A stretch of 64,000 nucleotides of DNA from Gemmatimonadota bacterium. GTDB lineage: Bacteria; Gemmatimonadota; Gemmatimonadetes; Palauibacterales; Palauibacteraceae. The stretch lies in NCBI GenBank assembly GCA_965116475.1, contig OZ220691.1:1088001-1152000 (forward strand), read 5' to 3'. Position 1 is the first letter of the stretch, and the number at the start of each line of letters is the position of its first letter. Below the pieces are notes generated by a model. It searched no databases, was not told where the DNA came from, and worked only from the letters and a program-made list of their open reading frames with translations. The translations under genes and the position numbers were made by a program. Below, in pieces: positions 1-64,000 of this stretch.

Positions 1-1
1 G

Positions 2-334
2 GAGCCCGTCCTCGATCGCCTGCGCCCGATACTCGCGGATCGTATCCTCGGCCTGCGTGACGAGAAGGGAGGATTCGGCAATGTCCTTCAGACCGCCCAG
101 GCGGTGTCGGCGCTCTACAACATCGGAAGCCTCGAGCGCATCGACGCGAAGCGCGAGGTGGAGCGACTGATGAGCTCGCAGCGCGGGGACGGCAGCTGGC
201 CGGAGCTGCTCGCGTTCGGCGACCAGTCGTTGAAATGGGGCGTGGTAGGGCAGATCGGGCATGGCTCCGAGGCCGTGACCTCCGCGTTCTGCATCGAGGC
301 CCTGGAGCGGCTCGTCGAAGTGCTGGAGGCCTGA
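2..334 (+). CDS. Prenyltransferase/squalene-cyclase (QW-repeat) fold protein, 5'-truncated by the window edge
   Basis: Frame is open from position 2 (EPVLDRLRPILADRILGLRDEKGGFGNVLQTAQAV...). It contains the QW-like motif SQRGDGSW and a C-terminal GSEAVTSAFCIEAL. The stop lies 5 nt before the YcaO start. Confidence 0.65.
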   Translation, partial: EPVLDRLRPILADRILGLRDEKGGFGNVLQTAQAVSALYNIGSLERIDAKREVERLMSSQRGDGSWPELLAFGDQSLKWGVVGQIGHGSEAVTSAFCIEALERLVEVLEA

Positions 335-339
335 GCCAG

Positions 340-2655
340 ATGACAGCGGAGGCGCACGCGCGCCCCCGGCACGGGATCCTGGCCCGAACGACTCGTGCGG
401 ACCGGGGCCTTGTCGAGCTTCCGGCTCTCACCCCGCACCTCCGATTCCACGGTATCGGCGAGGCGCAGGTCCTTCTCGTCTCCGAGTCGTTCAATACGCT
501 GCTGCACGGCAAGCTGCACCGCGATCTGCTGCCGCTGCTCGACGGTCGGCACCCCCGGGACGAGATCGTCGCGGCCCTCGAGGGCGCCCATGCGGCGACC
601 GATGTCCTGGCGGCCATCGCCGCGTTCGCGGCCAGGGGCTATCTGATCTCCGCCGATCACGGCATGGACCGGGGCCAGGCGGCCTACTGGTCGTCGCTTG
701 GCGCGTCGCCGCGCTGGGTCGAAGAGCGGCTGGCGCAGTCGCGCGTCACGGTCGAAGGTGACGACGGCGGGCTCGTCCGGCACCTGGAGGCGAACGGCGC
801 CAGGGTGGGAACCGGCGAACCGAAGCTCACCGTAGTGGTCTGCGGCGACTATCTCGAAGCCGATCTCGCGGAGGTGAATCGGCGCCACCTCGAGGCGGGA
901 GCGCCGTGGACGCCGGTGCGGCCGAGCGGCATGGAGCCGCTCTTCGGGCCCGTCTTTCGGGCGGACGGGCAGGGACCCTGCTGGGATTGCCTCGCGTACC
1001 GCCTGCGCAGCCACCGGGAAGTCCATGGTTTCCTGCGCAACGTCGCCGGCGAGGAAGCCGCCTTCAGGCCGTTCGCGGCTCAGCCCGCAGTGCTGGAAGC
1101 GATGTACGGGCTGATCGCCGCGGAGATCGTCAAATGGCTGGCGCTGGGTGAGGCGGCCCCGATTCACGACCAGGCGATCGCGATGAATGTCGGCACGTTC
1201 GCAAGCTCGCACCATCGGGTCGTGCGTCGGCCGCAATGCCTGGCCTGCGGCGACGAAGCCTTGCACCGGCCGGATCGACCGCCGGTTCCGGTGTCTCTGA
1301 AGGCGAGCCCCAAGGCCCATCGCAACAGCGGCGGCGCGCGTGCCGTGGCGCCGGGAGCCACCCTGGCGAAGTACAGGCACCTGGTGAGCCCGATCAGCGG
1401 TGTCGTGACGTGGCTGTCGCGCACCACGGATGAGGCCGACTCCTGGCTGCACGTCTACTGGGCCGGGAGCAATCTCGGCATGAGAGGCCGGAGCCTGAGT
1501 TCGCTCAGGCGCAGCCTGCGCAGCAAGAGCGCCGGCAAGGGCAGCACACGACAGCAGTCAAAGGTCAGCGCCCTCTGCGAGGCGGTCGAGCGCTATTCGG
1601 GCGCCCGTCATGGCGACGAGATCCGTATCCGCAAGCGGTTCAGCGAGTTCGAGAGAGAAGAGGCGATCCACCCCAACGAGGTGCAGTTGTTCAGCGAGAG
1701 CCAGCTCGACGACGCGGGGAGCATCAACGCGAAAGGCCACCCCTACAACGTCGTACCGCCGCGTCTCGAGCCCGACGCCGAAATCGACTGGACGCCGGTG
1801 TGGTCGCTGACGCGGCAGCGGCACCGCTACCTGCCGACATCCATCCTCTACAGCATGCCGGCCGAGGAGCGCGGCCCCGCCGACCTGATCGCCGATTCGA
1901 ACGGCTGCGCCGCGGGCAACACCCTGGAAGAGGCCATCCTGCAGGGCTTCTACGAACTGGCCGAGCGCGATGCGTTCGCCATCTGGTGGTACAACCGGTT
2001 GCGGGTGCCGGCAGTCGATCTTTCCAGCTTCGACGACGACTACGTCACCGCGGCCCCGGACTACTACGCCCGTCACGAGCGGGAGCTATGGATGCTCGAC
2101 GTCACCTCCGATATCGGCATCCCCACCTTCGTCGCGCTCTCGCGCCGGCCGGACGCTCGGACCGAGGACATCATCTACGGTGCCGGGACTCACGCCGACC
2201 CGCGCATAGCAGCCCTGCGCGCGCTTTGCGAATTGAACCAGTGCCTTACCTGGCTGCCGCGTCCCGGGGCGGGGGACGGCCGGCCCATGATCGATGATCC
2301 GCTGGCCCTCTGGTGGTGGAAGACCGCCCGGCTCGCCGACTGTCCCTGGCTGGCGCCGGCGCCGGACGAACCGCCCCGCAAGGCCTCGCACTACCCGGTG
2401 ACCGAATCGGCGGACACGCGCGAAGATGTGGAGCATTGCCGCGCGCTCGTCGAGGCCGGCGGCATGGAGTTCCTGGTGCTGGATCAGACGCGGCCCGATA
2501 TCGGCATGCCCGTGGCGCGGGTCATCGTGCCGGGCATGCGCCACTTCTGGGCAAGGCTCGCGCCAGGGCGGCTGTACGACGTACCCGTCAGTATGGGCTA
2601 CCGCGAATCCCCGCTCGCCGAAGCCGACCTGAACCCCGCGCCCGTGATCGCGTAA
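340..2655 (+). CDS. Fused TOMM cyclodehydratase (leader-binding/E1-like + YcaO), SrpC-like
   Basis: ATG at 340 (MTAEAH), in frame with ORF 235..2655. E1-like CxxC pairs (PCWDC, PQCLAC). YcaO motifs SAGKG, ALCEAVERY, SNGCAAGNTLEEAILQGFYELAERDA. Pro-rich C-terminus LNPAPVIA. Confidence 0.93.
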   Translation: MTAEAHARPRHGILARTTRADRGLVELPALTPHLRFHGIGEAQVLLVSESFNTLLHGKLHRDLLPLLDGRHPRDEIVAALEGAHAATDVLAAIAAFAARGYLISADHGMDRGQAAYWSSLGASPRWVEERLAQSRVTVEGDDGGLVRHLEANGARVGTGEPKLTVVVCGDYLEADLAEVNRRHLEAGAPWTPVRPSGMEPLFGPVFRADGQGPCWDCLAYRLRSHREVHGFLRNVAGEEAAFRPFAAQPAVLEAMYGLIAAEIVKWLALGEAAPIHDQAIAMNVGTFASSHHRVVRRPQCLACGDEALHRPDRPPVPVSLKASPKAHRNSGGARAVAPGATLAKYRHLVSPISGVVTWLSRTTDEADSWLHVYWAGSNLGMRGRSLSSLRRSLRSKSAGKGSTRQQSKVSALCEAVERYSGARHGDEIRIRKRFSEFEREEAIHPNEVQLFSESQLDDAGSINAKGHPYNVVPPRLEPDAEIDWTPVWSLTRQRHRYLPTSILYSMPAEERGPADLIADSNGCAAGNTLEEAILQGFYELAERDAFAIWWYNRLRVPAVDLSSFDDDYVTAAPDYYARHERELWMLDVTSDIGIPTFVALSRRPDARTEDIIYGAGTHADPRIAALRALCELNQCLTWLPRPGAGDGRPMIDDPLALWWWKTARLADCPWLAPAPDEPPRKASHYPVTESADTREDVEHCRALVEAGGMEFLVLDQTRPDIGMPVARVIVPGMRHFWARLAPGRLYDVPVSMGYRESPLAEADLNPAPVIA

Positions 2656-2749
2656 GGAGGGAGCCCCTCCCGTTCGACCTTGTTCAAGGAGGGGGACCCG
2701 GAAGCCGGGGAGCCGGAAGAAGTCAACCGGCGCCCCGGCTAACGGTGAG

Positions 2750-3007
2750 CTACCAGCAGCAGCAGAGCCCGGCCGAGATGGCTTCCATCTGCTCCTCGCT
2801 GATGTGCGGATCCGGCGGCAACGCGAGATGCACCGTCTGCATGTCGCTCTCATGGATCTGGATGTTCATCGAATCGGGAATCGTAATGCCCAACTCGCCG
2901 CTGATCGCAGTCTTCGGATCTGCGAGAAGCTGCTGCCTGAACCCCTCGTCCACGGTGGACTTCTCAACAATCTGCGCGAGCATTTCATCGCCGCTTCGCA
3001 TGGCCAT
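2750..3007 (-). CDS. NHLP (nitrile-hydratase-like leader) proteusin precursor, core LCCCW, SrpE-like
   Basis: Leader motifs FRQQLLADPKTAI and VHLALPP, then an ISEEQMEAISAG double-glycine-type cleavage site followed by LCCCW. AGGAG RBS just upstream. Confidence 0.92.
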   Translation of the reverse strand: MAMRSGDEMLAQIVEKSTVDEGFRQQLLADPKTAISGELGITIPDSMNIQIHESDMQTVHLALPPDPHISEEQMEAISAGLCCCW

Positions 3008-3010
3008 TCT

Positions 3011-3049
3011 CCTTCGTTCTACGTTACGAGCCTTCGTTCTACGTTACGA
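3011..3049. repeat. Perfect 19-bp tandem direct repeat (CCTTCGTTCTACGTTACGA x2, period 20) in the precursor leader
   Basis: 3011-3029 and 3031-3049 are identical. The first copy overlaps the precursor RBS. Confidence 0.9.
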
Positions 3050-3124
3050 ATCCCGGCACCAACCACACAGAATCGTGATTCCAAGATAAAGTCAAGTCTT
3101 GCGACTCCCTGCCGGTCGAGGTCT

Positions 3125-5212
3125 CTACTGCCGGGCGGCGGGGCGGTGCCGCTCATCCGCGAGCGCGACGATGTCCACGCCGGCCCGGGACCCGGTATCG
3201 ACTTCGCCGGCGTCGGCTTCGCGCTTGCCGGCCAGCGGCGCCTCGCGGGCCGCACTCGGCGCCGGAGCGTCTCGCAACGCCTGCGCGAGCCGTTGCTCGA
3301 TCTCGCCGTCGCCCGACACGAACACGCAGCGCGCCCCCGCAAGCGCATCAAGCTCGCGACTCCCACCGCGATTCGGCGGCTGTTCCCCGAACGCGGCGAG
3401 AGGATGGAGGCCGTCCAGCCCGCCGCGCGGGACGGGCGCCAGCAGCAGGTTGTTGCGCGACAGCGCTCGGAGCGCCTTGCGGAAGCGGCGGCACAGCGCT
3501 TCGTAGTACCTGGCCGGGCCACCGTCGTACACGAACCGGACATCGAGCTCCGCGCCCGGCAGCGCCTCCCCGTCTCCCAGCGGTCCCAGAACCGCGACCG
3601 CCACGCCACCGCTGGCCTGCGGAACGCCGCGATCGGCGAAGTCCTCCTCGACCGCGGACAGGACGAAGACGATGGAGGCTTCGGCAACGCGCGACAGCGC
3701 CGTCGTCGCTTCGCTCACGGACAGGCTGCCGCGCATCGCGTGCACGGCGATCTGGAAGACCTTGCCGTTCGACCACTCCAGCGCCGCCTCGACCGCCTCG
3801 CCGGCGTCCTGCACGGGAATGTCGTCGAGCTGGGCCCCCATCTCGGAGAGGCTGAGTTCGTGCGTCCAGTACAGACGCGCCAGCCCGCACCGGGCGATCG
3901 CCTCCGATTCCGAATCCGACAGGAATCCCTCCGGCAGCTCCAGGTCCGTGAACTCCCGCTCCCGCAGCGTGTCGAGCAGGACCGGCGAGCGGTTGATCCA
4001 CTCGGCGAGGCCGGGGGCGGCGGCATGAATCTCCGCGATGACGTCGAACGCGTCTGGACGCGCCGCGAACGCACGGCTGTCGTAGGCGCTCCAGTCGTCG
4101 ATCTCGGGATAGAACTGGGCGCGCTGACGATCGAGCAGCGGATCGATGGTCTCGAACCACCGCTTCGGAAAGAGCGCCATGCCGTTCATCTGGGCGTAGC
4201 TGCCCGGCAGCTGCGGGGAGGCGGCCTCGCCATGATGCTGCAACAGCGGATAACGATGGTTGGACGTATGGTGGTCGGCGTGGCGCTGCATGTTGTAGTA
4301 CAGCCAGTTGGTGAACTTGTAGGCCGCGCTCCAGGCGTGCCTCGGCTTGACCGGCTCGTACCTGCCGGTGGGCATGCGGATGCGCCGCAGTCCGTAGTGC
4401 TGCACGTAGTTGCTGATCTTCATCGAGAAGACCACGCTGCCGCACAGGGCAAGGTAGAGCAGCAGAGCCCATGGGCCGCCCCACCAGAAGATCAGCCCGT
4501 ACCAGAAGACGATCTGCACGGCGTAGCGCCAGAACGCGTTCGTGTAGTGCCACAGCGGCAGGTGGCGACGCGTCAGCCGGCGGCGTTCGAACCGCCAGGC
4601 CCCGACCAGGTTGTTCGCCACCTCGGCGGGCAGGTACTGCCAGAAGCTCAGGCCCTTCGGCGCGGACCCGGGGTCGAGCGGCGTACACACGCGGGGGTGA
4701 TGGATGTAGACGTGCTCGGTCGCATAGTGCGGGTAGGAGACGGAGGCCAGCAGGAACTCGCCGAGCCGGCGTTCCCAGAGCGCGCGCCGATGCACCAGTT
4801 CGTGGCCCACGATGAACACCGTCTGCGCGACCAGGGTCAGGATGGCGGCCGTGACACCGATCTCCCAGAGGGAAAGGCGGCCGACGAACAGCATCTGCCA
4901 GAGCGCGAACACGAAAGCCACCGGCCAGAACGCCGCCCACAACCAGAGCGAGAGCTTGTACAGGAACAACTGGCTCTCGCGGGTCGTCGCGGGATCCATG
5001 TTCCGCTCCTCGAGGCCGAAGAGGTGGTCGAACCGGTCCGCGAGCATGAAGAAGACGAACGGCCCCGCAAGCCACCAGCCGCCAAACACGGCGGCGCAGA
5101 CGACGAGCGGGAAGATGAGAAGGGGGACGAAATGCGGGAGCGCGTTCGCGACGGAGGGCTCGACGACCCGCCTGCCCGCCGTCATCGAGGCGCCGGAGCT
5201 ATGTGCTTCCAT
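3125..5212 (-). CDS. AlkB/fatty-acid-desaturase-type membrane diiron enzyme fused to a degenerate GlnE-like nucleotidyltransferase domain
   Basis: His boxes GHELVH, EHVYIHH, NYVQHYG and QRHADHH plus TM helices. The C-terminal ALSRVAEA...VAVAVLGPLGDGEALPGAELDVRFVYD resembles the GlnE GKLGGxELxxxSDLDLIFVYD motif. Confidence 0.8.
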   Translation of the reverse strand: MEAHSSGASMTAGRRVVEPSVANALPHFVPLLIFPLVVCAAVFGGWWLAGPFVFFMLADRFDHLFGLEERNMDPATTRESQLFLYKLSLWLWAAFWPVAFVFALWQMLFVGRLSLWEIGVTAAILTLVAQTVFIVGHELVHRRALWERRLGEFLLASVSYPHYATEHVYIHHPRVCTPLDPGSAPKGLSFWQYLPAEVANNLVGAWRFERRRLTRRHLPLWHYTNAFWRYAVQIVFWYGLIFWWGGPWALLLYLALCGSVVFSMKISNYVQHYGLRRIRMPTGRYEPVKPRHAWSAAYKFTNWLYYNMQRHADHHTSNHRYPLLQHHGEAASPQLPGSYAQMNGMALFPKRWFETIDPLLDRQRAQFYPEIDDWSAYDSRAFAARPDAFDVIAEIHAAAPGLAEWINRSPVLLDTLREREFTDLELPEGFLSDSESEAIARCGLARLYWTHELSLSEMGAQLDDIPVQDAGEAVEAALEWSNGKVFQIAVHAMRGSLSVSEATTALSRVAEASIVFVLSAVEEDFADRGVPQASGGVAVAVLGPLGDGEALPGAELDVRFVYDGGPARYYEALCRRFRKALRALSRNNLLLAPVPRGGLDGLHPLAAFGEQPPNRGGSRELDALAGARCVFVSGDGEIEQRLAQALRDAPAPSAAREAPLAGKREADAGEVDTGSRAGVDIVALADERHRPAARQ

Positions 5213-5320
5213 CCTGGATATCCTCTACCTCGGTGAATCGTTGCGCGGCACCTGCCCCATCGAATCCATCATCATCAAAATCTAGCCTCAAGGGTAGCCC
5301 ACGCCAGCAACGACGCGGCT

Positions 5321-7789
5321 TCACGGGACGAGGACGGGCTGGCGTTTTCTGAGCAGGAACAACCCCTCGTTCCAGCTCGACACGGCGATCACGCCGCTCT
5401 CGAAGTACGGGTAGTTGCTCCACGTGCCGCCGAAGGCCGTCGCGTCGTCGTCCGTCGGCACCGTGTCGAAGAAGGCCACCTCCACCGGGTTCTCCGGATC
5501 GCGGATGTCGAGGATGCGGAGCCCGCCCAGCAGGTTGGACTGGTAGAGGAAGTCGCCGCGCACGTACTGGTTGTGGTCGATCGCGCGCGTCTCGGCGAAG
5601 TACTCCGTCGCGAGCACCGGATCGTCGAGTTCCGCCACGTCCCACACGAGGGTGCGCGTGTTCGAGACGGTGCCGCCTTCCTCGTCGAGTTCGTCGCCGA
5701 GGAAGAAGTAGCGGTGGTCCTCCGTGAGCCATCCCTGGTGGGCGGCGACGGCGCCCGGGTAGTTGGCGCTCGCGAGCGCGACGGGGTTCTCCTTGTCGGT
5801 GATGTCGGAGATCCCGAGCGCGTCGATCGAGGCGTGGAAGCAGATCTCCCGTCCGACGTAGTCCTCGTCGGGTCCGTCGTAGATCACGCACTGGGCGTCG
5901 TGCGTGTAGCCGCCGCCGAGAAAGCCGCCGATGTCGGGGTCCGCGAAGCAGCCGGCGAAGCGGGGGTTCCGGGGATCGCGGATGTCGATCATGTGGAGGC
6001 CGCCGCCGCACGCCTCGCCCCCGCCGCTGCTGCCGACGGCATGCGCGAACCCGGTCTCCTCGTTGATCACGATGTTGTGAGAACTGAACACGCCGTCGTA
6101 GTGGGCCGTCTCCTCGAACAGCGCCGGCGGGTCGCGCACGTCGCGCAACTGGGTGAGGTCGAAGATCTGGACGCCGTGCGCCCCGGCGTTGTCCGCCACG
6201 ATGAAGGCGTGGTCCGCGTAGGTCTTGATGTCGCGCCACAGGTTCTCGACGCCCCCTTCGGTGAGGGGAAGTTCGCCCACGTAGACCGGCGCGTTGGGGT
6301 CGGTGATGTCGACGAACGACGTGCCGTTGGATTTGCCGAGAAGGACGTACTCGCGACCGGTCTCGGAGTCGGTCCAGCCCCAGATGTCGTTCGCGATCGA
6401 TGTGGGGCCGGCGCCGAGTTCGGCGAGCGGGAGGAAGGCCACGAGATCCACGTCGGTGCAGGCGTAGTCGAGCGCGGCCCCGTCCTGGCAACTCACCGTC
6501 TCGCCCGAAACGGCGGTCATGTTCGGCCGCTCCGGATCGCGCAGCGTGCCCGACAACTCCCAGGGAGCGGCGAGGGAGGCGCGTTCGAACACGGCCGCGG
6601 CGCCCAGTCGGAGGTCGGCCTGCCCCGCCCCGATCACGGCAAGATGGCCGGACGCGCCGAGGCTCGAGCCGAAAGCCCCGCCCGGCCCGAACGGCGACTC
6701 GTCAAGCGTCTGAACGTGTTGGAAGGATGCGGCATCGAAGGTGTAGACGGCACCGGCGGCCGACGCGGTCGCGGGCGCGCCGATCCACACGGTTCCGTCC
6801 GCGATCGTGAGGGCGGCTCCGAAGCCGGCGGCATCCGATCCTGTCGGAGGCGTCAGGGTTCGGGAGGGGGTCGAGGCACCCTCCGGATCGAACACCGCCA
6901 CCGCGCCCGCGCCCTCCCGGCCGGGCGCGCCGGCAAACAGCGTCGTGCCATCGAACGCGAGCGCCGAGCCCAGCCGATCGCCGGGGACGCCGCCTTCGAG
7001 CATGAAGGATTCGACGTGCCGCCATTCGCCGCCGGAGGGCTCGTAGAGATGTACGGCGCCGCGATTGCCGTCCGCGCCCGGGGTGCCCACGAAGAGTCGA
7101 TTCTCGGCCGCGGCCAAGGCGGTGCCGAAGCGGTCGGAGCCTTCGGGTTCGGGAGCGGTCAGACGGCCCAGGAACGGTCCCCCATCGTCCCGTGTCACCA
7201 GGTAGATCCCAACGGAGCCGGGCTGCGGAGGCGCCGGTTGCCCGAACCGGGGCAGGTCGCCGAGTCCGCCCGGAGCGCCCACGAACGCGACATCGCCAAC
7301 CAGTGCGACGGCGCTCCCGAGACCGGCACGCGGCGCCCCGTCGGTGGAGACCATCGCGCGCTGGATCCAGGTGTCGCCGCTGCCTTCGCTCCGTTCGAAG
7401 ACGTAGGCTACGCCGTTCGCCTCGTTCGTTCCGGGGGCCCCCATCACCACCCGGTCGCCCGAGCCGGCGATGCTGGCTCCGAACTGGTCTCCCACTTCTC
7501 CCGTGTCCATCAGCGGCTGAAGGACTTCGGCGATGGTCCACTCTCCCGACTCGTCCCGACGGAAGACGTAGACCGCGCCCGGCTGGGGATACGTGGCGAG
7601 CCGGAGTTCGGCGCCCGTGCGCGACACCAAGATGTCGTCCCCGACGAGCGTGACCGCGGCCGCGAAGCCGGAGGCCGGAAGGGCGGGCCTCTCTGCCGTT
7701 GGAGCGAGCGTCTGAGCCGCGGCCGCGTCGGGCACGGCGAGGAAGCCGGGGACGAGGAGTGGGATCCATCGGATCAATCGGTGTCGCAT
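5321..7789 (-). CDS. Secreted choice-of-anchor B family protein with N-terminal FG-GAP repeats
   Basis: Signal peptide and repeated FG.s.a...lvvGAPG units. C-terminal NDIWGWTD, WRDIKTY, HDAQCVIYDGPD, HQGWLTED and WSNYPYFESG. Confidence 0.85.
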   Translation of the reverse strand: MRHRLIRWIPLLVPGFLAVPDAAAAQTLAPTAERPALPASGFAAAVTLVGDDILVSRTGAELRLATYPQPGAVYVFRRDESGEWTIAEVLQPLMDTGEVGDQFGASIAGSGDRVVMGAPGTNEANGVAYVFERSEGSGDTWIQRAMVSTDGAPRAGLGSAVALVGDVAFVGAPGGLGDLPRFGQPAPPQPGSVGIYLVTRDDGGPFLGRLTAPEPEGSDRFGTALAAAENRLFVGTPGADGNRGAVHLYEPSGGEWRHVESFMLEGGVPGDRLGSALAFDGTTLFAGAPGREGAGAVAVFDPEGASTPSRTLTPPTGSDAAGFGAALTIADGTVWIGAPATASAAGAVYTFDAASFQHVQTLDESPFGPGGAFGSSLGASGHLAVIGAGQADLRLGAAAVFERASLAAPWELSGTLRDPERPNMTAVSGETVSCQDGAALDYACTDVDLVAFLPLAELGAGPTSIANDIWGWTDSETGREYVLLGKSNGTSFVDITDPNAPVYVGELPLTEGGVENLWRDIKTYADHAFIVADNAGAHGVQIFDLTQLRDVRDPPALFEETAHYDGVFSSHNIVINEETGFAHAVGSSGGGEACGGGLHMIDIRDPRNPRFAGCFADPDIGGFLGGGYTHDAQCVIYDGPDEDYVGREICFHASIDALGISDITDKENPVALASANYPGAVAAHQGWLTEDHRYFFLGDELDEEGGTVSNTRTLVWDVAELDDPVLATEYFAETRAIDHNQYVRGDFLYQSNLLGGLRILDIRDPENPVEVAFFDTVPTDDDATAFGGTWSNYPYFESGVIAVSSWNEGLFLLRKRQPVLVP

Positions 7790-7808
7790 GTGACCTCCTT
7801 GTAACCGC

Positions 7809-9119
7809 CTACCGCGATCGCGCCAGCGGGTTTACGCCCGCCAGCGCCGCGCCGGCGAAGGGTAGCGCCAGCACCCACACCCGGAGGCCGAGCGGGCCGG
7901 CCCCGTCCGCCGCGATGCCGCCCAGGGCGAGGAGCGCCAGTCCGGCGCAGGCCATCGTCCCGCCGACCGCGAGCAGCCAGCCCGGGCGCGTTCGCTCGCC
8001 GGGGCCGCCACGCTCGAGCCGCCCGAACGCCAGCACGCACGGGACCAAGGCCACTGCGTACACGGCGAACCACAGCGGCCGGACGGCCCACCACGCTCCG
8101 GAGGCGGGGTCGACGCCGAGACCCACGCCACCCAGGAGGAGCGCCGCGCCGACGACCAGCGTCGCCGCCGTCAGGTGCCAGAGAAAGATCGTCATGATCA
8201 TCCCGTTCACGAGCACCGTGGCCGTCCACGGCACGGCCCGGTCTAGCCAGCGCCGCATCGGACCCTCGATCGACAGCAGCAGCCCGGTGTGCACGAGCGC
8301 CAGCGCGAGCATGGGCAGCTTGGGTGGCAGCGAATTGCTGATCGCGTCGCCGGGGACGCTCACCATGCTGACCGGGTACGGCCCGAGCGTCACCATCCCG
8401 ACCAACGCCGCCGCGCCCAGGGCGGCCCACGCCGCGCCCCTTCGCAGGCCGGCCGCGTACCCGTCGCGCCACGCGTACCCCAACTGGTGAACGGCGACCC
8501 AGATGAAGGCGTAGTTGGCCCAGCCCACGACGGTCAAATCGGCGGCGAGGAAGAGGACGTCGTCCGCGATCGCGGCCGCGACCAGCGCCCAGAACGACCA
8601 CAGCCCGTACCGCCGCCAGACCGCGTACGTGAGCGGCACGATGAGCACGACCATGACGTAGACGGCGAGGAACCAGATCGGGATCAGCGCCATCTGCGAC
8701 AGGTCGCCCACGAGGGTCGCGTCGACGCCTCCCAATCCCATGCCGACGCCGAGCAGCACCCACACGGCGAGGAGCGCGAGGACGGGGCCGAGCAGGCGCC
8801 GGAGCCGTGCCTCCAGCCACTCCGCATAGTTTTTATGCCGATCGCGGGCCGACCGCCACGACACGCCGTTCGAGTAGCCACCGACGAGGAAGAAGATCGG
8901 CATCACCTGAAAGGCCCATGTGAGCCACCCCGTCCATGACTGGTGTTCGAGCGCGCTCGAGAGCGCGATCTCCCCGCCGCCGGTGTACGGCGCCGCCTGT
9001 ATCCAGTGGCCCACCACGACGGCGCCGATCGAGAGGGCGCGCAGGAAGTCCACGTATCGGTTGCGCGACGCCGGCGTCCGCGCGGCCACCCCCGCCGCCC
9101 GGGACCACAGGCCGCTCAA
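7809..9119 (-). CDS. Acyltransferase family 3 membrane protein
   Basis: RNRYVDFLRALSIGAVVVGHW and VMPIFFLVGG motifs, with about 10 TM helices. Confidence 0.85.
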   Translation of the reverse strand: MSGLWSRAAGVAARTPASRNRYVDFLRALSIGAVVVGHWIQAAPYTGGGEIALSSALEHQSWTGWLTWAFQVMPIFFLVGGYSNGVSWRSARDRHKNYAEWLEARLRRLLGPVLALLAVWVLLGVGMGLGGVDATLVGDLSQMALIPIWFLAVYVMVVLIVPLTYAVWRRYGLWSFWALVAAAIADDVLFLAADLTVVGWANYAFIWVAVHQLGYAWRDGYAAGLRRGAAWAALGAAALVGMVTLGPYPVSMVSVPGDAISNSLPPKLPMLALALVHTGLLLSIEGPMRRWLDRAVPWTATVLVNGMIMTIFLWHLTAATLVVGAALLLGGVGLGVDPASGAWWAVRPLWFAVYAVALVPCVLAFGRLERGGPGERTRPGWLLAVGGTMACAGLALLALGGIAADGAGPLGLRVWVLALPFAGAALAGVNPLARSR

Positions 9120-9141
9120 GCGTCGCCTCCGGCTGCGCGGC

Positions 9142-11178
9142 TCACGGCAGGCCCAGCGCCACGTACTCGGCCGGCTGCTCGCTCCCCCCGACCGCGACCA
9201 CGATGTACTGCTTCCCCTGGTGCAGGTACGTCATGGGCCCGCCCGTCGTCCCCGAAGGGAGTTCCGTCTCCCACACGACCTCTCCCGTCGCCTTGTCGTA
9301 GGCCCGGAAGGTCGTCCCCCAGTGCGTGTCCGGCGTCCCGATGACCGCGTCGCTCCCCTCGCCGATGAAGAGCAGCGAGCCCGTGACGAGCGGCGCCGGC
9401 CGGTTCGCGTTGCCCAGCGGAGGAAGGTCGAGGCCCTCGAGGAGCGGATGTTCGTTGGGTCCGTCGCCGTTCGCCGCAATCCACAGGTGCTCGCCCCGGT
9501 TCATGTCGATCGCCGTGATCCGTCCCCACGGCGGCTTCACGAGCGGCAGGCCCTCGATCTCGGCCCGCGGCCAACCCCCCTGCGTGCCGAACTCCATCTC
9601 CCCGGGTTCGGAGTTCTCGGACAGGCTCCAGACGTTCGGAAGCGTGTGCGACACCGCGAAGTAGACGCCCGTCTCGGGATCGAACGCGCCGGTGTTCCAG
9701 TTCCCCGCCCCCCATGCGCCGGGGATGACGTACGTCCCGATCTTCCCTTCCACCGACTCCCGTTCCATGGGCGGCGTGAACAGCGGGCCCATGACGAGCG
9801 AGTCCGCCAGCGCGAGCGCCCGCTCACGGATCTCCGGCGTGAAGTCGATCACATCTTCGGGCGTCACGCCCTGGCGGTCGAAGGCGGGCGGGCGGCTCGG
9901 AATCGGCTGCGTCGGCGACGTGGCCTCGCCCGGCACGGTCGACTGCGGCACCTCCACCTCGTCGATCGGCCACACCGGCTCTCCCGTCCGGCGGTCGAAG
10001 GTGTAGAGGAAGGCCGTCTTGCTCGCCTGCATCACCGCGTCGATCGCGCGCCCGTCCACGTGGATGCGGCCCAGCACGGGCGGGCCCACGGTGTCGTATT
10101 CCCAGATGTCGTGGTGCACCATCTGGAAATGCCACACGCGCTCGCCCGTCGCGGCGTCGAGCGCCACGAGGCTGTTCGAGAACAGGTTGTCGCCGGGCCG
10201 GTGCCCCCCGTAGTAGGCCGAAGTCGGCGCCGAGAGCGGCACGTAGACGTAGCCCAGTTCGTCGTCCGCGCTCAGGCAGCACCACGAGCCGAGATCGCCG
10301 GACTCCGCGAGCGACCCGCCCCCCCAGGTGTCCGCCCCGAACTCCCCCTCCTCCGGGATCACGTGGAACGTCCACAGGAGACGGCCGGTGCGGGCGTCGA
10401 AGCCGCGGATGTCCTCCCGCACGCTCCCCCGCCACTCCGTGCCTCCGTCGCCGGCCCCGTCGACGGTCCCCGCGAGGACGATGACGTCCCCGACGACGAT
10501 CGGCCCCGAACTCCAGCCGTACCGTCCCCCGGCCGGGAGTTGCAGATCCACGCGTCCGCCGTCTCCGAACGAGGCGACCGGTTCGCCCGTCGCCGCATCG
10601 AGCGCGTGCATCGAGGGTCCGCGCACCGAGATGATCCGCCCCGCGGAGTCCCCGTCACCGCCGTCGCCAGCGGCGCCTCCGCCCCCACCGCTCGTCCCGG
10701 AGCCGCGCCAGTAGGCGACGCCCCGGAAACTCCGGCCGCGCGCGTCCTCCTCCGACTCCGGCCGCTGGATCCAGCGCGTCTCCCCCGTACCCGGATCGAA
10801 GGCCTCGACAAGACCGACGGCGTTCGGCGCGTACAGCGTCCCTTCCACGAGGACGGGCGTCCCGCGCAGGTAGTTGTTGAAGCTGAGGTCCGGAAACTCG
10901 GCCGTCAGCGCGCCGTCGACGGCCGGCCGCCGCCACAGCACCTGCACCGCCGCCACGTTCTCACGGCCGATCTGCGTGAGCGGAGAATACCGGTTGAAGG
11001 AGTTCTGCCCGCCGTAGTACGTCCACTCATCACTCGGCGGCGGCAACCGGTCCGGATCCGCCCCGTCGCCGGTGCAGGCCACGACGGCGAACGCCGTCGC
11101 GATTCCTGCGAAGACCGTGCCCACCGCATGGAAATGACGCGTTTGTTGCGGATCACCCCTTCGTCGCCTCGCCGGCAT
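9142..11178 (-). CDS. PQQ-dependent (quinoprotein glucose dehydrogenase-like) beta-propeller enzyme
   Basis: RYSPLTQI, GFDARTGRLLWTF, WHFQMVHHDIWEYD, KPPWGRITAIDMN and PMTYLHQGKQYI. Start chosen at the ATG at 11178 after a GGAGG RBS. Confidence 0.88.
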   Translation of the reverse strand: MPARRRRGDPQQTRHFHAVGTVFAGIATAFAVVACTGDGADPDRLPPPSDEWTYYGGQNSFNRYSPLTQIGRENVAAVQVLWRRPAVDGALTAEFPDLSFNNYLRGTPVLVEGTLYAPNAVGLVEAFDPGTGETRWIQRPESEEDARGRSFRGVAYWRGSGTSGGGGGAAGDGGDGDSAGRIISVRGPSMHALDAATGEPVASFGDGGRVDLQLPAGGRYGWSSGPIVVGDVIVLAGTVDGAGDGGTEWRGSVREDIRGFDARTGRLLWTFHVIPEEGEFGADTWGGGSLAESGDLGSWCCLSADDELGYVYVPLSAPTSAYYGGHRPGDNLFSNSLVALDAATGERVWHFQMVHHDIWEYDTVGPPVLGRIHVDGRAIDAVMQASKTAFLYTFDRRTGEPVWPIDEVEVPQSTVPGEATSPTQPIPSRPPAFDRQGVTPEDVIDFTPEIRERALALADSLVMGPLFTPPMERESVEGKIGTYVIPGAWGAGNWNTGAFDPETGVYFAVSHTLPNVWSLSENSEPGEMEFGTQGGWPRAEIEGLPLVKPPWGRITAIDMNRGEHLWIAANGDGPNEHPLLEGLDLPPLGNANRPAPLVTGSLLFIGEGSDAVIGTPDTHWGTTFRAYDKATGEVVWETELPSGTTGGPMTYLHQGKQYIVVAVGGSEQPAEYVALGLP

Positions 11179-11303
11179 GGACCCCTCCGGGCGTTTGCGT
11201 GTTGATACCCCGTTGCGCCGTGCGGGCATCCTGATCCTGCAAGATCGTTCGCGAACCGGCTGAGCGGGAGGGGGTAACTGGATTGGTCCACATGGGGAGA
11301 TTA

Positions 11304-11324
11304 TGGTACATGATACCTGTACCA
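11304..11324. promoter_or_regulatory. Inverted repeat TGGTACA-N7-TGTACCA, probable YefM-YoeB autoregulatory operator
   Basis: Perfect 7-bp inverted repeat 30 nt upstream of the antitoxin ATG. yefM-yoeB operators are known to be GTAC-cored palindromes. Confidence 0.6.
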
Positions 11325-11354
11325 GTACCTGAGAACAGGATGAGGGAGTCGAAG

Positions 11355-11639
11355 ATGATTCGGGAGACGACCTACACCGGGGCCCGCAAGAACCTCGCCA
11401 CGTTGATGGACCAGGTCACCGACACGCACGAACCGGTCCTGATTCGGCGCCGCGGCAAGGCGCCGGTCGCCCTGATCGCCGCAGAAGACCTCAGTTCATG
11501 GATGGAGACGGTATACGTGCTCCGCTCACCGAAGAACGCCCAGAGACTGCGGGAAGCGATCGCCTGGGTCGAAAGCGGGCAGGGAGAGCCTGTGGACCTC
11601 GACGAGCTCGCCCAACGGCTTGGCCTTGAAGGCGCCTGA
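11355..11639 (+). CDS. yefM: Phd/YefM family antitoxin
   Basis: TYTGARKNLATLMDQV...EPVLIRRRGK...SWMETVYVLRSPKNAQRL. ATG at 11355. Confidence 0.9.
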   Translation: MIRETTYTGARKNLATLMDQVTDTHEPVLIRRRGKAPVALIAAEDLSSWMETVYVLRSPKNAQRLREAIAWVESGQGEPVDLDELAQRLGLEGA

Positions 11640-11907
11640 CGGAAAGAGCACGCGGGACGCCGTCCTCGCGCCTCAGTGTCTGCGGGATCTGGAGTATTGG
11701 ACCCGGACGAAACCCAAGCGAGCTCGACGGGTGTTCAAGCTCGTTCGGTCGACGCTGCGAGATCCGTTCGACGGCCTCGGAAAGCCGGAACCGCTACGCG
11801 GAGAGTTCGCCGGTTCGTGGTCCCGCCGAATCGACGGCGAGCATCGCTTGATCTATCGGGTCACGGCCACGCGAGTCTACTTCCTGTCCGCCCGAGATCA
11901 CTACTGA
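11620..11907 (+). CDS. yoeB: Txe/YoeB family toxin
   Basis: DPFDGLGKPEPLRG...WSRRIDGEHRLIY...ARDHY. Overlaps the antitoxin end. Confidence 0.92.
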   Translation: MALKAPDGKSTRDAVLAPQCLRDLEYWTRTKPKRARRVFKLVRSTLRDPFDGLGKPEPLRGEFAGSWSRRIDGEHRLIYRVTATRVYFLSARDHY

Positions 11908-11958
11908 GCCGACGGTCAGGTTTTCCGGCGGATACCGCCACGAGAGGATGAGGATCAG

Positions 11959-12855
11959 ATGAGGGAGATCAGCTTTTTTGGATCGTTACGGCGGCAGGTC
12001 ACCGGAGTCCTCGCGGTCTGTCTGGGTTCGCCGGGCGCCGCTGTCGCCCAGAACGTCTTCGCCTCCACCCAGTCCGCGACCCTGCCGACCGCGGCCTCCT
12101 CGCGCGCGGGCGACCTGCACATCGAAATCTCCCACCGGTTCGGCTACGTGTCGGGCGGTGCGAGCGACCTTTGGGGCCTCGACGGATTCGTGCTGAATCG
12201 CCTCGGGCTGGCGTTCACGCCCCAGGACCACGTCACCATCGGCGTGCTTCGTTCCAACAGCCTGGACAACCTCGAGTTCAACGCCCGTTTCGCCGGGCTG
12301 CGGCTCGACGGCGCCACCGGTCCGGTCGAGTTCGCTGCGCAGACCGGAATGGCGTGGAACCTGCAAGTCGAGCCGGACGACAGCCACGCCGGTCACGAGC
12401 ATGCGCTCGCACCCCGCGCCAGCGTGTATGGCGGCGGCCGTTACGACGGCATGGCCGCGGACAACGAGATGCAGGCCTACGTTCAGGTGATCGCCAACGC
12501 CAGGGTCGCGGATCGCGTCGCACTCGGTGTCGTGCCCACGCTTCTCTGGAATCCGCGAATCGAAGATCCCGACCGGGAGACCGCGGTCTCAGTCGGTGCG
12601 ACCGGCCAGATCTACCTCAGCCGCATGTGGAGCGTCTTCGGCGAGTGGATCTTCAGCGGCGCGAGGGAGGATCAGGAGTACGACTCCGCCTCTTTCGGCG
12701 TCGAAATCCGCACGCCTGGACACTTCTTCAAGATCGTCGTCACGAATCAGCACCGGATGAATCCGACGCATACGCTCGCCGGCGCCGCCGAGGACTTCCT
12801 TGACACGAACTCGTGGCGCCTCGGCTTCAACATCCAGCGAAGACTCCGGCTGTAG
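11959..12855 (+). CDS. Outer-membrane beta-barrel protein (DUF5777-like)
   Basis: Signal peptide, EISHRFG, GVEIRTPGHFFKIVVTN and a C-terminal RLGFNIQR strand. Confidence 0.7.
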   Translation: MREISFFGSLRRQVTGVLAVCLGSPGAAVAQNVFASTQSATLPTAASSRAGDLHIEISHRFGYVSGGASDLWGLDGFVLNRLGLAFTPQDHVTIGVLRSNSLDNLEFNARFAGLRLDGATGPVEFAAQTGMAWNLQVEPDDSHAGHEHALAPRASVYGGGRYDGMAADNEMQAYVQVIANARVADRVALGVVPTLLWNPRIEDPDRETAVSVGATGQIYLSRMWSVFGEWIFSGAREDQEYDSASFGVEIRTPGHFFKIVVTNQHRMNPTHTLAGAAEDFLDTNSWRLGFNIQRRLRL

Positions 12856-13230
12856 CGGCTCGGCGTAGAAGGACACGAGCATCGTGTGGCCGGGGTGGTG
12901 GCGCTGCAGGCGGGTGCCCAGCGACATCCCTTCTACGGGATTGTAGCGCCAAAAAGCCGAACTTGAACGGGTCCCCCAGCGGGTCGGCCGCGAACCGCTC
13001 CATCCGCAGCCCGCTGAAGAACTCCGAATCGTCGGGATCGAAGATTGGCTGCCGGAGCCGTGCCGCGAGCACATGCACGATGGCGGGCTCGTCACGCGAC
13101 CACCGCACGCGGGCCGTGCGTTCGCCGTGCAGCGAGGGACGATTGCGTTCGTAGGAGGGCACCTCGCCGCCGATCCGCTCGCGGAGCAGCGCGGTGTACG
13201 AGTCGATCGTCAGGCGCGCGGAGCCCTGGG
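12856..13230 (-). pseudogene. Remnant of a larger outer-membrane or secreted protein gene (no start, frame switch)
   Basis: One frame reads ARLTIDSYTALLRERIGGEVP...RVRWSRDEPAIVHVL...DPFKFGF. At the T5 run near 12951-12955 the protein-like signal moves to another frame (FWRYNPVEGMSLGTRLQ). Confidence 0.45.
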
Positions 13231-13232
13231 GT

Positions 13233-13625
13233 TCAGAGCTTCCCGCACCGCTCCAGCAAGTGCTCGGCGTCGGCGATGGCTTCCCGCGCTGGCGCCCGGT
13301 CTCGATGCTCCCCGACCCTCGCGACCTTTACCTGGATCACGTTGTCCGGGTTGTCGTCCACCGTACTCGCGCTGATGTAGTTCACGACCAGCGCGTCAGT
13401 GATCAGACGGCCAGTCGGGAAGCTTTCGCGTGTACGCATGCGTTCCGCCCTCATGAACCCGAGTGAACGATCACCGGCGGTGATCATGTATCCGAGACGC
13501 TGCAACGTCACGCGAACGCAGTCGAGCCCATCAGCTTGCACACTTGCCGGACGTGTCATGATCAGGGGTTGTACTGCACAGGCCATCGTTGCCGTCACGG
13601 CGATGGACAGCGCAAGGCGTTTCAT
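13233..13625 (-). CDS. Small putative lipoprotein, function unknown
   Basis: GGAGG RBS, an MKRLALSIAVTATMAC signal/lipobox-like N-terminus, 130 aa. Confidence 0.65.
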   Translation of the reverse strand: MKRLALSIAVTATMACAVQPLIMTRPASVQADGLDCVRVTLQRLGYMITAGDRSLGFMRAERMRTRESFPTGRLITDALVVNYISASTVDDNPDNVIQVKVARVGEHRDRAPAREAIADAEHLLERCGKL

Positions 13626-13769
13626 CGTTGCCTCCAGGAGTCGCGAACCCGGTTCCCTCCGAAGCCGGAGGTCTGCCCGTCATCCCGATGACGCGAGAAC
13701 CTGCTGCACGGTCACATCGCCGGAAGAGATCGAAGGCTTTCAGAGACGCATCGGCGCCAAGCAATCGGC

Positions 13770-13913
13770 TTACCGGACCACGGGCTGGAGCTTGCCGCAC
13801 TCGTACTCCGGCGGTGCCTCGGCACCGAGGAGGTGGCGACGAAGTAGTCCCAGCGGCGGCGCATCATGTAGGGCTCGTTGCCGAAGCCTTGGCCCCGGTT
13901 GCGGAGCAGCAGC
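13770..13913 (-). repeat. Degenerate second copy of the 3' end (about 47 codons) of the S9 peptidase gene at 20852-20995
   Basis: Shares GACGAAGTAGTCCCAGCGGCGGCGCATCATGTAGGGCTCGTTGCCGAA exactly with the intact gene. Encodes ...EYECGKLQPVVR* versus ...QYEFGKLQPLVP*, and has a 1-nt deletion. Confidence 0.9.
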
Positions 13914-14099
13914 GGGCCCGAACGAGCAGCGGAAGGGGCACTCTGGTCACGGGCCTATCGTTTCGGTCCACCGCTTGAATCCGTGGCCACACCACGACTA
14001 GTTTCTGACGAACCGGCACCATCGGAGCCGCGCGCGTCAACCGACGCTTGATCGGTGGGCTCTAGCGATCCAAGAGGGAGAACTCAAGGAGGTAGCGCG

Positions 14100-14828
14100 G
14101 TGCGGAATTCGAACGGTGCCATTCCGGCGATCAGCTTGTTCACCGGTGCGGGGGGCTTGGACCTTGGGTTCGCGAGGGCAGGTTTCGACATACGTGTCGC
14201 GGTCGAAACCGACCCGGCCGCGGTGGCTACACTTCGCCGCAACTGGCGAAGTACACCCGTAATCACGCGCGGGCTCGAAGAGGTATCAACCGGTACGCTA
14301 CTCGACAAGGCCGATCTGAGCGTCGGGGAGGTGGGTATGGTCTTCGGCGGTCCTCCTTGCCAGTCCTTTTGCATCGCCGGAAACGGCCGCGGGCTTGAAG
14401 ACCCGCGCGGGCAGCTGTTGCTTGAGTTTTGTCGCGTTGTCCGTGAAGCACGGCCCAGCGTGTTCCTGATCGAAAACGTGCCGGGACTGCTCCGCGTACC
14501 CCATATCGCTAGTGCAATCCATGACGCCGTGAACCGCAGCTCAGGATCGGACTACCACGTCTCACACGACATTCTCAACGCCGCGGAGTACGGCGTACCG
14601 CAGCACCGGAAGCGGGTCTTCTTTGTCGGCTGGAGGGAATCCGGCGACTTCTATTTTCCGAAGCCGACGCACTACGTGGAAGGCCGACGTCGCCACAGCG
14701 GACTCAAGCCCGCTGTCACTGTCGCGCAAGCTTTATGGGGGCTACCCGAGCCGGATCCGCCATCTGCAATAGCCTATCGTGTTGCAAAGACAATTCCCGA
14801 TCGGAATCGGCAATGGTACGGAAAGTAA
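14100..14828 (+). CDS. C5-cytosine DNA methyltransferase, alpha subunit (motifs I-VIII) of a split M.AquI-like enzyme
   Basis: AAGGAGG RBS before the GTG at 14100. Motif I SLFTGAGG, motif IV GGPPCQSF, motif VI ENVPGL and motif VIII PQHRKRVF. Motifs IX and X are absent. Confidence 0.9.
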   Translation: MRNSNGAIPAISLFTGAGGLDLGFARAGFDIRVAVETDPAAVATLRRNWRSTPVITRGLEEVSTGTLLDKADLSVGEVGMVFGGPPCQSFCIAGNGRGLEDPRGQLLLEFCRVVREARPSVFLIENVPGLLRVPHIASAIHDAVNRSSGSDYHVSHDILNAAEYGVPQHRKRVFFVGWRESGDFYFPKPTHYVEGRRRHSGLKPAVTVAQALWGLPEPDPPSAIAYRVAKTIPDRNRQWYGK

Positions 14829-15886
14829 CGAACCACCAAGCCACTGCCCACGCGGACACTACTCTCGAAAAGATCCGCCTCGTTCGTGAGGGCAAGCGGC
14901 TATCCGGTCGACACAGCGCCTTCGGAGCCGCCTACCGACTCCTAGACCCCGAAAAGCCTTCACCTACGGTAACACGTAGTGGTTTTCGAGATTTCATCCA
15001 TCCTACTGAAGATCGACTCTGTACTGTTCGAGAGCTCGCGCGGCTCCAGACCTTCCCGGACAACTATGTGCTCGAAGGGCGTAGGTGCGACACCTACGCC
15101 GGCAGTCGCTATAGGCAACAAACCCAACACGAACAACTTGGCAATGCCGTACCCCCTCGACTCGCGTATGCACTCGCCGGAGCGATTAGGCGGCAGCTCT
15201 TCGACAGACGGGATCCTCCATCTCTCGTTCGCCCGATTTCCCCAACTGTGTTTCGCCAACTTGACTCCACATATCCGGACACGGATCTAGGGAACAAACT
15301 CAACCCTCTTGATGAACTCATCTATATCATCCTTTCAAGGCGAACCAAGGAGAATCAGTACCAAGAGGCGTATCGGAATTTGCGTCGTATATATCGCGGC
15401 TGGAGTCGTGTGCTCGAAGCTGATTTGGAGGAGGTCGAACAACTCTTGCAACCAGTCGGTCTCGCTCGCCAGAAGGCACGAGCGATCAAAGCGCTGCTTA
15501 CTACTGTCCAAGCTGATATGGGTCGCGTGTCTTTAGCATCTCTAAAATCTGCTTCTGATTCCGCCGCTTATCATTACCTCCGGTCGCTACCCGGCGTGAG
15601 CGACAACACGGCCAAGTGTGTTATGCTGTACTCACTCGGCCGTGATGTTCTCCCCGTCGACACACACACATATCGCGTGTCACGACGTCTTGGCCTGATC
15701 CCACAATCCGTATCGTACTACCGGTCGCCGCGCTTACTAGCGAAAGCAGTACCACGCCCCTTGCGGCGACGATATCACATCGTGTCAATCCTACACGGCC
15801 GGAAGGTCTGCAGAGCTCACTCGCCACGCTGTGACGTCTGCCCGGTGACGAACAGTTGTCCGCACTCCACCCACCCCAAGCTCTAG
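14813..15886 (+). CDS. C5-MTase beta subunit (TRD + motifs IX-X) fused to an HhH-GPD/endonuclease III-like glycosylase with a 4Fe-4S motif
   Basis: ATG at 14813 overlaps the alpha gene end. Motif IX RLCTVRELARLQTFPD and motif X EQLGNAVPP. Then PLDELIYIILSRRT, HhH LPGVSDNTA, VDTH and CRAHSPRCDVCPVTNSC. Confidence 0.88.
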   Translation: MVRKVTNHQATAHADTTLEKIRLVREGKRLSGRHSAFGAAYRLLDPEKPSPTVTRSGFRDFIHPTEDRLCTVRELARLQTFPDNYVLEGRRCDTYAGSRYRQQTQHEQLGNAVPPRLAYALAGAIRRQLFDRRDPPSLVRPISPTVFRQLDSTYPDTDLGNKLNPLDELIYIILSRRTKENQYQEAYRNLRRIYRGWSRVLEADLEEVEQLLQPVGLARQKARAIKALLTTVQADMGRVSLASLKSASDSAAYHYLRSLPGVSDNTAKCVMLYSLGRDVLPVDTHTYRVSRRLGLIPQSVSYYRSPRLLAKAVPRPLRRRYHIVSILHGRKVCRAHSPRCDVCPVTNSCPHSTHPKL

Positions 15887-18144
15887 TTATACGCCGGCGT
15901 TAGCGCCTCATGGGCAAGCTCAATGCACTCGGCCAGGCATTGGTATCGGAAGTCGTCATAGTCTACTGGGTCGACGGAATTGTCAGGACCCCAGCCAAGG
16001 TTCGGAAGTTCGTCCTGCAGCCGCCGGGCGACGAATGCCTCGCAGATTATCTCTGCGATTATAGCCCTAGCCTGTGGATCCTTTTGGCCCGGCCACTTTT
16101 CGCCTGTGCTCGGATCAAGATCCGGGCCGAGCACTCGTGCAAGAGTCGCATGTCTTGCCGCAATCTGCACCAAATATGAATCTGTCGCGTCCCACCTGAA
16201 TCGACGACCCGGCGCGCCGAAGTGAGACACATCTTCAAACTTGAAGTTGATCCTAGGCTTGCCGCCGATCTCGCGAAACACGATGATCGCGTCGTCCTTG
16301 TGGTGCTCCAGCTGAGCCTTCAGCACGGCCTTTGCCTCGGTATCTGAGACCGCTCGCACTGACGCCGTAGCAACTCCAAGACGACCATCGAACTCTAGCG
16401 TGACGTGCGACCGATTCAATGAGACATCGCCGTGGCGAGGGGTTACATGAACCGTCGCCCCATCCAGCGAAGGATCGGCGTAGATCGTAATGTGCTTGTT
16501 TCGTCCGGGGATTGATGTATAGCGACGTTGTGAAAACTGAAGATCTTGATCCAAGTCGATGACGCCCTCGATTTGGTCGCGTACTGCCACTTTGAGGATG
16601 TGAACGGCGCTCTCGGCACAAATCTCGATCGTCGCGAGATCCGTCAACTGATCGCCGCTGACCTCGACGGAACCACGAAACACGCCAGGGTGCTCGTCCA
16701 TCAGTTGAAGTTCGATTGTGTCGTGAGACACAAACAGATTACCCGCCGTCGCAGCGATCTCACACTCGACGACACGGTCTCCATCGGCCTCTTTCCGATA
16801 GTAGATTCCCAACCGCTTCGCTTTACCGATCTCAAGACGGAGAGTAGCTGGGATTACGGTTAGGCCCATCTGGAGCTCCGGCCCGGACCCTGGTCCTTCG
16901 GGTGTGTCGAGCTTTTCCGCCAACTGCTCGCCCAACCTATCTAGCGCCTGCCGGAGCTCAGAACCAACGCGTTGCTCGGTCGGCGGAGTTAGTTCCTTTT
17001 GAAGCTCGGATAACGCCTTCTCGATCACAGGACGGACTGCATCGTGAACCGCATGCACAAAAGGATGTTCGCCATTCAGCCCTAAGCGATCAGGATCGGT
17101 CACCTGTGTCGGATTGAAAGCATCGCGTTGTATGCTTGGGTCCGCCTCTCGAGCCCGCTCGAATTCGTCATACTGCAGCAGAAGTTCGGGGACGTGAGGG
17201 AGATACAACTCCCCGAACAGATGTTGGCCCGCTAGTGTGTCCGATCCTCGCGCACCCAGGAAGCCGATATCGTGCCCCGTCCTGCCGTCGACGATGAGGA
17301 CCCCGCCCTCGCTTTTCCACAGGCGGGTGATCGAACGTCCGCCTAACCGCAATGTCTCTTCAGATCTCTGGAGCAATAGCCGAGCGCGTTGCCCGTCCGA
17401 ATACGTAACGAACTCCGGCAGCTCCATATCTTCCTCCACCAGCACCGCGCCTACCGGCATGAACCCCTCTATAAAACGATCTCGACCGACCCTCCCCCCT
17501 CTCATCTCCCTCATCTGTAGCGGGATGAGCGGCAAACCCTGCGGGTGATATCGTATCTCAACGTGTCGCTCCAGGTCCCCGGCAAGCGTATCGAAACGTG
17601 GCTTCGTGATGTCGGCGAACGGCCTAAGCGTTACGACGGTCCCGTTCCCCGCGTGCAGCTCCAGACGCGCTCGCACGTCATCATCCGCCGCCGCCGAAAT
17701 CACTACTTTCGATCGTCGTCCCTCAACCACCTTGCATGCGGAGTAACGATCGCCATGAATGCTCTCGAACAACACTTCCCCTAGCACGCCGACATCCTTG
17801 GCACCTCTCGCGTTGAGTCCTCGCACCGTCGCACTGTCGAAGCTACTCGCAGGATCGCCATACTGTAGGAGACGATCCTCCATAACCTCACGGCTCATCC
17901 CCTCGAATCGATCTCGAATGACAAGGCACTCCTGGCCTCGCGTCGTGTCGTAGTCAAGAACAATCGGCCGTGCGACCAATTCTCTCTCTTGTAGCTCACC
18001 CTTCTCAACCAGGCGGTACGCAGAATCTCGCGCATTGGTTATTAGCTCGACGAGTCCCCGGACAACGAATCCGCTCATAGCACGTGACGCGTTGCGTCTC
18101 AAATAACGTGCCGCGACTGGCAGGTCGATCATTTCGTCAGGCAT
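15883..18144 (-). CDS. GHKL (MORC/Hsp90-like) ATPase with a long beta-rich C-terminal region
   Basis: N-box LVELITNARDS, G1-like IRDRFEGMS, G2-like RGLNARGAKD and GNGTVVTL. 753 aa. The stop overlaps the convergent gene at CTAG. Confidence 0.78.
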   Translation of the reverse strand: MPDEMIDLPVAARYLRRNASRAMSGFVVRGLVELITNARDSAYRLVEKGELQERELVARPIVLDYDTTRGQECLVIRDRFEGMSREVMEDRLLQYGDPASSFDSATVRGLNARGAKDVGVLGEVLFESIHGDRYSACKVVEGRRSKVVISAAADDDVRARLELHAGNGTVVTLRPFADITKPRFDTLAGDLERHVEIRYHPQGLPLIPLQMREMRGGRVGRDRFIEGFMPVGAVLVEEDMELPEFVTYSDGQRARLLLQRSEETLRLGGRSITRLWKSEGGVLIVDGRTGHDIGFLGARGSDTLAGQHLFGELYLPHVPELLLQYDEFERAREADPSIQRDAFNPTQVTDPDRLGLNGEHPFVHAVHDAVRPVIEKALSELQKELTPPTEQRVGSELRQALDRLGEQLAEKLDTPEGPGSGPELQMGLTVIPATLRLEIGKAKRLGIYYRKEADGDRVVECEIAATAGNLFVSHDTIELQLMDEHPGVFRGSVEVSGDQLTDLATIEICAESAVHILKVAVRDQIEGVIDLDQDLQFSQRRYTSIPGRNKHITIYADPSLDGATVHVTPRHGDVSLNRSHVTLEFDGRLGVATASVRAVSDTEAKAVLKAQLEHHKDDAIIVFREIGGKPRINFKFEDVSHFGAPGRRFRWDATDSYLVQIAARHATLARVLGPDLDPSTGEKWPGQKDPQARAIIAEIICEAFVARRLQDELPNLGWGPDNSVDPVDYDDFRYQCLAECIELAHEALTPAYN

Positions 18145-18166
18145 GACGTAATCTCACGCGATAAGG

Positions 18167-18775
18167 TTAGAGGTCGAACTGCTTTCTACCTTCCTGAATG
18201 AAGCGTGTGAGCCTACGGCTCTCTTCTCGATCGGGCAACCCCTCGATTGTACGTTCGACACGGGCCAATCTCCCAGAGGCCACAAAAGGGGAGGCGTCGG
18301 GAAAGAGCTTAAGAGCAGCGAGAAACGCATCCCGACCAATCGCCTGCATCCTTCTTCCGGCTTGAAACTGTCCGAAGGCGTCGGAATCGACGATCGGCTG
18401 AATCAACCGTGAGTAATCCACCGGTCGCTTCGTCGCGGTTACGTTGTGTCGCTCGTGGACAGCTTTGAGTCCTCGGGCTCGTTCTATCCCCGGGCGCGTG
18501 AGAGCGAATCGTTTGATCCGACCCATTCGATCACCCGCTGTCTTCCGCATGTCCTGATCTGTCACTAACTTCCCTGCCCGCGACTTCTTCGCTTCAGAAA
18601 GGTGAACCCTAACAGCATCTTTGTCTGGAAAATCCGGGTAGCGGCGCCAACAGAAAAGGGCGGGAAACATCTCGTGAGCCTTTACCGCGATCGCCTCCAG
18701 GTCGCTCTCCCCGCCGAGTTCGTAGAGCGCCAGAACAACCAGTAACGTCTTGTTTACTTCTGCGTTGTCATTCAC
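18167..18775 (-). CDS. Putative winged-helix DNA-binding protein (Mrr-N/HARE-HTH-like)
   Basis: LLVVLALYELGGESDLEAIAVKA...VRVHLSEAKK...FALTRPG follows a wHTH pattern. Gaps of 15-22 nt to its neighbours. Confidence 0.6.
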   Translation of the reverse strand: MNDNAEVNKTLLVVLALYELGGESDLEAIAVKAHEMFPALFCWRRYPDFPDKDAVRVHLSEAKKSRAGKLVTDQDMRKTAGDRMGRIKRFALTRPGIERARGLKAVHERHNVTATKRPVDYSRLIQPIVDSDAFGQFQAGRRMQAIGRDAFLAALKLFPDASPFVASGRLARVERTIEGLPDREESRRLTRFIQEGRKQFDL

Positions 18776-18790
18776 TATCTGAATCCTAGA

Positions 18791-20689
18791 TTAGACGAGA
18801 TCAAATTCAACCAGCGTTTGCTCCGGGTAGAATGTTGCGACCAGATAGTCGCCTTCCCGAACCCCAGCATTCCTCAGCTGGCGATACGTTCCCCAGAAGC
18901 TATTGCCCCGTATCGTCACAGGCACGACTTCGCCCGTGGGAAGGCTACAGCGCCACTCTTCTCTCTGCGTCGAGAGGGCTGACGGAAAGGCGAAAACACC
19001 GCTAAGGTTGAAGCGGCTCACGCGGTACGTTACGATGAAGCGCCCCGGACCTTCCCAGCCGGAAGTGATGATGTTCGTGGACCGTGAGCCAAGCCATTCG
19101 TTTCGGCGTTCCGAGAGCAGCTGGTTCGGGACGCGGCGTCCCCGCAAGGCGTAGACGGCAGTCGCAACTCTGGTAAGAATGGGGCTTCGGGTCAACACCG
19201 AGGCCATCGGCTCGGAGAAGCCGCGCCTCTTCATCCCGTCGACCATATCTTGGAGGAGAATGACCCCTTGGTGCTCTTCTATCAGTTCTACCAAGGCGTG
19301 CTCGGACTCCGACAGGATCTCGGCCTGCAGTGGCTTGCCTCGGAGTCGCGCTCGACCCGCGGTAACTTCGAACCCGGAATGCTGTCTTAGGACGAACTCG
19401 ACCACGTCCCGTGGCGGCACCGGATCCAATCTGGGGTTGCGGAGAAGACCCGAGTGAAGTTGGACAATTGGCAAGGGAGCCGTAACGGCTAACACCTTCC
19501 GTGCTTGCCGGACCAGCGATGAATCCGGAGAGGGTTTGGGGACCAGATACCCGAGAACGCGATCAAGACTTGAGCCGCGCGGCGCAATAAGTGTGGCGGC
19601 GTGTCCCGCAGAGAAAGGCGAGAGTTCTTCGAGGGCTGATTCCTTCACTGCACCAACACGTCGAAGTTCAGCGCGTGCCTTACCCTTCAGCCTCTTTAGT
19701 GCCTCGCTGAGCTGTCCTGTCTCGACCCAAGCTGAGCGACCCTCCACACCAATCCATACGCGGGTTTCTGGATCCCAACTGATCTTCGGAATCAAGCCGA
19801 CCTTAGACAACACGCTCAGGGGACTGACAGAAAGGTCGTCTCGTAGGACTTCCCCAACCGACAACCGTTCGACCAAGACTGTGGCGGAAGCAATTCCCCC
19901 TGCGAGATCGATCTCTCGAACCACTCGAGAACCGATCGGTAACCGTAGACCCGATTCGGCCAACTTTTTCAGATGTCGGGTTACGATCTGTCGGACCCTT
20001 TCGCGCGTGATTCCAGTTCTCTCGCCAAGTTCCTCGAATGTAAACTGCTCAGCGGAACGGTAGCGAAGACGCGCAAGTACCAGATCTCGATTGCGGGCCC
20101 CTAAGTTCGCACATAGAGCCTGAACCTCTTCGTCCAAGGTCCTGGCTGATGCAATCGACAGGAGAAGCTCGGCGCTCAAGGCCGGAACGCATATGTCGTC
20201 CTGTTTGGTTTCCCAGCTCATTTCAACGAGCTTTTCCATCGGAATCGTACCCAGAACGTCCACTAACTCACGGAGCTTTGCAAGCCGGGTCGGGCTGAGA
20301 ACACCGGACAGGTCACAGTCAGACAGATCTCCGAGAGTATGGCAACCCTGTTGATAAAGCGCCTCCAGCGCACCTTTGTCGAGGGCGAGACTTGAGGTCG
20401 GAACACGGGCTAGGTACGAGGGCACGTCAGAGACGGTCGGCTTGTAGTCCGTGACGACCTCTTGGGTTGCCGTGATTGCCCCGAGACGCCGGAGAAAATC
20501 GACAATCTCAGTCACGGTTCCGGGGCCTATCTGATCAATCCGCAAGAGGTCTGCAGTCGATAGGCCATCCAGTGCCCCCACGGTCCTCAATCGATTGCGA
20601 AGCAGGAGGTTCCTTGTGCGACTCGAAAGATCCGTTCCGGCAATCGACATATGCTGAATGGCAACAGGTACCTGTACAACCTCGCGCAC
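18791..20689 (-). CDS. Protein with RNA polymerase alpha-CTD repeats and a sigma-70 region 4 HTH
   Basis: DLSSRTRNLLLRNRLRTVGAL...LLRIDQIGPGTVTEI (alpha-CTD), a second degenerate copy, and FTFEELGERTGITRERVRQI (sigma region 4). Confidence 0.8.
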   Translation of the reverse strand: MREVVQVPVAIQHMSIAGTDLSSRTRNLLLRNRLRTVGALDGLSTADLLRIDQIGPGTVTEIVDFLRRLGAITATQEVVTDYKPTVSDVPSYLARVPTSSLALDKGALEALYQQGCHTLGDLSDCDLSGVLSPTRLAKLRELVDVLGTIPMEKLVEMSWETKQDDICVPALSAELLLSIASARTLDEEVQALCANLGARNRDLVLARLRYRSAEQFTFEELGERTGITRERVRQIVTRHLKKLAESGLRLPIGSRVVREIDLAGGIASATVLVERLSVGEVLRDDLSVSPLSVLSKVGLIPKISWDPETRVWIGVEGRSAWVETGQLSEALKRLKGKARAELRRVGAVKESALEELSPFSAGHAATLIAPRGSSLDRVLGYLVPKPSPDSSLVRQARKVLAVTAPLPIVQLHSGLLRNPRLDPVPPRDVVEFVLRQHSGFEVTAGRARLRGKPLQAEILSESEHALVELIEEHQGVILLQDMVDGMKRRGFSEPMASVLTRSPILTRVATAVYALRGRRVPNQLLSERRNEWLGSRSTNIITSGWEGPGRFIVTYRVSRFNLSGVFAFPSALSTQREEWRCSLPTGEVVPVTIRGNSFWGTYRQLRNAGVREGDYLVATFYPEQTLVEFDLV

Positions 20690-20851
20690 GATCTAGCTCC
20701 CTTCCTGGCGTCCCCGAAACTCGACACGGCGATTAGTCATGGCGAAGCACCTCGGGACAACGCTGGAGAGATCCCACTTGACCGTAGCGCCCTAAAACCG
20801 CGTAGTTGATCCAAAACAGTTACCGCTCGGGATTCGTTGAGCACGGGGCGG

Positions 20852-23200
20852 TTACGGCACCAGGGGCTGCAGCTTGCCGAACTCGTACTGCGGGGGCGGT
20901 TCGGCGCCGAGGAGGTGGCGGACGAAGTAGTCCCAGCGGCGGCGCATCATGTAGGGCTCGTTGCCGAAACCGTGGCCGCGGTTCGGGAAGAGGAGGAGGT
21001 CGAAGTCCTTGTTCGCGGCGATGAGGGCGTCAACGACCAGCATCGTGTTCGAGTGCGGGACGTTCGTGTCCATCGTGCCGTGGGCGATGAGGAGCTTGCC
21101 CACCAGGTTCTCCGCCACGAGCTGGTTTGCCTGGTTGTCGTAGTTCGTGGCGCCGTCGGCGTACTCCTCCAGCAGCCCCTGGTACTTCTCGCCCCAGTCG
21201 TCCTCGTAGTTGCGGTTGTCGTGGTTTCCGGCCTGCGAGACGGCAACCTTGTAGAAATCCGGGTAGCGCAGGATCCCCGAAGTGGAGGCGAAGCCGCCGC
21301 CGGAGTGGCCGTAGATCCCGACCCGGTCGATATCGATCCAGGGGTGGCGCTCGGCGAGTTGGCGGATGCCGGCGATCTGATCCGGGAGCCCGTTGTCTCC
21401 CATGTTTCCGTAGTAGGCGTCCTGGAACGTCTTCGAGCGCCTCGGCGTCCCCATCGCGTCGAGTTCGATGACGACGAACCCGAGTTCGGCCAGCGACTGC
21501 AGATCCCGGTGCGCCGCGCGGAAGTTCCGGCTCCCCACGCTCCCGCTCTGCGGCCCCGGGTAGAGGTAGTTGATCACGGGATACGTGGCGGCCGGGTCGA
21601 AGTTCGAGGGACGGAACATGAGCCCGTGCAGATCCGTCTCGCCGTCGCGCGCCTTCACCGTGAACGGGATCGGCGGCTGCCAGCCGGTCCGCTCCAGGCG
21701 TGAGATGTCGGCCCGTTCGACGGTCTGCAGCAGGTCGCCGTCCATGTCCCGGACGACGGTGACCGGCGGGATCGTGGGCGTGGAGTACTGGTCGACGAAC
21801 GTCTCGCCATCCGGCGCGAGCCAGACGACGTGGTTCGCGCTGTCGGGCGTGAGGAGTTGGACGTCGCCCCCGTCGAGGCCGGCGCGGTACAGGTACATGA
21901 AGTAGGGGTCGCCGGGCTCCCGCCCGTTCCCCATGAAGAGGATCTCCCGAGCCTCCGCGTCGACCGCCACCACGTCCTCCACCTGCCACGCGCCCGAGGT
22001 CACCTGCCGCTTCGGTTCTCCGGTGTCCGCGTCGTAGAGGTAGAGGTGCCCCCAGTCGTCGCGCTGGGAGTACCAGAGGATCTCGTCGGACTCGGAGAGG
22101 TAGCGCCAGTTGGCGTGGGACTCGAAGAAGGTCTCCACGACCTCCTCGAACAGGTCGCGGACCTCGCCCGTGCGCGCATCGGCCATGCGGACGAGCGCCC
22201 GCTTGTGGTCGCGCGAACTCGACACGAAGACGAAGCGGGAGCCGTCGGCGCTCCACTCGACGTCGGAGAACGTCCCGCCGCAGGCCACGTGGTCGCAGAC
22301 CGTGGAGCGGTGCTGGTCCGGGGGCATGTCCAGGCGGACGACGCGGCTCGCCGCCGGCGCCTCCGTGTCGATCACCACGCGGTGGATGCGGAAGATGACC
22401 GAGTCCTCCGGGAGCGGGTAGCGCCACGCCTCGAGTTCGGGGTGCCCGACCTCGGTCGTGACCATGTACATCATCCCCACGCCGCGGGCGTCGTGCTGGA
22501 AGGTGGCGATGCGCCGCGAGTCGGGAGACCACTTGAGCACGGGACGGTCGCTCTTCACCCAGCCCGCGTTGTTCGTCGCGTAGCCGAAGTCCGCGACGCC
22601 GTCCTCGGTGAGTTGGGTCTCCTCCCCCGTGGCCAGATCCCGGAGCCACAGGTTGTGGTCGCGGATGAAGGCCGCCCTGGTCCCGTCCGGTGACACGATG
22701 TCGAAGCGGCGGGCCGTCGTGCCCTCGGGCGCCGGGACCGCCTCGCAGCGGTCGGCGTCGAGCCCGCAGGCGTACGTCTCTCCCTCGACGTCGACTTCGA
22801 AGCGGATCCTCCCGCCCTCGAGCGCGAGATCCCCGAACGGGAGCGCGAAGGCAGTGTGCTCCTCGCCGGTTGCCGCGGTGAGCGCGGCGGCGATGCGGGC
22901 GTGGTCGAAGGCGCGCTCCCGCGTCCCCGCGGCCGGATCGATGAGGACGTACTCGTTGCCCCCCTCGAACCGGGTCCGATACCAGAACCGCCCGTCCTCC
23001 AGCCAGACCGGGATGACGGAAGCCCCGAGCACGAGCGGATTCACCTGGCTCGCGAGCCTCCCCTCCGCCCGCGCGTAGTCCGCCACCGTCAGCGCGTCGG
23101 GCGCCTCCTGGGCGAACGCACCCGGCGTCGGTGAGAGGTTGGCGGCGATCAGCAGCGTTGCGCTGGCTATCCGGCTCATGCTTGCGATCCTGTTGGACAT
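20852..23200 (-). CDS. S9 family dipeptidyl-peptidase IV-like peptidase
   Basis: Signal peptide, DPPIV_N propeller, GHSGGG nucleophile, DTNV and RGHG. Start placed at MSNRIAS. Confidence 0.92.
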   Translation of the reverse strand: MSNRIASMSRIASATLLIAANLSPTPGAFAQEAPDALTVADYARAEGRLASQVNPLVLGASVIPVWLEDGRFWYRTRFEGGNEYVLIDPAAGTRERAFDHARIAAALTAATGEEHTAFALPFGDLALEGGRIRFEVDVEGETYACGLDADRCEAVPAPEGTTARRFDIVSPDGTRAAFIRDHNLWLRDLATGEETQLTEDGVADFGYATNNAGWVKSDRPVLKWSPDSRRIATFQHDARGVGMMYMVTTEVGHPELEAWRYPLPEDSVIFRIHRVVIDTEAPAASRVVRLDMPPDQHRSTVCDHVACGGTFSDVEWSADGSRFVFVSSSRDHKRALVRMADARTGEVRDLFEEVVETFFESHANWRYLSESDEILWYSQRDDWGHLYLYDADTGEPKRQVTSGAWQVEDVVAVDAEAREILFMGNGREPGDPYFMYLYRAGLDGGDVQLLTPDSANHVVWLAPDGETFVDQYSTPTIPPVTVVRDMDGDLLQTVERADISRLERTGWQPPIPFTVKARDGETDLHGLMFRPSNFDPAATYPVINYLYPGPQSGSVGSRNFRAAHRDLQSLAELGFVVIELDAMGTPRRSKTFQDAYYGNMGDNGLPDQIAGIRQLAERHPWIDIDRVGIYGHSGGGFASTSGILRYPDFYKVAVSQAGNHDNRNYEDDWGEKYQGLLEEYADGATNYDNQANQLVAENLVGKLLIAHGTMDTNVPHSNTMLVVDALIAANKDFDLLLFPNRGHGFGNEPYMMRRRWDYFVRHLLGAEPPPQYEFGKLQPLVP

Positions 23201-23382
23201 CCTGGGTCCTCTGCGGCATGCGAAGTCGCAAGATGCCGACCGTCCCCCGCGCCGGCCACCGCGGTCTCGCGAGGTGTCCGGTGGCGCGCCGGGCGGGTAT
23301 TTTGGAGAGGATGACTTCCGGCCGGAACGGCGTCCGGCGGGCCGTGCGTTGAGCGGGGCGAAGGAAGGCGGAAGGAGGGCAC

Positions 23383-23742
23383 GTGTTGCAACCTCGGCTG
23401 GACGCTCGGAGAACGCGCTCCCTGCTCGACCTCGCGGCAACCAAGGTGCAGGTCGTACAGAGCCGGGCGAGCGCGAAGGACTACCTGGATGTGAACGCTC
23501 TGATTCACCTCGGGGGGATCGACCTTGGTCAGGCCCTGGGCGCGGCCACAGCGGTCCACGGCGATCGCTTCAATCCGATCCTGACGCTGAAGGCGCTGAC
23601 CTTCTTTGACGATGGCGATCTGTCGGAGGTCCCGATCATGGTCCGCGACCGACTCGCGGCAGCCGTCCGGGGCGTCAACCTGGAAGGCCTGCCGAATTTC
23701 CCCGCTCGCCAAGGTCTTCTGGCGTCCCGAGGGTCGTCATGA
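23383..23742 (+). pseudogene. Internally deleted AbiEii-like nucleotidyltransferase toxin
   Basis: MLQPRLD is joined almost directly to the C-terminal SLLDLAATK...RASAKDYLD...LKALTFFDDGDL. The GGTA..RxSxDxD catalytic segment is absent. Confidence 0.6.
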
Positions 23743-24032
23743 CGGATCCGCTGCGCGACCTTGAGCTTCTTCGCGTGGCCAAACGCATGGTGTGGTTCAA
23801 GCCGCCGGAGGACACGCTGCGCGACCCGGTGTTCTTCCTCAACCACGTCATGACCTGGGGCACGGTCGACGACATCCGGGTCGCCCGGTCTTGTTTCGAC
23901 GAGGACGATTTCAGGACCGCCCTGAGACAGGCTCACCCCGGGATACTCGATCCTCGCTCATGGACCTACTGGCACCTGGTGCTGGGGATCGGCCCAGCTC
24001 CGCCGCTGCCGGAGCGCCGCCTGCCCGAATAG
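23739..24032 (+). CDS. Small partner/antitoxin of the AbiEii-like gene (DUF6922-like)
   Basis: ATGA overlap with the upstream ORF. VWFKPPE...VMTWGT.DD...PGILDPRSWTYWH motif. Confidence 0.6.
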   Translation: MTDPLRDLELLRVAKRMVWFKPPEDTLRDPVFFLNHVMTWGTVDDIRVARSCFDEDDFRTALRQAHPGILDPRSWTYWHLVLGIGPAPPLPERRLPE

Positions 24033-24166
24033 GGGTGCTTCAGTACGACTCAGTGCGGAGGGCGTCGATGCGGAGGGCGACGCCTTCTTCGTAGCCGGGC
24101 TCTTCGAAGCCCGCGCGCTTGAACTGGATGAACCCCGCCCCGTCCAGGTGTTGCGGGAAGCGTCGG

Positions 24167-25156
24167 TCACGAGGGATCGAGGCTCGGGGTCACGATCAGG
24201 ATGAGCACGGGGTCTTCGGCGGAACGGCGAGCCGAGCCCAGCACCACCCTCTGGCCATCGCGAATCGTGACGGAGGCTTCGAGAAGGGGCCCGAGCACCT
24301 CCATCCGGAAGACCCCTCCCTCACGCTCCTGTAACCGCGAGGTGCCGGAAGTTTCTCCGGCGAGAGTCACCTTCGCACGGACATTCCTGGTGGCACGTCG
24401 TGCACTGATCTCTGCGTGGATCGTAAGCGGCGTTGCCGAATCACCGGCGACGATTCTCTGGGATCCGGTGCCGCCTACCCTGACGTTCGAGGTCCGCGCC
24501 AAGCCGACGTTCAGGATCGAAGTCGACAGGAGTCGGTACCCCTGGAAGTTGAACAGCCGCTTGAGTTCGCTCACGACATCGCTGATCTCCGGGTCGTCAT
24601 CCGTGAAACCGTCCGCCTCGACCAGGTGGAAGACGAGCTGCACGTTCCGCACGGTCTCCACGGCATCCTCGCGCTCCTGCGCGCTCGCGGTGCCCGGGAG
24701 GTCCTGCGCCGACAGCCGCTCCACCGTGAACGGGAACTTCACCTGCGGCGTCTCGCCCACCACCCCCGTCACGACGATGTCCTGGCGGCGAAGGGCCGTC
24801 TGCTCCACGGCGAAGTCCGCCGTCGCCACCCGGCCCGACGCCACCGTCACCGTCTGCGACAGCTCGTGGTAGCCGATCAGGCGCACCGTCACGGTCTGCT
24901 CGCCCGCCGGCACCCCCTCCAGCCGGTACGTGCCTTCCGGACCCGACAGCGTACCGATCACCGTTGTTCCCGCGACAAACACCTGCGCGCCGGCCACCGG
25001 GGCCAGCGACTCCGCATCGGTCACCATCCCCGACACCGCTCCCTGAGCGAGCAGCGGGGCCGCGCCGATAAAGAGCGGAGGGAGGCCGAAGGCCAGCGAC
25101 GCGATCAACGCGCCTCGGATATTCTGTCTCGCTCTCGCGTTCACCTTGCCGGTCAT
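24167..25156 (-). CDS. Secreted protein: carboxypeptidase-regulatory-like domain plus an unrelated C-terminal beta domain
   Basis: Signal peptide, VSGMVTDAESLAPVAGAQV...RLIGY, DIVVTG. C-terminal LEASVTIRDGQRVVLG...LILIVTP. Confidence 0.7.
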   Translation of the reverse strand: MTGKVNARARQNIRGALIASLAFGLPPLFIGAAPLLAQGAVSGMVTDAESLAPVAGAQVFVAGTTVIGTLSGPEGTYRLEGVPAGEQTVTVRLIGYHELSQTVTVASGRVATADFAVEQTALRRQDIVVTGVVGETPQVKFPFTVERLSAQDLPGTASAQEREDAVETVRNVQLVFHLVEADGFTDDDPEISDVVSELKRLFNFQGYRLLSTSILNVGLARTSNVRVGGTGSQRIVAGDSATPLTIHAEISARRATRNVRAKVTLAGETSGTSRLQEREGGVFRMEVLGPLLEASVTIRDGQRVVLGSARRSAEDPVLILIVTPSLDPS

Positions 25157-25557
25157 CAGTCACTCTCCTCCGGGTTGAGCAGCCATACGACGGCGATATC
25201 GGGGTCGTTCGTGGGGAAGACGACGAACGGCCGGTCGGCCTCCACGTCCATGTCGCTCACCATGCTCCGCGTGGGCGACGTGAGGGGGACGCCGCTCTCT
25301 TCGATGGCGCCGTCGGGCAACAGGAGCAGGGCCGCCACGACGGCGGCCGCCGCGAGCGGCGCCACCGTCCACCTGCGCCACGCGGGTCGCCGACCCACCC
25401 GCGCGGCGTGCGCTACGGCCGCGGCGTGCTCTGGCGGCGCGACGGGCAGGCCGTCGCTCACCTGGTTGGCCATCGCCGACAGGACGGCGTGCATGTTCCG
25501 CTCGTCGCGGGCGATGCGCTCCGCGTCCCGACGCCCCGGGGCGTCCCGTTCCGTCAT
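25156..25557 (-). CDS. Putative single-pass anti-sigma factor
   Basis: One TM helix (PLAAAAVVAALLLL), translationally coupled to the ECF sigma gene. Confidence 0.55.
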   Translation of the reverse strand: MTERDAPGRRDAERIARDERNMHAVLSAMANQVSDGLPVAPPEHAAAVAHAARVGRRPAWRRWTVAPLAAAAVVAALLLLPDGAIEESGVPLTSPTRSMVSDMDVEADRPFVVFPTNDPDIAVVWLLNPEESD

Positions 25558-26138
25558 CGTTTCCCCTCGGTTCCCCTCTCCACGGGTCGCGCCAGCATCT
25601 CCTTCCGCATCCGGCGCCGCGCGCGCATCAGGTGGACCCGCAGCGTGTTCGGGTTCATCTGCAGCAGCCGCGCCGCCTCCGCGGGCCTCAGTCCCTGCAG
25701 GTCCACCAGGTCGAAGACCTCCCGCTGCATCATGGGCAGTTCCGTCACGAGCGTTCGAATCAGGCGCAGCGTCCGTCTCATCTCGATCTCATCCAGCGGG
25801 TCCTCCAACTCGGGCGCCCACGACTCGGCGAGCCACTCCGCCTTCTCGGCCAACCGCTGCGCCTGCCGCCTCTCCCGCTGGCGATCCAGGCTGGCGTTCC
25901 GCGTGATCCGGTAGACCCAGCTCGTCACCCTGGAGCGCCCATCGAAGCTCGCGAGCGAGCTCAGCGTCTTCATCAGGACGACCTGTGCGACATCCTCCGC
26001 GTCATCCGGATCGCCGGTCATGACCAGGGCCCACCGGCATACCAGGGGACGGAGGGCGCCCGCCAGTCTCTCGCGCGCCCCTCGTTCTCCCTGCCTGGCC
26101 CCTTCGACCAGTTCCAGGATCTCTCGGTCGGAGAGCAT
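25554..26138 (-). CDS. ECF RNA polymerase sigma factor
   Basis: DAEDVAQ, FDGRSRVTSWVYRITRNASLD, and region 4 LPMMQREVF...NTLRVHLMRARRRM. Confidence 0.92.
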   Translation of the reverse strand: MLSDREILELVEGARQGERGARERLAGALRPLVCRWALVMTGDPDDAEDVAQVVLMKTLSSLASFDGRSRVTSWVYRITRNASLDRQRERRQAQRLAEKAEWLAESWAPELEDPLDEIEMRRTLRLIRTLVTELPMMQREVFDLVDLQGLRPAEAARLLQMNPNTLRVHLMRARRRMRKEMLARPVERGTEGKR

Positions 26139-26239
26139 GGCGCTCCCGGTCCCTTCCCCCTCGCGTGGTTTCGAGAGTGAGACGGAAAATGAAGGTAGAG
26201 CGTTTACCCGGCGCGCTGTTGCGGTCGTCTACGTCGTCA

Positions 26240-27430
26240 TTACTCGCCGAATTCGACCAGGTCGTAGAGGGCGACGGTCGGGACGCCGAATTCGTCGCGC
26301 TGGCGCAGGAGCACCCAGTCGCGGCCCGCGTCGAGGACGACTCCGCTCGGCAACACAAGTCGCCGCAGCCATGCGCCGCTCGCGTCCAGGAGGTGCAGTT
26401 CCTCCCCTGGCGCCAGCCACCCGTGGGTTTTGACCCAGAAGGCGCCGTCCGGGAGCGCGATCAGGGCTTCGTACGCGGGGAAGCGCTCCGGAAGTTGATC
26501 GCGGCGGTCCGGCCAGGATTCCCGGTCGAAGCGCCGACGGCGCTCCGGGTCGTTGTATCGCGCCAGGAGAGCTTCCCGATACGCGTCGACGCGATCGTCC
26601 GTCACCGCGAGCCCGGGGCCGGCCCAGCGGGCGACCCGCGTGACCCGGCCCGTCCAGTCCACGTGCTCGAGTTCGTAGTCATCCGCCGTCCCGTACCACA
26701 CGCCCGTGCCCACGGGCGCAAATACTGCGTCCTTCCCCCAATCGCGCGGACCGCTCGACCCAGGCTGGATGAAGAACCGTTCAGCGCCCGGAATCCCCGA
26801 GCGCAGGGTCGCGACGCTGTCCCCCTCGGCGGCCACGAGGGCCGTGCGCCACCGGTAGACGTCCCCCTCGGCCAGGCCCTCCTCGTAGCTCTCGCCCATG
26901 TCGTCGGGCCAGGGCGTGTACACGAGCCGGCCGTCGGGTGCGCAGGTGAGATCGCCGTAGGGACGAACGCCCGCCGCAACCAGCGAACGGGAGTCGAGCA
27001 CGTTGCCATCGACATCCAGCTCGGTGATGCGGTCGAGGCTCCAGTCGAAGGCGGTGAGCGGCGCGCCGGGGCAGTTCCTGAGCAGCCGCAGCCCCGTGTA
27101 CTCGCCCGGCCCCTCCCCCGAACGTCCGCTCGTCCACACGTGGCGTCCGTTCGGGTCGTAGCGGCGCAGGTTGGCGCTCTGCTCATCCGCGACGACGATG
27201 CTCCCGTCTTCGAGACGAACCCCGCCCGTCACATTGCCGAAGATGTACTCCAGCGAACCGTCCACGATGCCGATTCGCAGCAGCGGCTCGTCCGCCAGCG
27301 TCAGGTCGGGGTCGCGCGGCGCCGCGCTCTCGACCACTTCCTGGGCGTCGAGGGCCCGCCGCGGCACGAGGATCGAAACCGTGAAGAGTAGTACGGCGCC
27401 GGCTGGCGGCCCGAGTCTCGGTCGGTGCAT
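26240..27430 (-). CDS. Secreted 6-bladed beta-propeller protein
   Basis: Signal peptide, LRIG..DG, DGSIVVAD, GRSGEGPGEY and a C-terminal RDEFGVPTVALY. Confidence 0.75.
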   Translation of the reverse strand: MHRPRLGPPAGAVLLFTVSILVPRRALDAQEVVESAAPRDPDLTLADEPLLRIGIVDGSLEYIFGNVTGGVRLEDGSIVVADEQSANLRRYDPNGRHVWTSGRSGEGPGEYTGLRLLRNCPGAPLTAFDWSLDRITELDVDGNVLDSRSLVAAGVRPYGDLTCAPDGRLVYTPWPDDMGESYEEGLAEGDVYRWRTALVAAEGDSVATLRSGIPGAERFFIQPGSSGPRDWGKDAVFAPVGTGVWYGTADDYELEHVDWTGRVTRVARWAGPGLAVTDDRVDAYREALLARYNDPERRRRFDRESWPDRRDQLPERFPAYEALIALPDGAFWVKTHGWLAPGEELHLLDASGAWLRRLVLPSGVVLDAGRDWVLLRQRDEFGVPTVALYDLVEFGE

Positions 27431-27518
27431 TTGCGGCCCCCGGGGAGGTGTGGACAGGGAACGTCGATCTCGGACCGGAGACACAGGTTCGACGCAGGAA
27501 AGTTGTGTCGCGTTTATC

Positions 27519-27920
27519 TCACGCGCGACGGAGCTCGACTCGCGAGCGGAACCAGTCGGCGATCGCTTCCTCGTCGAGTTCGCCCGCGGCGAGGGCCCAC
27601 ATCTTCCCCGCGACCTCCTCCTCCGGCGCGACGAGATCCAGGCCATTGAGGCCGAGAAAGATGACCGCGGCGACGAACGAGATCCGCTTGTTTCCGTCCC
27701 GAAACGGGTGGCCGGAGCAGATGCCGAAGGCGTAGCAGGCAGCGAGGCGGGGCAGATCCGAGTTCGCATCGTAGGTCCACCTTTGGCGTGCCCGGGCCAG
27801 GGCGGCCTCGAGGGCATCCTCGTCGCGAAGGCCGAGCAAACCGCCGTGTTCGCGAACCTGGTCGAGTTGGACGGCCTCGACAACGACCCGGGGAACCCAG
27901 CGCGGCTCCAGCCGGGTCAC
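27519..27920 (-). CDS. doc: Death-on-curing (Fic/Doc) toxin
   Basis: HGGLLGLRD and the HPFRDGNKR Fic motif. Confidence 0.92.
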   Translation of the reverse strand: MTRLEPRWVPRVVVEAVQLDQVREHGGLLGLRDEDALEAALARARQRWTYDANSDLPRLAACYAFGICSGHPFRDGNKRISFVAAVIFLGLNGLDLVAPEEEVAGKMWALAAGELDEEAIADWFRSRVELRRA

Positions 27921-28144
27921 TTCGCCAAGTCTCTCAATGCCCTCCGGTATCGCTTCTGGGCCTCGACCGCGATCGCGAGCCCGTCGTCCACATCCGGGTC
28001 GTAGGGGCTCAGCAGGATCCCGTTCGCCGTCTCGACCGCGAGCACTTCGTCACCCGCCTCGAGGTGGAGACGTTGCGCCATGTCTCTTGGCAGCGTAGCC
28101 CCGACGGACCCGCCCATGCGCCGCAGTTTCACGCTTCGAACCAT
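27917..28144 (-). CDS. AbrB/MazE-family antitoxin
   Basis: VKLRRMGGSVGATLP...GDEVLAVET..GILLSPYDP...YRRALRDLAK. GTGA overlap with doc. Confidence 0.88.
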   Translation of the reverse strand: MVRSVKLRRMGGSVGATLPRDMAQRLHLEAGDEVLAVETANGILLSPYDPDVDDGLAIAVEAQKRYRRALRDLAK

Positions 28145-28162
28145 GAACCCTCGTCCTTTCGT

Positions 28163-28180
28163 GTAGCACCTCAATGCTAC
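28163..28180. promoter_or_regulatory. Inverted repeat GTAGCA-N6-TGCTAC, probable antitoxin operator
   Basis: Perfect 6-bp inverted repeat about 20 nt upstream of the antitoxin start. Confidence 0.5.
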
Positions 28181-28262
28181 GATATTCTGCACCTATCGTT
28201 CCGGCAAGTTGAAGGTCGTATGATGGGACGGAGTCCCGTTCACCCTTGGTATCGAGGTTCAG

Positions 28263-30500
28263 ATGCGTTCCCTTCCCGTCGCCCTCGTTCTTCCCTTCGC
28301 CGCGCTTGCACTGCCGTTTGAGACGCCGCTCGCCGCGCAGGAGCGGCCGTTCACGTTCATGGATGTGCAGGAGATGAAACGCGCCGGTTCGTGGACGCCG
28401 AGTCCGGACGGGGCGTGGATGCTGTACACCGTGACGACGCCCGACTGGGAGGCGGCGGAGTCGCAGACGGACATCCACCTCGTGTCGCTGAGCGAGGGCG
28501 TCGCGTCGGACCGCCGGCTCACCTACACCGAGGACAAGGATGAGCGCAGCCCGACGTGGGCCCCGGACGGGTCGTTCTTCCTCTTCGCCTCCAACCGGGA
28601 TGGGGACGACACCCAGCTCTACATGATGCGCCACGACGGGGGCGAAGCCCGGAAGATCACCGACGCGGCAGAGGGCGTGTCCGGCTTCGCGTTCAGCCCC
28701 GACGGACGCTGGCTCGTCTACCGCTCCGGGGAGAACGGCCGGGAACAACTCTATCGGCTGCCGGCCGACGACCTCGCCGGGGCCGATCCCGAGCAGCTCA
28801 CCGACGGCGAGGCGGGCGTCGACCAGTGGGATTTCTCCCCCGACGGAAGCCGCGTCTACTTCGCGCGCCCCGATTCGTTCGACGAGGACGAGGTGAAGCG
28901 GCGCGAGGAGGGCTTCACGGTCGACGTGCGCAACGCGGTCACCCCGCTCTCGAGCCTGTGGAGCGTGGAGATCGAGACCGCCACGGAGCGCCGCGAGACG
29001 GACGATCCGTCGTACAGCGTGAACGGCTTCACGATCTCCGATGACGGACGCTGGATCGGGATCACGGGCGGCTCGACCAGGCGCTACGAGCGCAACATCA
29101 CGGCGCAGCGCCTCTACGCGGACCTCTATCTGATGGAAGTCGCGACCGGCGAGATCGAGCGACTGACGGACAACTACGAGGTCGGCGAGGGCGGGCTCAG
29201 CTTCTCCCCGGACGGGCGCTGGGTCGCCTTCTCGGCGCCGGACGAGATGGAGCGCTACTCGATGACGGAGAGCCGCGTCTACATCCGCGAGGTGGACGAC
29301 CGCGGGGGCGCGTTCCGGAAGCTGGGGGCGGAGTTCGACCAGAGTTCGAGCGTCGGGTTCTGGTCCGGGGATTCGAACACGATCTACTTCAACGCCGGCG
29401 TGAAGGTGACGACGCAGTTGCACGCGCTGGACGTGGAGACCGGCGCGGTGCGGCAACTCACCGAGGAGCGGGCCGCACTCTCCGTGTCCGAGGATGACGA
29501 CACCGGCACGATCCTGATCAACTACAGCGACCCGAAGACGCCCCCCACCGTGTTCGCCGTCGCGAGCGTGGCCGACGTCCCGGACCGCTCGAAGTGGACG
29601 CAACTCGTCGACGTGAACCCGCAGTTGCGCGAGGTGGCGTTCGGCGACGAGGCCGAGGTCAACTGGCGCTCGTCGGACGGGAAGATGGTCGGCGGCGTCC
29701 TCGTCTACCCCGTTGGCTACGAGGAGGGGACGCGCTATCCGCTCATCGTCGCGATCCACGGGGGCCCGGCGTCGGCCGACATCCTGCGCTTCAACGGCGG
29801 CTACAACGCGCAGGTCTACGCGGGCGCGGGCTACGCCGTGCTCAAGCCCAACTACCGCGGCTCGCGCAACTACGGCAACGCGCACCGCACGGACATCGTC
29901 GGCGACTACTTCACGATGGGCTACGAGGACATCATGACGGGCGTCGACCACCTGATCGCCGAGGGGATCGTGGACGGCGACCGCATGGGCGCGCTGGGCT
30001 GGAGCGCCGGCGGCCACTGGTCCAACTGGATCCTCACGCAGACGGACCGCTTCAAGGCGATCAGTTCGGGCGCCGGGACGATGAACTGGATCAGCATGTA
30101 CGCGCAGAGCGACGTGCAGCGGAACCGCCAGTTCTACGTCGGCGACGGCTTCCTGTACGAGGACTTCGACACCTACTTCGACCAGTCCCCGCTCAAGTAC
30201 ATCGCGAACGCGACGACGCCGACCATGATCCACGTGGTGGAGGGCGACCCGCGCGTGCCGAGCCCGCAGTCGGTGGAACTCCACATGGCGCTCAAGAAGC
30301 TGGACGTGCCGACGGAACTGTTCATGTATCCGGGGCGCAGCCACGGCATCCCGGATCCGCGCAACCGGCTCGTCAAGGCGGTGAGCGAGATGGCGTGGAT
30401 GGACTACTACGTGCGCGGCATCGGCGAGAAGTTCCAGTGGCGCCAGGTCCTCGAAACCCTCGAAGGCGAGGAGGCCCCCACCGTCGTCTCGGAACGCTAG
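28263..30500 (+). CDS. S9 family peptidase with PD40/TolB-like propeller
   Basis: Repeated FSPDG units, IHGGP, PNYRGS, GWSAGG, DPRVP and SHG. Confidence 0.92.
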   Translation: MRSLPVALVLPFAALALPFETPLAAQERPFTFMDVQEMKRAGSWTPSPDGAWMLYTVTTPDWEAAESQTDIHLVSLSEGVASDRRLTYTEDKDERSPTWAPDGSFFLFASNRDGDDTQLYMMRHDGGEARKITDAAEGVSGFAFSPDGRWLVYRSGENGREQLYRLPADDLAGADPEQLTDGEAGVDQWDFSPDGSRVYFARPDSFDEDEVKRREEGFTVDVRNAVTPLSSLWSVEIETATERRETDDPSYSVNGFTISDDGRWIGITGGSTRRYERNITAQRLYADLYLMEVATGEIERLTDNYEVGEGGLSFSPDGRWVAFSAPDEMERYSMTESRVYIREVDDRGGAFRKLGAEFDQSSSVGFWSGDSNTIYFNAGVKVTTQLHALDVETGAVRQLTEERAALSVSEDDDTGTILINYSDPKTPPTVFAVASVADVPDRSKWTQLVDVNPQLREVAFGDEAEVNWRSSDGKMVGGVLVYPVGYEEGTRYPLIVAIHGGPASADILRFNGGYNAQVYAGAGYAVLKPNYRGSRNYGNAHRTDIVGDYFTMGYEDIMTGVDHLIAEGIVDGDRMGALGWSAGGHWSNWILTQTDRFKAISSGAGTMNWISMYAQSDVQRNRQFYVGDGFLYEDFDTYFDQSPLKYIANATTPTMIHVVEGDPRVPSPQSVELHMALKKLDVPTELFMYPGRSHGIPDPRNRLVKAVSEMAWMDYYVRGIGEKFQWRQVLETLEGEEAPTVVSER

Positions 30501-30525
30501 CCGAAGCCCGGGAGCGGGTGAGACC

Positions 30526-31617
30526 GTGAGCCGCCTGGTCTGGCGGGCGACCTGGGTTGCGGCCACCGTCGCGCTCGTGGTGGTGCCTTTCGGTTACGCG
30601 ATCACCGAGGTCCACCGGGACGTCTTGATGGGAGCGGGCTGCGGGCTCGCCATCGGAGTGGGTATCGGTCTCCGGGGAGGCGCGCAGGCCGGCCCCTGGA
30701 TGGGGATCCTGATCGGTTCGATTGTCGGGATCTTCACCGCGTTGGTCGCCGGCGTGGCCCCCTGGGACGGACTCGGGGTTCTTGTGCCACCCATTCTGGC
30801 CCTGGCGGTCGGCATGCATGATGGGCTCCGCGAGACTTCCTTCTCTCGCTATCGGGACATGAGCCGCGAGACGTTCATCGTGTCCGTCCTGCTCGGCCTG
30901 GGGTTCTTCCCCGGCCTGGTCGCGTCGGGAGAGTTGGAGGCCGCGGTGATGTTCACGATGGCTCCGCTCGCATGCATGCCCTGGATCGCGCTGATATCCG
31001 GCCTGCTCAGCCACCGCCGCGAGGGATGGCACGATACACGTCCCCCGCGACTGCTGGTCGTGAGTGCGGTGCTGCTGCTTGCTTTGCTGCTCTATCTGAT
31101 GGTGGACGAGCAAATGAGGCTGGATCGTGTAGCCCAACGCACGGTCCCTGCCCTGCAATACGTCGGTATCATGGGGCTTGGGCTGGCCGCGGTCTCCGCC
31201 GGCGCGTTTCTGCTGGGGCGCGTCGTCATCATGTGGTTGCAGCCGCGGCTCCGGGTGTACGGCCGGCTTGCCGACTACCTGCGCATCATGTGGGTCCCCA
31301 TCGGCGGGTTCGCGGTCGGCTACCTGATGATCATCGTGCTGTTCGCCGGCTTCTACGGAATGCTGGAGCGGTTCAGCCCCGGGGCGTTCGCCGACGCCGC
31401 CGTCGGGATCAAGGAATGGATCTTCTTCGCGTTCTACACCGGCCTCGCCCAGGACTACGCGACCGTCGTCCCCGTCTCGGACGGCGCCCGTTTGCTCGTC
31501 GGCGCCCACCTGATCCTCTCGGCGGGGTGGGTCGTCGTACTGTTCGCGGCGGTGATGTCGTTCATCGGCCCGAAACTGGAGAGGATCGCCAGACGCCACG
31601 CGGAGGAAGAATCGTGA
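30526..31617 (+). CDS. Multi-pass membrane protein with a C-terminal 2TM pore-like (Ion_trans_2-like) module, paralog 1
   Basis: Many TM helices. LFAGFYG.LE...FFAFYTGLAQDYATVVPVSDGARLLV. Confidence 0.7.
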   Translation: MSRLVWRATWVAATVALVVVPFGYAITEVHRDVLMGAGCGLAIGVGIGLRGGAQAGPWMGILIGSIVGIFTALVAGVAPWDGLGVLVPPILALAVGMHDGLRETSFSRYRDMSRETFIVSVLLGLGFFPGLVASGELEAAVMFTMAPLACMPWIALISGLLSHRREGWHDTRPPRLLVVSAVLLLALLLYLMVDEQMRLDRVAQRTVPALQYVGIMGLGLAAVSAGAFLLGRVVIMWLQPRLRVYGRLADYLRIMWVPIGGFAVGYLMIIVLFAGFYGMLERFSPGAFADAAVGIKEWIFFAFYTGLAQDYATVVPVSDGARLLVGAHLILSAGWVVVLFAAVMSFIGPKLERIARRHAEEES

Positions 31618-32702
31618 ACCGGTTGATCTCGCTGGGGGTCCGGATTGCGGCCGCCGTCGCCTTCATCGTCGCGACCTGCGGGTATGCGATCACGGGGAAC
31701 CACACCGACGTCTTGCTGGGAGCGGGGTGTGCGGTCGCCATCGGCTTGGGCGTGGGTCTTCGCGGGGGATCGAGCGGGGGCCCGGGGGTCGGCATCCTGA
31801 TCGGCTCGATCGTGGGGGTCGTCACGGCGTTCCTGGCCGGCGCGCTGAGCGTCGGTTGGGGCGTCATCATTCCGCCCCTCGGTCCATTGGCGGTCGGCTT
31901 GATCGGCGGGCTGGACCGGTCGTCCCTCTCCGGGTACCGGGATGTGAGCCGGGAGATGTTCGTCGTGGCGGTCCTGCTGAGCCTGGGGTTCATCCCCGCG
32001 CTGGTCGTGGGTGACGTTCCCCTGGCGCCGCTGGTGGCGGCGTTCCCGCTCGTGGCCGTGCCCTGGGGCGCACTGCTGATCGGTCTCATCAGCCGGCGGC
32101 GCGAGGGATGGGACAACGCCCGGCCTCCCCGGCTCCTGGTCCTCGGCGCGGTTGCGCTGCCCGTCCTGATGGGGCTCCTGTTCGGGTTCGGGGTGGTACG
32201 GGAAGACGTCGGGTTGTCGGGCATCGCCGAGGTTCTCTCGATTGTTCTCGTCATCATCATCCCGCTCGTCCTGCTCCCGCTGACCGCGTTTCTCAGCGGG
32301 CGCGCCGCCGCCACCTGGCTGCGTCCCCGGCTTGAAGTGTACGGCCAGCTCGCGGCGTACCTGCGGGTCATGTGGGTCCCGATCGGCGGGTTCGCGCTCG
32401 GATACCTGACGATCATCTTCCTCTTCGCGGGCTTCTACGGAACGCTCGAGCGCTTCCGCCCGGGCTCGTTCGCCGACGCCGGCACCGGGATCGCGGATTG
32501 GGTGTCCTTTGCCTTCTTTACCGCCCTCGCCCAGGATTACGCGGCCATCGTCCCCGTCTCGGCCAGCGCCCGGATGCTGGTCGGCTTACACTTGATCCTC
32601 TCGGTGGGCTGGGCGCTGGTGCTGTTCGCGGCGGTGATGACGTCCATCGAGCCGAAGCTGGCCCGGATCGCGCGGCGACACGCCGAGGAAGACGCCGACT
32701 GA
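31614..32702 (+). CDS. Multi-pass membrane protein with a C-terminal 2TM pore-like module, paralog 2
   Basis: GTG at 31614 overlaps the paralog 1 stop. Colinear with paralog 1. SFAFFTALAQDYAAIVPVSASARMLV. Confidence 0.7.
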   Translation: MNRLISLGVRIAAAVAFIVATCGYAITGNHTDVLLGAGCAVAIGLGVGLRGGSSGGPGVGILIGSIVGVVTAFLAGALSVGWGVIIPPLGPLAVGLIGGLDRSSLSGYRDVSREMFVVAVLLSLGFIPALVVGDVPLAPLVAAFPLVAVPWGALLIGLISRRREGWDNARPPRLLVLGAVALPVLMGLLFGFGVVREDVGLSGIAEVLSIVLVIIIPLVLLPLTAFLSGRAAATWLRPRLEVYGQLAAYLRVMWVPIGGFALGYLTIIFLFAGFYGTLERFRPGSFADAGTGIADWVSFAFFTALAQDYAAIVPVSASARMLVGLHLILSVGWALVLFAAVMTSIEPKLARIARRHAEEDAD

Positions 32703-32737
32703 CGAACTGCCCACGGAACTGTGTTGGAGGATTCCCA

Positions 32738-33631
32738 ATGACCAGGAGAAAGCAGGCGAGCGACTTCCCCCAGGAGGTGCTGGCCCTCTTCGATGGCTAC
32801 GTGCATGGGTTCATTCGACGGCGGGACTTCCTGAAGGGAGCCGGGAAGGTGCTGGGCAGCAGCGCGGCCGCCGTCGCGGTCCTCGAGGCGCTTCGTCCCA
32901 ACTACGCGTGGGCGCGGCAGGTGGCGACCGACGATGCCCGAATCCGGCAGGAGTACGTCACCTACCCTTCGCCGGACGGCTCGGGGACCATGCGCGGCTA
33001 CATGGCCGTGCCCGTCGACGCGACGGAGCCCAGGCCTGCGGTCCTCGTCATCCACGAGAACCGCGGCTTGAACCCCTACATCGAAGACGTGGTCCGCAGG
33101 TTCGCCGCCGCGGACTTCGTGGCGCTGGGGCCGGACGCGCTTACCCCCCTGGGCGGCTATCCCGGCAACGACGACGAGGGCCGTGTGATGCAGCGGCAGC
33201 TCGACCGGGACACGATGATGGAGGACTGGGTGGCCGCGTTCCGGTTCCTCCGCGACCACGAGACGACCACCGGGCGAGTCGGGGCCGTCGGGTTCTGCTA
33301 CGGCGGCGGAGTGGTGAATCAGCTCGCAGTCCGCCTTCCGGATCTGGGCGCGGGTGTGCCGTTCTACGGGTCGGCCGCGGCCGCGGAGGACGTGCCCTCC
33401 ATACAGGCGCCCCTGATGATCCAGCTCGCGGGCCTGGATGAGCGGATCAACACCGCCTACCCGGCCTACCAGGAGGCGCTGGAGGCGCACGGAAAGTCCT
33501 TCGTGGTCCACGTCTACGACGGAGCCAACCACGGCTTCCACAACGACACCACGCCACGCTACGACCAGGAAGCCGCCAGCCTCGCACAGGAGCGGACCAT
33601 CGCGTTCTTCAACGAGCACCTGCGGGGCTGA
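32738..33631 (+). CDS. Dienelactone hydrolase family protein (YghX-like)
   Basis: YVHG.I.RRDFL, IHENRGLNPYIEDV, GFCYGG and HGFHNDTTPRYD. Confidence 0.92.
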   Translation: MTRRKQASDFPQEVLALFDGYVHGFIRRRDFLKGAGKVLGSSAAAVAVLEALRPNYAWARQVATDDARIRQEYVTYPSPDGSGTMRGYMAVPVDATEPRPAVLVIHENRGLNPYIEDVVRRFAAADFVALGPDALTPLGGYPGNDDEGRVMQRQLDRDTMMEDWVAAFRFLRDHETTTGRVGAVGFCYGGGVVNQLAVRLPDLGAGVPFYGSAAAAEDVPSIQAPLMIQLAGLDERINTAYPAYQEALEAHGKSFVVHVYDGANHGFHNDTTPRYDQEAASLAQERTIAFFNEHLRG

Positions 33632-33643
33632 AGCCGCCGGTGT

Positions 33644-35776
33644 TCACGGCGCCGAGCGTGGACGCGCGCTGCGCCTCCACCACCGCGGCACGGCCGTCGC
33701 ATGCACGTCGTAGAGGTGCCGCAGGTCGATGATGTCGCGCGGCGAGCCCAGGATCGTGAGGCGATCGCCCGTCTCCACGACGGTGTCGTCGTGGGGTACG
33801 ATGAGCTGTCCGCGCCGCCGGATCATCGCGGCGAGCGTGGTCTCCGGTAGCGCCATCTCACGAATCGTCATCCCCGCCAGCGTGCTGCTCGCGCCCTCCG
33901 GAAGCACCTCCACGATGAGCATGCGCTCGTCGCGCAGCATGACCTCGCGCAGCTCCAGGTTGTCCTCCGCTTCGAGCCACTCGATCAGGAAGCTCTCGTC
34001 GTCCACGCGACCGGCGATCTGCGCCAGGATGCGCAGGTGGCGGCCGTGGTCGGCCGCGGGGCTCGCGAGGAAAAAGGCGGCCTGGATGAGTTCGTCTTCG
34101 GCCGGCGGCACGTCGGGCTCCCCCGTGTCGATCTCGATCCCGCCGCGAACGCGGGCGAGGACCATGCGCGGCCCGGGGATCTCGTCCAGGTGCAGGTGCG
34201 GCAGGACGACGCCCTCCGACATCGGCGTGAGGCCCGTGCCGGTGCCCTCGAGGAGTCCCCGCGCGACGCGGCCGGCGCTCACGCCCAACTGTTGCGAAAG
34301 GGCCTCCGACGCGCGGTCCACCAGCTTCGAGAAGGGAACCGCGCCCTCGTAGTCCAGCACATCCGAAGAGGCGATGAGTTCCTCGAAGGGGTCCGCGTCG
34401 CGCAGTCCCTTCTCCTTCAGGATCCCGCGCAACTCGCGCTCCAGCCCCTCGTTCCGCTGCTGGCCGAGCCGCTCGAACACGTGGTAGATCGCCCCCTCCC
34501 GGCGCACGTGGTCCCGGGCGTAGACGCGGTACCAGAGGAGGCCGAACGCGACGAACGCGACGCTGAACAGCGTCGCCATCCATCCCATCTGGACGATCAG
34601 CGGGAGCGGGATGACGATGCCGACGACCTGGACCCAGGGGTAGAACGGAGCACGGAAGCCGGGGTCGTACGGTGCGAGGCCGCTCTCGCGCATGACGATC
34701 ACCGCGAGGCACGCGAGCGCGAACATGATGAGCTGGAAGGCGCTCGCCAGCTTCGCGATGCCCGATGGGTCGAAAAGCACCAGCCACAGGACGATCAGTC
34801 CCGCCGTCGCGAGGATCGCGACCCACGGCGTGCCCCAGCGGCTGATCCGGCGCATGGCCGCCGGCAGCACGTGGTCGCGGCTCATGGCCAGCGGGTAACG
34901 GCTCGCGGCAAGCACCCCGGCGTTGCCGACCAACGTGAAGGCCAGGATGGCGGCTACGGTCATGACGGCTTCACCCGTGGGACCCACGACGGCCCTCGCC
35001 ATCGCCGCCGCCGGGGCCAGGTTGCCGCCATCGGCGGAGAGTGCCTCCACGCCGACCGCCCCCACCATCGCCCAGGTGCCGAGCACGTAGATGAGCAGCA
35101 CCGTGACGAAGGCCAGCAGCATGCCCAGCGCCAGATTGCGGTCCGGGTTCTTCACCTCTTCCGACACCGAGGCCACATGGGTAATCCCCATGTAGGAAAC
35201 GATCACCAGCCCCACGGTGGAGAAGAACGGCGAGGTCCCCAGGTCGAACGCTCCGGCGAAGGCATCGGGGTCCACGGCCGTCACGCCCGCCCCGATGAGC
35301 CAGCCCAGCATGGCCAGGAGGACCACCGTCAGGACCATCTGGATGGAGCTGGTCTTCTTGGCGCCGAAGAGGTTGATCGCGGCGAAACCCAGCGCGAAGG
35401 CGAAGGCGATGGGGCCGGAGGGGGCGTCGGGGAAGTAGACCTGCAGGTAGGCGCCGAGGCCCACGAGGGCGAAGGCGGACTTGAGCGTCAGCGTCGCCCA
35501 GGTGCCGAAGCCGCCGATCGCTCCCACCCGCTGGCCCATGCTGCGGTCCAGGAAGTAGTAGATGCCGCCGGCGCGCGGCATGGCGGTCGACAGCTCGGCC
35601 ATGCTGAGGATGCCGGGCAGGAGCAGGAGCCCCGCCAGCAGGTAGGCGACGGGGATCGCGCCGCCGGCCTGCGCGGCGGCGAGACCGGGCAGCAGAAAGA
35701 AGCCCGAACTGAGCGTCGCGCCGGTCGCAATGGCGTACACGTCGAACAGCCCGAGTTCGCGCTTGAGTGTGCCCAT
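33644..35776 (-). CDS. APC amino-acid permease fused to PTS EIIA-like and TrkA_C (RCK_C) domains
   Basis: LKRELGL, AELSTAMPRAGG, SEEVKNP. Then TGLTPMSEGVVLPH...HLRILAQIA (EIIA) and LAGMTIREMALP...GDRLTILG (RCK_C). Confidence 0.88.
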   Translation of the reverse strand: MGTLKRELGLFDVYAIATGATLSSGFFLLPGLAAAQAGGAIPVAYLLAGLLLLPGILSMAELSTAMPRAGGIYYFLDRSMGQRVGAIGGFGTWATLTLKSAFALVGLGAYLQVYFPDAPSGPIAFAFALGFAAINLFGAKKTSSIQMVLTVVLLAMLGWLIGAGVTAVDPDAFAGAFDLGTSPFFSTVGLVIVSYMGITHVASVSEEVKNPDRNLALGMLLAFVTVLLIYVLGTWAMVGAVGVEALSADGGNLAPAAAMARAVVGPTGEAVMTVAAILAFTLVGNAGVLAASRYPLAMSRDHVLPAAMRRISRWGTPWVAILATAGLIVLWLVLFDPSGIAKLASAFQLIMFALACLAVIVMRESGLAPYDPGFRAPFYPWVQVVGIVIPLPLIVQMGWMATLFSVAFVAFGLLWYRVYARDHVRREGAIYHVFERLGQQRNEGLERELRGILKEKGLRDADPFEELIASSDVLDYEGAVPFSKLVDRASEALSQQLGVSAGRVARGLLEGTGTGLTPMSEGVVLPHLHLDEIPGPRMVLARVRGGIEIDTGEPDVPPAEDELIQAAFFLASPAADHGRHLRILAQIAGRVDDESFLIEWLEAEDNLELREVMLRDERMLIVEVLPEGASSTLAGMTIREMALPETTLAAMIRRRGQLIVPHDDTVVETGDRLTILGSPRDIIDLRHLYDVHATAVPRWWRRSARPRSAP

Positions 35777-35889
35777 GGCTGCAATGTGGCTCCCTGTCGC
35801 GGTCGTGATCGTCGGACCGGTCTACCCGGGTTCCGGGCATCCGGCCGGCCGGACTGGTGCCGGGACGTGCGGGCGGCGAACATCCTCAC

Positions 35890-37668
35890 ATGACGTTCGA
35901 CATCGCATTCGTGCTCGCCCTGACCCTGGCGGCGCTCGTCCTGTTCGCCCTCGACCGGCTGCGGCTGGACCAGGTCGCCATGTCGGTGCCGGTGGTCCTC
36001 CTCCTGAGCGGCATCCTCACGCCGGCCGAAGCCGTATCGGGCCTGTCGAGCCGCGCGACCGTGACGGTGGGGTCGATGCTCGTGCTCGGCCTGGGGCTCC
36101 GCAAGACCGGTCTCGTGTCCGCCATCGGGGCCTGGGCGCGCACCGCGCCCCTCGGCGGCAAGTACTCCCGCATGTTCGTGCTCTGCCTCGTCTGCGCGCT
36201 CCTTTCACCCTTCCTCATGACTACCGCCGTCGTGATGGTGTTCCTGCCCGTCTTCGTCGCGCTCGCCGATCAGGCCGAGGAGCCAGCCTCGCGGTATCTC
36301 ATGCCGCTCTCCTTCGTCTCGATTCTCGGGGGCACCGTCACCCTGATGGGGACCTCCACCAACCTGGTCGTGCACGGCGAAGCGATGCGGCGCGGGTTCG
36401 ACGAACTCCACATGTTCTCGATCACTCCGCTCGGCCTGATCTGTCTCGCCGTGGGCCTGCTGTACCTCTTCACCGCCGGCCGGGTGCTCCTGCCGCGGCG
36501 CGCCCGGGCGCCGGACCTGTCCAGCAAGTACGACATCCGCCGCTTCGTCACGGAACTCCACGTCCCGGAGGATTCGCCGGCCAACGGCCGCTCGCTGGCC
36601 GAACTCAAGTGGGGCGAACGGTACGGCGTCACGGTGCTGGACATCGAACGGGGCGAACAGGAGATCACCGCGCCGCACGGAGACCGCCACATACGGCCGG
36701 GTGACGTCCTCTACGTGCAGGGGCCCGCCGAACGCCTCCTCGAACTCGCGCGACGGCAGCGACTCGAGACCCCGAGGGAGCGGAAGGAACAGGGACTCGA
36801 CCTCGCGGGCGGCGGCGGACGGCTGGTCGAAGTCCTCGTGGCGCCCGGATCGAGCCTCGTAAGCCGGACGCTCCGCGATCTGAACTTCGCGCAGCGTTAC
36901 GATGCGGCCGTGCTCGCGATCCAGCATCACGGCGTCACCGTGACGGAGCGGCTGGCGGAGGTTTCGTTCCACGTCGGCGACATGCTCCTGGTGCACGGGA
37001 GGGCGAGCGCGCTCGGGCGCCTCGTCGAAGATCCCGGGTTCGTGCCCGTGGGAGAAGTGAAGGCCCAGACGGGACGCAGACCGCGGGCCGGCGTGGCTGC
37101 CGCGATCATGGTCGGCGTCGTGCTCAGCGCCAGCCTCGGCCTCCTCGACATCATGACGGCCGCGCTCTCGGGCGTCGGCCTCATGGTGTTCACGCGCTGC
37201 GTGCGCGTCGAGGAGATCTACGCGGAGATGGAGTGGCTGGTCCTCTTCGTGCTGGCCGGCCTGATTCCGCTCGGGGTGGCGCTCGAGACCACCGGGGCGG
37301 CGGAGTTGCTCGCGCGCGGCGTCGTGGCGGCGACGGCGCCGCTGGGCGCGGCCGGACTCGTCGCGGCCTTCTACCTGGTGACCGTCGTCATGACCGCCAT
37401 CGTGTCCAACGCGGCGACGGCCGTGATGCTCACGCCGGTCGCGATCCTCGCGGCCACGCAGGCCGGCGTGAACCCGTACGCGCTCCTCGTCGCCGTCATG
37501 TTCGGCGCATCGGCCTCGTTCGTCACGCCCTTCGGCTATCAGACCAACGTCATGATCTACGGGCCGGGCGGATACCGCTTCTCGGACTTCGTGAAGGTGG
37601 GCGGCCTGCTGAACCTCGTCCTCCTCATCACGGCCAGCCTCCTCATCCCCATCTTCTGGCCGAGCTAG
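35890..37668 (+). CDS. SLC13/DASS family permease with two TrkA_C domains
   Basis: GGTVTLMGTSTNL, SNAATA, TPFGYQTNVMIYGPGGYRFSDF. Confidence 0.92.
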   Translation: MTFDIAFVLALTLAALVLFALDRLRLDQVAMSVPVVLLLSGILTPAEAVSGLSSRATVTVGSMLVLGLGLRKTGLVSAIGAWARTAPLGGKYSRMFVLCLVCALLSPFLMTTAVVMVFLPVFVALADQAEEPASRYLMPLSFVSILGGTVTLMGTSTNLVVHGEAMRRGFDELHMFSITPLGLICLAVGLLYLFTAGRVLLPRRARAPDLSSKYDIRRFVTELHVPEDSPANGRSLAELKWGERYGVTVLDIERGEQEITAPHGDRHIRPGDVLYVQGPAERLLELARRQRLETPRERKEQGLDLAGGGGRLVEVLVAPGSSLVSRTLRDLNFAQRYDAAVLAIQHHGVTVTERLAEVSFHVGDMLLVHGRASALGRLVEDPGFVPVGEVKAQTGRRPRAGVAAAIMVGVVLSASLGLLDIMTAALSGVGLMVFTRCVRVEEIYAEMEWLVLFVLAGLIPLGVALETTGAAELLARGVVAATAPLGAAGLVAAFYLVTVVMTAIVSNAATAVMLTPVAILAATQAGVNPYALLVAVMFGASASFVTPFGYQTNVMIYGPGGYRFSDFVKVGGLLNLVLLITASLLIPIFWPS

Positions 37669-37699
37669 CAGCCCGTGGAACGACGCCGGCGCCTGACCA

Positions 37700-39055
37700 T
37701 CAGGCCTTTCTGAAGCGCCAGCCGTAGAGGATGCGGCCGTAGTAGTTGAACATCTTCCTCGCCTCGGGATCCTCGAAGGGGTAGTCGGCGCCGATCTGTC
37801 TCGCGGCGGCGAGTCCGGTGACAAAGGCCGTTTCCTGGCTGTTGATCAGCGTGTGGGCGCCGCAGTGCCAACTCCCTTTCTTCCCCTGAATGAAGCGGAA
37901 GAGGGGGACGAGCCACGCGACATGGCGCACGTCGTGCACGATGTGCTGGAACCACCGCCGCTCGATCACTTTCTCGTCGTCGATCTTGCTGATCGGGTTG
38001 TAGGTCACCAGACAGGGCCTGTCCGACCGCTTCGCCCACGGCTGCTGGTTGTGCATGATGTACGTGATCTCGTAGTTGTCCGGCCGGGCCCCGTACTGCT
38101 CGATATGGTTGCTCCGCGTTTCCAGCGCCTGCACCTCGTCATCCGGCAGGACCGAGGCGTCCGAGTGCACGACCGTATGGTTGTGGAGTTCGCTCTCGTA
38201 GCGGACCGACGAGAGGATGTAGCGCTCCAGGAACGTCGGCTCGTCCAGCATCATCAGCGTCTGGTTCGCGTTGCAGGCGAAGATCACGGCGTCGAACGTC
38301 TCCTCCACGCCGTCCTCGTCCTCGACCACGACGTGCGATGGTCCTCGAACCACTCTCCGGACGGGCCGGTTGAGGTAGACCTTGTCGCGGAAACCGGCGG
38401 AGAGCTTGTCGTAGATCCGGCGCGTTCCCTGGTCCCAGGTCTGCATGGTCGTCGCGGTCTCGATGTCGAAGAATTCGAGATACCTGGAGAACAGCGAGGC
38501 GGGCATGTCGAAGACGTTCGTCGCCATCAGGAAGTTGACGAACATCGGCTTCAGCACCTTGTACCGGAAGTCGCCGGAGAAGCCGGCCACGTTCAGCACC
38601 GTGCCCATGCTGATGTAGTTGAAGGGGTTGAGGCTGTTCACGAACTTCGACCGCGAATGGGTCAGCCGCCCGAACCGGTGCAGGAGCCGCAGGATGCGCT
38701 GGAACTTCCGGATCTCGAGCTGCAGCCGTTCCCTGATGTTCGAATCGAAGTCGTGGGCGTAGGTCTCCCCGCGGTACTTCACGCTGTAGCTGAACCTCGT
38801 GTCGATCAGCTCGATGCCGAACTGCTCCAGCAACACGACGAAGTGCTGATAGACGGAGGGGATGCAGGCGGTGACGGAGATGTCGAAGGGGATCGCGCCG
38901 CCGTCCTCCTGGGGCATGTCGACGGTCACGGCGTTCCCGCCGAGCTGTTCCCGGGCCTCGAACAGGCGGAAATCGAACCGGTCCGAATCGTGATGCAGCG
39001 CCCAGGCCGCCCCGAGGCCCGAGATGCCGCCGCCGATGATGGCGATGTTCTTCAT
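37700..39055 (-). CDS. FAD-dependent oxidoreductase (amine oxidase-like)
   Basis: IAIIGGGISGLGAA...FEA...LGG Rossmann motif. Confidence 0.8.
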   Translation of the reverse strand: MKNIAIIGGGISGLGAAWALHHDSDRFDFRLFEAREQLGGNAVTVDMPQEDGGAIPFDISVTACIPSVYQHFVVLLEQFGIELIDTRFSYSVKYRGETYAHDFDSNIRERLQLEIRKFQRILRLLHRFGRLTHSRSKFVNSLNPFNYISMGTVLNVAGFSGDFRYKVLKPMFVNFLMATNVFDMPASLFSRYLEFFDIETATTMQTWDQGTRRIYDKLSAGFRDKVYLNRPVRRVVRGPSHVVVEDEDGVEETFDAVIFACNANQTLMMLDEPTFLERYILSSVRYESELHNHTVVHSDASVLPDDEVQALETRSNHIEQYGARPDNYEITYIMHNQQPWAKRSDRPCLVTYNPISKIDDEKVIERRWFQHIVHDVRHVAWLVPLFRFIQGKKGSWHCGAHTLINSQETAFVTGLAAARQIGADYPFEDPEARKMFNYYGRILYGWRFRKA

Positions 39056-39289
39056 CGGTCTCCCCTTCCTCTCCCCTTCCCGCGGGAGGTCGTGTCCTCC
39101 CGCTCCGGAAACGTCGCCGCGCCCGTGCGTGTTCTCCCATGCGGACGCCGCCGTTGCGCGAGGCAGTCGCCGCCGTTGGCGAACCTTGCTGTCGGGGGGG
39201 CACCCGCGACAGTTTTTTCAAGCTTCGCCAACCCATGTACCACGAGAAGACCCACGAGAATGAGCGACATGTTTTTCCCTGGAGACAAG

Positions 39290-40450
39290 ATGATCAAGCG
39301 GACCCCACTGGCGATTTTCGCCGCCGGGCTTTTTCTGTCGACCGCGACTCCGGCGCTGGGCCAGGAGGTGATCCAGTCGGCGTACCACGACTACAGGCTC
39401 GTTCCCGTGGTGGAGGGGCTGGTTCGCCCGTGGTCGATCGCGTTCCTGCCGGATGGCGAAATGCTGGTCACGGAGAAGGCGGGCACGCTCCGCGTCGTGC
39501 GGGACGGGCTGCTCCTTCCCGACCCCGTGAAGGGCGTGCCGGAGGTAGTCTCGGCCGGCCAGGGCGGACTCCTCGATGTCGTGCCTCACCCCGATTTCGA
39601 AGACAACCGGCTCCTCTATCTCAGCTACTCCAAGCCCGACGAGACGGAGCGCGGGACGACCGCGGTCATCCGGGGACGCTACGAGAACGGGGCTCTGACC
39701 GACATCGAGGAGATCTTCCTCGCGGTATCGGAAGGGCGCGGGCACTACGGTTCCCGCCTCGTATTCGACGGACAGGGGCACATCTTCATCAGCGTCGGGG
39801 ATCGCCAGGCCTCGACCCGCGGCGATCTCTACGCGCACCCGGCGCAGGATCCCTCGACCCATCACGGCACCGTCAGCCGCGTGTACGAGGACGGCGGGAT
39901 TCCCGAGGACAACCCGTTCGTCGACGACCCGGATATTCAGCCGGAGATCTGGAGTTTCGGGCACCGCAACCAGCAGGGCATGGTCATGAACCCGGAGACG
40001 GGCGACCTGTGGGCGACGGAGCACGGGCCGCAGGGCGGTGACGAACTCAACCTGGTGCAGCCGGGGCTCAACTACGGCTGGCCCATCGTGGGCTACGGCG
40101 TCAACTACGGCTCGGGCACCGCGATCCACGAGGGCACGCACAAGGAGGGGATGGAGCAGCCGGCCCACGTCTGGGTGCCGTCGATCGCGACCTCCGGGCT
40201 GCTCTTCTACACCGGGGACCGCTTCCCGCACTGGAAGGGGAACCTGTTCGTGGGCGGGATGGCCGGGGAGCAGTTGGCGCGCCTCACGCTGGACGGGCAG
40301 GACGTCGTGCGGGAGGAGACGCTCGTACAGGGACTGGGCCGCATCCGCGACGTTCGGCAGGGTCCGGACGGGCTCATCTACCTGGCCATCGACGGCCGGC
40401 GCGGTGAGCCGACGGCGATCGTGCGGATGGAGCCGGTCACCACGCGTTAG
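39290..40450 (+). CDS. PQQ-dependent sugar dehydrogenase (GSDH/YliI family)
   Basis: PWSIAFLPDG, GQGGLLDV, HYGSRL, GHRNQQG, EHGPQGGDELN and RIRDVRQGPDG. Confidence 0.92.
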   Translation: MIKRTPLAIFAAGLFLSTATPALGQEVIQSAYHDYRLVPVVEGLVRPWSIAFLPDGEMLVTEKAGTLRVVRDGLLLPDPVKGVPEVVSAGQGGLLDVVPHPDFEDNRLLYLSYSKPDETERGTTAVIRGRYENGALTDIEEIFLAVSEGRGHYGSRLVFDGQGHIFISVGDRQASTRGDLYAHPAQDPSTHHGTVSRVYEDGGIPEDNPFVDDPDIQPEIWSFGHRNQQGMVMNPETGDLWATEHGPQGGDELNLVQPGLNYGWPIVGYGVNYGSGTAIHEGTHKEGMEQPAHVWVPSIATSGLLFYTGDRFPHWKGNLFVGGMAGEQLARLTLDGQDVVREETLVQGLGRIRDVRQGPDGLIYLAIDGRRGEPTAIVRMEPVTTR

Positions 40451-40482
40451 CAGTCCGTGGCAAACTCTGCGTCAGCGCTCCG

Positions 40483-41352
40483 TCAGGCCCCCGCCTGTGC
40501 TTCGGGGGCCACGGCCCGGCGGTAGGCTTCCGACAGCGCCCGGGTAATCTCGCCCGGGCGTCCGCTTCCCACGGGCCGGCCGTCCAGTTCCACGGTCGGC
40601 CGCACCTCCGTCGTCGTCCCCGTGAAGAAGATCTCGTCCGCAGCCCGGAGTTCGTTCGCCGTGAAGGCGCGCTCGCGGGCGGGGATCCCCAGTCCCGCGC
40701 ACAATTCGAGCGTGAAGGCGCGGGTGACGCCGTGCAGGATGTGGTTCGTGGCGGGGGCCGTCGTCACCTCTCCGCCGAGCACCGCGAACACGTTGTTGTG
40801 CGTCCCCTCCTGCACCATCCCCTCGCGGATGAAGATCGCGTCCTCCACGTCCGCCTCCACCGCGGCCTGCTGCGCGAGGACGTTGGGCAGGAGGCCGGTC
40901 GTCTTGATGTCGGCGCGGGCCCAGCGCTGGTCCGGCAGCGTGATGGCGCCGAAACCCCGCTCCCACCGCTCCGGCGTCGTGCGCACGAGTTGCTTCGCGA
41001 AGGCGTAGACGGTCGGCGGCACCGCCTCCTGCGGGAACGCGTGCGTGCGGGGGGCGGCGCCGCGCGTCACCTGCATGTAGAAGACGGAGAACTCCGCCGC
41101 GGCGAGATCGTTCCGCGCGATGAGTTCGTCGCCCACGCCGGCGAGGGGAGCCACGTCCGCCTCGATCCGCAGCGTCCGGAGGCCCCACGCGAGCCGGGCC
41201 AGGTGGCGTTCGGGCAGGAAACAGCGGCCCGCATAGGCCGGGATCGCCTCGTAGACCGCGTCCGCGAACAGGAAGCCCCGGTCGTTCACCGAGACCCGCG
41301 CCTCGCCAACGGGCAGGTAGTCTCCGTTCAGATAGACAATGATGGTCCGCAA
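40483..41352 (-). CDS. Class IV aminotransferase, D-amino acid aminotransferase-like
   Basis: DRGFLFADAVYE, YMQVTRG, DIKTTGLLPNVL and ILHGVTR. TTG start after GGAGG. Confidence 0.9.
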   Translation of the reverse strand: MRTIIVYLNGDYLPVGEARVSVNDRGFLFADAVYEAIPAYAGRCFLPERHLARLAWGLRTLRIEADVAPLAGVGDELIARNDLAAAEFSVFYMQVTRGAAPRTHAFPQEAVPPTVYAFAKQLVRTTPERWERGFGAITLPDQRWARADIKTTGLLPNVLAQQAAVEADVEDAIFIREGMVQEGTHNNVFAVLGGEVTTAPATNHILHGVTRAFTLELCAGLGIPARERAFTANELRAADEIFFTGTTTEVRPTVELDGRPVGSGRPGEITRALSEAYRRAVAPEAQAGA

Positions 41353-41596
41353 CCCCTCCGCTTTCGGGAATCGCCCGCGGGCCCGCCGCGGACCCTCCGT
41401 GCCTCGGCACTCTCGGCAGCTCGCGGGTTTCCGGGACACGACACTAGATGCCCGCATGCAGCCCGGAGGGGCAAGTTCGGCCCCCATCTGGTTCACCCTC
41501 GTGCGCCGCGTTAGCGTTCAGCGTTCAGCGCTCGGCGTTAGCGCTCCGCGCGTCGGTTCCGCTGTCGGCCCGCTTTCTTCTGCTTCCGGAGGACCG

Positions 41597-42814
41597 ATGA
41601 AGGTTTCACGGCGAGTTCGCGGCATCCCTGCCACTCGATGGCTCTTCCTGGCGATCATCCTGCCCTCGACGATCCTCGCGGGCGCGACCCGGTTCACACC
41701 GGCGCTGTCGGCGCAGGAAGCGCGCACGCTCTCCTACGGCGAACCGGAGGAGGTCGGCATGTCCCGCGCCGTCCTCGAGGGCGCCCTCGGGCTGTACCAC
41801 GAGGCGGTCGAGCGGGGCGACATCGTGGGCGCCGTCCTGCTGGTCGCCCGCAAGGGGAAGATCGTCCTCCACGAGGCCGTCGGCATGCGCGACAAGGAGC
41901 GCGGGCTGCCCATGGAGCGGAACTCGATGTTCCGCATGGCCTCGAACACGAAGCCCGTCGTGGCCACGGCCATCGCGCAACTCGTCGAAGAGGGCAAGCT
42001 CTCCTACGACGACCTCGTGCGGGAGTACATGCCCGAGTGGGACAACTACCGCGCGGGGTTCATCACGGTCGGCCACCTGCTGTCCCACAGCAGCGGGCTC
42101 CGCATCCCCACCCTCTTCCTGCAGCCGCTGGGCGACAATCCGACCCTGCAGAGCGAGTCGGCCCGCTTCGGCGCGATCGGGGCGGAGGTGACGCCGGGCG
42201 AGACGTACTCCTACAACAATCCGGGCTACAACACGCTCGGCGCGCTGGTCGAGATCGCCTCCGGCCAGCTCCTGGAGGACCGGCTCATGGAGACCGTCTA
42301 CGGGCCGCTCGGGATGGCGGACAGCTACAACCACCACGCCGAGCACCCCGTCGGCGGCAAGGTCGACCGCATGGGCTCCGTCTACTACCAGCGTGGCCCC
42401 GACGGCGACTGGATGCCCGGCGGCACCCCGGGAGGCCCGGTGGCCTTCCCCTTCGCGCGCGCCTCGGGCGGGATGATCTCGTCGGCGTGGGACTACGCGG
42501 TCTTCGCCCAGACCTTCCTGAACGGGGGGACCTACGACGGCGCCGAAATCCTGACGCCGGAATCCGTCGAACTCATGACCTCGCCGAAGATCCACATTGC
42601 CGGCGAGGGGGACGAGGCGAGCTACTACGGATACGGCTGGCGGCTCGCCGACGGCACGTACGGCCACGGTGGGTCGGACGGCACGAACGCCTGGCTCGAC
42701 CCCGACCGCGAGATCATCGGTCTCGTGTTCACGCAGACGCCGCGCGGCGACAACCGCGGCACCCGCCTCGAGCGCTTCCGCGAACTCGTGAACCTCTCGC
42801 TCGAAGGCAACTGA
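41597..42814 (+). CDS. Serine hydrolase (class C beta-lactamase-like)
   Basis: FRMASNTK (SxxK), LLSHSSG, YSYNN and GHGG. Confidence 0.9.
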   Translation: MKVSRRVRGIPATRWLFLAIILPSTILAGATRFTPALSAQEARTLSYGEPEEVGMSRAVLEGALGLYHEAVERGDIVGAVLLVARKGKIVLHEAVGMRDKERGLPMERNSMFRMASNTKPVVATAIAQLVEEGKLSYDDLVREYMPEWDNYRAGFITVGHLLSHSSGLRIPTLFLQPLGDNPTLQSESARFGAIGAEVTPGETYSYNNPGYNTLGALVEIASGQLLEDRLMETVYGPLGMADSYNHHAEHPVGGKVDRMGSVYYQRGPDGDWMPGGTPGGPVAFPFARASGGMISSAWDYAVFAQTFLNGGTYDGAEILTPESVELMTSPKIHIAGEGDEASYYGYGWRLADGTYGHGGSDGTNAWLDPDREIIGLVFTQTPRGDNRGTRLERFRELVNLSLEGN

Positions 42815-42824
42815 CCGCGGCGAT

Positions 42825-43649
42825 TCAGGCGGACGACCGGCGGCGCAGCCATTCGACCGTCAGCAGGAGCGCGAGCGCGAACACGACGAGGAAGGTGGCT
42901 ACGGCGAGGATCGCGGGGCTGATCTGTTCCCGGATGCCGGCCCACATCTGTCGCGGGATCGTCCTCTGTTCCAGTCCGCCCATGAAGAGCACGACGACGA
43001 CCTCGTCGAACGAGGTGGCGAAGGCGAACAGGGCCCCGGAGATCACGCCGGGCGCGATGAGCGGCAATTGCACCGTCCTGAAGGTGCGCACGGGCCCGGC
43101 GCCGAGGCTGGCCGCGGCCCGCGTGAGGTTGCGGTCGAAGCCCGACAGCGTGGCGACGACCGTGATGACGACGAAGGGCATGCCGAGCGTGGCGTGGGCC
43201 AGGATGAGCCCGAGGTGCGTCTGGGCGAGGCCGACGTTGGTATAGAAGAAGAACATCCCCGCCGCGGAGATGATCACGGGCGTGACCATCGGCGAGATGA
43301 GGAGTCCGGTGATGAAACGGCGGGCCGGCATGGCGGCGCTCGAGAGCCCGAGGGCGGCGAGCGTGCCCAGGGCGGTTGCGAGCACCGTGGCGGAGATCCC
43401 GATCACGAGGCTGTTCGCGAGGCCCCGCGTCCAGGCCTCGTTCTCGAGGACCTCCCGGTACCAGCGCAGCGACCACGCCTCGGGGTCGAGCCGGAGCATC
43501 CCCTCGGTGAAGGTGAAGTAGGGCTCCGCGTTGAAGCCCAGGGGCACGATCACGATGATCGGCGCCACGAGGAAGATGAAAACGAGGACGCAGAAGGCGA
43601 GGTGGGCGAACCGGCCGATGCGGGCTCCCGTCACGATTCTCTCCGCCAC
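42825..43649 (-). CDS. Polyamine-type ABC permease (PotC-like)
   Basis: AAASLGA EAA loop and FATSFDEVVV. Start is either GTG 43649 or GTG 43634. Confidence 0.88.
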   Translation of the reverse strand: MAERIVTGARIGRFAHLAFCVLVFIFLVAPIIVIVPLGFNAEPYFTFTEGMLRLDPEAWSLRWYREVLENEAWTRGLANSLVIGISATVLATALGTLAALGLSSAAMPARRFITGLLISPMVTPVIISAAGMFFFYTNVGLAQTHLGLILAHATLGMPFVVITVVATLSGFDRNLTRAAASLGAGPVRTFRTVQLPLIAPGVISGALFAFATSFDEVVVVLFMGGLEQRTIPRQMWAGIREQISPAILAVATFLVVFALALLLTVEWLRRRSSA

Positions 43650-43651
43650 CC

Positions 43652-44863
43652 TCAGCCGAGGCTCATGCGCTCGACGCCCACGAGACGGTCGTAGAGCAGG
43701 TAGAGGACGAGCACGCCGGCGAGGAGGAGCGCGCCAAGCGCCGCCGCCAGCCCCCAGTTCAGCGACGTCTGCATGTGGTAGGCGACCATGTTCGAGATCA
43801 ACTGGCCGCTGCTCCCTCCCACCAGCGCCGGGGTGATGTAGTAGCCGATCGCGAGGATGAAGACGAGGAGCGACCCGGCTCCGACGCCGGGCAGCGTCTG
43901 CGGCCAGTAGACCCGGCGGAACGCCTGCGCGGGCGTGGCGCCCATCGAGGCGGCGGCCCGCATGTGCAGCGGCGGAATCGAACGCATCACCGAGTACAGG
44001 GGCAGGACCATGAAGGGCAGCAGGACGTGCGTCATGGCCACGAGCGTGCCGGTCATGTTGTAGACCATGGAAAGCCGGCCGTCGTCTCCGACGAGCCCGA
44101 CCGCCACCAGCAGATCGTTGATCACCCCCTGCGTCTGGAGGAGGACGATCCACGACGTGGTGCGAACGAGGAGCGACGTCCAGAAGGGCACGAGGACGAG
44201 GGCGAGCAGCAGGTTGCCCCGGCGCGGCGGCGCGTGCGCGATGAGGTGCGCGACCGGGTAGCCGAGGATGAGGCAGAACACGGTGATCGCCAGACTTACG
44301 AGCAGGGTCCGCCACAGCAGGGGCAGGTAGATGCGCCGTTCTTCCGGCTGGGGGGCGATCGAGCCGTCCGGCAGCCGCTGCATGTCGACGGCGTTGAGGT
44401 AGTGGCGAGCCGTGAAGCGCTCGCCCGCGGCGCGGATCGCATGCCAGGTGCCCGGGTCGACCCAGGCCGAGTCGATGCCCGCCATCGCCTCGCGCCAGGG
44501 CCCGCCGGCCACGTCCGCGAGGTCCCGGGCGGTGCGCGTGAACACGCTGCGCAGTCCGCTCTGCAGCCGGTTCACGCGGCCCGCGACCTGCCCCAGCGTT
44601 CTCGCCTCCCGCGCCGACCCGAGTTCCCGCGCCGCCGCCTCGTATGCCGCCTCGGGAGGCAGCCCTTCCCCCTCCCAGTCGCGCAGCTCCGCGAGGGTGG
44701 CGGGCAGCGCATCCGCGACCACCGGGTCGTGGACGCTCCGCAGCAGCATCGTCCCCAGCGGAGCCAGGAAGGTGACGCCGAGGAAGATCAGCAGCGGCAG
44801 CACGAGCCCCATGGCCCGCAGCCGCTCGCGGGGGGGCGGCCGGACTTTCAGCGTGCCAACCAC
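43652..44863 (-). CDS. Polyamine-type ABC permease (PotB-like)
   Basis: PFWTSLLVRT, LPFMVLPLY and GYYITPALVGG. Start uncertain. Confidence 0.88.
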   Translation of the reverse strand: MVGTLKVRPPPRERLRAMGLVLPLLIFLGVTFLAPLGTMLLRSVHDPVVADALPATLAELRDWEGEGLPPEAAYEAAARELGSAREARTLGQVAGRVNRLQSGLRSVFTRTARDLADVAGGPWREAMAGIDSAWVDPGTWHAIRAAGERFTARHYLNAVDMQRLPDGSIAPQPEERRIYLPLLWRTLLVSLAITVFCLILGYPVAHLIAHAPPRRGNLLLALVLVPFWTSLLVRTTSWIVLLQTQGVINDLLVAVGLVGDDGRLSMVYNMTGTLVAMTHVLLPFMVLPLYSVMRSIPPLHMRAAASMGATPAQAFRRVYWPQTLPGVGAGSLLVFILAIGYYITPALVGGSSGQLISNMVAYHMQTSLNWGLAAALGALLLAGVLVLYLLYDRLVGVERMSLG

Positions 44864-45954
44864 GCGCTGAAGCGCTCGTTCAGCACGTCCTGATGGTCCA
44901 CCCACCAGGCCCAGTCCCGCCGGAGCGCGCGCGCCAGGTTGGCGGGATGCGTGGGCAGGTGCGGCCCCATCTCCACGCCCGTCTCCAGGTGGGTGGTGAT
45001 CAGCGGCGCGGCCGAGGCCCGCGCGGGGCCGTAGGATATTCGGCGGCCGAGGGCCGCGAGCGCCTCGGTGCTACTCGCGAAGCTCGCGAGTCGCATCGCC
45101 TCCTCCACCCGCGGCGTGCCGGCCACGATGGCCAACTGGTTGATGTCCAGGAGCTGCCCGTCCCACACGATCTCGAACGGCTGGTTCTCCAGCGCCTGGG
45201 CGTTGAAGATGCGCCCGTTGTAGGCCGTGCTCATGACGACCTCGCCGTCGGCCAGCATCTGGGGCGGTTGGGCGCCCGCCTCCCACCACACGACGTGATC
45301 CTTGATCGTATCGAGCTTTCGGAACGCCCGATCCAGGCCCTCCGGCGTGTCGAGCAGGGCGTACACCTCCTCCGTCGGCACGCCGTCCGCCAGGAGGGCG
45401 ATCTCGAGGTTGAACATGGGAACGCGCCGCATGCCGCGGCGCCCGGGAAACTTCTCGAGGTCGAAGAAGTCGGCGATCGTCTCCGGCCTGGCGCCCGGGA
45501 AACGGCTCGCATCGAACGCGTAGATCGTGGACCAGACGACAACCCCGACCCCGCAGTCAGAAAGGGTCCCCGGGGCGAAGTCCTCCGCCGCCGGCGTCCC
45601 GTCCGCTCCCGGGGGCAGCAGCTCCGCATCGATGTACTCGAGCAGCCCCTCGTCACAGGCGAGCGTGACGTCCGACACGTTGAGGTCCACGACGTCCCAG
45701 TAGACGTTGCCCACTTCCACCTGGGCCCGGATCTGAGCCAGACCGCCGGTGAAGTCCTCGACGTCCACCCGGATCCCGGTGGCGGCGGCGAACGGTTCGA
45801 ACCACGCCTCCGTGCTCGCCTTCTGATACGAGCCGCCGTAGGAGACGGCGGTAATCGACTGGGCCGCGGCGTGCCCGGCGAGACACGCGGCGAACAGGGC
45901 CGTGCATGCCGGCGCCCGCGCCAGAGCCGCCATCGCGCCCCCGTCAGTTCGCAC
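44848..45954 (-). CDS. Polyamine-type ABC substrate-binding protein, paralog 2
   Basis: SYGGSY, WDVVD, FFDLEKFPGRRG and LADGEVVMSTAYNGR. Confidence 0.88.
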   Translation of the reverse strand: MRTDGGAMAALARAPACTALFAACLAGHAAAQSITAVSYGGSYQKASTEAWFEPFAAATGIRVDVEDFTGGLAQIRAQVEVGNVYWDVVDLNVSDVTLACDEGLLEYIDAELLPPGADGTPAAEDFAPGTLSDCGVGVVVWSTIYAFDASRFPGARPETIADFFDLEKFPGRRGMRRVPMFNLEIALLADGVPTEEVYALLDTPEGLDRAFRKLDTIKDHVVWWEAGAQPPQMLADGEVVMSTAYNGRIFNAQALENQPFEIVWDGQLLDINQLAIVAGTPRVEEAMRLASFASSTEALAALGRRISYGPARASAAPLITTHLETGVEMGPHLPTHPANLARALRRDWAWWVDHQDVLNERFSAWLAR

Positions 45955-47101
45955 GGGTCAGCCAGGCGCTGAAGCGCTCGTTCAGCGCGTCCTGGTTGTC
46001 CACCCAGAACTCCCAGTCGTTGCGCAGGGCGCGTGCGACGTTCTCGGGGCTCGTGGGCAGGTGGGGCGCCATCTCGACGCCGGTCGCGAGATGGGTCGTG
46101 ACGAGCGGCTCCCCGGATCGGCGGGCCGGACCGTAGGAGATCCGGCGTGAGACCGCCGCCAGCGATTCCCCCGTCGTCGCGAAGGCGACGAAGCGAAGCG
46201 CGTGCTCCAGTCGCGGCGTCCCCGCCACGATGCTCAACTGGCCGTAATCGAGCACCTGGCCGTCCCACACGATGACGAACGGCTGCTCCTCCAGGATCTG
46301 GGCGTTGAAGATGCGGCCGTTGTAGGCCGTGCTCATCACGACTTCGCCGTCCGCCAGCATCTGCGGCGGCTGGGCGCCCGCCTCCCACCACACGACCTGG
46401 TCCTTGATCGTATCGAGCTTGTCGAAGGCGCGGTCGAGCCCTTCCGGCGTGGCGAGCGTGGCGTACACGTCGTCGAGCGGGACTCCGTCCGCGATGAGGG
46501 CAAATTCCAGGTTGACCTGCGGGACGCGGCGCATTCCGCGGCGCCCCGGGAACTTCTCGAGGTCGAAGAAGTCCGCCATCGTCGCGGGCTGCTCGTCCGG
46601 GAAGAGGTCGGCGTTGTACGCGTACACCGTGGAGTAGAAGAGCATCCCGGCCCCGCACTCCCCCTGCATCTCCGGATAGAAGTCCTCCCGCGCGGGCGTC
46701 CCGTCGGGCGCCGGCGGCAGCATGTCGATGTCGATCGGCTCCAGCAGGCCCTCGTCGCAGCCGCGCATCGCGTCCGCCATCTCCAGGTCCACGACATCCC
46801 AGTACACCGCGTCGACGTCGACCTGCGCGCGTATCTGGGCGAGGCCGCCGTTGTAGTCTTCCATGTCGACCCGAATCCCGGTCTCGTCCATGAACGGGAC
46901 CTGGATGGCTCCGCGATACGCCCGGCCGTAGGAGCCTCCCCAGGAAACGGCCGTGATCGCCGGATCTTCCGGCGCCTGGGGCCCGCAGCCGAGCGTGAAC
47001 GCGGCCGCGGCGGCGAGGACGACGAGCGTCGCGTCCCGTGATCCGCGGAGCGCCGATCTCTGCTTGGAATTCATGCGTTTCTCCAAATCTGTCCGCGTCA
47101 T
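45944..47101 (-). CDS. Polyamine-type ABC substrate-binding lipoprotein, paralog 1
   Basis: FTLGC lipobox, SWGGSY, and the same motifs as paralog 2. Confidence 0.88.
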   Translation of the reverse strand: MTRTDLEKRMNSKQRSALRGSRDATLVVLAAAAAFTLGCGPQAPEDPAITAVSWGGSYGRAYRGAIQVPFMDETGIRVDMEDYNGGLAQIRAQVDVDAVYWDVVDLEMADAMRGCDEGLLEPIDIDMLPPAPDGTPAREDFYPEMQGECGAGMLFYSTVYAYNADLFPDEQPATMADFFDLEKFPGRRGMRRVPQVNLEFALIADGVPLDDVYATLATPEGLDRAFDKLDTIKDQVVWWEAGAQPPQMLADGEVVMSTAYNGRIFNAQILEEQPFVIVWDGQVLDYGQLSIVAGTPRLEHALRFVAFATTGESLAAVSRRISYGPARRSGEPLVTTHLATGVEMAPHLPTSPENVARALRNDWEFWVDNQDALNERFSAWLTRAN

Positions 47102-48240
47102 GCGCGGCTCCCCTCGTCCCCTTCGAAGTCCAGCGCGCGGCAGTCGTTGACGGTCCATCCGATGCGGACGGTGTCGCCCACCATCATGGCGCCGTGCCCC
47201 ACGATGTTCGGGATCTTGGCCACGACATCCCGGCCCCCGCAGGCGGCCAGCCGGACGCGCAGGTGGTCGCCGAGAAAGGTCATGTCCTCGATGGCGGCCT
47301 CGACGACGTTGTGATAGAGACCCTCCTCGGGCTTGATCGCGATCCGCTCGGGGCGGATAGAGAGCGTGACCGTTTCGCCGACCCCGCACGGGGCGATCCG
47401 GAAGGCCCGGATCCGCTCGCCCCCCACGTCCACTTCGCACAGGTCCCCCTCCACGAGCGTCACCCGGCCGTGGAGCCGGTTGTTCTCGCCGATGAAGCGG
47501 GCCACGAACGCGCGTTCGGGCTCCTCGTAGAGCCCCTCCGCTCCGGCAATCTGCTCGATCCGGCCGCCGTTGAGGACGGCGATCCGATCCGACATCACCA
47601 TCGCCTCCTGCTGGTCGTGGGTGACGTAGACGACGGTCACGCCCAGCCGCTGATGGATGGAGCGGATCTCGTACTGCATCTCCTCGCGCAGGCTGCGGTC
47701 CAGGGCGCCGAGCGGCTCGTCCATCAGCACGAGTTCGGGTTCGAACACGAGGGCCCGCGCGATGGCCACGCGCTGCTGCTGACCGCCGGAAAGCTGGCCC
47801 GGCCGCCGATCCTCGAGGCCGCCGAGGCGGACGAGGTCGAGCGCACGTTCGACGCGCTCGCGGCGCCGATCCTCCGCGATGCCGCGCACTTCCAGCGGAA
47901 ACGCGAGGTTCGCGCCCACCGTCATGTGCGGAAAGAGCGCGTAGTTCTGGAACACCATCCCGATCCCGCGCTTGCGGGGCGGAAGATCCTGGACGGAGCG
48001 CCCGCCGATGCGGATCGTGCCCGACGTTGCGGTCTGAAAGCCCGCGAGCATCATCAGGATGGTCGTTTTCCCCGAACCGGAAGGACCGAGCAGGGTCACG
48101 AATTCGCCCCTGCCGATGCCGAGGTTCAGGTCGTCCACCACCAGCGTGCGGCCGTCGTAACTCTTGCTCACGCCCTCGAACTCCACGTGCGCGGTCGGGC
48201 TGTGACGGCCACTCTCCGCGCCGTTGCGACCCGCGATCAT
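47098..48240 (-). CDS. Polyamine-type ABC ATP-binding protein (PotA-like)
   Basis: GPSGSGKT, VFQNYALFPHM, LSGGQQQR, LMDEP and a TOBE-like C-terminus. Confidence 0.93.
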   Translation of the reverse strand: MIAGRNGAESGRHSPTAHVEFEGVSKSYDGRTLVVDDLNLGIGRGEFVTLLGPSGSGKTTILMMLAGFQTATSGTIRIGGRSVQDLPPRKRGIGMVFQNYALFPHMTVGANLAFPLEVRGIAEDRRRERVERALDLVRLGGLEDRRPGQLSGGQQQRVAIARALVFEPELVLMDEPLGALDRSLREEMQYEIRSIHQRLGVTVVYVTHDQQEAMVMSDRIAVLNGGRIEQIAGAEGLYEEPERAFVARFIGENNRLHGRVTLVEGDLCEVDVGGERIRAFRIAPCGVGETVTLSIRPERIAIKPEEGLYHNVVEAAIEDMTFLGDHLRVRLAACGGRDVVAKIPNIVGHGAMMVGDTVRIGWTVNDCRALDFEGDEGSRA

Positions 48241-48370
48241 CTGGCGATCCTGCCTTGTTTTTCGGAATATGGGATGGTGGTCAGCCCCGATCGGGACCGA
48301 CCAACTTGAAGCCGGCGGCGCCAATCCGCGAGTGCGCGTCGCCCTGGCCGTTTGGAGTGGAGGAGGAACG

Positions 48371-49414
48371 ATGAAGATCAGGAACCGGAGGGCGGGAGGG
48401 GTCACGTGGGCCGCCTGCCTGCTCGTCCCCGTCGCCGCGTTCGCCCTGGCGACCGCGGGAGAACCGGACGCGAAGCTGGATTCGGTCTCCGCCGCGCAGG
48501 CCTTCATCTCCCTGCTCGACGAGGCGGGACGCGAGAAGGCGCTCTTCTCCCTGGAGGACGAGGAGCGCTTCAACTGGCACTTCGTCCCGAGGGCCCGGAA
48601 CGGACTGCCGCTCGCCGACATGACGAGCGAGCAGCGCGGCGCCGCGCACGATCTCCTTCAGGCCGCCATGAGCAGCCAGGGCTTTCTGAAGGCCAGCGCG
48701 ATCATCGAACTGGAGCGCATCCTGGGACTCCTGGAGGGGCGGCCCGAGCGCCGGGATCCGGAGAACTACTATGTCGCGATCTTCGGCGACCCGTCCGCGG
48801 ACGGGCCGTGGGCGTGGCGGTTCGAGGGGCATCACCTCTCCCTCAACTTCTCATCGCCTTCCGATCTGCTCACGGTGACGGGGCCCGCGTTCATGGGCGC
48901 GAACCCGGCCCGCGTGCCGTCGGGCCCGAAGGCGGGCTGGCGGCCGCTGGGGCGGGAGGAAGACCTGGCCCGCGCGCTGATGCGGAGCTTCACGCCGGAG
49001 CAGCGCGAGCGGGCGACCATCGCGACCGAGGCTCCCAGCGACATCCTCACCGGGAACGACCGCGAGGCCCGGCTCGACGCGTTCGAGGGTCTGCCCGCCG
49101 ACGCCATGACGGCGGAGCAGCGCGCGGTCCTGTTCGAGATCGTGCACGAGTACGCGGGGAACGCGACGACGGGCGCCGACTGGATGGCGCGGGTGGAGAA
49201 CGAGATTCCGGCGAGCGACATCCACTTCGCCTGGGCGGGTCCGCTCGACCCCGGCGCGGGACACTACTACCGGGTCCACGCGCCGACCTTCCTCATCGAG
49301 TACGACAACACGCAGAACGACGCGAACCACGTGCACTCGGTGTGGCGGGATCTGGAGAACGACTTCGGGGGCGACGCGCTGGCGCGCCACTACGAGGAGT
49401 CCGACCACCACTGA
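48371..49414 (+). CDS. DUF3500 domain protein
   Basis: WHFVP, WRFEGHHLSLN, IEYDNTQNDANHVHSVWRD. Signal peptide and AGGAGG RBS. Confidence 0.88.
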   Translation: MKIRNRRAGGVTWAACLLVPVAAFALATAGEPDAKLDSVSAAQAFISLLDEAGREKALFSLEDEERFNWHFVPRARNGLPLADMTSEQRGAAHDLLQAAMSSQGFLKASAIIELERILGLLEGRPERRDPENYYVAIFGDPSADGPWAWRFEGHHLSLNFSSPSDLLTVTGPAFMGANPARVPSGPKAGWRPLGREEDLARALMRSFTPEQRERATIATEAPSDILTGNDREARLDAFEGLPADAMTAEQRAVLFEIVHEYAGNATTGADWMARVENEIPASDIHFAWAGPLDPGAGHYYRVHAPTFLIEYDNTQNDANHVHSVWRDLENDFGGDALARHYEESDHH

Positions 49415-49454
49415 CGCCGCGCGGCCCGGCGAACCCGGTCCCGCGCGGACAGGT

Positions 49455-51899
49455 TTACCGCCCGATGAGCCTCAGGAAGCGGGGGTCCCGGCGCACGCGC
49501 TCGAAGTCGTCGGCGCCCGGCAGCGTCTGCCGTCGACCCGGATTGAGTTCGACCGCCCGCTCAAGGGCGTTGAAGGCGTCGTCTTCGCGCCCGTCGTCGA
49601 GCAGGAGCGCGGCCAGCGTCACCCACGCGTTGTCGTTCTCCGGCGACCTGTCCGCAGCGTCGCGCGCCAGCGCCAGGGCGCCCTGCAGGTCGCCGTCCCG
49701 CCGCAGCCGCGAGGCTTCGCGCAGCATCTGGCCCGAACGGTACATGTTGAGGACCCGGCGCAGTTCGGCGAGCGGTGCGTCGTGGTCGTCGACCCGGATG
49801 TCGACGACGCGGTCGCTGTAGCCGCCGTTGACGCGCGGCGCCACGACGAGGATGGCGCCGGACTGCATGCCGCGCGCGTCGCCGCCGGCCGCCTGAGCGG
49901 CGTCGAGCGCGTCCATGAGCCGTTCCGCGAGCGGTCCCGTGGAGGCTTCGAACGAGGCCGCCATCGCGTCGACGACCTCGGGCCCGGTGAGGATGTTCCC
50001 CTGCGCGCAGTAGTCCACGCCGCACCTGTGGCCCTTCCAGTCGCTCGCGCCGGTGCCGGTCCAGGCAGCCGTCCGTCCCTGCTGGTCGAGGATCGCAACC
50101 TGGCGCCGATCCCGGCCCTCGTCGCTTCCCACCATCATCTCGAGCGCCTCCTCGGGCGAGTAGCCGGCCTGCAGGAGCTCGATGCCGATCGCCCCGTACA
50201 TGGGGTTCGCGGCGGCCTGGTGGGCGATGATCACGAGTCCGCCCTTCGCGTGCATGGCGCGGTTTCCGGCCCCGAACGCCTTCGACTGCACACCCATCCC
50301 CAGCTCGCCGGTCGCGGGGTCGCGCCCGATGATCGAGTACGTCCCGAGGTAGTTCGGGTCGTAGTTCGGGTCGACGAGGTCCGCCGCGCCCGATGTCGGA
50401 ACCATGCGCGGCTCGGGGACCGCTTCGGGCGAAGCCCAGGCACCGCCCAGCGCCCGATGGACGGCCAGCCTCGCCAGGGCCAGGTCTCGCGTCGCGCCCG
50501 CCAGCGCCGCCTCGACGTTCAGGAGCGTGCGCAGGGCGTCGAGATAATCGGTGTAGCCCACGACCCCCGACTCGTATCGCTGCGACTGCAGCTCCATCGT
50601 CGCCTGCGCCTCCTCGCGCTGGGAGGCGAGGAACGCGTGCCGTCGCGTCTCGTTCTCCAGGCCGGCGAGTGCGGTTTCGACTTCGTTCACCGCCGTCACC
50701 ACGGTCCGTCCGTACGCCGCGGCGGCTTCATCGAAAAGGCCCTCGGCCAACGCGAGATTGTTCCGGAGCCTACCGGCCTGGAAGATGGGCGCGGTCAGGT
50801 TCGTGATCAGGTTCGTGAACCACTGCTGTGCGTTGAAGAGTTCGCCGGCATCGGAGCTTGCGAGCCCGATGGAACCGGAGAGCGAGAGCGACGGAAGCAG
50901 CTGGGCCCGGCGTGCGCCGATACTGTAGCGGGCCGCGTCGAGCCGCTGGCCCGCCGCCCTCACGTCTGGCCGCTGGTACAGGAGATCCGCCGGAATCCCG
51001 GCGGGGACCGGGTCCGCCGCCAGTTGCGGCGCGAGAGAGTCGGGCAGGATCTCCTCGACGTCGTCCCGATAGCCGCCCAGCAGAACGGCCAGGCGGGCCT
51101 CGGCGCCCGTGAGCTGCGTTTCGAGCTGCGGCAGCCCCGCCTGCGTGTTCCTGAGATCCTGGCGAACCTGGGACAGCGTCCAGGAGTCGATCAGCCCGCG
51201 ATCGTAGCTCGTTGACGCCAGCGACTCGCGTTCGAGCAGCACCTCCACCGTCTCGCGGGCCAGTCCGCTCTGCCGCCGCAGGCTGACGATGTCGAAGTAC
51301 GTGGTGATGGTCTCGGCCAGGATGCCGATCCGCGCCGCATGGAAATCCGATTCCGAAGCCAGGTAGTGTGACCCCGCCGCCCGCGCGTCGTTGCGGGCGC
51401 GTCCCCAGAAGTCCAGCTCCCAGGCGAAATCCGCACTGACCGAATACGTCGTCAGCTCGATTCTTTCCGGAAACGCGAAACCCGCGACCGTATCTCCCGG
51501 ACTGCCGAGCCCGAGAGCCTGTATCTGCGCCCCGATGCCGGCGTCCGTCGGCTGGTCGACGTCGTTGACGGCGCCGCTCGCCCCGACGCTCGGGAAGAGG
51601 TCGGCCCGCGCCATGCGCGCCCTCGCGCGAGCCTGACGGACGCGCGCGACGCCCGCGGCGAGGTCGAAGTTGGAGGCGAGCACGGAATCGACCACGGCGT
51701 CGAGCACCGGATCCCGGAACGTCGTCCACCACTGCAACGGCTCATATGTCCCCGGCGGCAACAGGGCCGTGAAGTCCTCCGGCATCTCCGCCACCGGCTC
51801 CGGCAGGGACGGCCCCGGGGCCAGCGAACAGGCGGAGAGCAGCAGGAGCGGGGCGAGCCGCAGCAGTCTCGTCACACGCGGTGCTTCCGTGCGCGCCAT
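49455..51899 (-). CDS. NodT/TolC-family outer-membrane efflux lipoprotein fused in frame to DUF1028 (Ntn-hydrolase-like) + TPR
   Basis: LLLLSAC lipobox, WWTTFRDPVL, WELDFWGR, RPDVRAA and HRALGGAW. Then TYSIIGRDPATGELG, QGNIL, AGGDARGMQS, DIRVDDH and TPR helices. Confidence 0.85.
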   Translation of the reverse strand: MARTEAPRVTRLLRLAPLLLLSACSLAPGPSLPEPVAEMPEDFTALLPPGTYEPLQWWTTFRDPVLDAVVDSVLASNFDLAAGVARVRQARARARMARADLFPSVGASGAVNDVDQPTDAGIGAQIQALGLGSPGDTVAGFAFPERIELTTYSVSADFAWELDFWGRARNDARAAGSHYLASESDFHAARIGILAETITTYFDIVSLRRQSGLARETVEVLLERESLASTSYDRGLIDSWTLSQVRQDLRNTQAGLPQLETQLTGAEARLAVLLGGYRDDVEEILPDSLAPQLAADPVPAGIPADLLYQRPDVRAAGQRLDAARYSIGARRAQLLPSLSLSGSIGLASSDAGELFNAQQWFTNLITNLTAPIFQAGRLRNNLALAEGLFDEAAAAYGRTVVTAVNEVETALAGLENETRRHAFLASQREEAQATMELQSQRYESGVVGYTDYLDALRTLLNVEAALAGATRDLALARLAVHRALGGAWASPEAVPEPRMVPTSGAADLVDPNYDPNYLGTYSIIGRDPATGELGMGVQSKAFGAGNRAMHAKGGLVIIAHQAAANPMYGAIGIELLQAGYSPEEALEMMVGSDEGRDRRQVAILDQQGRTAAWTGTGASDWKGHRCGVDYCAQGNILTGPEVVDAMAASFEASTGPLAERLMDALDAAQAAGGDARGMQSGAILVVAPRVNGGYSDRVVDIRVDDHDAPLAELRRVLNMYRSGQMLREASRLRRDGDLQGALALARDAADRSPENDNAWVTLAALLLDDGREDDAFNALERAVELNPGRRQTLPGADDFERVRRDPRFLRLIGR

Positions 51900-51906
51900 C
51901 GCCTGC

Positions 51907-52623
51907 TCAGGGCGCGATGCTGAAGCCGAACACCAGGTGCGCCCGGTCCTGGTCGGGATTCAGGATGTACGCGACGCTCACCGGCACGGCGAAGGTCTCC
52001 GTGATCGCGAGGTCCTTGCTCGCCGTGACCCCCAGGTTGACCACGGCCGCCTCGTCGGTGCCGTAGAAGTCGCTCTCGCCGCCCACGAAACCCAGGTGCA
52101 GCCCGACACCCACTCCCGACACCTCGAAGGGCACGCCGACCTCCCCGTACAGCACGCTGCTCTCGGTGAGCATGCCTCCGAAAAGGGAGATCGGGAAGGT
52201 CTCCGGACCCGAGAAGGCGAGCGACATCTCCACCGTGTGCGATGCGCCGGCCCCGAAGCCCGTGCGGGCGTCGGGCGAGGGGAAGTAGTAGTCCGTGATC
52301 CCGACCGCGACGGAGAGGCCCGACTCGGCCGTCACCGTGTAGGTCGCCCAGAGATCGTTCTCGTTGGCGGAGGCGCCCGAGGCGGAGATGGAGTACGAAC
52401 CCCACGCACCGAACTCGAGCCCTCCGGCACCAAAGGTGATCGCCGGCTGCACGGCCATGGACTCGCCGAAGTCGACGCCGCGCCATACGTAGCGGCTGAC
52501 GACGTCGGCTCCGATGGAGGCCGACTGGCCCCACACGGGGGCGGCGAAGGCGAAGAGGGCCACGACGGCAACAGCGAGCCGGAGGCCCCGGAACCGGAAC
52601 GAATCAACGCGGATCACGGACAC
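51907..52623 (-). CDS. TorF/Gcw_chp-like putative outer-membrane porin
   Basis: Signal peptide, SRYVWRG, QP...G...GAWGS, ENDL and DYYFP. Confidence 0.75.
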   Translation of the reverse strand: MSVIRVDSFRFRGLRLAVAVVALFAFAAPVWGQSASIGADVVSRYVWRGVDFGESMAVQPAITFGAGGLEFGAWGSYSISASGASANENDLWATYTVTAESGLSVAVGITDYYFPSPDARTGFGAGASHTVEMSLAFSGPETFPISLFGGMLTESSVLYGEVGVPFEVSGVGVGLHLGFVGGESDFYGTDEAAVVNLGVTASKDLAITETFAVPVSVAYILNPDQDRAHLVFGFSIAP

Positions 52624-53486
52624 GATTCTTCTCCTCTCTCGATAGTGACCCGGGAGCGAAGCATGGACTCCGCCGAACCCCGGAAGACGCCGCGAGTGGG
52701 CGGAACATCCGCATAATCGCGGCCCACCGCGACCCGCACATGGCGCACATCGCATTGTGTATCGTTGGTCGGATCGAAGCCGACCCAGCCCATGCCGGGA
52801 AACCAGCTCTCGACCCAGGCATGGCTTTCGCCCCTCGTCACGCCACCGCCGTTCCCACCATCCGGACCCAGATAACCGGACACGTAACGGGTCGGGATCC
52901 CCCAACCCCGCAGGATCGAAGCCATGACATGCGCGTAGTCCTGGCACACACCCTCGCGGCTCTCCAGGATGCGCTCGATCGGCGAATCCACGGCGGTCGT
53001 ACCTGGAATATAATCAAACGACTCGTGGAGCCGGCTCCGCAGGGCCGTGGCGGTCGCCAGCGGGTCGTCCCCGCGCTCGATGCCGCAGCTCGTGATGAAG
53101 TCGGCGAGGAGTGGCGAGGAGCGGACGAAACGGCTGGGCTGCAGCATCAGCCCGAGTTCGGGAGCGCTCGCCGCCGCGCCGAGCCGGGCCCATGCCTCTT
53201 CCCCGACCTCGACGGGCGTCTCCGGCATGGGACCCACCTCCACGGTCGAACGTCCGACGATCGAGAGACGGCGATGCGTCCCGGGGCGATCGAAGAAGTG
53301 GCCCCGATTGTGAAACGGCCCCTCGAACTCGAACACCGGGCCGGCCGGGTCGGTCTCGATCGCGAAACGGCGCACCACCTGTCTTCGATCCTGCACGGGG
53401 TGCAGATAGAGCGTCATGACCGACGCCCGAACCGGCGCGCTGTACACGAACTCGACCGCGTGTTCGATCGTGTAGCGCACGATCAT
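52614..53486 (-). CDS. Transglutaminase family protein (Bact_transglu_N + core)
   Basis: Catalytic triad GVCQDYAH, SHAWVE and FDPTN. RYVSGYL and GRDYADVPP. Confidence 0.93.
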   Translation of the reverse strand: MIVRYTIEHAVEFVYSAPVRASVMTLYLHPVQDRRQVVRRFAIETDPAGPVFEFEGPFHNRGHFFDRPGTHRRLSIVGRSTVEVGPMPETPVEVGEEAWARLGAAASAPELGLMLQPSRFVRSSPLLADFITSCGIERGDDPLATATALRSRLHESFDYIPGTTAVDSPIERILESREGVCQDYAHVMASILRGWGIPTRYVSGYLGPDGGNGGGVTRGESHAWVESWFPGMGWVGFDPTNDTQCDVRHVRVAVGRDYADVPPTRGVFRGSAESMLRSRVTIERGEESCP

Positions 53487-54466
53487 GACGGGAGTCCCGC
53501 GGTCACCGGGTAGTCGACGTACGTGGCCTGCACCAGGTCGTGCAGGGTCCGGCTGTCGCGCGTCAGAGCACCGAAGGCCTTCCCGGGCCCGGCGTCGGGT
53601 ACGGGTTCCGCCTCGCCCGGGTCGAGTTCGAGGGCCGCGGCGATCCGGAGCGCCAGGCGGTGCGGCGCGGCGAGCGGCGGCCGTCCGCCGGCCGGGTCGA
53701 TGCCCCGCAGCGTGGATTCGATGCGGCCGGTGGCGTAGTGCAGCGAACGGGAAACCTGCGGGTTCCGCATCAGAAAGCCGAGCACGGAGCTGCGCCGCAG
53801 CGCGAGAGACCGGTCCCGGCGGTAGGGTTCGAAGGCGCCGCACACGCGCAGCAGATCGGCCCAGGAGAGGGCCAGGCCGTCGCCTTCCGGCCGGGCGATC
53901 CGATCCCATACTTCGAGCAGCACGATCTGCTGCTGCAGCCGTTCCACGTAGCGGCCGAGTTCGAGGAAGCGCCACGCATCGTCCCTGGCCATGCTGGCGT
54001 CCACGACCCCGGCGAGGAGGCGCAGCCGGTCGATCGCCTGGCTCACGAGAGCCGCCGGTCCTTCGCCCCATACTTCAGCGAACTCCGTCTCCTGGAGCCA
54101 GAGGAACCCCTGGTTCAGACACACCCACACCCGCAGGGGCAGCCGGGGCCGGATCTCCCTGGCGTTTTCCCGCGCCATCCCCCAGCACGAAATCATCGAC
54201 GCCGGGTTCGTCGTGTCTTCGACGAGGCCGCCGGTCAACGTGTAGGCATCCGCGATGAGGAAGGCTTCGGCCTCGTCCACATCGGCCGGCGCCTGGGGCG
54301 GGGACTGACTCAGCGCCCGGTAGACGACGCGCCACCCGAGGGCGAGTTCATCGGCGTCCGTATCCACGAGACGGGTCAGCTGATACTCGAGCAGGCGGGC
54401 CGTGTTTTCGGTCCGTTCCGCGTAGCGGCCGAGCCAGTAGAAGTTCGCCGCCATCCGGGCTAGCAT
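53483..54466 (-). CDS. Alpha-E domain protein (DUF403)
   Basis: YWLGRYAERTENTAR, ARENAR and FLELGRYVER. Confidence 0.92.
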   Translation of the reverse strand: MLARMAANFYWLGRYAERTENTARLLEYQLTRLVDTDADELALGWRVVYRALSQSPPQAPADVDEAEAFLIADAYTLTGGLVEDTTNPASMISCWGMARENAREIRPRLPLRVWVCLNQGFLWLQETEFAEVWGEGPAALVSQAIDRLRLLAGVVDASMARDDAWRFLELGRYVERLQQQIVLLEVWDRIARPEGDGLALSWADLLRVCGAFEPYRRDRSLALRRSSVLGFLMRNPQVSRSLHYATGRIESTLRGIDPAGGRPPLAAPHRLALRIAAALELDPGEAEPVPDAGPGKAFGALTRDSRTLHDLVQATYVDYPVTAGLPS

Positions 54467-54490
54467 CGTCCGTCGCCTCTCACCCGTCCG

Positions 54491-55990
54491 CTACTCACGG
54501 AGGATCCAGAGATCCTTGCAGCCTCCGCCCTGGCTGGAGTTCACGACCAGGCTTCCCTTCCTCAGCGCAACGCGGCACAGCCCCCCGGGAACGACATGCT
54601 GCGTTTCGCTCCCCTGGAGAACGAAGGGGCGCAGGTCCACGTGGCGAGGCTCCAGCCGTCCGTCCACGAAACAGCCGGCCCGTGAGAGGGGCAGCACGGG
54701 CTGCGAGATGTAGTTGGCCGGGTCGCTCCGCAGGTGCTCCGCGAACGCTTTCCGCTCGGCTTTCGTCGCATGCGGACCCACAAGCATCCCGTAGCCGCCG
54801 CTCCCGCCGACTTCCTTGACGACGAGTTCCTCCAGGTTGTCCAGCGTGTAGGCGAGGCCGTCCGGCTCCCGGCAGAGATGGGTCTCGACGTTGGCCAGAA
54901 TCGGCTCCTCATCCAGAAAATAGCGGATGATGCGGGGGACGTACGCGTACAGCGCCTTGTCGTCCGCCACGCCCGTGCCCGGCGCGTTGGCGAGCACCAG
55001 GTTGCCGGCGCGGTAGGCGTGGAAGAGGCCGGCGGCCCCCAGGACGGAGTCGTCCCGGAACGCGATCGGATCCAGAAAATCGTCATCGATCCGCCGATAG
55101 AGCACGTCGATCCGCCGCAGACCCGCGGCCGTGCGGGCGTACAGCGTCGCGTCGTGCACGACGAGATCCCGCCCCTCCACCAGATCCACGCCCATCTCGC
55201 CGGCCAGGAACGCGTGCTCGTAGTAGGCGGAGTTGTAGCGGCCCGGCGTCAGCACGGCCATGCGGGGCGTCTCCGCGGTCCGCGAGAGCGACGCGAGCGT
55301 CGAGTAGAGGCGCTCCGGGTAGTCCGCCACCTCGCGGACCCCGTACGCCCGATACAGGTAGGGGAAAGCCCACTTCATCGCCGTGCGGCAGGCGAGCATG
55401 TAGGAAACGCCCGACGGGACGCGGAGATTGTCCTCCAGCACCGCGAAGGTGTCGCCGGCGCGCACGATGTCCGTCCCGCACACGGCGACGTAGACATCGT
55501 GCGGCACCTTCATCTCCCGCATCTCGAGGCGGTACTGCGGACAGCTGAGCACGAGGTCGACCGGGACGATGCCGTCCCGCAGCGACTTCCCGTCGTGGTA
55601 GACATCGTGCAGGAACAGGTTGAGGGCGGCGAGGCGCTGCTTCAGCCCCCGCTCGATGTGATCCCACTCCTCGGCGGTGATGAGGCGCGGCACGCAGTCG
55701 ATGGGGATGATCTGCTCCGAGACATCTTCGACGCCGAGGACCGTGAACGTGATCCCCTCATGGACGAAACGCCGGTACACCCCGTCCTGGAGCCGCTCCA
55801 GATCTTCGGGGGGGATCTTCGAGAGGGCGGCGCCGAGCCGGCGCGCCCGCGCCCTGGGCGTACCGTCCTCGTGGAACAACTCGTCGTGAAACGCGGCATC
55901 CAGCTCGTAGTGCCGGAAAGGCCCGGACCCCGCCGAGATCGCGGGGTCCGGGTCGGCATAGCCGTGATCGACGAACGTCACCGCCGACAT
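54491..55990 (-). CDS. Circularly permuted type 2 ATP-grasp protein
   Basis: GITFTV, LEDNLRVPSGVSY, YRRIDDDFLDP, NAPGTGVADDK, GSGGYG and VNSSQGGGCKD. Confidence 0.94.
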   Translation of the reverse strand: MSAVTFVDHGYADPDPAISAGSGPFRHYELDAAFHDELFHEDGTPRARARRLGAALSKIPPEDLERLQDGVYRRFVHEGITFTVLGVEDVSEQIIPIDCVPRLITAEEWDHIERGLKQRLAALNLFLHDVYHDGKSLRDGIVPVDLVLSCPQYRLEMREMKVPHDVYVAVCGTDIVRAGDTFAVLEDNLRVPSGVSYMLACRTAMKWAFPYLYRAYGVREVADYPERLYSTLASLSRTAETPRMAVLTPGRYNSAYYEHAFLAGEMGVDLVEGRDLVVHDATLYARTAAGLRRIDVLYRRIDDDFLDPIAFRDDSVLGAAGLFHAYRAGNLVLANAPGTGVADDKALYAYVPRIIRYFLDEEPILANVETHLCREPDGLAYTLDNLEELVVKEVGGSGGYGMLVGPHATKAERKAFAEHLRSDPANYISQPVLPLSRAGCFVDGRLEPRHVDLRPFVLQGSETQHVVPGGLCRVALRKGSLVVNSSQGGGCKDLWILRE

Positions 55991-56024
55991 TGAACGCTAC
56001 CCGTCGCTACCCGTGGGCGGACGC

Positions 56025-57434
56025 TCAGTCCGCGTCGCGGTAGTCGTTGTCGTCGTCCGGATCCACCATGAGGACGAATTCGGGATAGGCATCGATCCCG
56101 AGTTCCGCCGCGTCCTGGCCGATGCTCTCGACGCTCCGCGACACGCGAACGCCCATCGTCCTGTCCAGCACCGTCCAGAAGATCCAGGAAACGGAGAAGA
56201 CGAACGCGCCCACGGCCGCGACGCCGGTCAACTGCACCCAGACATCGCCGCCGGCCGCGATGGCGGTGGCGAGCGTGCCCCAGATTCCGGCGAACAGGTG
56301 TGCGGGCACGGCGCCGACCACGTCGTCGATCCGCCGCACCTCGAGCAGCTTCAGCCCGAACATGCACAGGAGCGAGCCGACGGCGCCGATCAGGATCGCC
56401 CACAGCGAGTTGGTGATGTTCGGTCCCGCGGTGATCGCCACCATGCCGGAGATCGCCCCGTTGAGTGTGGCGAAGAGGTCGACCCGGCCGAGTATGGACC
56501 GGGACAGGCAGAGCGCCGTGATGACGCCGGCCGCGGCGGCGAGGTTCGTGTTCACGAGGATGTTGCTCATGGAGACCGCGTTGACAACGCCCGAGAGGGC
56601 GAGTTCGGAGCCCCCGTTGAAGCCGAACCAGCCCATCCAGAGGATGAACACCCCCAGCGTGACGGCGGGGATGTTCGAGGGCGGGGTCAGCTTGATGGAG
56701 CCGTCCTTGCGGTACTTGCCCCAGCGCGGACCCACGACGAGTGCGCCGGCCAGCGCCGCCCAGCCGCCGGTCGAGTGCACGATCGTGGAGCCGGCGAAGT
56801 CCGTGAAGCCCATCTGTCCGAGCCAGCCGCCACCCCACGTCCACGCGCCGACGATGGGGTAGATGACCGCGGTGAGCCCGCCCACGAAGACGAAGAAGGT
56901 CCAGAGCTTGACCCGCTCGGCCAGCGCGCCGGAGACGATCGAGGCAGTCGTGGCGACGAAGACCATCTGGAAGAACCAGTCCGACATCACGGAGTAGCCG
57001 TTCTCCGCGACGGCGGCGGCCGCGCCTTCGTCCCCGCCGATGAGCGCGACCTCGTCGGCGGACGGGCCGTAGAGGAAGCTGATCGACCCGATCAGGCTCC
57101 CGACGTCCACGTACATGAGGTTGTAGCCGATGACGTAGTACATGAGACCCGCAATCGAGTACAGTCCGATGTTCTTCATGCAGATCATGGACGCGCTCTT
57201 GGACCGCACGGACCCGGCTTCGAGCATCGTGAAACCCGCGCACATCCACATCACGAGCACGCCCCAGACGAGGAACGAATACGTGTTGAGGACGAACCCG
57301 AGATCTCCGACAACGTCCTGCGCGGCGACGACGGCCGGCGCCAGGAGGAGGCCCGCGCCGGAGAGCAGCGCGGCGGTTGCGAGATTCCTTCCCGCCGCGA
57401 ACCGGCGGGACCAGCGTACCTGATGGGTGCTCAC
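56025..57434 (-). CDS. amtB: Ammonium transporter (Amt family)
   Basis: GFTMLEAG, FFQMVF, DFAGSTIVH, GWFGFNGGS and DDVVGAVPAH. GTG start after AAGGAG. Confidence 0.95.
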   Translation of the reverse strand: MSTHQVRWSRRFAAGRNLATAALLSGAGLLLAPAVVAAQDVVGDLGFVLNTYSFLVWGVLVMWMCAGFTMLEAGSVRSKSASMICMKNIGLYSIAGLMYYVIGYNLMYVDVGSLIGSISFLYGPSADEVALIGGDEGAAAAVAENGYSVMSDWFFQMVFVATTASIVSGALAERVKLWTFFVFVGGLTAVIYPIVGAWTWGGGWLGQMGFTDFAGSTIVHSTGGWAALAGALVVGPRWGKYRKDGSIKLTPPSNIPAVTLGVFILWMGWFGFNGGSELALSGVVNAVSMSNILVNTNLAAAAGVITALCLSRSILGRVDLFATLNGAISGMVAITAGPNITNSLWAILIGAVGSLLCMFGLKLLEVRRIDDVVGAVPAHLFAGIWGTLATAIAAGGDVWVQLTGVAAVGAFVFSVSWIFWTVLDRTMGVRVSRSVESIGQDAAELGIDAYPEFVLMVDPDDDNDYRDAD

Positions 57435-57620
57435 GGCGGCTCCTTCTTCAACAGGTTCTGTCGGCTTGATCGTGCCCCTCCGCGACTCTCGATCTAGGTT
57501 GCGTCCCTGCTCGGCATCGCGCAACGGGTTCCCGGAGGGCCGGTAGCCGAACGGCGGCAGCCGCTTATCTTCGGGAGTGACCGGACTGCACCGGAATCTT
57601 CGACGAGAGGGCATATCATC

Positions 57621-58679
57621 ATGTGGAAACGCTCCATCGGAGTGGTCGCCGCATTCGGGTTGGGGCTGGCGCTCCCTGCCGCACACCCCCTCCTTGCCCA
57701 GGAAATCCGGGCTCGTGGCGGCTCCACCGTCACCGTGGGCGCCCGGATCCAGGCACAATACGAGGCTTCGAGCGTCGACGAGACGCCTTCGTCCTTCTTC
57801 ATCCGGCGCGCCTGGGTGACCATCGACGGGAGGCTCAACGATCTCGTCGCCGCCAGGGCGCAGTTCAACATCGACGGCGCATCGGTTCTCGAAGCGTACC
57901 TCGAACTCACACCCAGCGAGGCGCTGGAGATCCAGTTGGGGCAGTTCAAGAAGGGGATGTCGTACTTCTGGCTGGTGCCCAACGCCTGGCTCCCGATCAT
58001 CGAACGAGACGCCAGGGTCACGGGAGTGGATCACTGCCCCGGGGTCGGGAGCGTCTGCACCTTCGGCCGTCTCACCGGCGCGCTGGGCCTGGACAACTAC
58101 GAGCCCGGCATCCTCGCGCAGGGGCGCCCCAGCGACCACTTCGGCTACCGCTTCACGCTCACCAACGGCGAGGGGATCGGGAACAAGGACGTGAACACCG
58201 GGAAGTCGGCCTCGGGCCAGCTCTCGCTCTTCCCCACCGGAGGAAACACGCGCGTGTCCGCCTACTTCGCCCTGGACGAGACGCTCAACAGCCGGGACGA
58301 GACGATGGGAGTCCCCGCGATCGGGGCCGAGGTGGAATTCGGCACCTGGCTCGGCGGTCCCCACCTGATCGCCAACGTCCTGCAGGGCCGCAACTGGAAG
58401 CTGAACGATGACGCGAAGTTCTCCGCCTTCCAGTTCATGGCCTTCTGGTACGTTCCCACGGCCCCGGAGTCCGGGTTCTCGGGGATCGAGCCGATGCTGC
58501 GGGTAAGCTGGGTCGACTCCGGCGCGGAGCATCCGGAAAAGGTCACCGGGACGGTGGTCACGCCGGGCGTCATGGTGTACTTCGCGGGTCGAAACGGGAT
58601 CTCCACGAACGTGGACTTCTACAGCTCGGGCGGCCGGTCGGACTGGTCCTGGAAGGTGCAGGCGTTCGCGTTCTTCTGA
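57621..58679 (+). CDS. Porin (OprO/OprP-like beta-barrel)
   Basis: Signal peptide, FFIRRA, LEAY, GQFK and a C-terminal aromatic strand VQAFAFF. Confidence 0.7.
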   Translation: MWKRSIGVVAAFGLGLALPAAHPLLAQEIRARGGSTVTVGARIQAQYEASSVDETPSSFFIRRAWVTIDGRLNDLVAARAQFNIDGASVLEAYLELTPSEALEIQLGQFKKGMSYFWLVPNAWLPIIERDARVTGVDHCPGVGSVCTFGRLTGALGLDNYEPGILAQGRPSDHFGYRFTLTNGEGIGNKDVNTGKSASGQLSLFPTGGNTRVSAYFALDETLNSRDETMGVPAIGAEVEFGTWLGGPHLIANVLQGRNWKLNDDAKFSAFQFMAFWYVPTAPESGFSGIEPMLRVSWVDSGAEHPEKVTGTVVTPGVMVYFAGRNGISTNVDFYSSGGRSDWSWKVQAFAFF

Positions 58680-58715
58680 TCGGGCCCGGACGGGCCGCGA
58701 CGAATCAACGCATCA

Positions 58716-58747
58716 GGGGGGCGCGCTGGCGATCCGGCGCGCCCCCC
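58716..58747. terminator. GC-rich hairpin between convergent genes, probable bidirectional terminator
   Basis: GGGGGGCGCGC(TGG)-CGAT-(CCG)GCGCGCCCCCC. Confidence 0.65.
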
Positions 58748-58767
58748 GATCCGTTTCCCGGCCTTTT

Positions 58768-59103
58768 CTAGCTGAAGCTCGCCTGAGCTTCTTCGACCGT
58801 ATCGAAGACCTTCGTCAGCCGCACGAAACCGCTGACCTCCAGCACTTCGAGGATATTCTCCGGGACCTGGCACAGGGCGAGCCCGCCGCCGGCCTGGTTG
58901 GTCTTGCGGATGGCGATCAGCAGCGCCCGCAACCCGGCACTGCTGATGTAGCGCAGGCTCCCGCAATCCAGGACCAGGTTGGTCGCTCCGCCATCGATGA
59001 TGCCGGAGAGCTCCCCGTCGAAGTCCTTGGCGTTGCTGGAGTCTACGCGCCCGCTGACCACCCCTACGGCGGTATCTCCCGAATAGCTGGTCTCAATGTT
59101 CAT
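58768..59103 (-). CDS. STAS-domain anti-anti-sigma factor
   Basis: GRVDS, LVLDCGSLRYISSAGLR and VLEVSGF. Confidence 0.93.
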   Translation of the reverse strand: MNIETSYSGDTAVGVVSGRVDSSNAKDFDGELSGIIDGGATNLVLDCGSLRYISSAGLRALLIAIRKTNQAGGGLALCQVPENILEVLEVSGFVRLTKVFDTVEEAQASFS

Positions 59104-59536
59104 CTGGCGATTCCTCGCTTCCGGCAGCCCCCAGCGGCTGCCTTAGGGTAAGGCAGTTGAAACCCTCGACCCGCTCGTACGCAAGCGTATCAATAAAAGA
59201 CTTCGTAAGGTGGATGCCAAGCCCCCCGATGGGACGATCCTCTGCTGCAAGGCTTACGTCGGGAATCTCCGCGTCCTCAAGTGGGTTGAAGGCTCGGCCG
59301 TTGTCTCGAATCGTGATCTCAATGTCGGCGTCTCCGAGGCGAATGTCCACCGTGATGACCGGATCCTCCGTAATTCCCTCGAATCCGTAGGAGATGACGT
59401 TCGTCAGAAGTTCATCCAGCGAGAGCTGAAACCGGAAGATGATGTCCTGGGAAATCGCGCGCTCGACGCAGAAGCGTTCGACCTCGTCCACCACGCGACG
59501 TGGCTCGCTCGGGTCCGGTTTGACGGCGATCCGCAC
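59093..59536 (-). CDS. Anti-sigma Ser/Thr kinase (RsbW-like, HATPase_c_2)
   Basis: LDELLTNVISYG, IRDNGRAFNPL and RPIGGLGIHL. Start uncertain. Confidence 0.88.
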   Translation of the reverse strand: MRIAVKPDPSEPRRVVDEVERFCVERAISQDIIFRFQLSLDELLTNVISYGFEGITEDPVITVDIRLGDADIEITIRDNGRAFNPLEDAEIPDVSLAAEDRPIGGLGIHLTKSFIDTLAYERVEGFNCLTLRQPLGAAGSEESPDEH

Positions 59537-59769
59537 TCCCGCTCCGCTCCTGTTGGCTGGCTGTCTGCTCGCTGTCCCGGGCGCCCCCGGCGCCGTAACC
59601 ACGCACGCGCCCGAGGTTCGACATATTGCGCGGCCGGTCCCCGGTTGTGGAGATTCCCGCACCGTGGCGGGGACCCCCGCGCGAAATCGACAGAGACGAT
59701 GACGACTGGACGCGGTTTCGGACAAGGGCAGGGACCGATGACCGACGATTCACCTCAACCGAGGCCTCG

Positions 59770-60927
59770 ATGCCGAAGATCCTGGTAGTAGACGACGAAC
59801 CCGATCTGGAACTGCTGCTCCGGCAGAAGTTCCGGCGCCGGATCCGCTCGGGCGAATTCACGCTGGTCTTCGCCCAGAACGGGGTCGAAGCCCTCGCGGA
59901 ACTCGACGAACACGATGACGTCGACGTCGTGCTCTCCGACATCAACATGCCCGAGATGGACGGCCTCACCCTCCTGGCGCAGCTCGGCGAGCTCGACCAC
60001 GATCTCCGCGCCGTGATGGTGACGGCCTACGGCGACATGAAGAACATCCGCACCGCCATGAACCGCGGCGCCTTCGACTTCGTCACCAAGCCGATCGACT
60101 TCGGCGATCTCGAAACGACGATCGCCAAGACCCTGGAACACCTCGCCGTGATGCGGGCCGCGCTGCGCGACCGGGACGCGCTGGTGGCGCTGCGCCAGGA
60201 ACTCGGCGTGGCGGCGAGGATGCAGGAGTCGATCCTGCCGACGAACTACCCCAACGACCCGCGCTACGAGCTTCACGCGTGGATGACGCCGGCCCGCGAA
60301 GTCGGAGGGGATTTCTACGATTTCTTCCGCCTCGAGGAAGACCACATGGCGATCGTCATGGCCGATGTCTCGGGCAAGGGCGTGCCGGCGGCCTTCTTCA
60401 TGATGGTGAGCCGGACGCTGCTCAAGGGGACGGCGATCGGCGAGGCGGACCCCTCGATCTGTCTCGATGAGGTGAACCGGCTTCTCATCAACGAGAACGA
60501 GGAGTCCATGTTCGTGACCCTCTTCTACACCAAGTTCAATCCCGTGAACGGCCAGGCCACGTTCGCGAACGCGGGGCACAACCTTCCGTTCCTCATCAAG
60601 GCGTCGGGAGAGGTCGAGCAGATCGTCTCGGATCCGGGGCTCGTCCTCGGGATCATGTCGGGGGTGGACTTCCCCAAGGGGTCGATCACGCTCGAGCCGG
60701 GCGATGCCGTGTTCTTCTACACGGACGGCGTGACGGAGGCGATGAACGAGGAGGGCGTCGAACTCGGCGAAAAGGAGCTGGCCGAGGTGCTGGGCGAATG
60801 CCACGGCGCGTCCGCGGAAGACATCAACCGTCACGTGATCCGCGCGGTGCAGGAACATGCGGGAGAGGCGGACCAGTCGGACGACATCACGTGCCTGACG
60901 CTGCGGTACCTGGGGGCGCCGGCCTGA
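59770..60927 (+). CDS. Response regulator receiver + SpoIIE/PP2C phosphatase (RsbU-like)
   Basis: ILVVDDE, SDINMP, KP. Then VGGDFYD, ADVSGKG, YTDGVTEA and SDDIT. Confidence 0.93.
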   Translation: MPKILVVDDEPDLELLLRQKFRRRIRSGEFTLVFAQNGVEALAELDEHDDVDVVLSDINMPEMDGLTLLAQLGELDHDLRAVMVTAYGDMKNIRTAMNRGAFDFVTKPIDFGDLETTIAKTLEHLAVMRAALRDRDALVALRQELGVAARMQESILPTNYPNDPRYELHAWMTPAREVGGDFYDFFRLEEDHMAIVMADVSGKGVPAAFFMMVSRTLLKGTAIGEADPSICLDEVNRLLINENEESMFVTLFYTKFNPVNGQATFANAGHNLPFLIKASGEVEQIVSDPGLVLGIMSGVDFPKGSITLEPGDAVFFYTDGVTEAMNEEGVELGEKELAEVLGECHGASAEDINRHVIRAVQEHAGEADQSDDITCLTLRYLGAPA

Positions 60928-62105
60928 TGCGGCGCCGGTCGTTCGCGCTCGCGGCCGTCGTGGCGGCCGGTACGCTGCCCGGCCCCATAATGTCGCAGCA
61001 GGGCGAAGCTCCGACCGAGGGCGTGTACGCCGATTCCATCGTCTTCGGCCAGTCCGCGGCCCTCGAAGGACCCGCGGGCGAACTGGGCCGCAACATGCAC
61101 CTCGGCATCCGGGCCGCGTTCGAGGAGGCCAATCGGGAGGGCGGCGTGCACGGGCGGGCCCTCCGCCTCATCGTCCGCGACGACGGCTACGAGCCCGAAC
61201 CCGCCGTCGCCAACACGCAGGCACTCATCGAACACGGCGTGTTCGGCCTCATCGGCGCCGTCGGCACGCCGACCTCCGCCGCCGCGGAACCCGGCGCGAG
61301 CGACCAGGGCGTCCCCTACATCGGGGCGTTCACGGGCGCCGGCCTGCTGAGGGGCCCGGACCAGCGTTACGTCGTCAACCTGCGCGCCTCCTACGACCAG
61401 GAGACGGAGGAGATGGTGGAGCGCCTCGTGGAGGATCTCGGCTTCGAGCGCATCGCGGTCTTCTACCAGGATGACAACTACGGGCTGGCCGGCCTGACGG
61501 GCGTCCGCCGCGCGATGGACGCGCTCGGCATGGCACTCGTCAGCGAGGCCCCCTACATGCGGAACACGCGGGCCGTGAAGCGCGGGCTCCTCGACATCCA
61601 GGCCGGCAACCCCCAGGCCGTCATCATCATCGGCGCGTACATCCCCGTGGCGCACTTCATCCGGTGGGCGCGGAAGATCGGCCTCGACGCCCTGTTCGTG
61701 AACATCTCCTTCGTCGGCAGCTACGCCCTCCTCGACGAGCTGGGCCGCGCCGGAGACGGCGTCGTGGTGACGCAGGTCGTGCCCTTCCCGCGCGACCCGA
61801 GCGTGCCCGTGGTGGCGCGCTACCAGGCCGCGCTGCGGGCGGTCGACCCTGCCGCCCGCCCAGGCTTCGTGTCGCTTGAGGGCTATCTGGCCGGACGGCT
61901 GGTCGTCGAGGCGCTGGCGGCCGGCGATCCGGAAGCCCGGCCGACGCGGGAGTCCTTCCTCCGCACGCTGACGGAATCCGGCCCCATCGACCTCGGCGGG
62001 TTCACGGTCGAATACGGGGTGGAAGACAACCAGGGTTCGGACCTCGTGTTCCTGACCGTGATTCGGGAGGGCGAGTTCGTTCCCGTGACCCGGCTCTCCC
62101 GGTGA
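60927..62105 (+). CDS. Type I periplasmic ligand-binding protein (Liv/Leu-binding family)
   Basis: FGQSAALEGP, DDGYEP, VGTPTS and SLEGY. Coupled to both neighbours. Confidence 0.88.
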   Translation: MRRRSFALAAVVAAGTLPGPIMSQQGEAPTEGVYADSIVFGQSAALEGPAGELGRNMHLGIRAAFEEANREGGVHGRALRLIVRDDGYEPEPAVANTQALIEHGVFGLIGAVGTPTSAAAEPGASDQGVPYIGAFTGAGLLRGPDQRYVVNLRASYDQETEEMVERLVEDLGFERIAVFYQDDNYGLAGLTGVRRAMDALGMALVSEAPYMRNTRAVKRGLLDIQAGNPQAVIIIGAYIPVAHFIRWARKIGLDALFVNISFVGSYALLDELGRAGDGVVVTQVVPFPRDPSVPVVARYQAALRAVDPAARPGFVSLEGYLAGRLVVEALAAGDPEARPTRESFLRTLTESGPIDLGGFTVEYGVEDNQGSDLVFLTVIREGEFVPVTRLSR

Positions 62106-64000
62106 GTACCGCGGGCCCTCCGGTGAAACAGAGCGACGAGCGCATCCACCGCGCCTTCGAGTGGGCCCTGGCCCGGCTTCCCGGCCGGATCGGGGCGCGG
62201 GCGCGGGACGCGACCGGCGGCCGGTTCGGCATCGGCAGCCAGATCGTCGTCGGGCTGGGGGGCGGCGTGCTCCTGACGATCAGCGCCATCCTGCTCGCGC
62301 TCATCCTGATGACCATCGTGGAGCGGGGACAGAGCGAGGTCACGCAGGAGCAGATCCCTTCGCTCCTCGCGGGCCACCGCGTGACGCAGCACAGCGAGGG
62401 GCTCCTGCGCGCATCCCCGCAGCTCCTGTCGGCCGCCGACCCCGCGACGCTGGCCGATGTCCGGGCCGCCGTCCTGCTGGAACAGGACAGCCTCCAGTAC
62501 TGGGTCGGGGAGGTCGGCGGCGGCGCGGGCATGGATGCGGATGTCGCGGGCCTGGCCGAAGACCTCGTGGCGAACATCAACGAGATCTACGAGTCGGTCA
62601 ACAACCGGATGACCTACAACGCCCAGCTCACCGAGATGGCGGCGGTCGTCGAGGAGACCGGACTCCGTCTCCAGTCGGTGCTCGAGGAGGCGATCGACGA
62701 CCAGTACTTCTTCATGCGCACGGGGCTCCGCGAACTGACGGACGTGCCGGCGCCGGTGTCCCAGCGCCAGGCGTCCGACGAAATCGAGCAGCTTGACGGC
62801 CTCCTGAACTTCAAGGCGTCGCAGAACCAGGCGATCACGCTCATCCAGCAGGCCTTCACCGAGACCGAGGCGGAGCAGTTGCTCGCCAACCAGGGGCGCG
62901 TGGAGACCGCTCTTCGCGATGTGCGGGCGACGCTGCCCAGGATCCGCCCGCTCCTGAGGGAGACGCTGGCCGACGCGGTGAGCATCCCCAGCGAGCTGTA
63001 CGGAGGTCCCGGCGGCATTTTCCAGACCCGGCGGCGGGAACTGGAGGAGATCGGCCTGGCCGAGGAGCTGCTCGAGCGCAACCGGCAGACGACGGCGGAA
63101 CTCGACGTCGGGGTCCGGGCGCTCATGGAACGCGTCGAGGAGACCGCCCGGGACGCGGCCAGCCGCTCCGAGTTCCTCGTGCAGCTCGGGTTCTGGTTCC
63201 TCCTCGCCGTGATCCTGTTCACCATCGGCGCGGCCCGCGTCGCCTGGAAGACGTTCGGCCGCTCGCTCATCGTTCGGCTGAGCAGCCTGTTCGCAACCAC
63301 GCGGCGCATGTCGGAGGGCGACCTCGAAGTGAAGGTGGAGGTCGAGGGCAACGACGAGGTCACCGACATGGCGCAGGCGCTCGAGGTGTTCCGGAAGCAC
63401 GCCCTCGAGGTGCAGAGGCTGAACCTGGTCGAGAAGCTGGCGCAGGAGGTGCAGACGAAGAACGAGGCGCTGGAGCAGACGCTCGACGACCTCCGGCGTA
63501 CGCAGGAACAGGTCATCACGCAGGAGAAGCTGGCCTCGCTGGGCGCCCTCACGGCGGGGGTCGCCCACGAGATCCGCAACCCGCTCAACTTCGTGAACAA
63601 CTTCGCGGTGCTCTCGAAGGAACTGATCGAGGAACTGCAGGAGGAGATGAAAGAGGTCGCGGAGGGGAACGCGGAGCTGGATCGCGAGTTCATCGACGAG
63701 GTGCTCGGCGACCTGGACATGAACGTGACCAAGGTGCGGGAACACGGCGGCCGGGCCGACCGCATCGTGGAGGGAATGCTGGCTCATTCGCGGGACGAAG
63801 CCGGCGCCGCGGAGACCATCGACGTCAACCAGCTCATCGATGAGTACGCGAAGCTCGCCTACCACGGCCTGCGCGGCACGGACTCCTCGTTCAACGTGAC
63901 GCTGGACCGGGACTTCGATGACGAAGCCGGCGAGATCACCGGTATCGCCCGCGACTTGAGCCGGGTCTTCCTGAACATCGTGACCAACGCCTGCCACGCG
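62102..64000 (+). CDS. Membrane sensor histidine kinase (helical periplasmic sensor, HAMP, HisKA), 3'-truncated; absent from the ORF track
   Basis: GTG at 62102 overlaps the upstream stop. Two TM helices, HAMP (GDLE...GNDEVTDMAQALEVF), H-box QEKLASLGALTAGVAHEIRNPLNF and N-box VFLNIVTNA at the window edge. Confidence 0.9.
   Translation, partial: MSTAGPPVKQSDERIHRAFEWALARLPGRIGARARDATGGRFGIGSQIVVGLGGGVLLTISAILLALILMTIVERGQSEVTQEQIPSLLAGHRVTQHSEGLLRASPQLLSAADPATLADVRAAVLLEQDSLQYWVGEVGGGAGMDADVAGLAEDLVANINEIYESVNNRMTYNAQLTEMAAVVEETGLRLQSVLEEAIDDQYFFMRTGLRELTDVPAPVSQRQASDEIEQLDGLLNFKASQNQAITLIQQAFTETEAEQLLANQGRVETALRDVRATLPRIRPLLRETLADAVSIPSELYGGPGGIFQTRRRELEEIGLAEELLERNRQTTAELDVGVRALMERVEETARDAASRSEFLVQLGFWFLLAVILFTIGAARVAWKTFGRSLIVRLSSLFATTRRMSEGDLEVKVEVEGNDEVTDMAQALEVFRKHALEVQRLNLVEKLAQEVQTKNEALEQTLDDLRRTQEQVITQEKLASLGALTAGVAHEIRNPLNFVNNFAVLSKELIEELQEEMKEVAEGNAELDREFIDEVLGDLDMNVTKVREHGGRADRIVEGMLAHSRDEAGAAETIDVNQLIDEYAKLAYHGLRGTDSSFNVTLDRDFDDEAGEITGIARDLSRVFLNIVTNACHA

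Follow-up and report, generated by a model that had tools for sequence, protein, structure and literature searches.

A two-subunit M.AquI-like C5-cytosine methylase with an endonuclease III-type glycosylase domain on its beta subunit

The locus and the divided methylase

Within the window, the 64-kb stretch of Gemmatimonadota DNA that was analyzed, a C5-cytosine methylase is encoded on the plus strand by two overlapping genes. The alpha subunit (14100–14828, 242 aa) contains motifs I–VIII and the proximal variable region. The beta ORF (14813–15886, 357 aa) has its own ATG and encodes, in residues 1–145 (14813–15247), the distal variable/target-recognition region, motifs IX–X and a short linker, followed by an endonuclease III (EndoIII)-type HhH-GPD [4Fe-4S] domain and C-terminal tail (15248–15886; domain at residues ~146–352). 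Downstream on the minus strand lie genes for a MORC/GyrB-like GHKL ATPase (15883–18144), a 202-aa protein (18167–18775) and a predicted DNA-binding protein (18791–20689). The methylase and companion genes are convergent, and the stop codons of beta and the ATPase overlap in CTAG.

The pair lies in a low-GC island of ~7 kb (about 13913–20851) flanked by direct repeats of ~143 nt that are 84–89% identical and spaced 7082–7083 nt apart. The left repeat (13770–13912) is a duplicated 3′-end fragment of an S9/DPP-IV peptidase gene, and the right repeat (20852–20995) belongs to the intact gene (20852–23440, minus strand; 862 aa, DPPIV_N and Peptidase_S9) and forms its actual 3′ end. Two Logan contigs, 7072 and 7095 nt long, were considered as an excised circle and rejected, as their ends fall within the 48-nt exact part of the repeats, as expected of a break in the assembly graph. 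The methylase and its companions are best explained as a horizontally acquired five-gene cassette on a mobile island. Locus L001 contains counterparts of all five genes in unchanged order, and 14 of 22 GHKL homologues were assigned to one contig with an alpha or beta-glycosylase homologue, matching contig sizes serving as the proxy here and as the sole guide to gene order in most homologous contigs. Among 401 phylum genomes searched, no full-length fusion was found outside the window's genome, the other matches being to the glycosylase domain alone. Only L001 and the truncated L002 emerged as family members from the genome scan, and a metagenome scan with the beta alignment returned few close relatives among the matches listed.

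The alpha reading frame (14055/14100–14828) matched PF00145 over positions 3–166 of 324 (E 2.2e-46, 159 bits, cut-off 22) and TIGR00675 over positions 2–180, and its sequence shows GPPCQ and ENV. Translation likely begins at GTG 14100, the start given in the first-pass annotation; the gene-caller product P0144 (242 aa) has the same start, and an AAGGAGG Shine-Dalgarno-like site lies 7 nt upstream (14086–14092, plus strand). Beta matched PF00145 over positions 238–323 (E 2.4e-10, 40.8 bits, cut-off 22), and the C5-methylase motifs are complete over both chains: AdoMet binding, the PCQ catalytic Cys, ENV, QxRxR and IX–X. On PDLC03378, a PADLOC profile of 344 positions for a single-chain methylase, alpha occupied 5–204 and beta 205–330; this coverage is contiguous, and therefore no segment is missing between the halves. 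Both profiles agree with the initial description of motifs I–VIII on one ORF and the target-recognition region with motifs IX–X on a second, overlapping by 16 nt (14813–14828).

The position of the break is shared by homologues. Alpha ends in a conserved tail, RVAxTIPxRNxxWYGK, and in all 30 aligned homologues the end lies no more than 2 residues from one shared column. Among the 120 best-matching alpha homologues, 105 were shorter than 300 aa. The combination of a methylase C-terminal half and HhH-GPD was present in 44 proteins of 320–427 aa with 42–82% identity to beta, and 22 of 23 aligned N-termini started no more than 4 residues from the same position. Seventeen alpha/beta-glycosylase pairs were placed on one contig, again with matching contig sizes as a proxy. 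At the DNA level, the same two-ORF overlap was seen in L001 (19 nt), and L083 and L084 have this layout with an 11-nt overlap but no glycosylase. An upstream GGA and RTG start were unchanged in all four aligned junctions (window, L001, L083 and L084); in the window the RBS-like GGAA (14803–14806) and the beta ATG (14813–14815) lie on the plus strand within the last codons of alpha. Beta is probably translated separately, from its own start codon inside the end of alpha. A programmed -1 frameshift fusing alpha to beta was ruled out, as no X XXY YYZ heptamer occurs in 14735–14828, where the beta frame is open. The sole such heptamer in alpha is at 14150.

It is scarcely conceivable that the break represents a sequencing-error frameshift or the decay of a former single-chain gene. 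One base change within 14735–14828 would fuse both frames, and single-chain relatives exist, but the break, the alpha tail, the beta start codon and the upstream GGA are kept in homologues to 42% identity, and a glycosylase-free split form accompanies an XcyI-type enzyme in a cassette of classical type. Moreover, Logan contigs from two runs of two studies matched 14000–16000 with 0 differences and 0 gaps, and thus contained no indel joining the halves; in raw-read run X4, of which about 1 in 100 was sampled, no read mapped to the stretch. A frameshift or assembly error was rejected on this homologue conservation and the identical run sequences, and the earlier proposal of a natural split held. 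So did the correspondence of the split point with M.AquI: the break falls where PMC3404938 places that of M.AquI.

Modelling of the two subunits together, proposed at first pass, gave a score of 0.89 for alpha with beta(1–140) against 0.02 for the best of three controls, a pass that may stem from resemblance to solved single-chain methylases. Of 80 solved complexes, 58 scored this high, as did 2 of 110 mismatched pairs. Model runs shared at least 91% of contacts, with partner pLDDT of at least 80. Homology and the complex model together suggest that alpha and beta assemble into one methylase.

The glycosylase domain and its relatives

Beta matched PF00730 (HhH-GPD) with E 5.5e-10, and the domain is complete as originally described, with VDTH and Cx6Cx2Cx5C: the catalytic Asp is D283 in PVDTH (15659–15661) and the Fe-S cluster motif is C333-x6-C340-x2-C343-x5-C349 (15809–15859). 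N265 (15605–15607) aligned by HMMER with the Lys of LPGVGVKTA in Deinococcus radiodurans EndoIII-1. Of the features of endonuclease III, the HhH, the Asp and the Cx6Cx2Cx5C loop are thus present, and the lyase Lys is absent from the window copy. The reported Asn is therefore genuine in this copy but is not a family trait: in a family of 50, the Asp and the four Cys were found in 50 of 50 and the lyase Lys in 47, the exceptions being the window (N), P0002 (T) and P0024 (Y). By this alignment the Asn is a derived state, and the label of monofunctional glycosylase would apply at most to this sub-lineage and not to the relatives with Lys.

Because the Asp and four Cys are kept in every member and the Lys in nearly all, the glycosylase is probably active. 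The same conservation points to selection on catalysis and bears on a quite improbable alternative, in which the HhH-GPD domain is a non-catalytic module that binds DNA or a modified base and aids the methylase or the defence proteins. Loss of the Lys in the window copy and of the Asp in L006/L089-type methylase fusions would fit such a reader, as would the END nucleases, whose inactivated EndoIII/Ogg-like domain is proposed as a sensor of hypermodified bases (PMC12191111); against it, the fusion's own family retains the Asp, the Lys and all four Cys at the frequencies given above.

The best solved relative was D. radiodurans EndoIII-1 (E 5.9e-27); ROS1 (8e-12), human NTHL1 (3.9e-9) and Mig.MthI (1kea, 8.5e-8) matched more weakly. 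Curated cut-offs were missed for TIGR01083 (88.3 vs 211.7 bits), NF007978 (60.8 vs 405) and the DR2438-type NF053634 (113.2 vs 400), and database annotation of the fusion was restricted to 'endonuclease III' or 'cytosine methyltransferase'. Mig and MBD4, the known T:G glycosylases of the superfamily, have Tyr at the lyase-Lys position. The beta domain is not of this type: the window has Asn, the family has Lys and the match to 1kea is far weaker than that to EndoIII-1; Tyr was found only in P0024 and in the L005/L128/L140 neighbours.

The plant enzymes DME and ROS1, which excise 5mC, are bifunctional and have Lys and Asp. As the family keeps both residues and ROS1 ranks ahead of NTHL1 and Mig.MthI, excision of 5-methylcytosine (5mC) itself was considered, either erasing off-target or hemimethylated marks or attacking 5mC-containing foreign DNA. 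This is very improbable, since the matches to bacterial EndoIII proteins are far stronger than that to ROS1 and one complex that writes and erases the same mark would be futile.

Standalone EndoIII-like proteins of 207–286 aa had 40–47% identity to the fused domains, which nest among them in the tree, and only two positions differed consistently between the groups. At one of these, position 176, all 50 beta-glycosylases and 6 of 8 full fusions have Arg, against Gln in 49 of the 62 standalone proteins; the position presumably lies near the DNA-inserting residue and is taken as a lead, not as evidence. The window's genome has its own standalone glycosylase paralogue (C1:2991885–2992352). Such closeness would be expected of a general base-excision enzyme for oxidised pyrimidines, fused only for co-inheritance or expression and with no link to methylation. 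The probability of this is judged small: a standalone copy is already present in the host, and repeated separate unions with C5 methylases, together with Vsr complementarity, would be unexpected for a hitch-hiking housekeeping enzyme.

Several separate lineages indeed have C5 methylases and HhH-GPD glycosylases side by side or fused. The first-pass annotation knew of no described fusion of this kind; the literature search likewise found no publication on a methylase–HhH-GPD glycosylase fusion, but public data commonly contain single-chain Dcm–HhH-GPD fusions of 580–726 aa (P0051–54, P0061, P0076, P0087 and P0107; L006, L087 and L090) and pairs of adjacent genes. What is new is the split, two-subunit form. 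In a sampled domain tree with the L006/L087 fusions and L005-type neighbours as outgroup, the 50 beta-glycosylase domains formed one clade (support 0.993), and the 580–610 aa fusions fell in two other clades. Further adjacent pairs were found at L081, where the cassette partner is an Eco57I-type enzyme, and at L169. On a Thermus plasmid, the plasmid search showed a methylase, then an unannotated HhH-GPD stretch, then an IS element.

Vsr adjoins fusions in which the lyase Lys is lost (L006, L087 and L090); L006 has lost the Asp too, and L087 and L090 retain it. No Vsr was found at the window, L001, L005, L081, L128, L140 or L169, all of which keep the Asp and K, Y or N, a complementarity that comes from few loci with unequal flanks. 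In the window's genome, two of the three other Dcm genes have an adjoining Vsr gene, and the 64-kb window contains none.

Companion genes and the proposed function

The 753-aa GHKL ATPase was assigned from its model (pLDDT 81.6) and structure matches. Its N-terminal ~400 residues resemble GyrB/ParE 43K, Hsp90 and MORC2 and are followed by Ig-like beta-sandwich domains and C-terminal helices; Foldseek matched the model to ParE/GyrB 43K, Hsp90, MORC2 and SMCHD1 (E 3e-10 to 1e-7). The Bergerat fold, with N-box and glycine-rich motifs, and a transducer domain are present, and E33/N37/D40 and the G109–G122 motif are conserved. The protein itself had no match in Pfam, NCBIfam, PADLOC or PHROGs; one of its 23 homologues, P0143, carries PF02518/PF13589. 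Paralogues of 26–27% identity occur in 18 other phylum genomes without the methylase and for that reason are uninformative on the glycosylase. A viral contig scan with the GHKL alignment gave one distant match.

The 202-aa protein is conserved beside the GHKL gene (47% identical in L001, 54% in L217); it had no match in Pfam, NCBIfam, PADLOC or PHROGs, matched PDB sequences at chance level only and fell into unnamed clusters of the Atlas. The 632-aa protein (model pLDDT 89.1) is predicted to bind DNA through an RNA-polymerase alpha-CTD-like HhH, a sigma-70 region 4 HTH, tandem winged helices and a C-terminal B3-like barrel resembling the B3 domains of VAL1, VRN1 and TEM1 and the N-domain of LlaJI.R1.

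Models of the 753-aa and 632-aa companions revealed no nuclease fold, and therefore the glycosylase could be the sole DNA-damaging activity of the cassette. This bears on the second function named at first pass, a site-guided effector. As a restriction glycosylase, the domain would be directed to unmethylated foreign sites by the target-recognition part of beta, alone or together with the B3 binder and the GHKL ATPase, and would excise a base there (relatives with Lys would also nick), and methylation by alpha and beta would protect the host. The GHKL and 632-aa proteins matched no nuclease family, the family retains the catalytic Lys and Asp expected of a bifunctional glycosylase/lyase, and the methylase genes face the companion genes, an arrangement common to many restriction-modification cassettes. 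Restriction glycosylases of another fold, R.CcoLI/R.PabI, provide a precedent (PMC7806768). The effector is nevertheless rather unlikely: similar glycosylases join C5 methylases in cassettes with other partners, as at L081; Vsr is present where the glycosylase has lost its Lys; the window copy itself lacks the lyase Lys; only half of the recognition region is on beta; and the 202-aa protein could conceal a nuclease. Distinctly unlikely is its extension to a nuclease-free defence resembling restriction-modification, in which the EndoIII-type glycosylase/lyase of a split-methylase subunit damages unmethylated foreign sites with the assistance of a MORC-like clamp and the B3 binder.

The best reading, held at about even odds, is a T:G repair module like Vsr or Mig, tethered to the target-recognition subunit. 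Of the two functions first suggested, this is the one favoured by the comparative evidence, because of the repeated methylase unions and the presence of Vsr beside fusions without Lys. Several observations run counter to T:G repair: the closest relatives are EndoIII enzymes for oxidised pyrimidines, and the match to Mig.MthI is much weaker; the family keeps the lyase Lys, unlike Mig and MBD4 with their Tyr; the modelled companions show no nuclease fold; and the Vsr complementarity is drawn from few loci with unequal flanks, of which L087 and L090 keep the Asp.

Under the model of tethered T:G repair, alpha would supply the AdoMet-binding and catalytic motifs I–VIII, and beta the distal target-recognition region and motifs IX–X, joining alpha in one M.AquI-type methylase. 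The glycosylase would act on the T:G (or U:G) mismatches left by deamination of 5mC (or C) at the enzyme's own sites, excising the T (or U), and its tether to the target-recognition subunit would hold it there. Its presumed job would be that of Vsr for this genome's other Dcm genes and of Mig.MthI for M.MthTI. With Asn in place of Lys, the window copy would be monofunctional and leave an abasic site for the host AP endonuclease; most relatives, with Lys, may nick as well. The methylase would be the self-marking part of the five-gene cassette, and the convergent operon of GHKL ATPase, 202-aa protein and HhH/HTH/B3 binder its presumed anti-foreign-DNA part.

If the repair reading is true, the fusion would be a second, fold-unrelated answer beside Vsr to the mutagenic cost of 5-methylcytosine, and a repair enzyme physically tied to a site-reading subunit would offer a natural model for a glycosylase that borrows sequence specificity. 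Natural two-subunit C5 methylases, so far a very small set, become a family of hundreds, of potential use for split-methylase targeting tools. The cassette also unites a 5mC writer, a glycosylase of the DME-like class, a MORC-like ATPase and a B3-like binder, and is relevant to the proposal that components of eukaryotic chromatin silencing arose in bacteria; should the nuclease-free defence reading be true, the cassette would bring together in a bacterium the parts of plant epigenetic silencing (5mC writer, Fe-S HhH-GPD, MORC and B3).

Comparison with known systems

M.AquI recognizes CYCGRG. Its division into alpha and beta resembles that in the window; the window's small subunit is longer by an Fe-S glycosylase of ~210 residues, and its companions are not a classical type II endonuclease. 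[quoted passage not shown] The L083/L084 split methylases (alpha 244, beta 134 aa) share with the window the break point, the overlapping start and the tail, with 56–57% identity in beta and 41–42% in alpha. Unlike the window, they have a beta without glycosylase, and their partner is the XcyI-type type II enzyme (PF09571).

D. radiodurans EndoIII-1 (DR2438; PDB 4unf, 8a5c) and NF053634 are, respectively, the best solved and the best curated relative of the glycosylase, with the same HhH, Asp and Cys4 layout; EndoIII-1, however, is a standalone repair enzyme with Lys in place of the window's Asn, and the NF053634 score of 113 is far below the 400-bit cut-off. The single-chain Dcm–HhH-GPD fusions likewise place an Fe-S HhH-GPD domain at the methylase C-terminus, but in one chain of 580–726 aa and in other clades of the tree, some with lost catalytic residues beside Vsr.

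The functional model for T:G repair is Mig.MthI, which has T:G activity and is genetically linked to M.MthTI on the Methanothermobacter plasmid pFV1. There too an HhH-GPD [4Fe-4S] glycosylase is linked to a C5 methylase, but Mig.MthI is a separate gene, has Tyr against Asn in the window and Lys in the family, and matches far more weakly than EndoIII. Vsr with Dcm occupies the same genomic niche, though Vsr is of an unrelated fold and acts by an endonuclease nick rather than by base excision.

Cassettes of the MORC/paraMORC type, as described by Iyer, Abhiman and Aravind (2008, PMC2292703), combine a GHKL+S5-type ATPase with a cytosine methylase and Vsr in neighbourhoods like those of restriction-modification systems; the window has HhH-GPD where Vsr is usual, and that paper contains no mention of 'glycosylase' or 'HhH'. 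The END nucleases (PMC12191111) likewise recruit an EndoIII-family domain to a defence-island protein, but there the domain is dead and is fused to a PLD nuclease, no methylase being present, whereas the window family keeps the Asp, the Lys and the Cys4 in a domain fused to a methylase.

A two-chain cytosine methylase with a fused glycosylase domain

The first open reading frame, alpha (14055/14100..14828, + strand), matched positions 3-166 of the 324-position C5 methylase profile PF00145 (E 2.2e-46). The second, beta (+ strand, ATG 14813..15886, 357 aa), matched PF00145 at 238-323 (E 2.4e-10) and the HhH-GPD profile PF00730 (E 5.5e-10). Because the two together covered the PADLOC single-chain methylase profile PDLC03378 (5-204 of its 344 positions in alpha and 205-330 in beta), they were taken to constitute one complete enzyme. 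The gene-caller alpha product (P0144) was 242 aa, which placed the alpha start at GTG 14100, and AAGGAGG was found seven bases upstream of this codon. In beta, the glycosylase Asp was D283, within PVDTH, and the Cys loop read C333-x6-C340-x2-C343-x5-C349. With the two profile matches, these residues bore out the two-ORF methylase with a fused HhH-GPD domain described in the first-pass annotation, and the ORF coordinates reproduced its 16-nt overlap. The best solved relative of the glycosylase was Deinococcus radiodurans EndoIII-1 (HMMER, E 5.9e-27), and in this alignment N265 of beta faced the Lys of LPGVGVKTA.

The split between alpha and beta is genuine. Searching 5.8 billion proteins with beta returned 49 close relatives at E 1.6e-72 or better; 44 were 320-427 aa long with 42-82% identity, and most were flagged for PF00145 and PF00730. 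All but one of the 22 relatives aligned with beta shared its N-terminal start, M/V-(V/A)-R-K-x-x-N-H, to within four residues, the exception (P0042) having a long extension and probably being mis-called. Among the best 120 alpha matches 105 were shorter than 300 aa, and the tail RVAxTIPxRNxxWYGK or a variant ended all 30 aligned alpha homologues. Longest-contig size, a proxy for one shared contig, was identical for 17 alpha and beta-glycosylase matches. In L001, a locus from a Longimicrobiales genome bin (beta 61% identical), alpha ended in ...KWYGKK and beta began at a GTG 19 nt before the alpha stop; in loci L083 and L084, a 244-aa alpha and a 134-aa beta overlapped by 11 nt. In a four-way junction alignment, the start codon (RTG) and a GGA lying 8-10 nt before it were invariant, the pattern that independent initiation of beta would need, and no canonical -1 slippery heptamer was found where the beta frame is open. 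Positions 14000-16000 were identical and gap-free in Logan contigs from two sequencing runs, each of a separate study, one run possibly being the genome's own source. The conserved beta starts, alpha tails and junctions and the identical reads-derived contigs thus upheld the earlier proposal of a natural split without a frameshift. M.AquI is split at the same place, according to PMC3404938.

A complex model of alpha with beta residues 1-140 scored 0.89, a mark attained by 58 solved complexes out of 80 and by 2 mismatched pairs out of 110; the best of three controls scored 0.02. Contact agreement between runs was at least 91% and partner pLDDT at least 80. Since a known fold cut in two can pass such a test through its familiarity to the predictor, the model was counted as likeness only.

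The split methylases of L083 (2170-4321) and L084 (7268-9084) were glycosylase-free and were followed by an XcyI-family endonuclease gene. This linkage hints that the window enzyme may read a CCCGGG/CYCGRG-like site.

The island and its companion genes

GC content, 0.65-0.72 elsewhere, dropped to 0.56-0.61 from about 14000 to about 21000, a segment bounded by two direct repeats of ~143 nt that were 84-89% identical. The right repeat (20852-20995) is the true 3' end of an intact DPP-IV/S9 peptidase gene (20852..23440, - strand) and the left (13770-13912) a duplicated fragment of that end, so the island seems to have inserted at the 3' end of the gene and restored it. No tRNA was found in the 64-kb window and no integrase gene between the repeats. 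Just left of the island lay a Phd/YefM antitoxin (E 6e-21) and YoeB toxin (E 7.5e-28) pair (11355-11907), followed by a DUF5777 membrane beta-barrel gene (11959-12855).

Alpha and beta-glycosylase were opposed by a convergent operon (15883-20689, - strand) encoding a 753-aa GHKL ATPase with Ig-like domains, a 202-aa protein and a 632-aa HhH/sigma-r4/winged-helix/B3-like DNA binder. The same five genes occurred in the same order in L001, and 14 of 22 homologues of the 753-aa protein had the same longest-contig size as an alpha or beta-glycosylase homologue. The beta-glycosylase and GHKL genes shared the palindrome CTAG (15883-15886) through their overlapping stop codons, which leaves no space for an intervening terminator; the L001 pair overlapped by 23 nt. 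In a genome of the same class (L217, G121:C10:1636000-1646338), the 632-aa, 202-aa and GHKL genes were also present in this order, the GHKL gene in three pieces owing to frameshifts or assembly errors and the contig breaking off after it.

The operon may be an undescribed defence module. No defence-system model matched the GHKL ATPase or the 202-aa protein, and no family model matched the 753-aa protein; HATPase_c models were found in one distant homologue. Its AlphaFold model (pLDDT 81.6) was a GHKL ATPase with transducer, like ParE/GyrB, Hsp90, MORC2 and SMCHD1, followed by Ig-like sandwiches and helices, and its Atlas look-alikes were HATPase_c_3 clusters of ~750 aa. The 632-aa model (pLDDT 89.1) comprised an alpha-CTD-like HhH, a sigma region 4 HTH, tandem winged helices and a C-terminal B3-like barrel, with barrel matches including plant B3 domains and the LlaJI.R1 N-domain; the family held 1290 representatives at E 0.001 or better. 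Neither of these two models contained a nuclease fold, the main support for a restriction reading in which the glycosylase would be the weapon of the cassette, a role that we consider unlikely.

Active-site residues, origin and proposed function of the glycosylase

The HhH hairpin was tabulated for all 120 listed matches and ten proteins taken from loci; the beta-glycosylase family was represented by 50 domain-bearing sequences. The lyase residue was Lys in 47 of these and differed in three: the window (N), P0002, 82% identical to it (T), and P0024 (Y). The Asn reported earlier was thus true of the window but not family-wide. Because the Asp and all four Cys were kept in 50/50 and Lys in 47/50, the family looks active, and it is probably bifunctional; the lyase Lys has been given up in the window's sub-lineage, Asn being a local loss. 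Residue 176 of beta (15338-15340) was Arg in all 50 family members and in 6 of 8 separate full-length fusions; of 62 standalone relatives, 49 had Gln at the equivalent position. This position, which we take to adjoin the DNA-inserting residue, may have changed convergently.

In a FastTree phylogeny of 128 domains (two of 130 sequences were dropped, the domain being absent), with the distant L005- and L006-type groups as root, all 50 domains of the beta-glycosylase family formed one clade (support 0.993) inside standalone EndoIII-like proteins of 207-286 aa, and single-chain fusions of 580-610 aa fell in two further clades. Arrangements also differed. L081 had an unsplit methylase and a separate overlapping glycosylase gene; L005, L128 and L140 had a methylase then a separate glycosylase in which Tyr stood in for the Lys; L169, from the window's own class, had the same order with Lys kept; and L006, L087, L089 and L090 encoded single-chain fusions of 629-726 aa. 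Given these several clades and arrangements, the fusion or juxtaposition of C5 methylases with HhH-GPD glycosylases appears to have arisen several times within the loci retrieved. On Thermus thermophilus plasmid pTthSNM7-6d (L180, 3879-5685), an annotated 405-aa cytosine methylase preceded an unannotated HhH-GPD-like stretch and an IS1634 transposase; this could represent a fusion, either disrupted or mis-annotated, in an organism that has been cultured.

Recurrent union with C5 methylases in particular points to something caused by 5-methylcytosine, most obviously its deamination to T, and T:G repair is the function that we infer and favour for the glycosylase of beta. The L006 Vsr was used as a tblastn query against 16 loci, of differing flank lengths, and the window. 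Vsr was detected beside L006, L087, L090 and two positive-control loci of the window's genome, and in none of the other loci tested or the window; L089, which begins inside the gene, carries no weight here. In the L006, L087 and L090 fusions the Lys was replaced by Ser or Gly, and the L006 fusion had also lost the Asp; the Vsr-free loci kept the Asp plus Lys, Tyr or Asn. Vsr and a glycosylase that keeps these residues would, from this pattern, be complementary. The window's genome (one 3.62-Mb contig) held four C5 methylases: outside the window, two with an adjoining Vsr gene (Dcm-Vsr pairs, G000:C1:2914211-2915492 and C1:1835204-1836868) and one without (364-aa Dcm, C1:127201-128211), the fourth being the split enzyme. 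Against T:G repair, the glycosylase domain was much nearer EndoIII enzymes (E 5.9e-27) than Mig.MthI (8.5e-8) and scored far below every curated family cut-off, and its family retains the lyase Lys, which known T:G enzymes of the HhH-GPD superfamily lack.

Distribution and comparison with described systems

In a sample of 401 genomes of the phylum, the window's genome alone was found to carry the full-length fusion, and 15 of 18 congeners matched only via a standalone glycosylase. This restriction, together with the low GC and direct repeats, indicates recent horizontal gain of the island. No description of a methylase-glycosylase fusion was found in the papers searched, which included few subscription journals. 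New here are the two-subunit (M.AquI-type) layout combined with a glycosylase, the five-gene cassette and the EndoIII-1-type, not Mig-type, origin of the glycosylase. MORC/paraMORC neighbourhoods hold cytosine methylases and Vsr (Iyer and colleagues, PMC2292703), and neither 'glycosylase' nor 'HhH' occurs in that paper. The five-gene cassette resembles a neighbourhood of this kind in which an HhH-GPD domain takes the place of Vsr.
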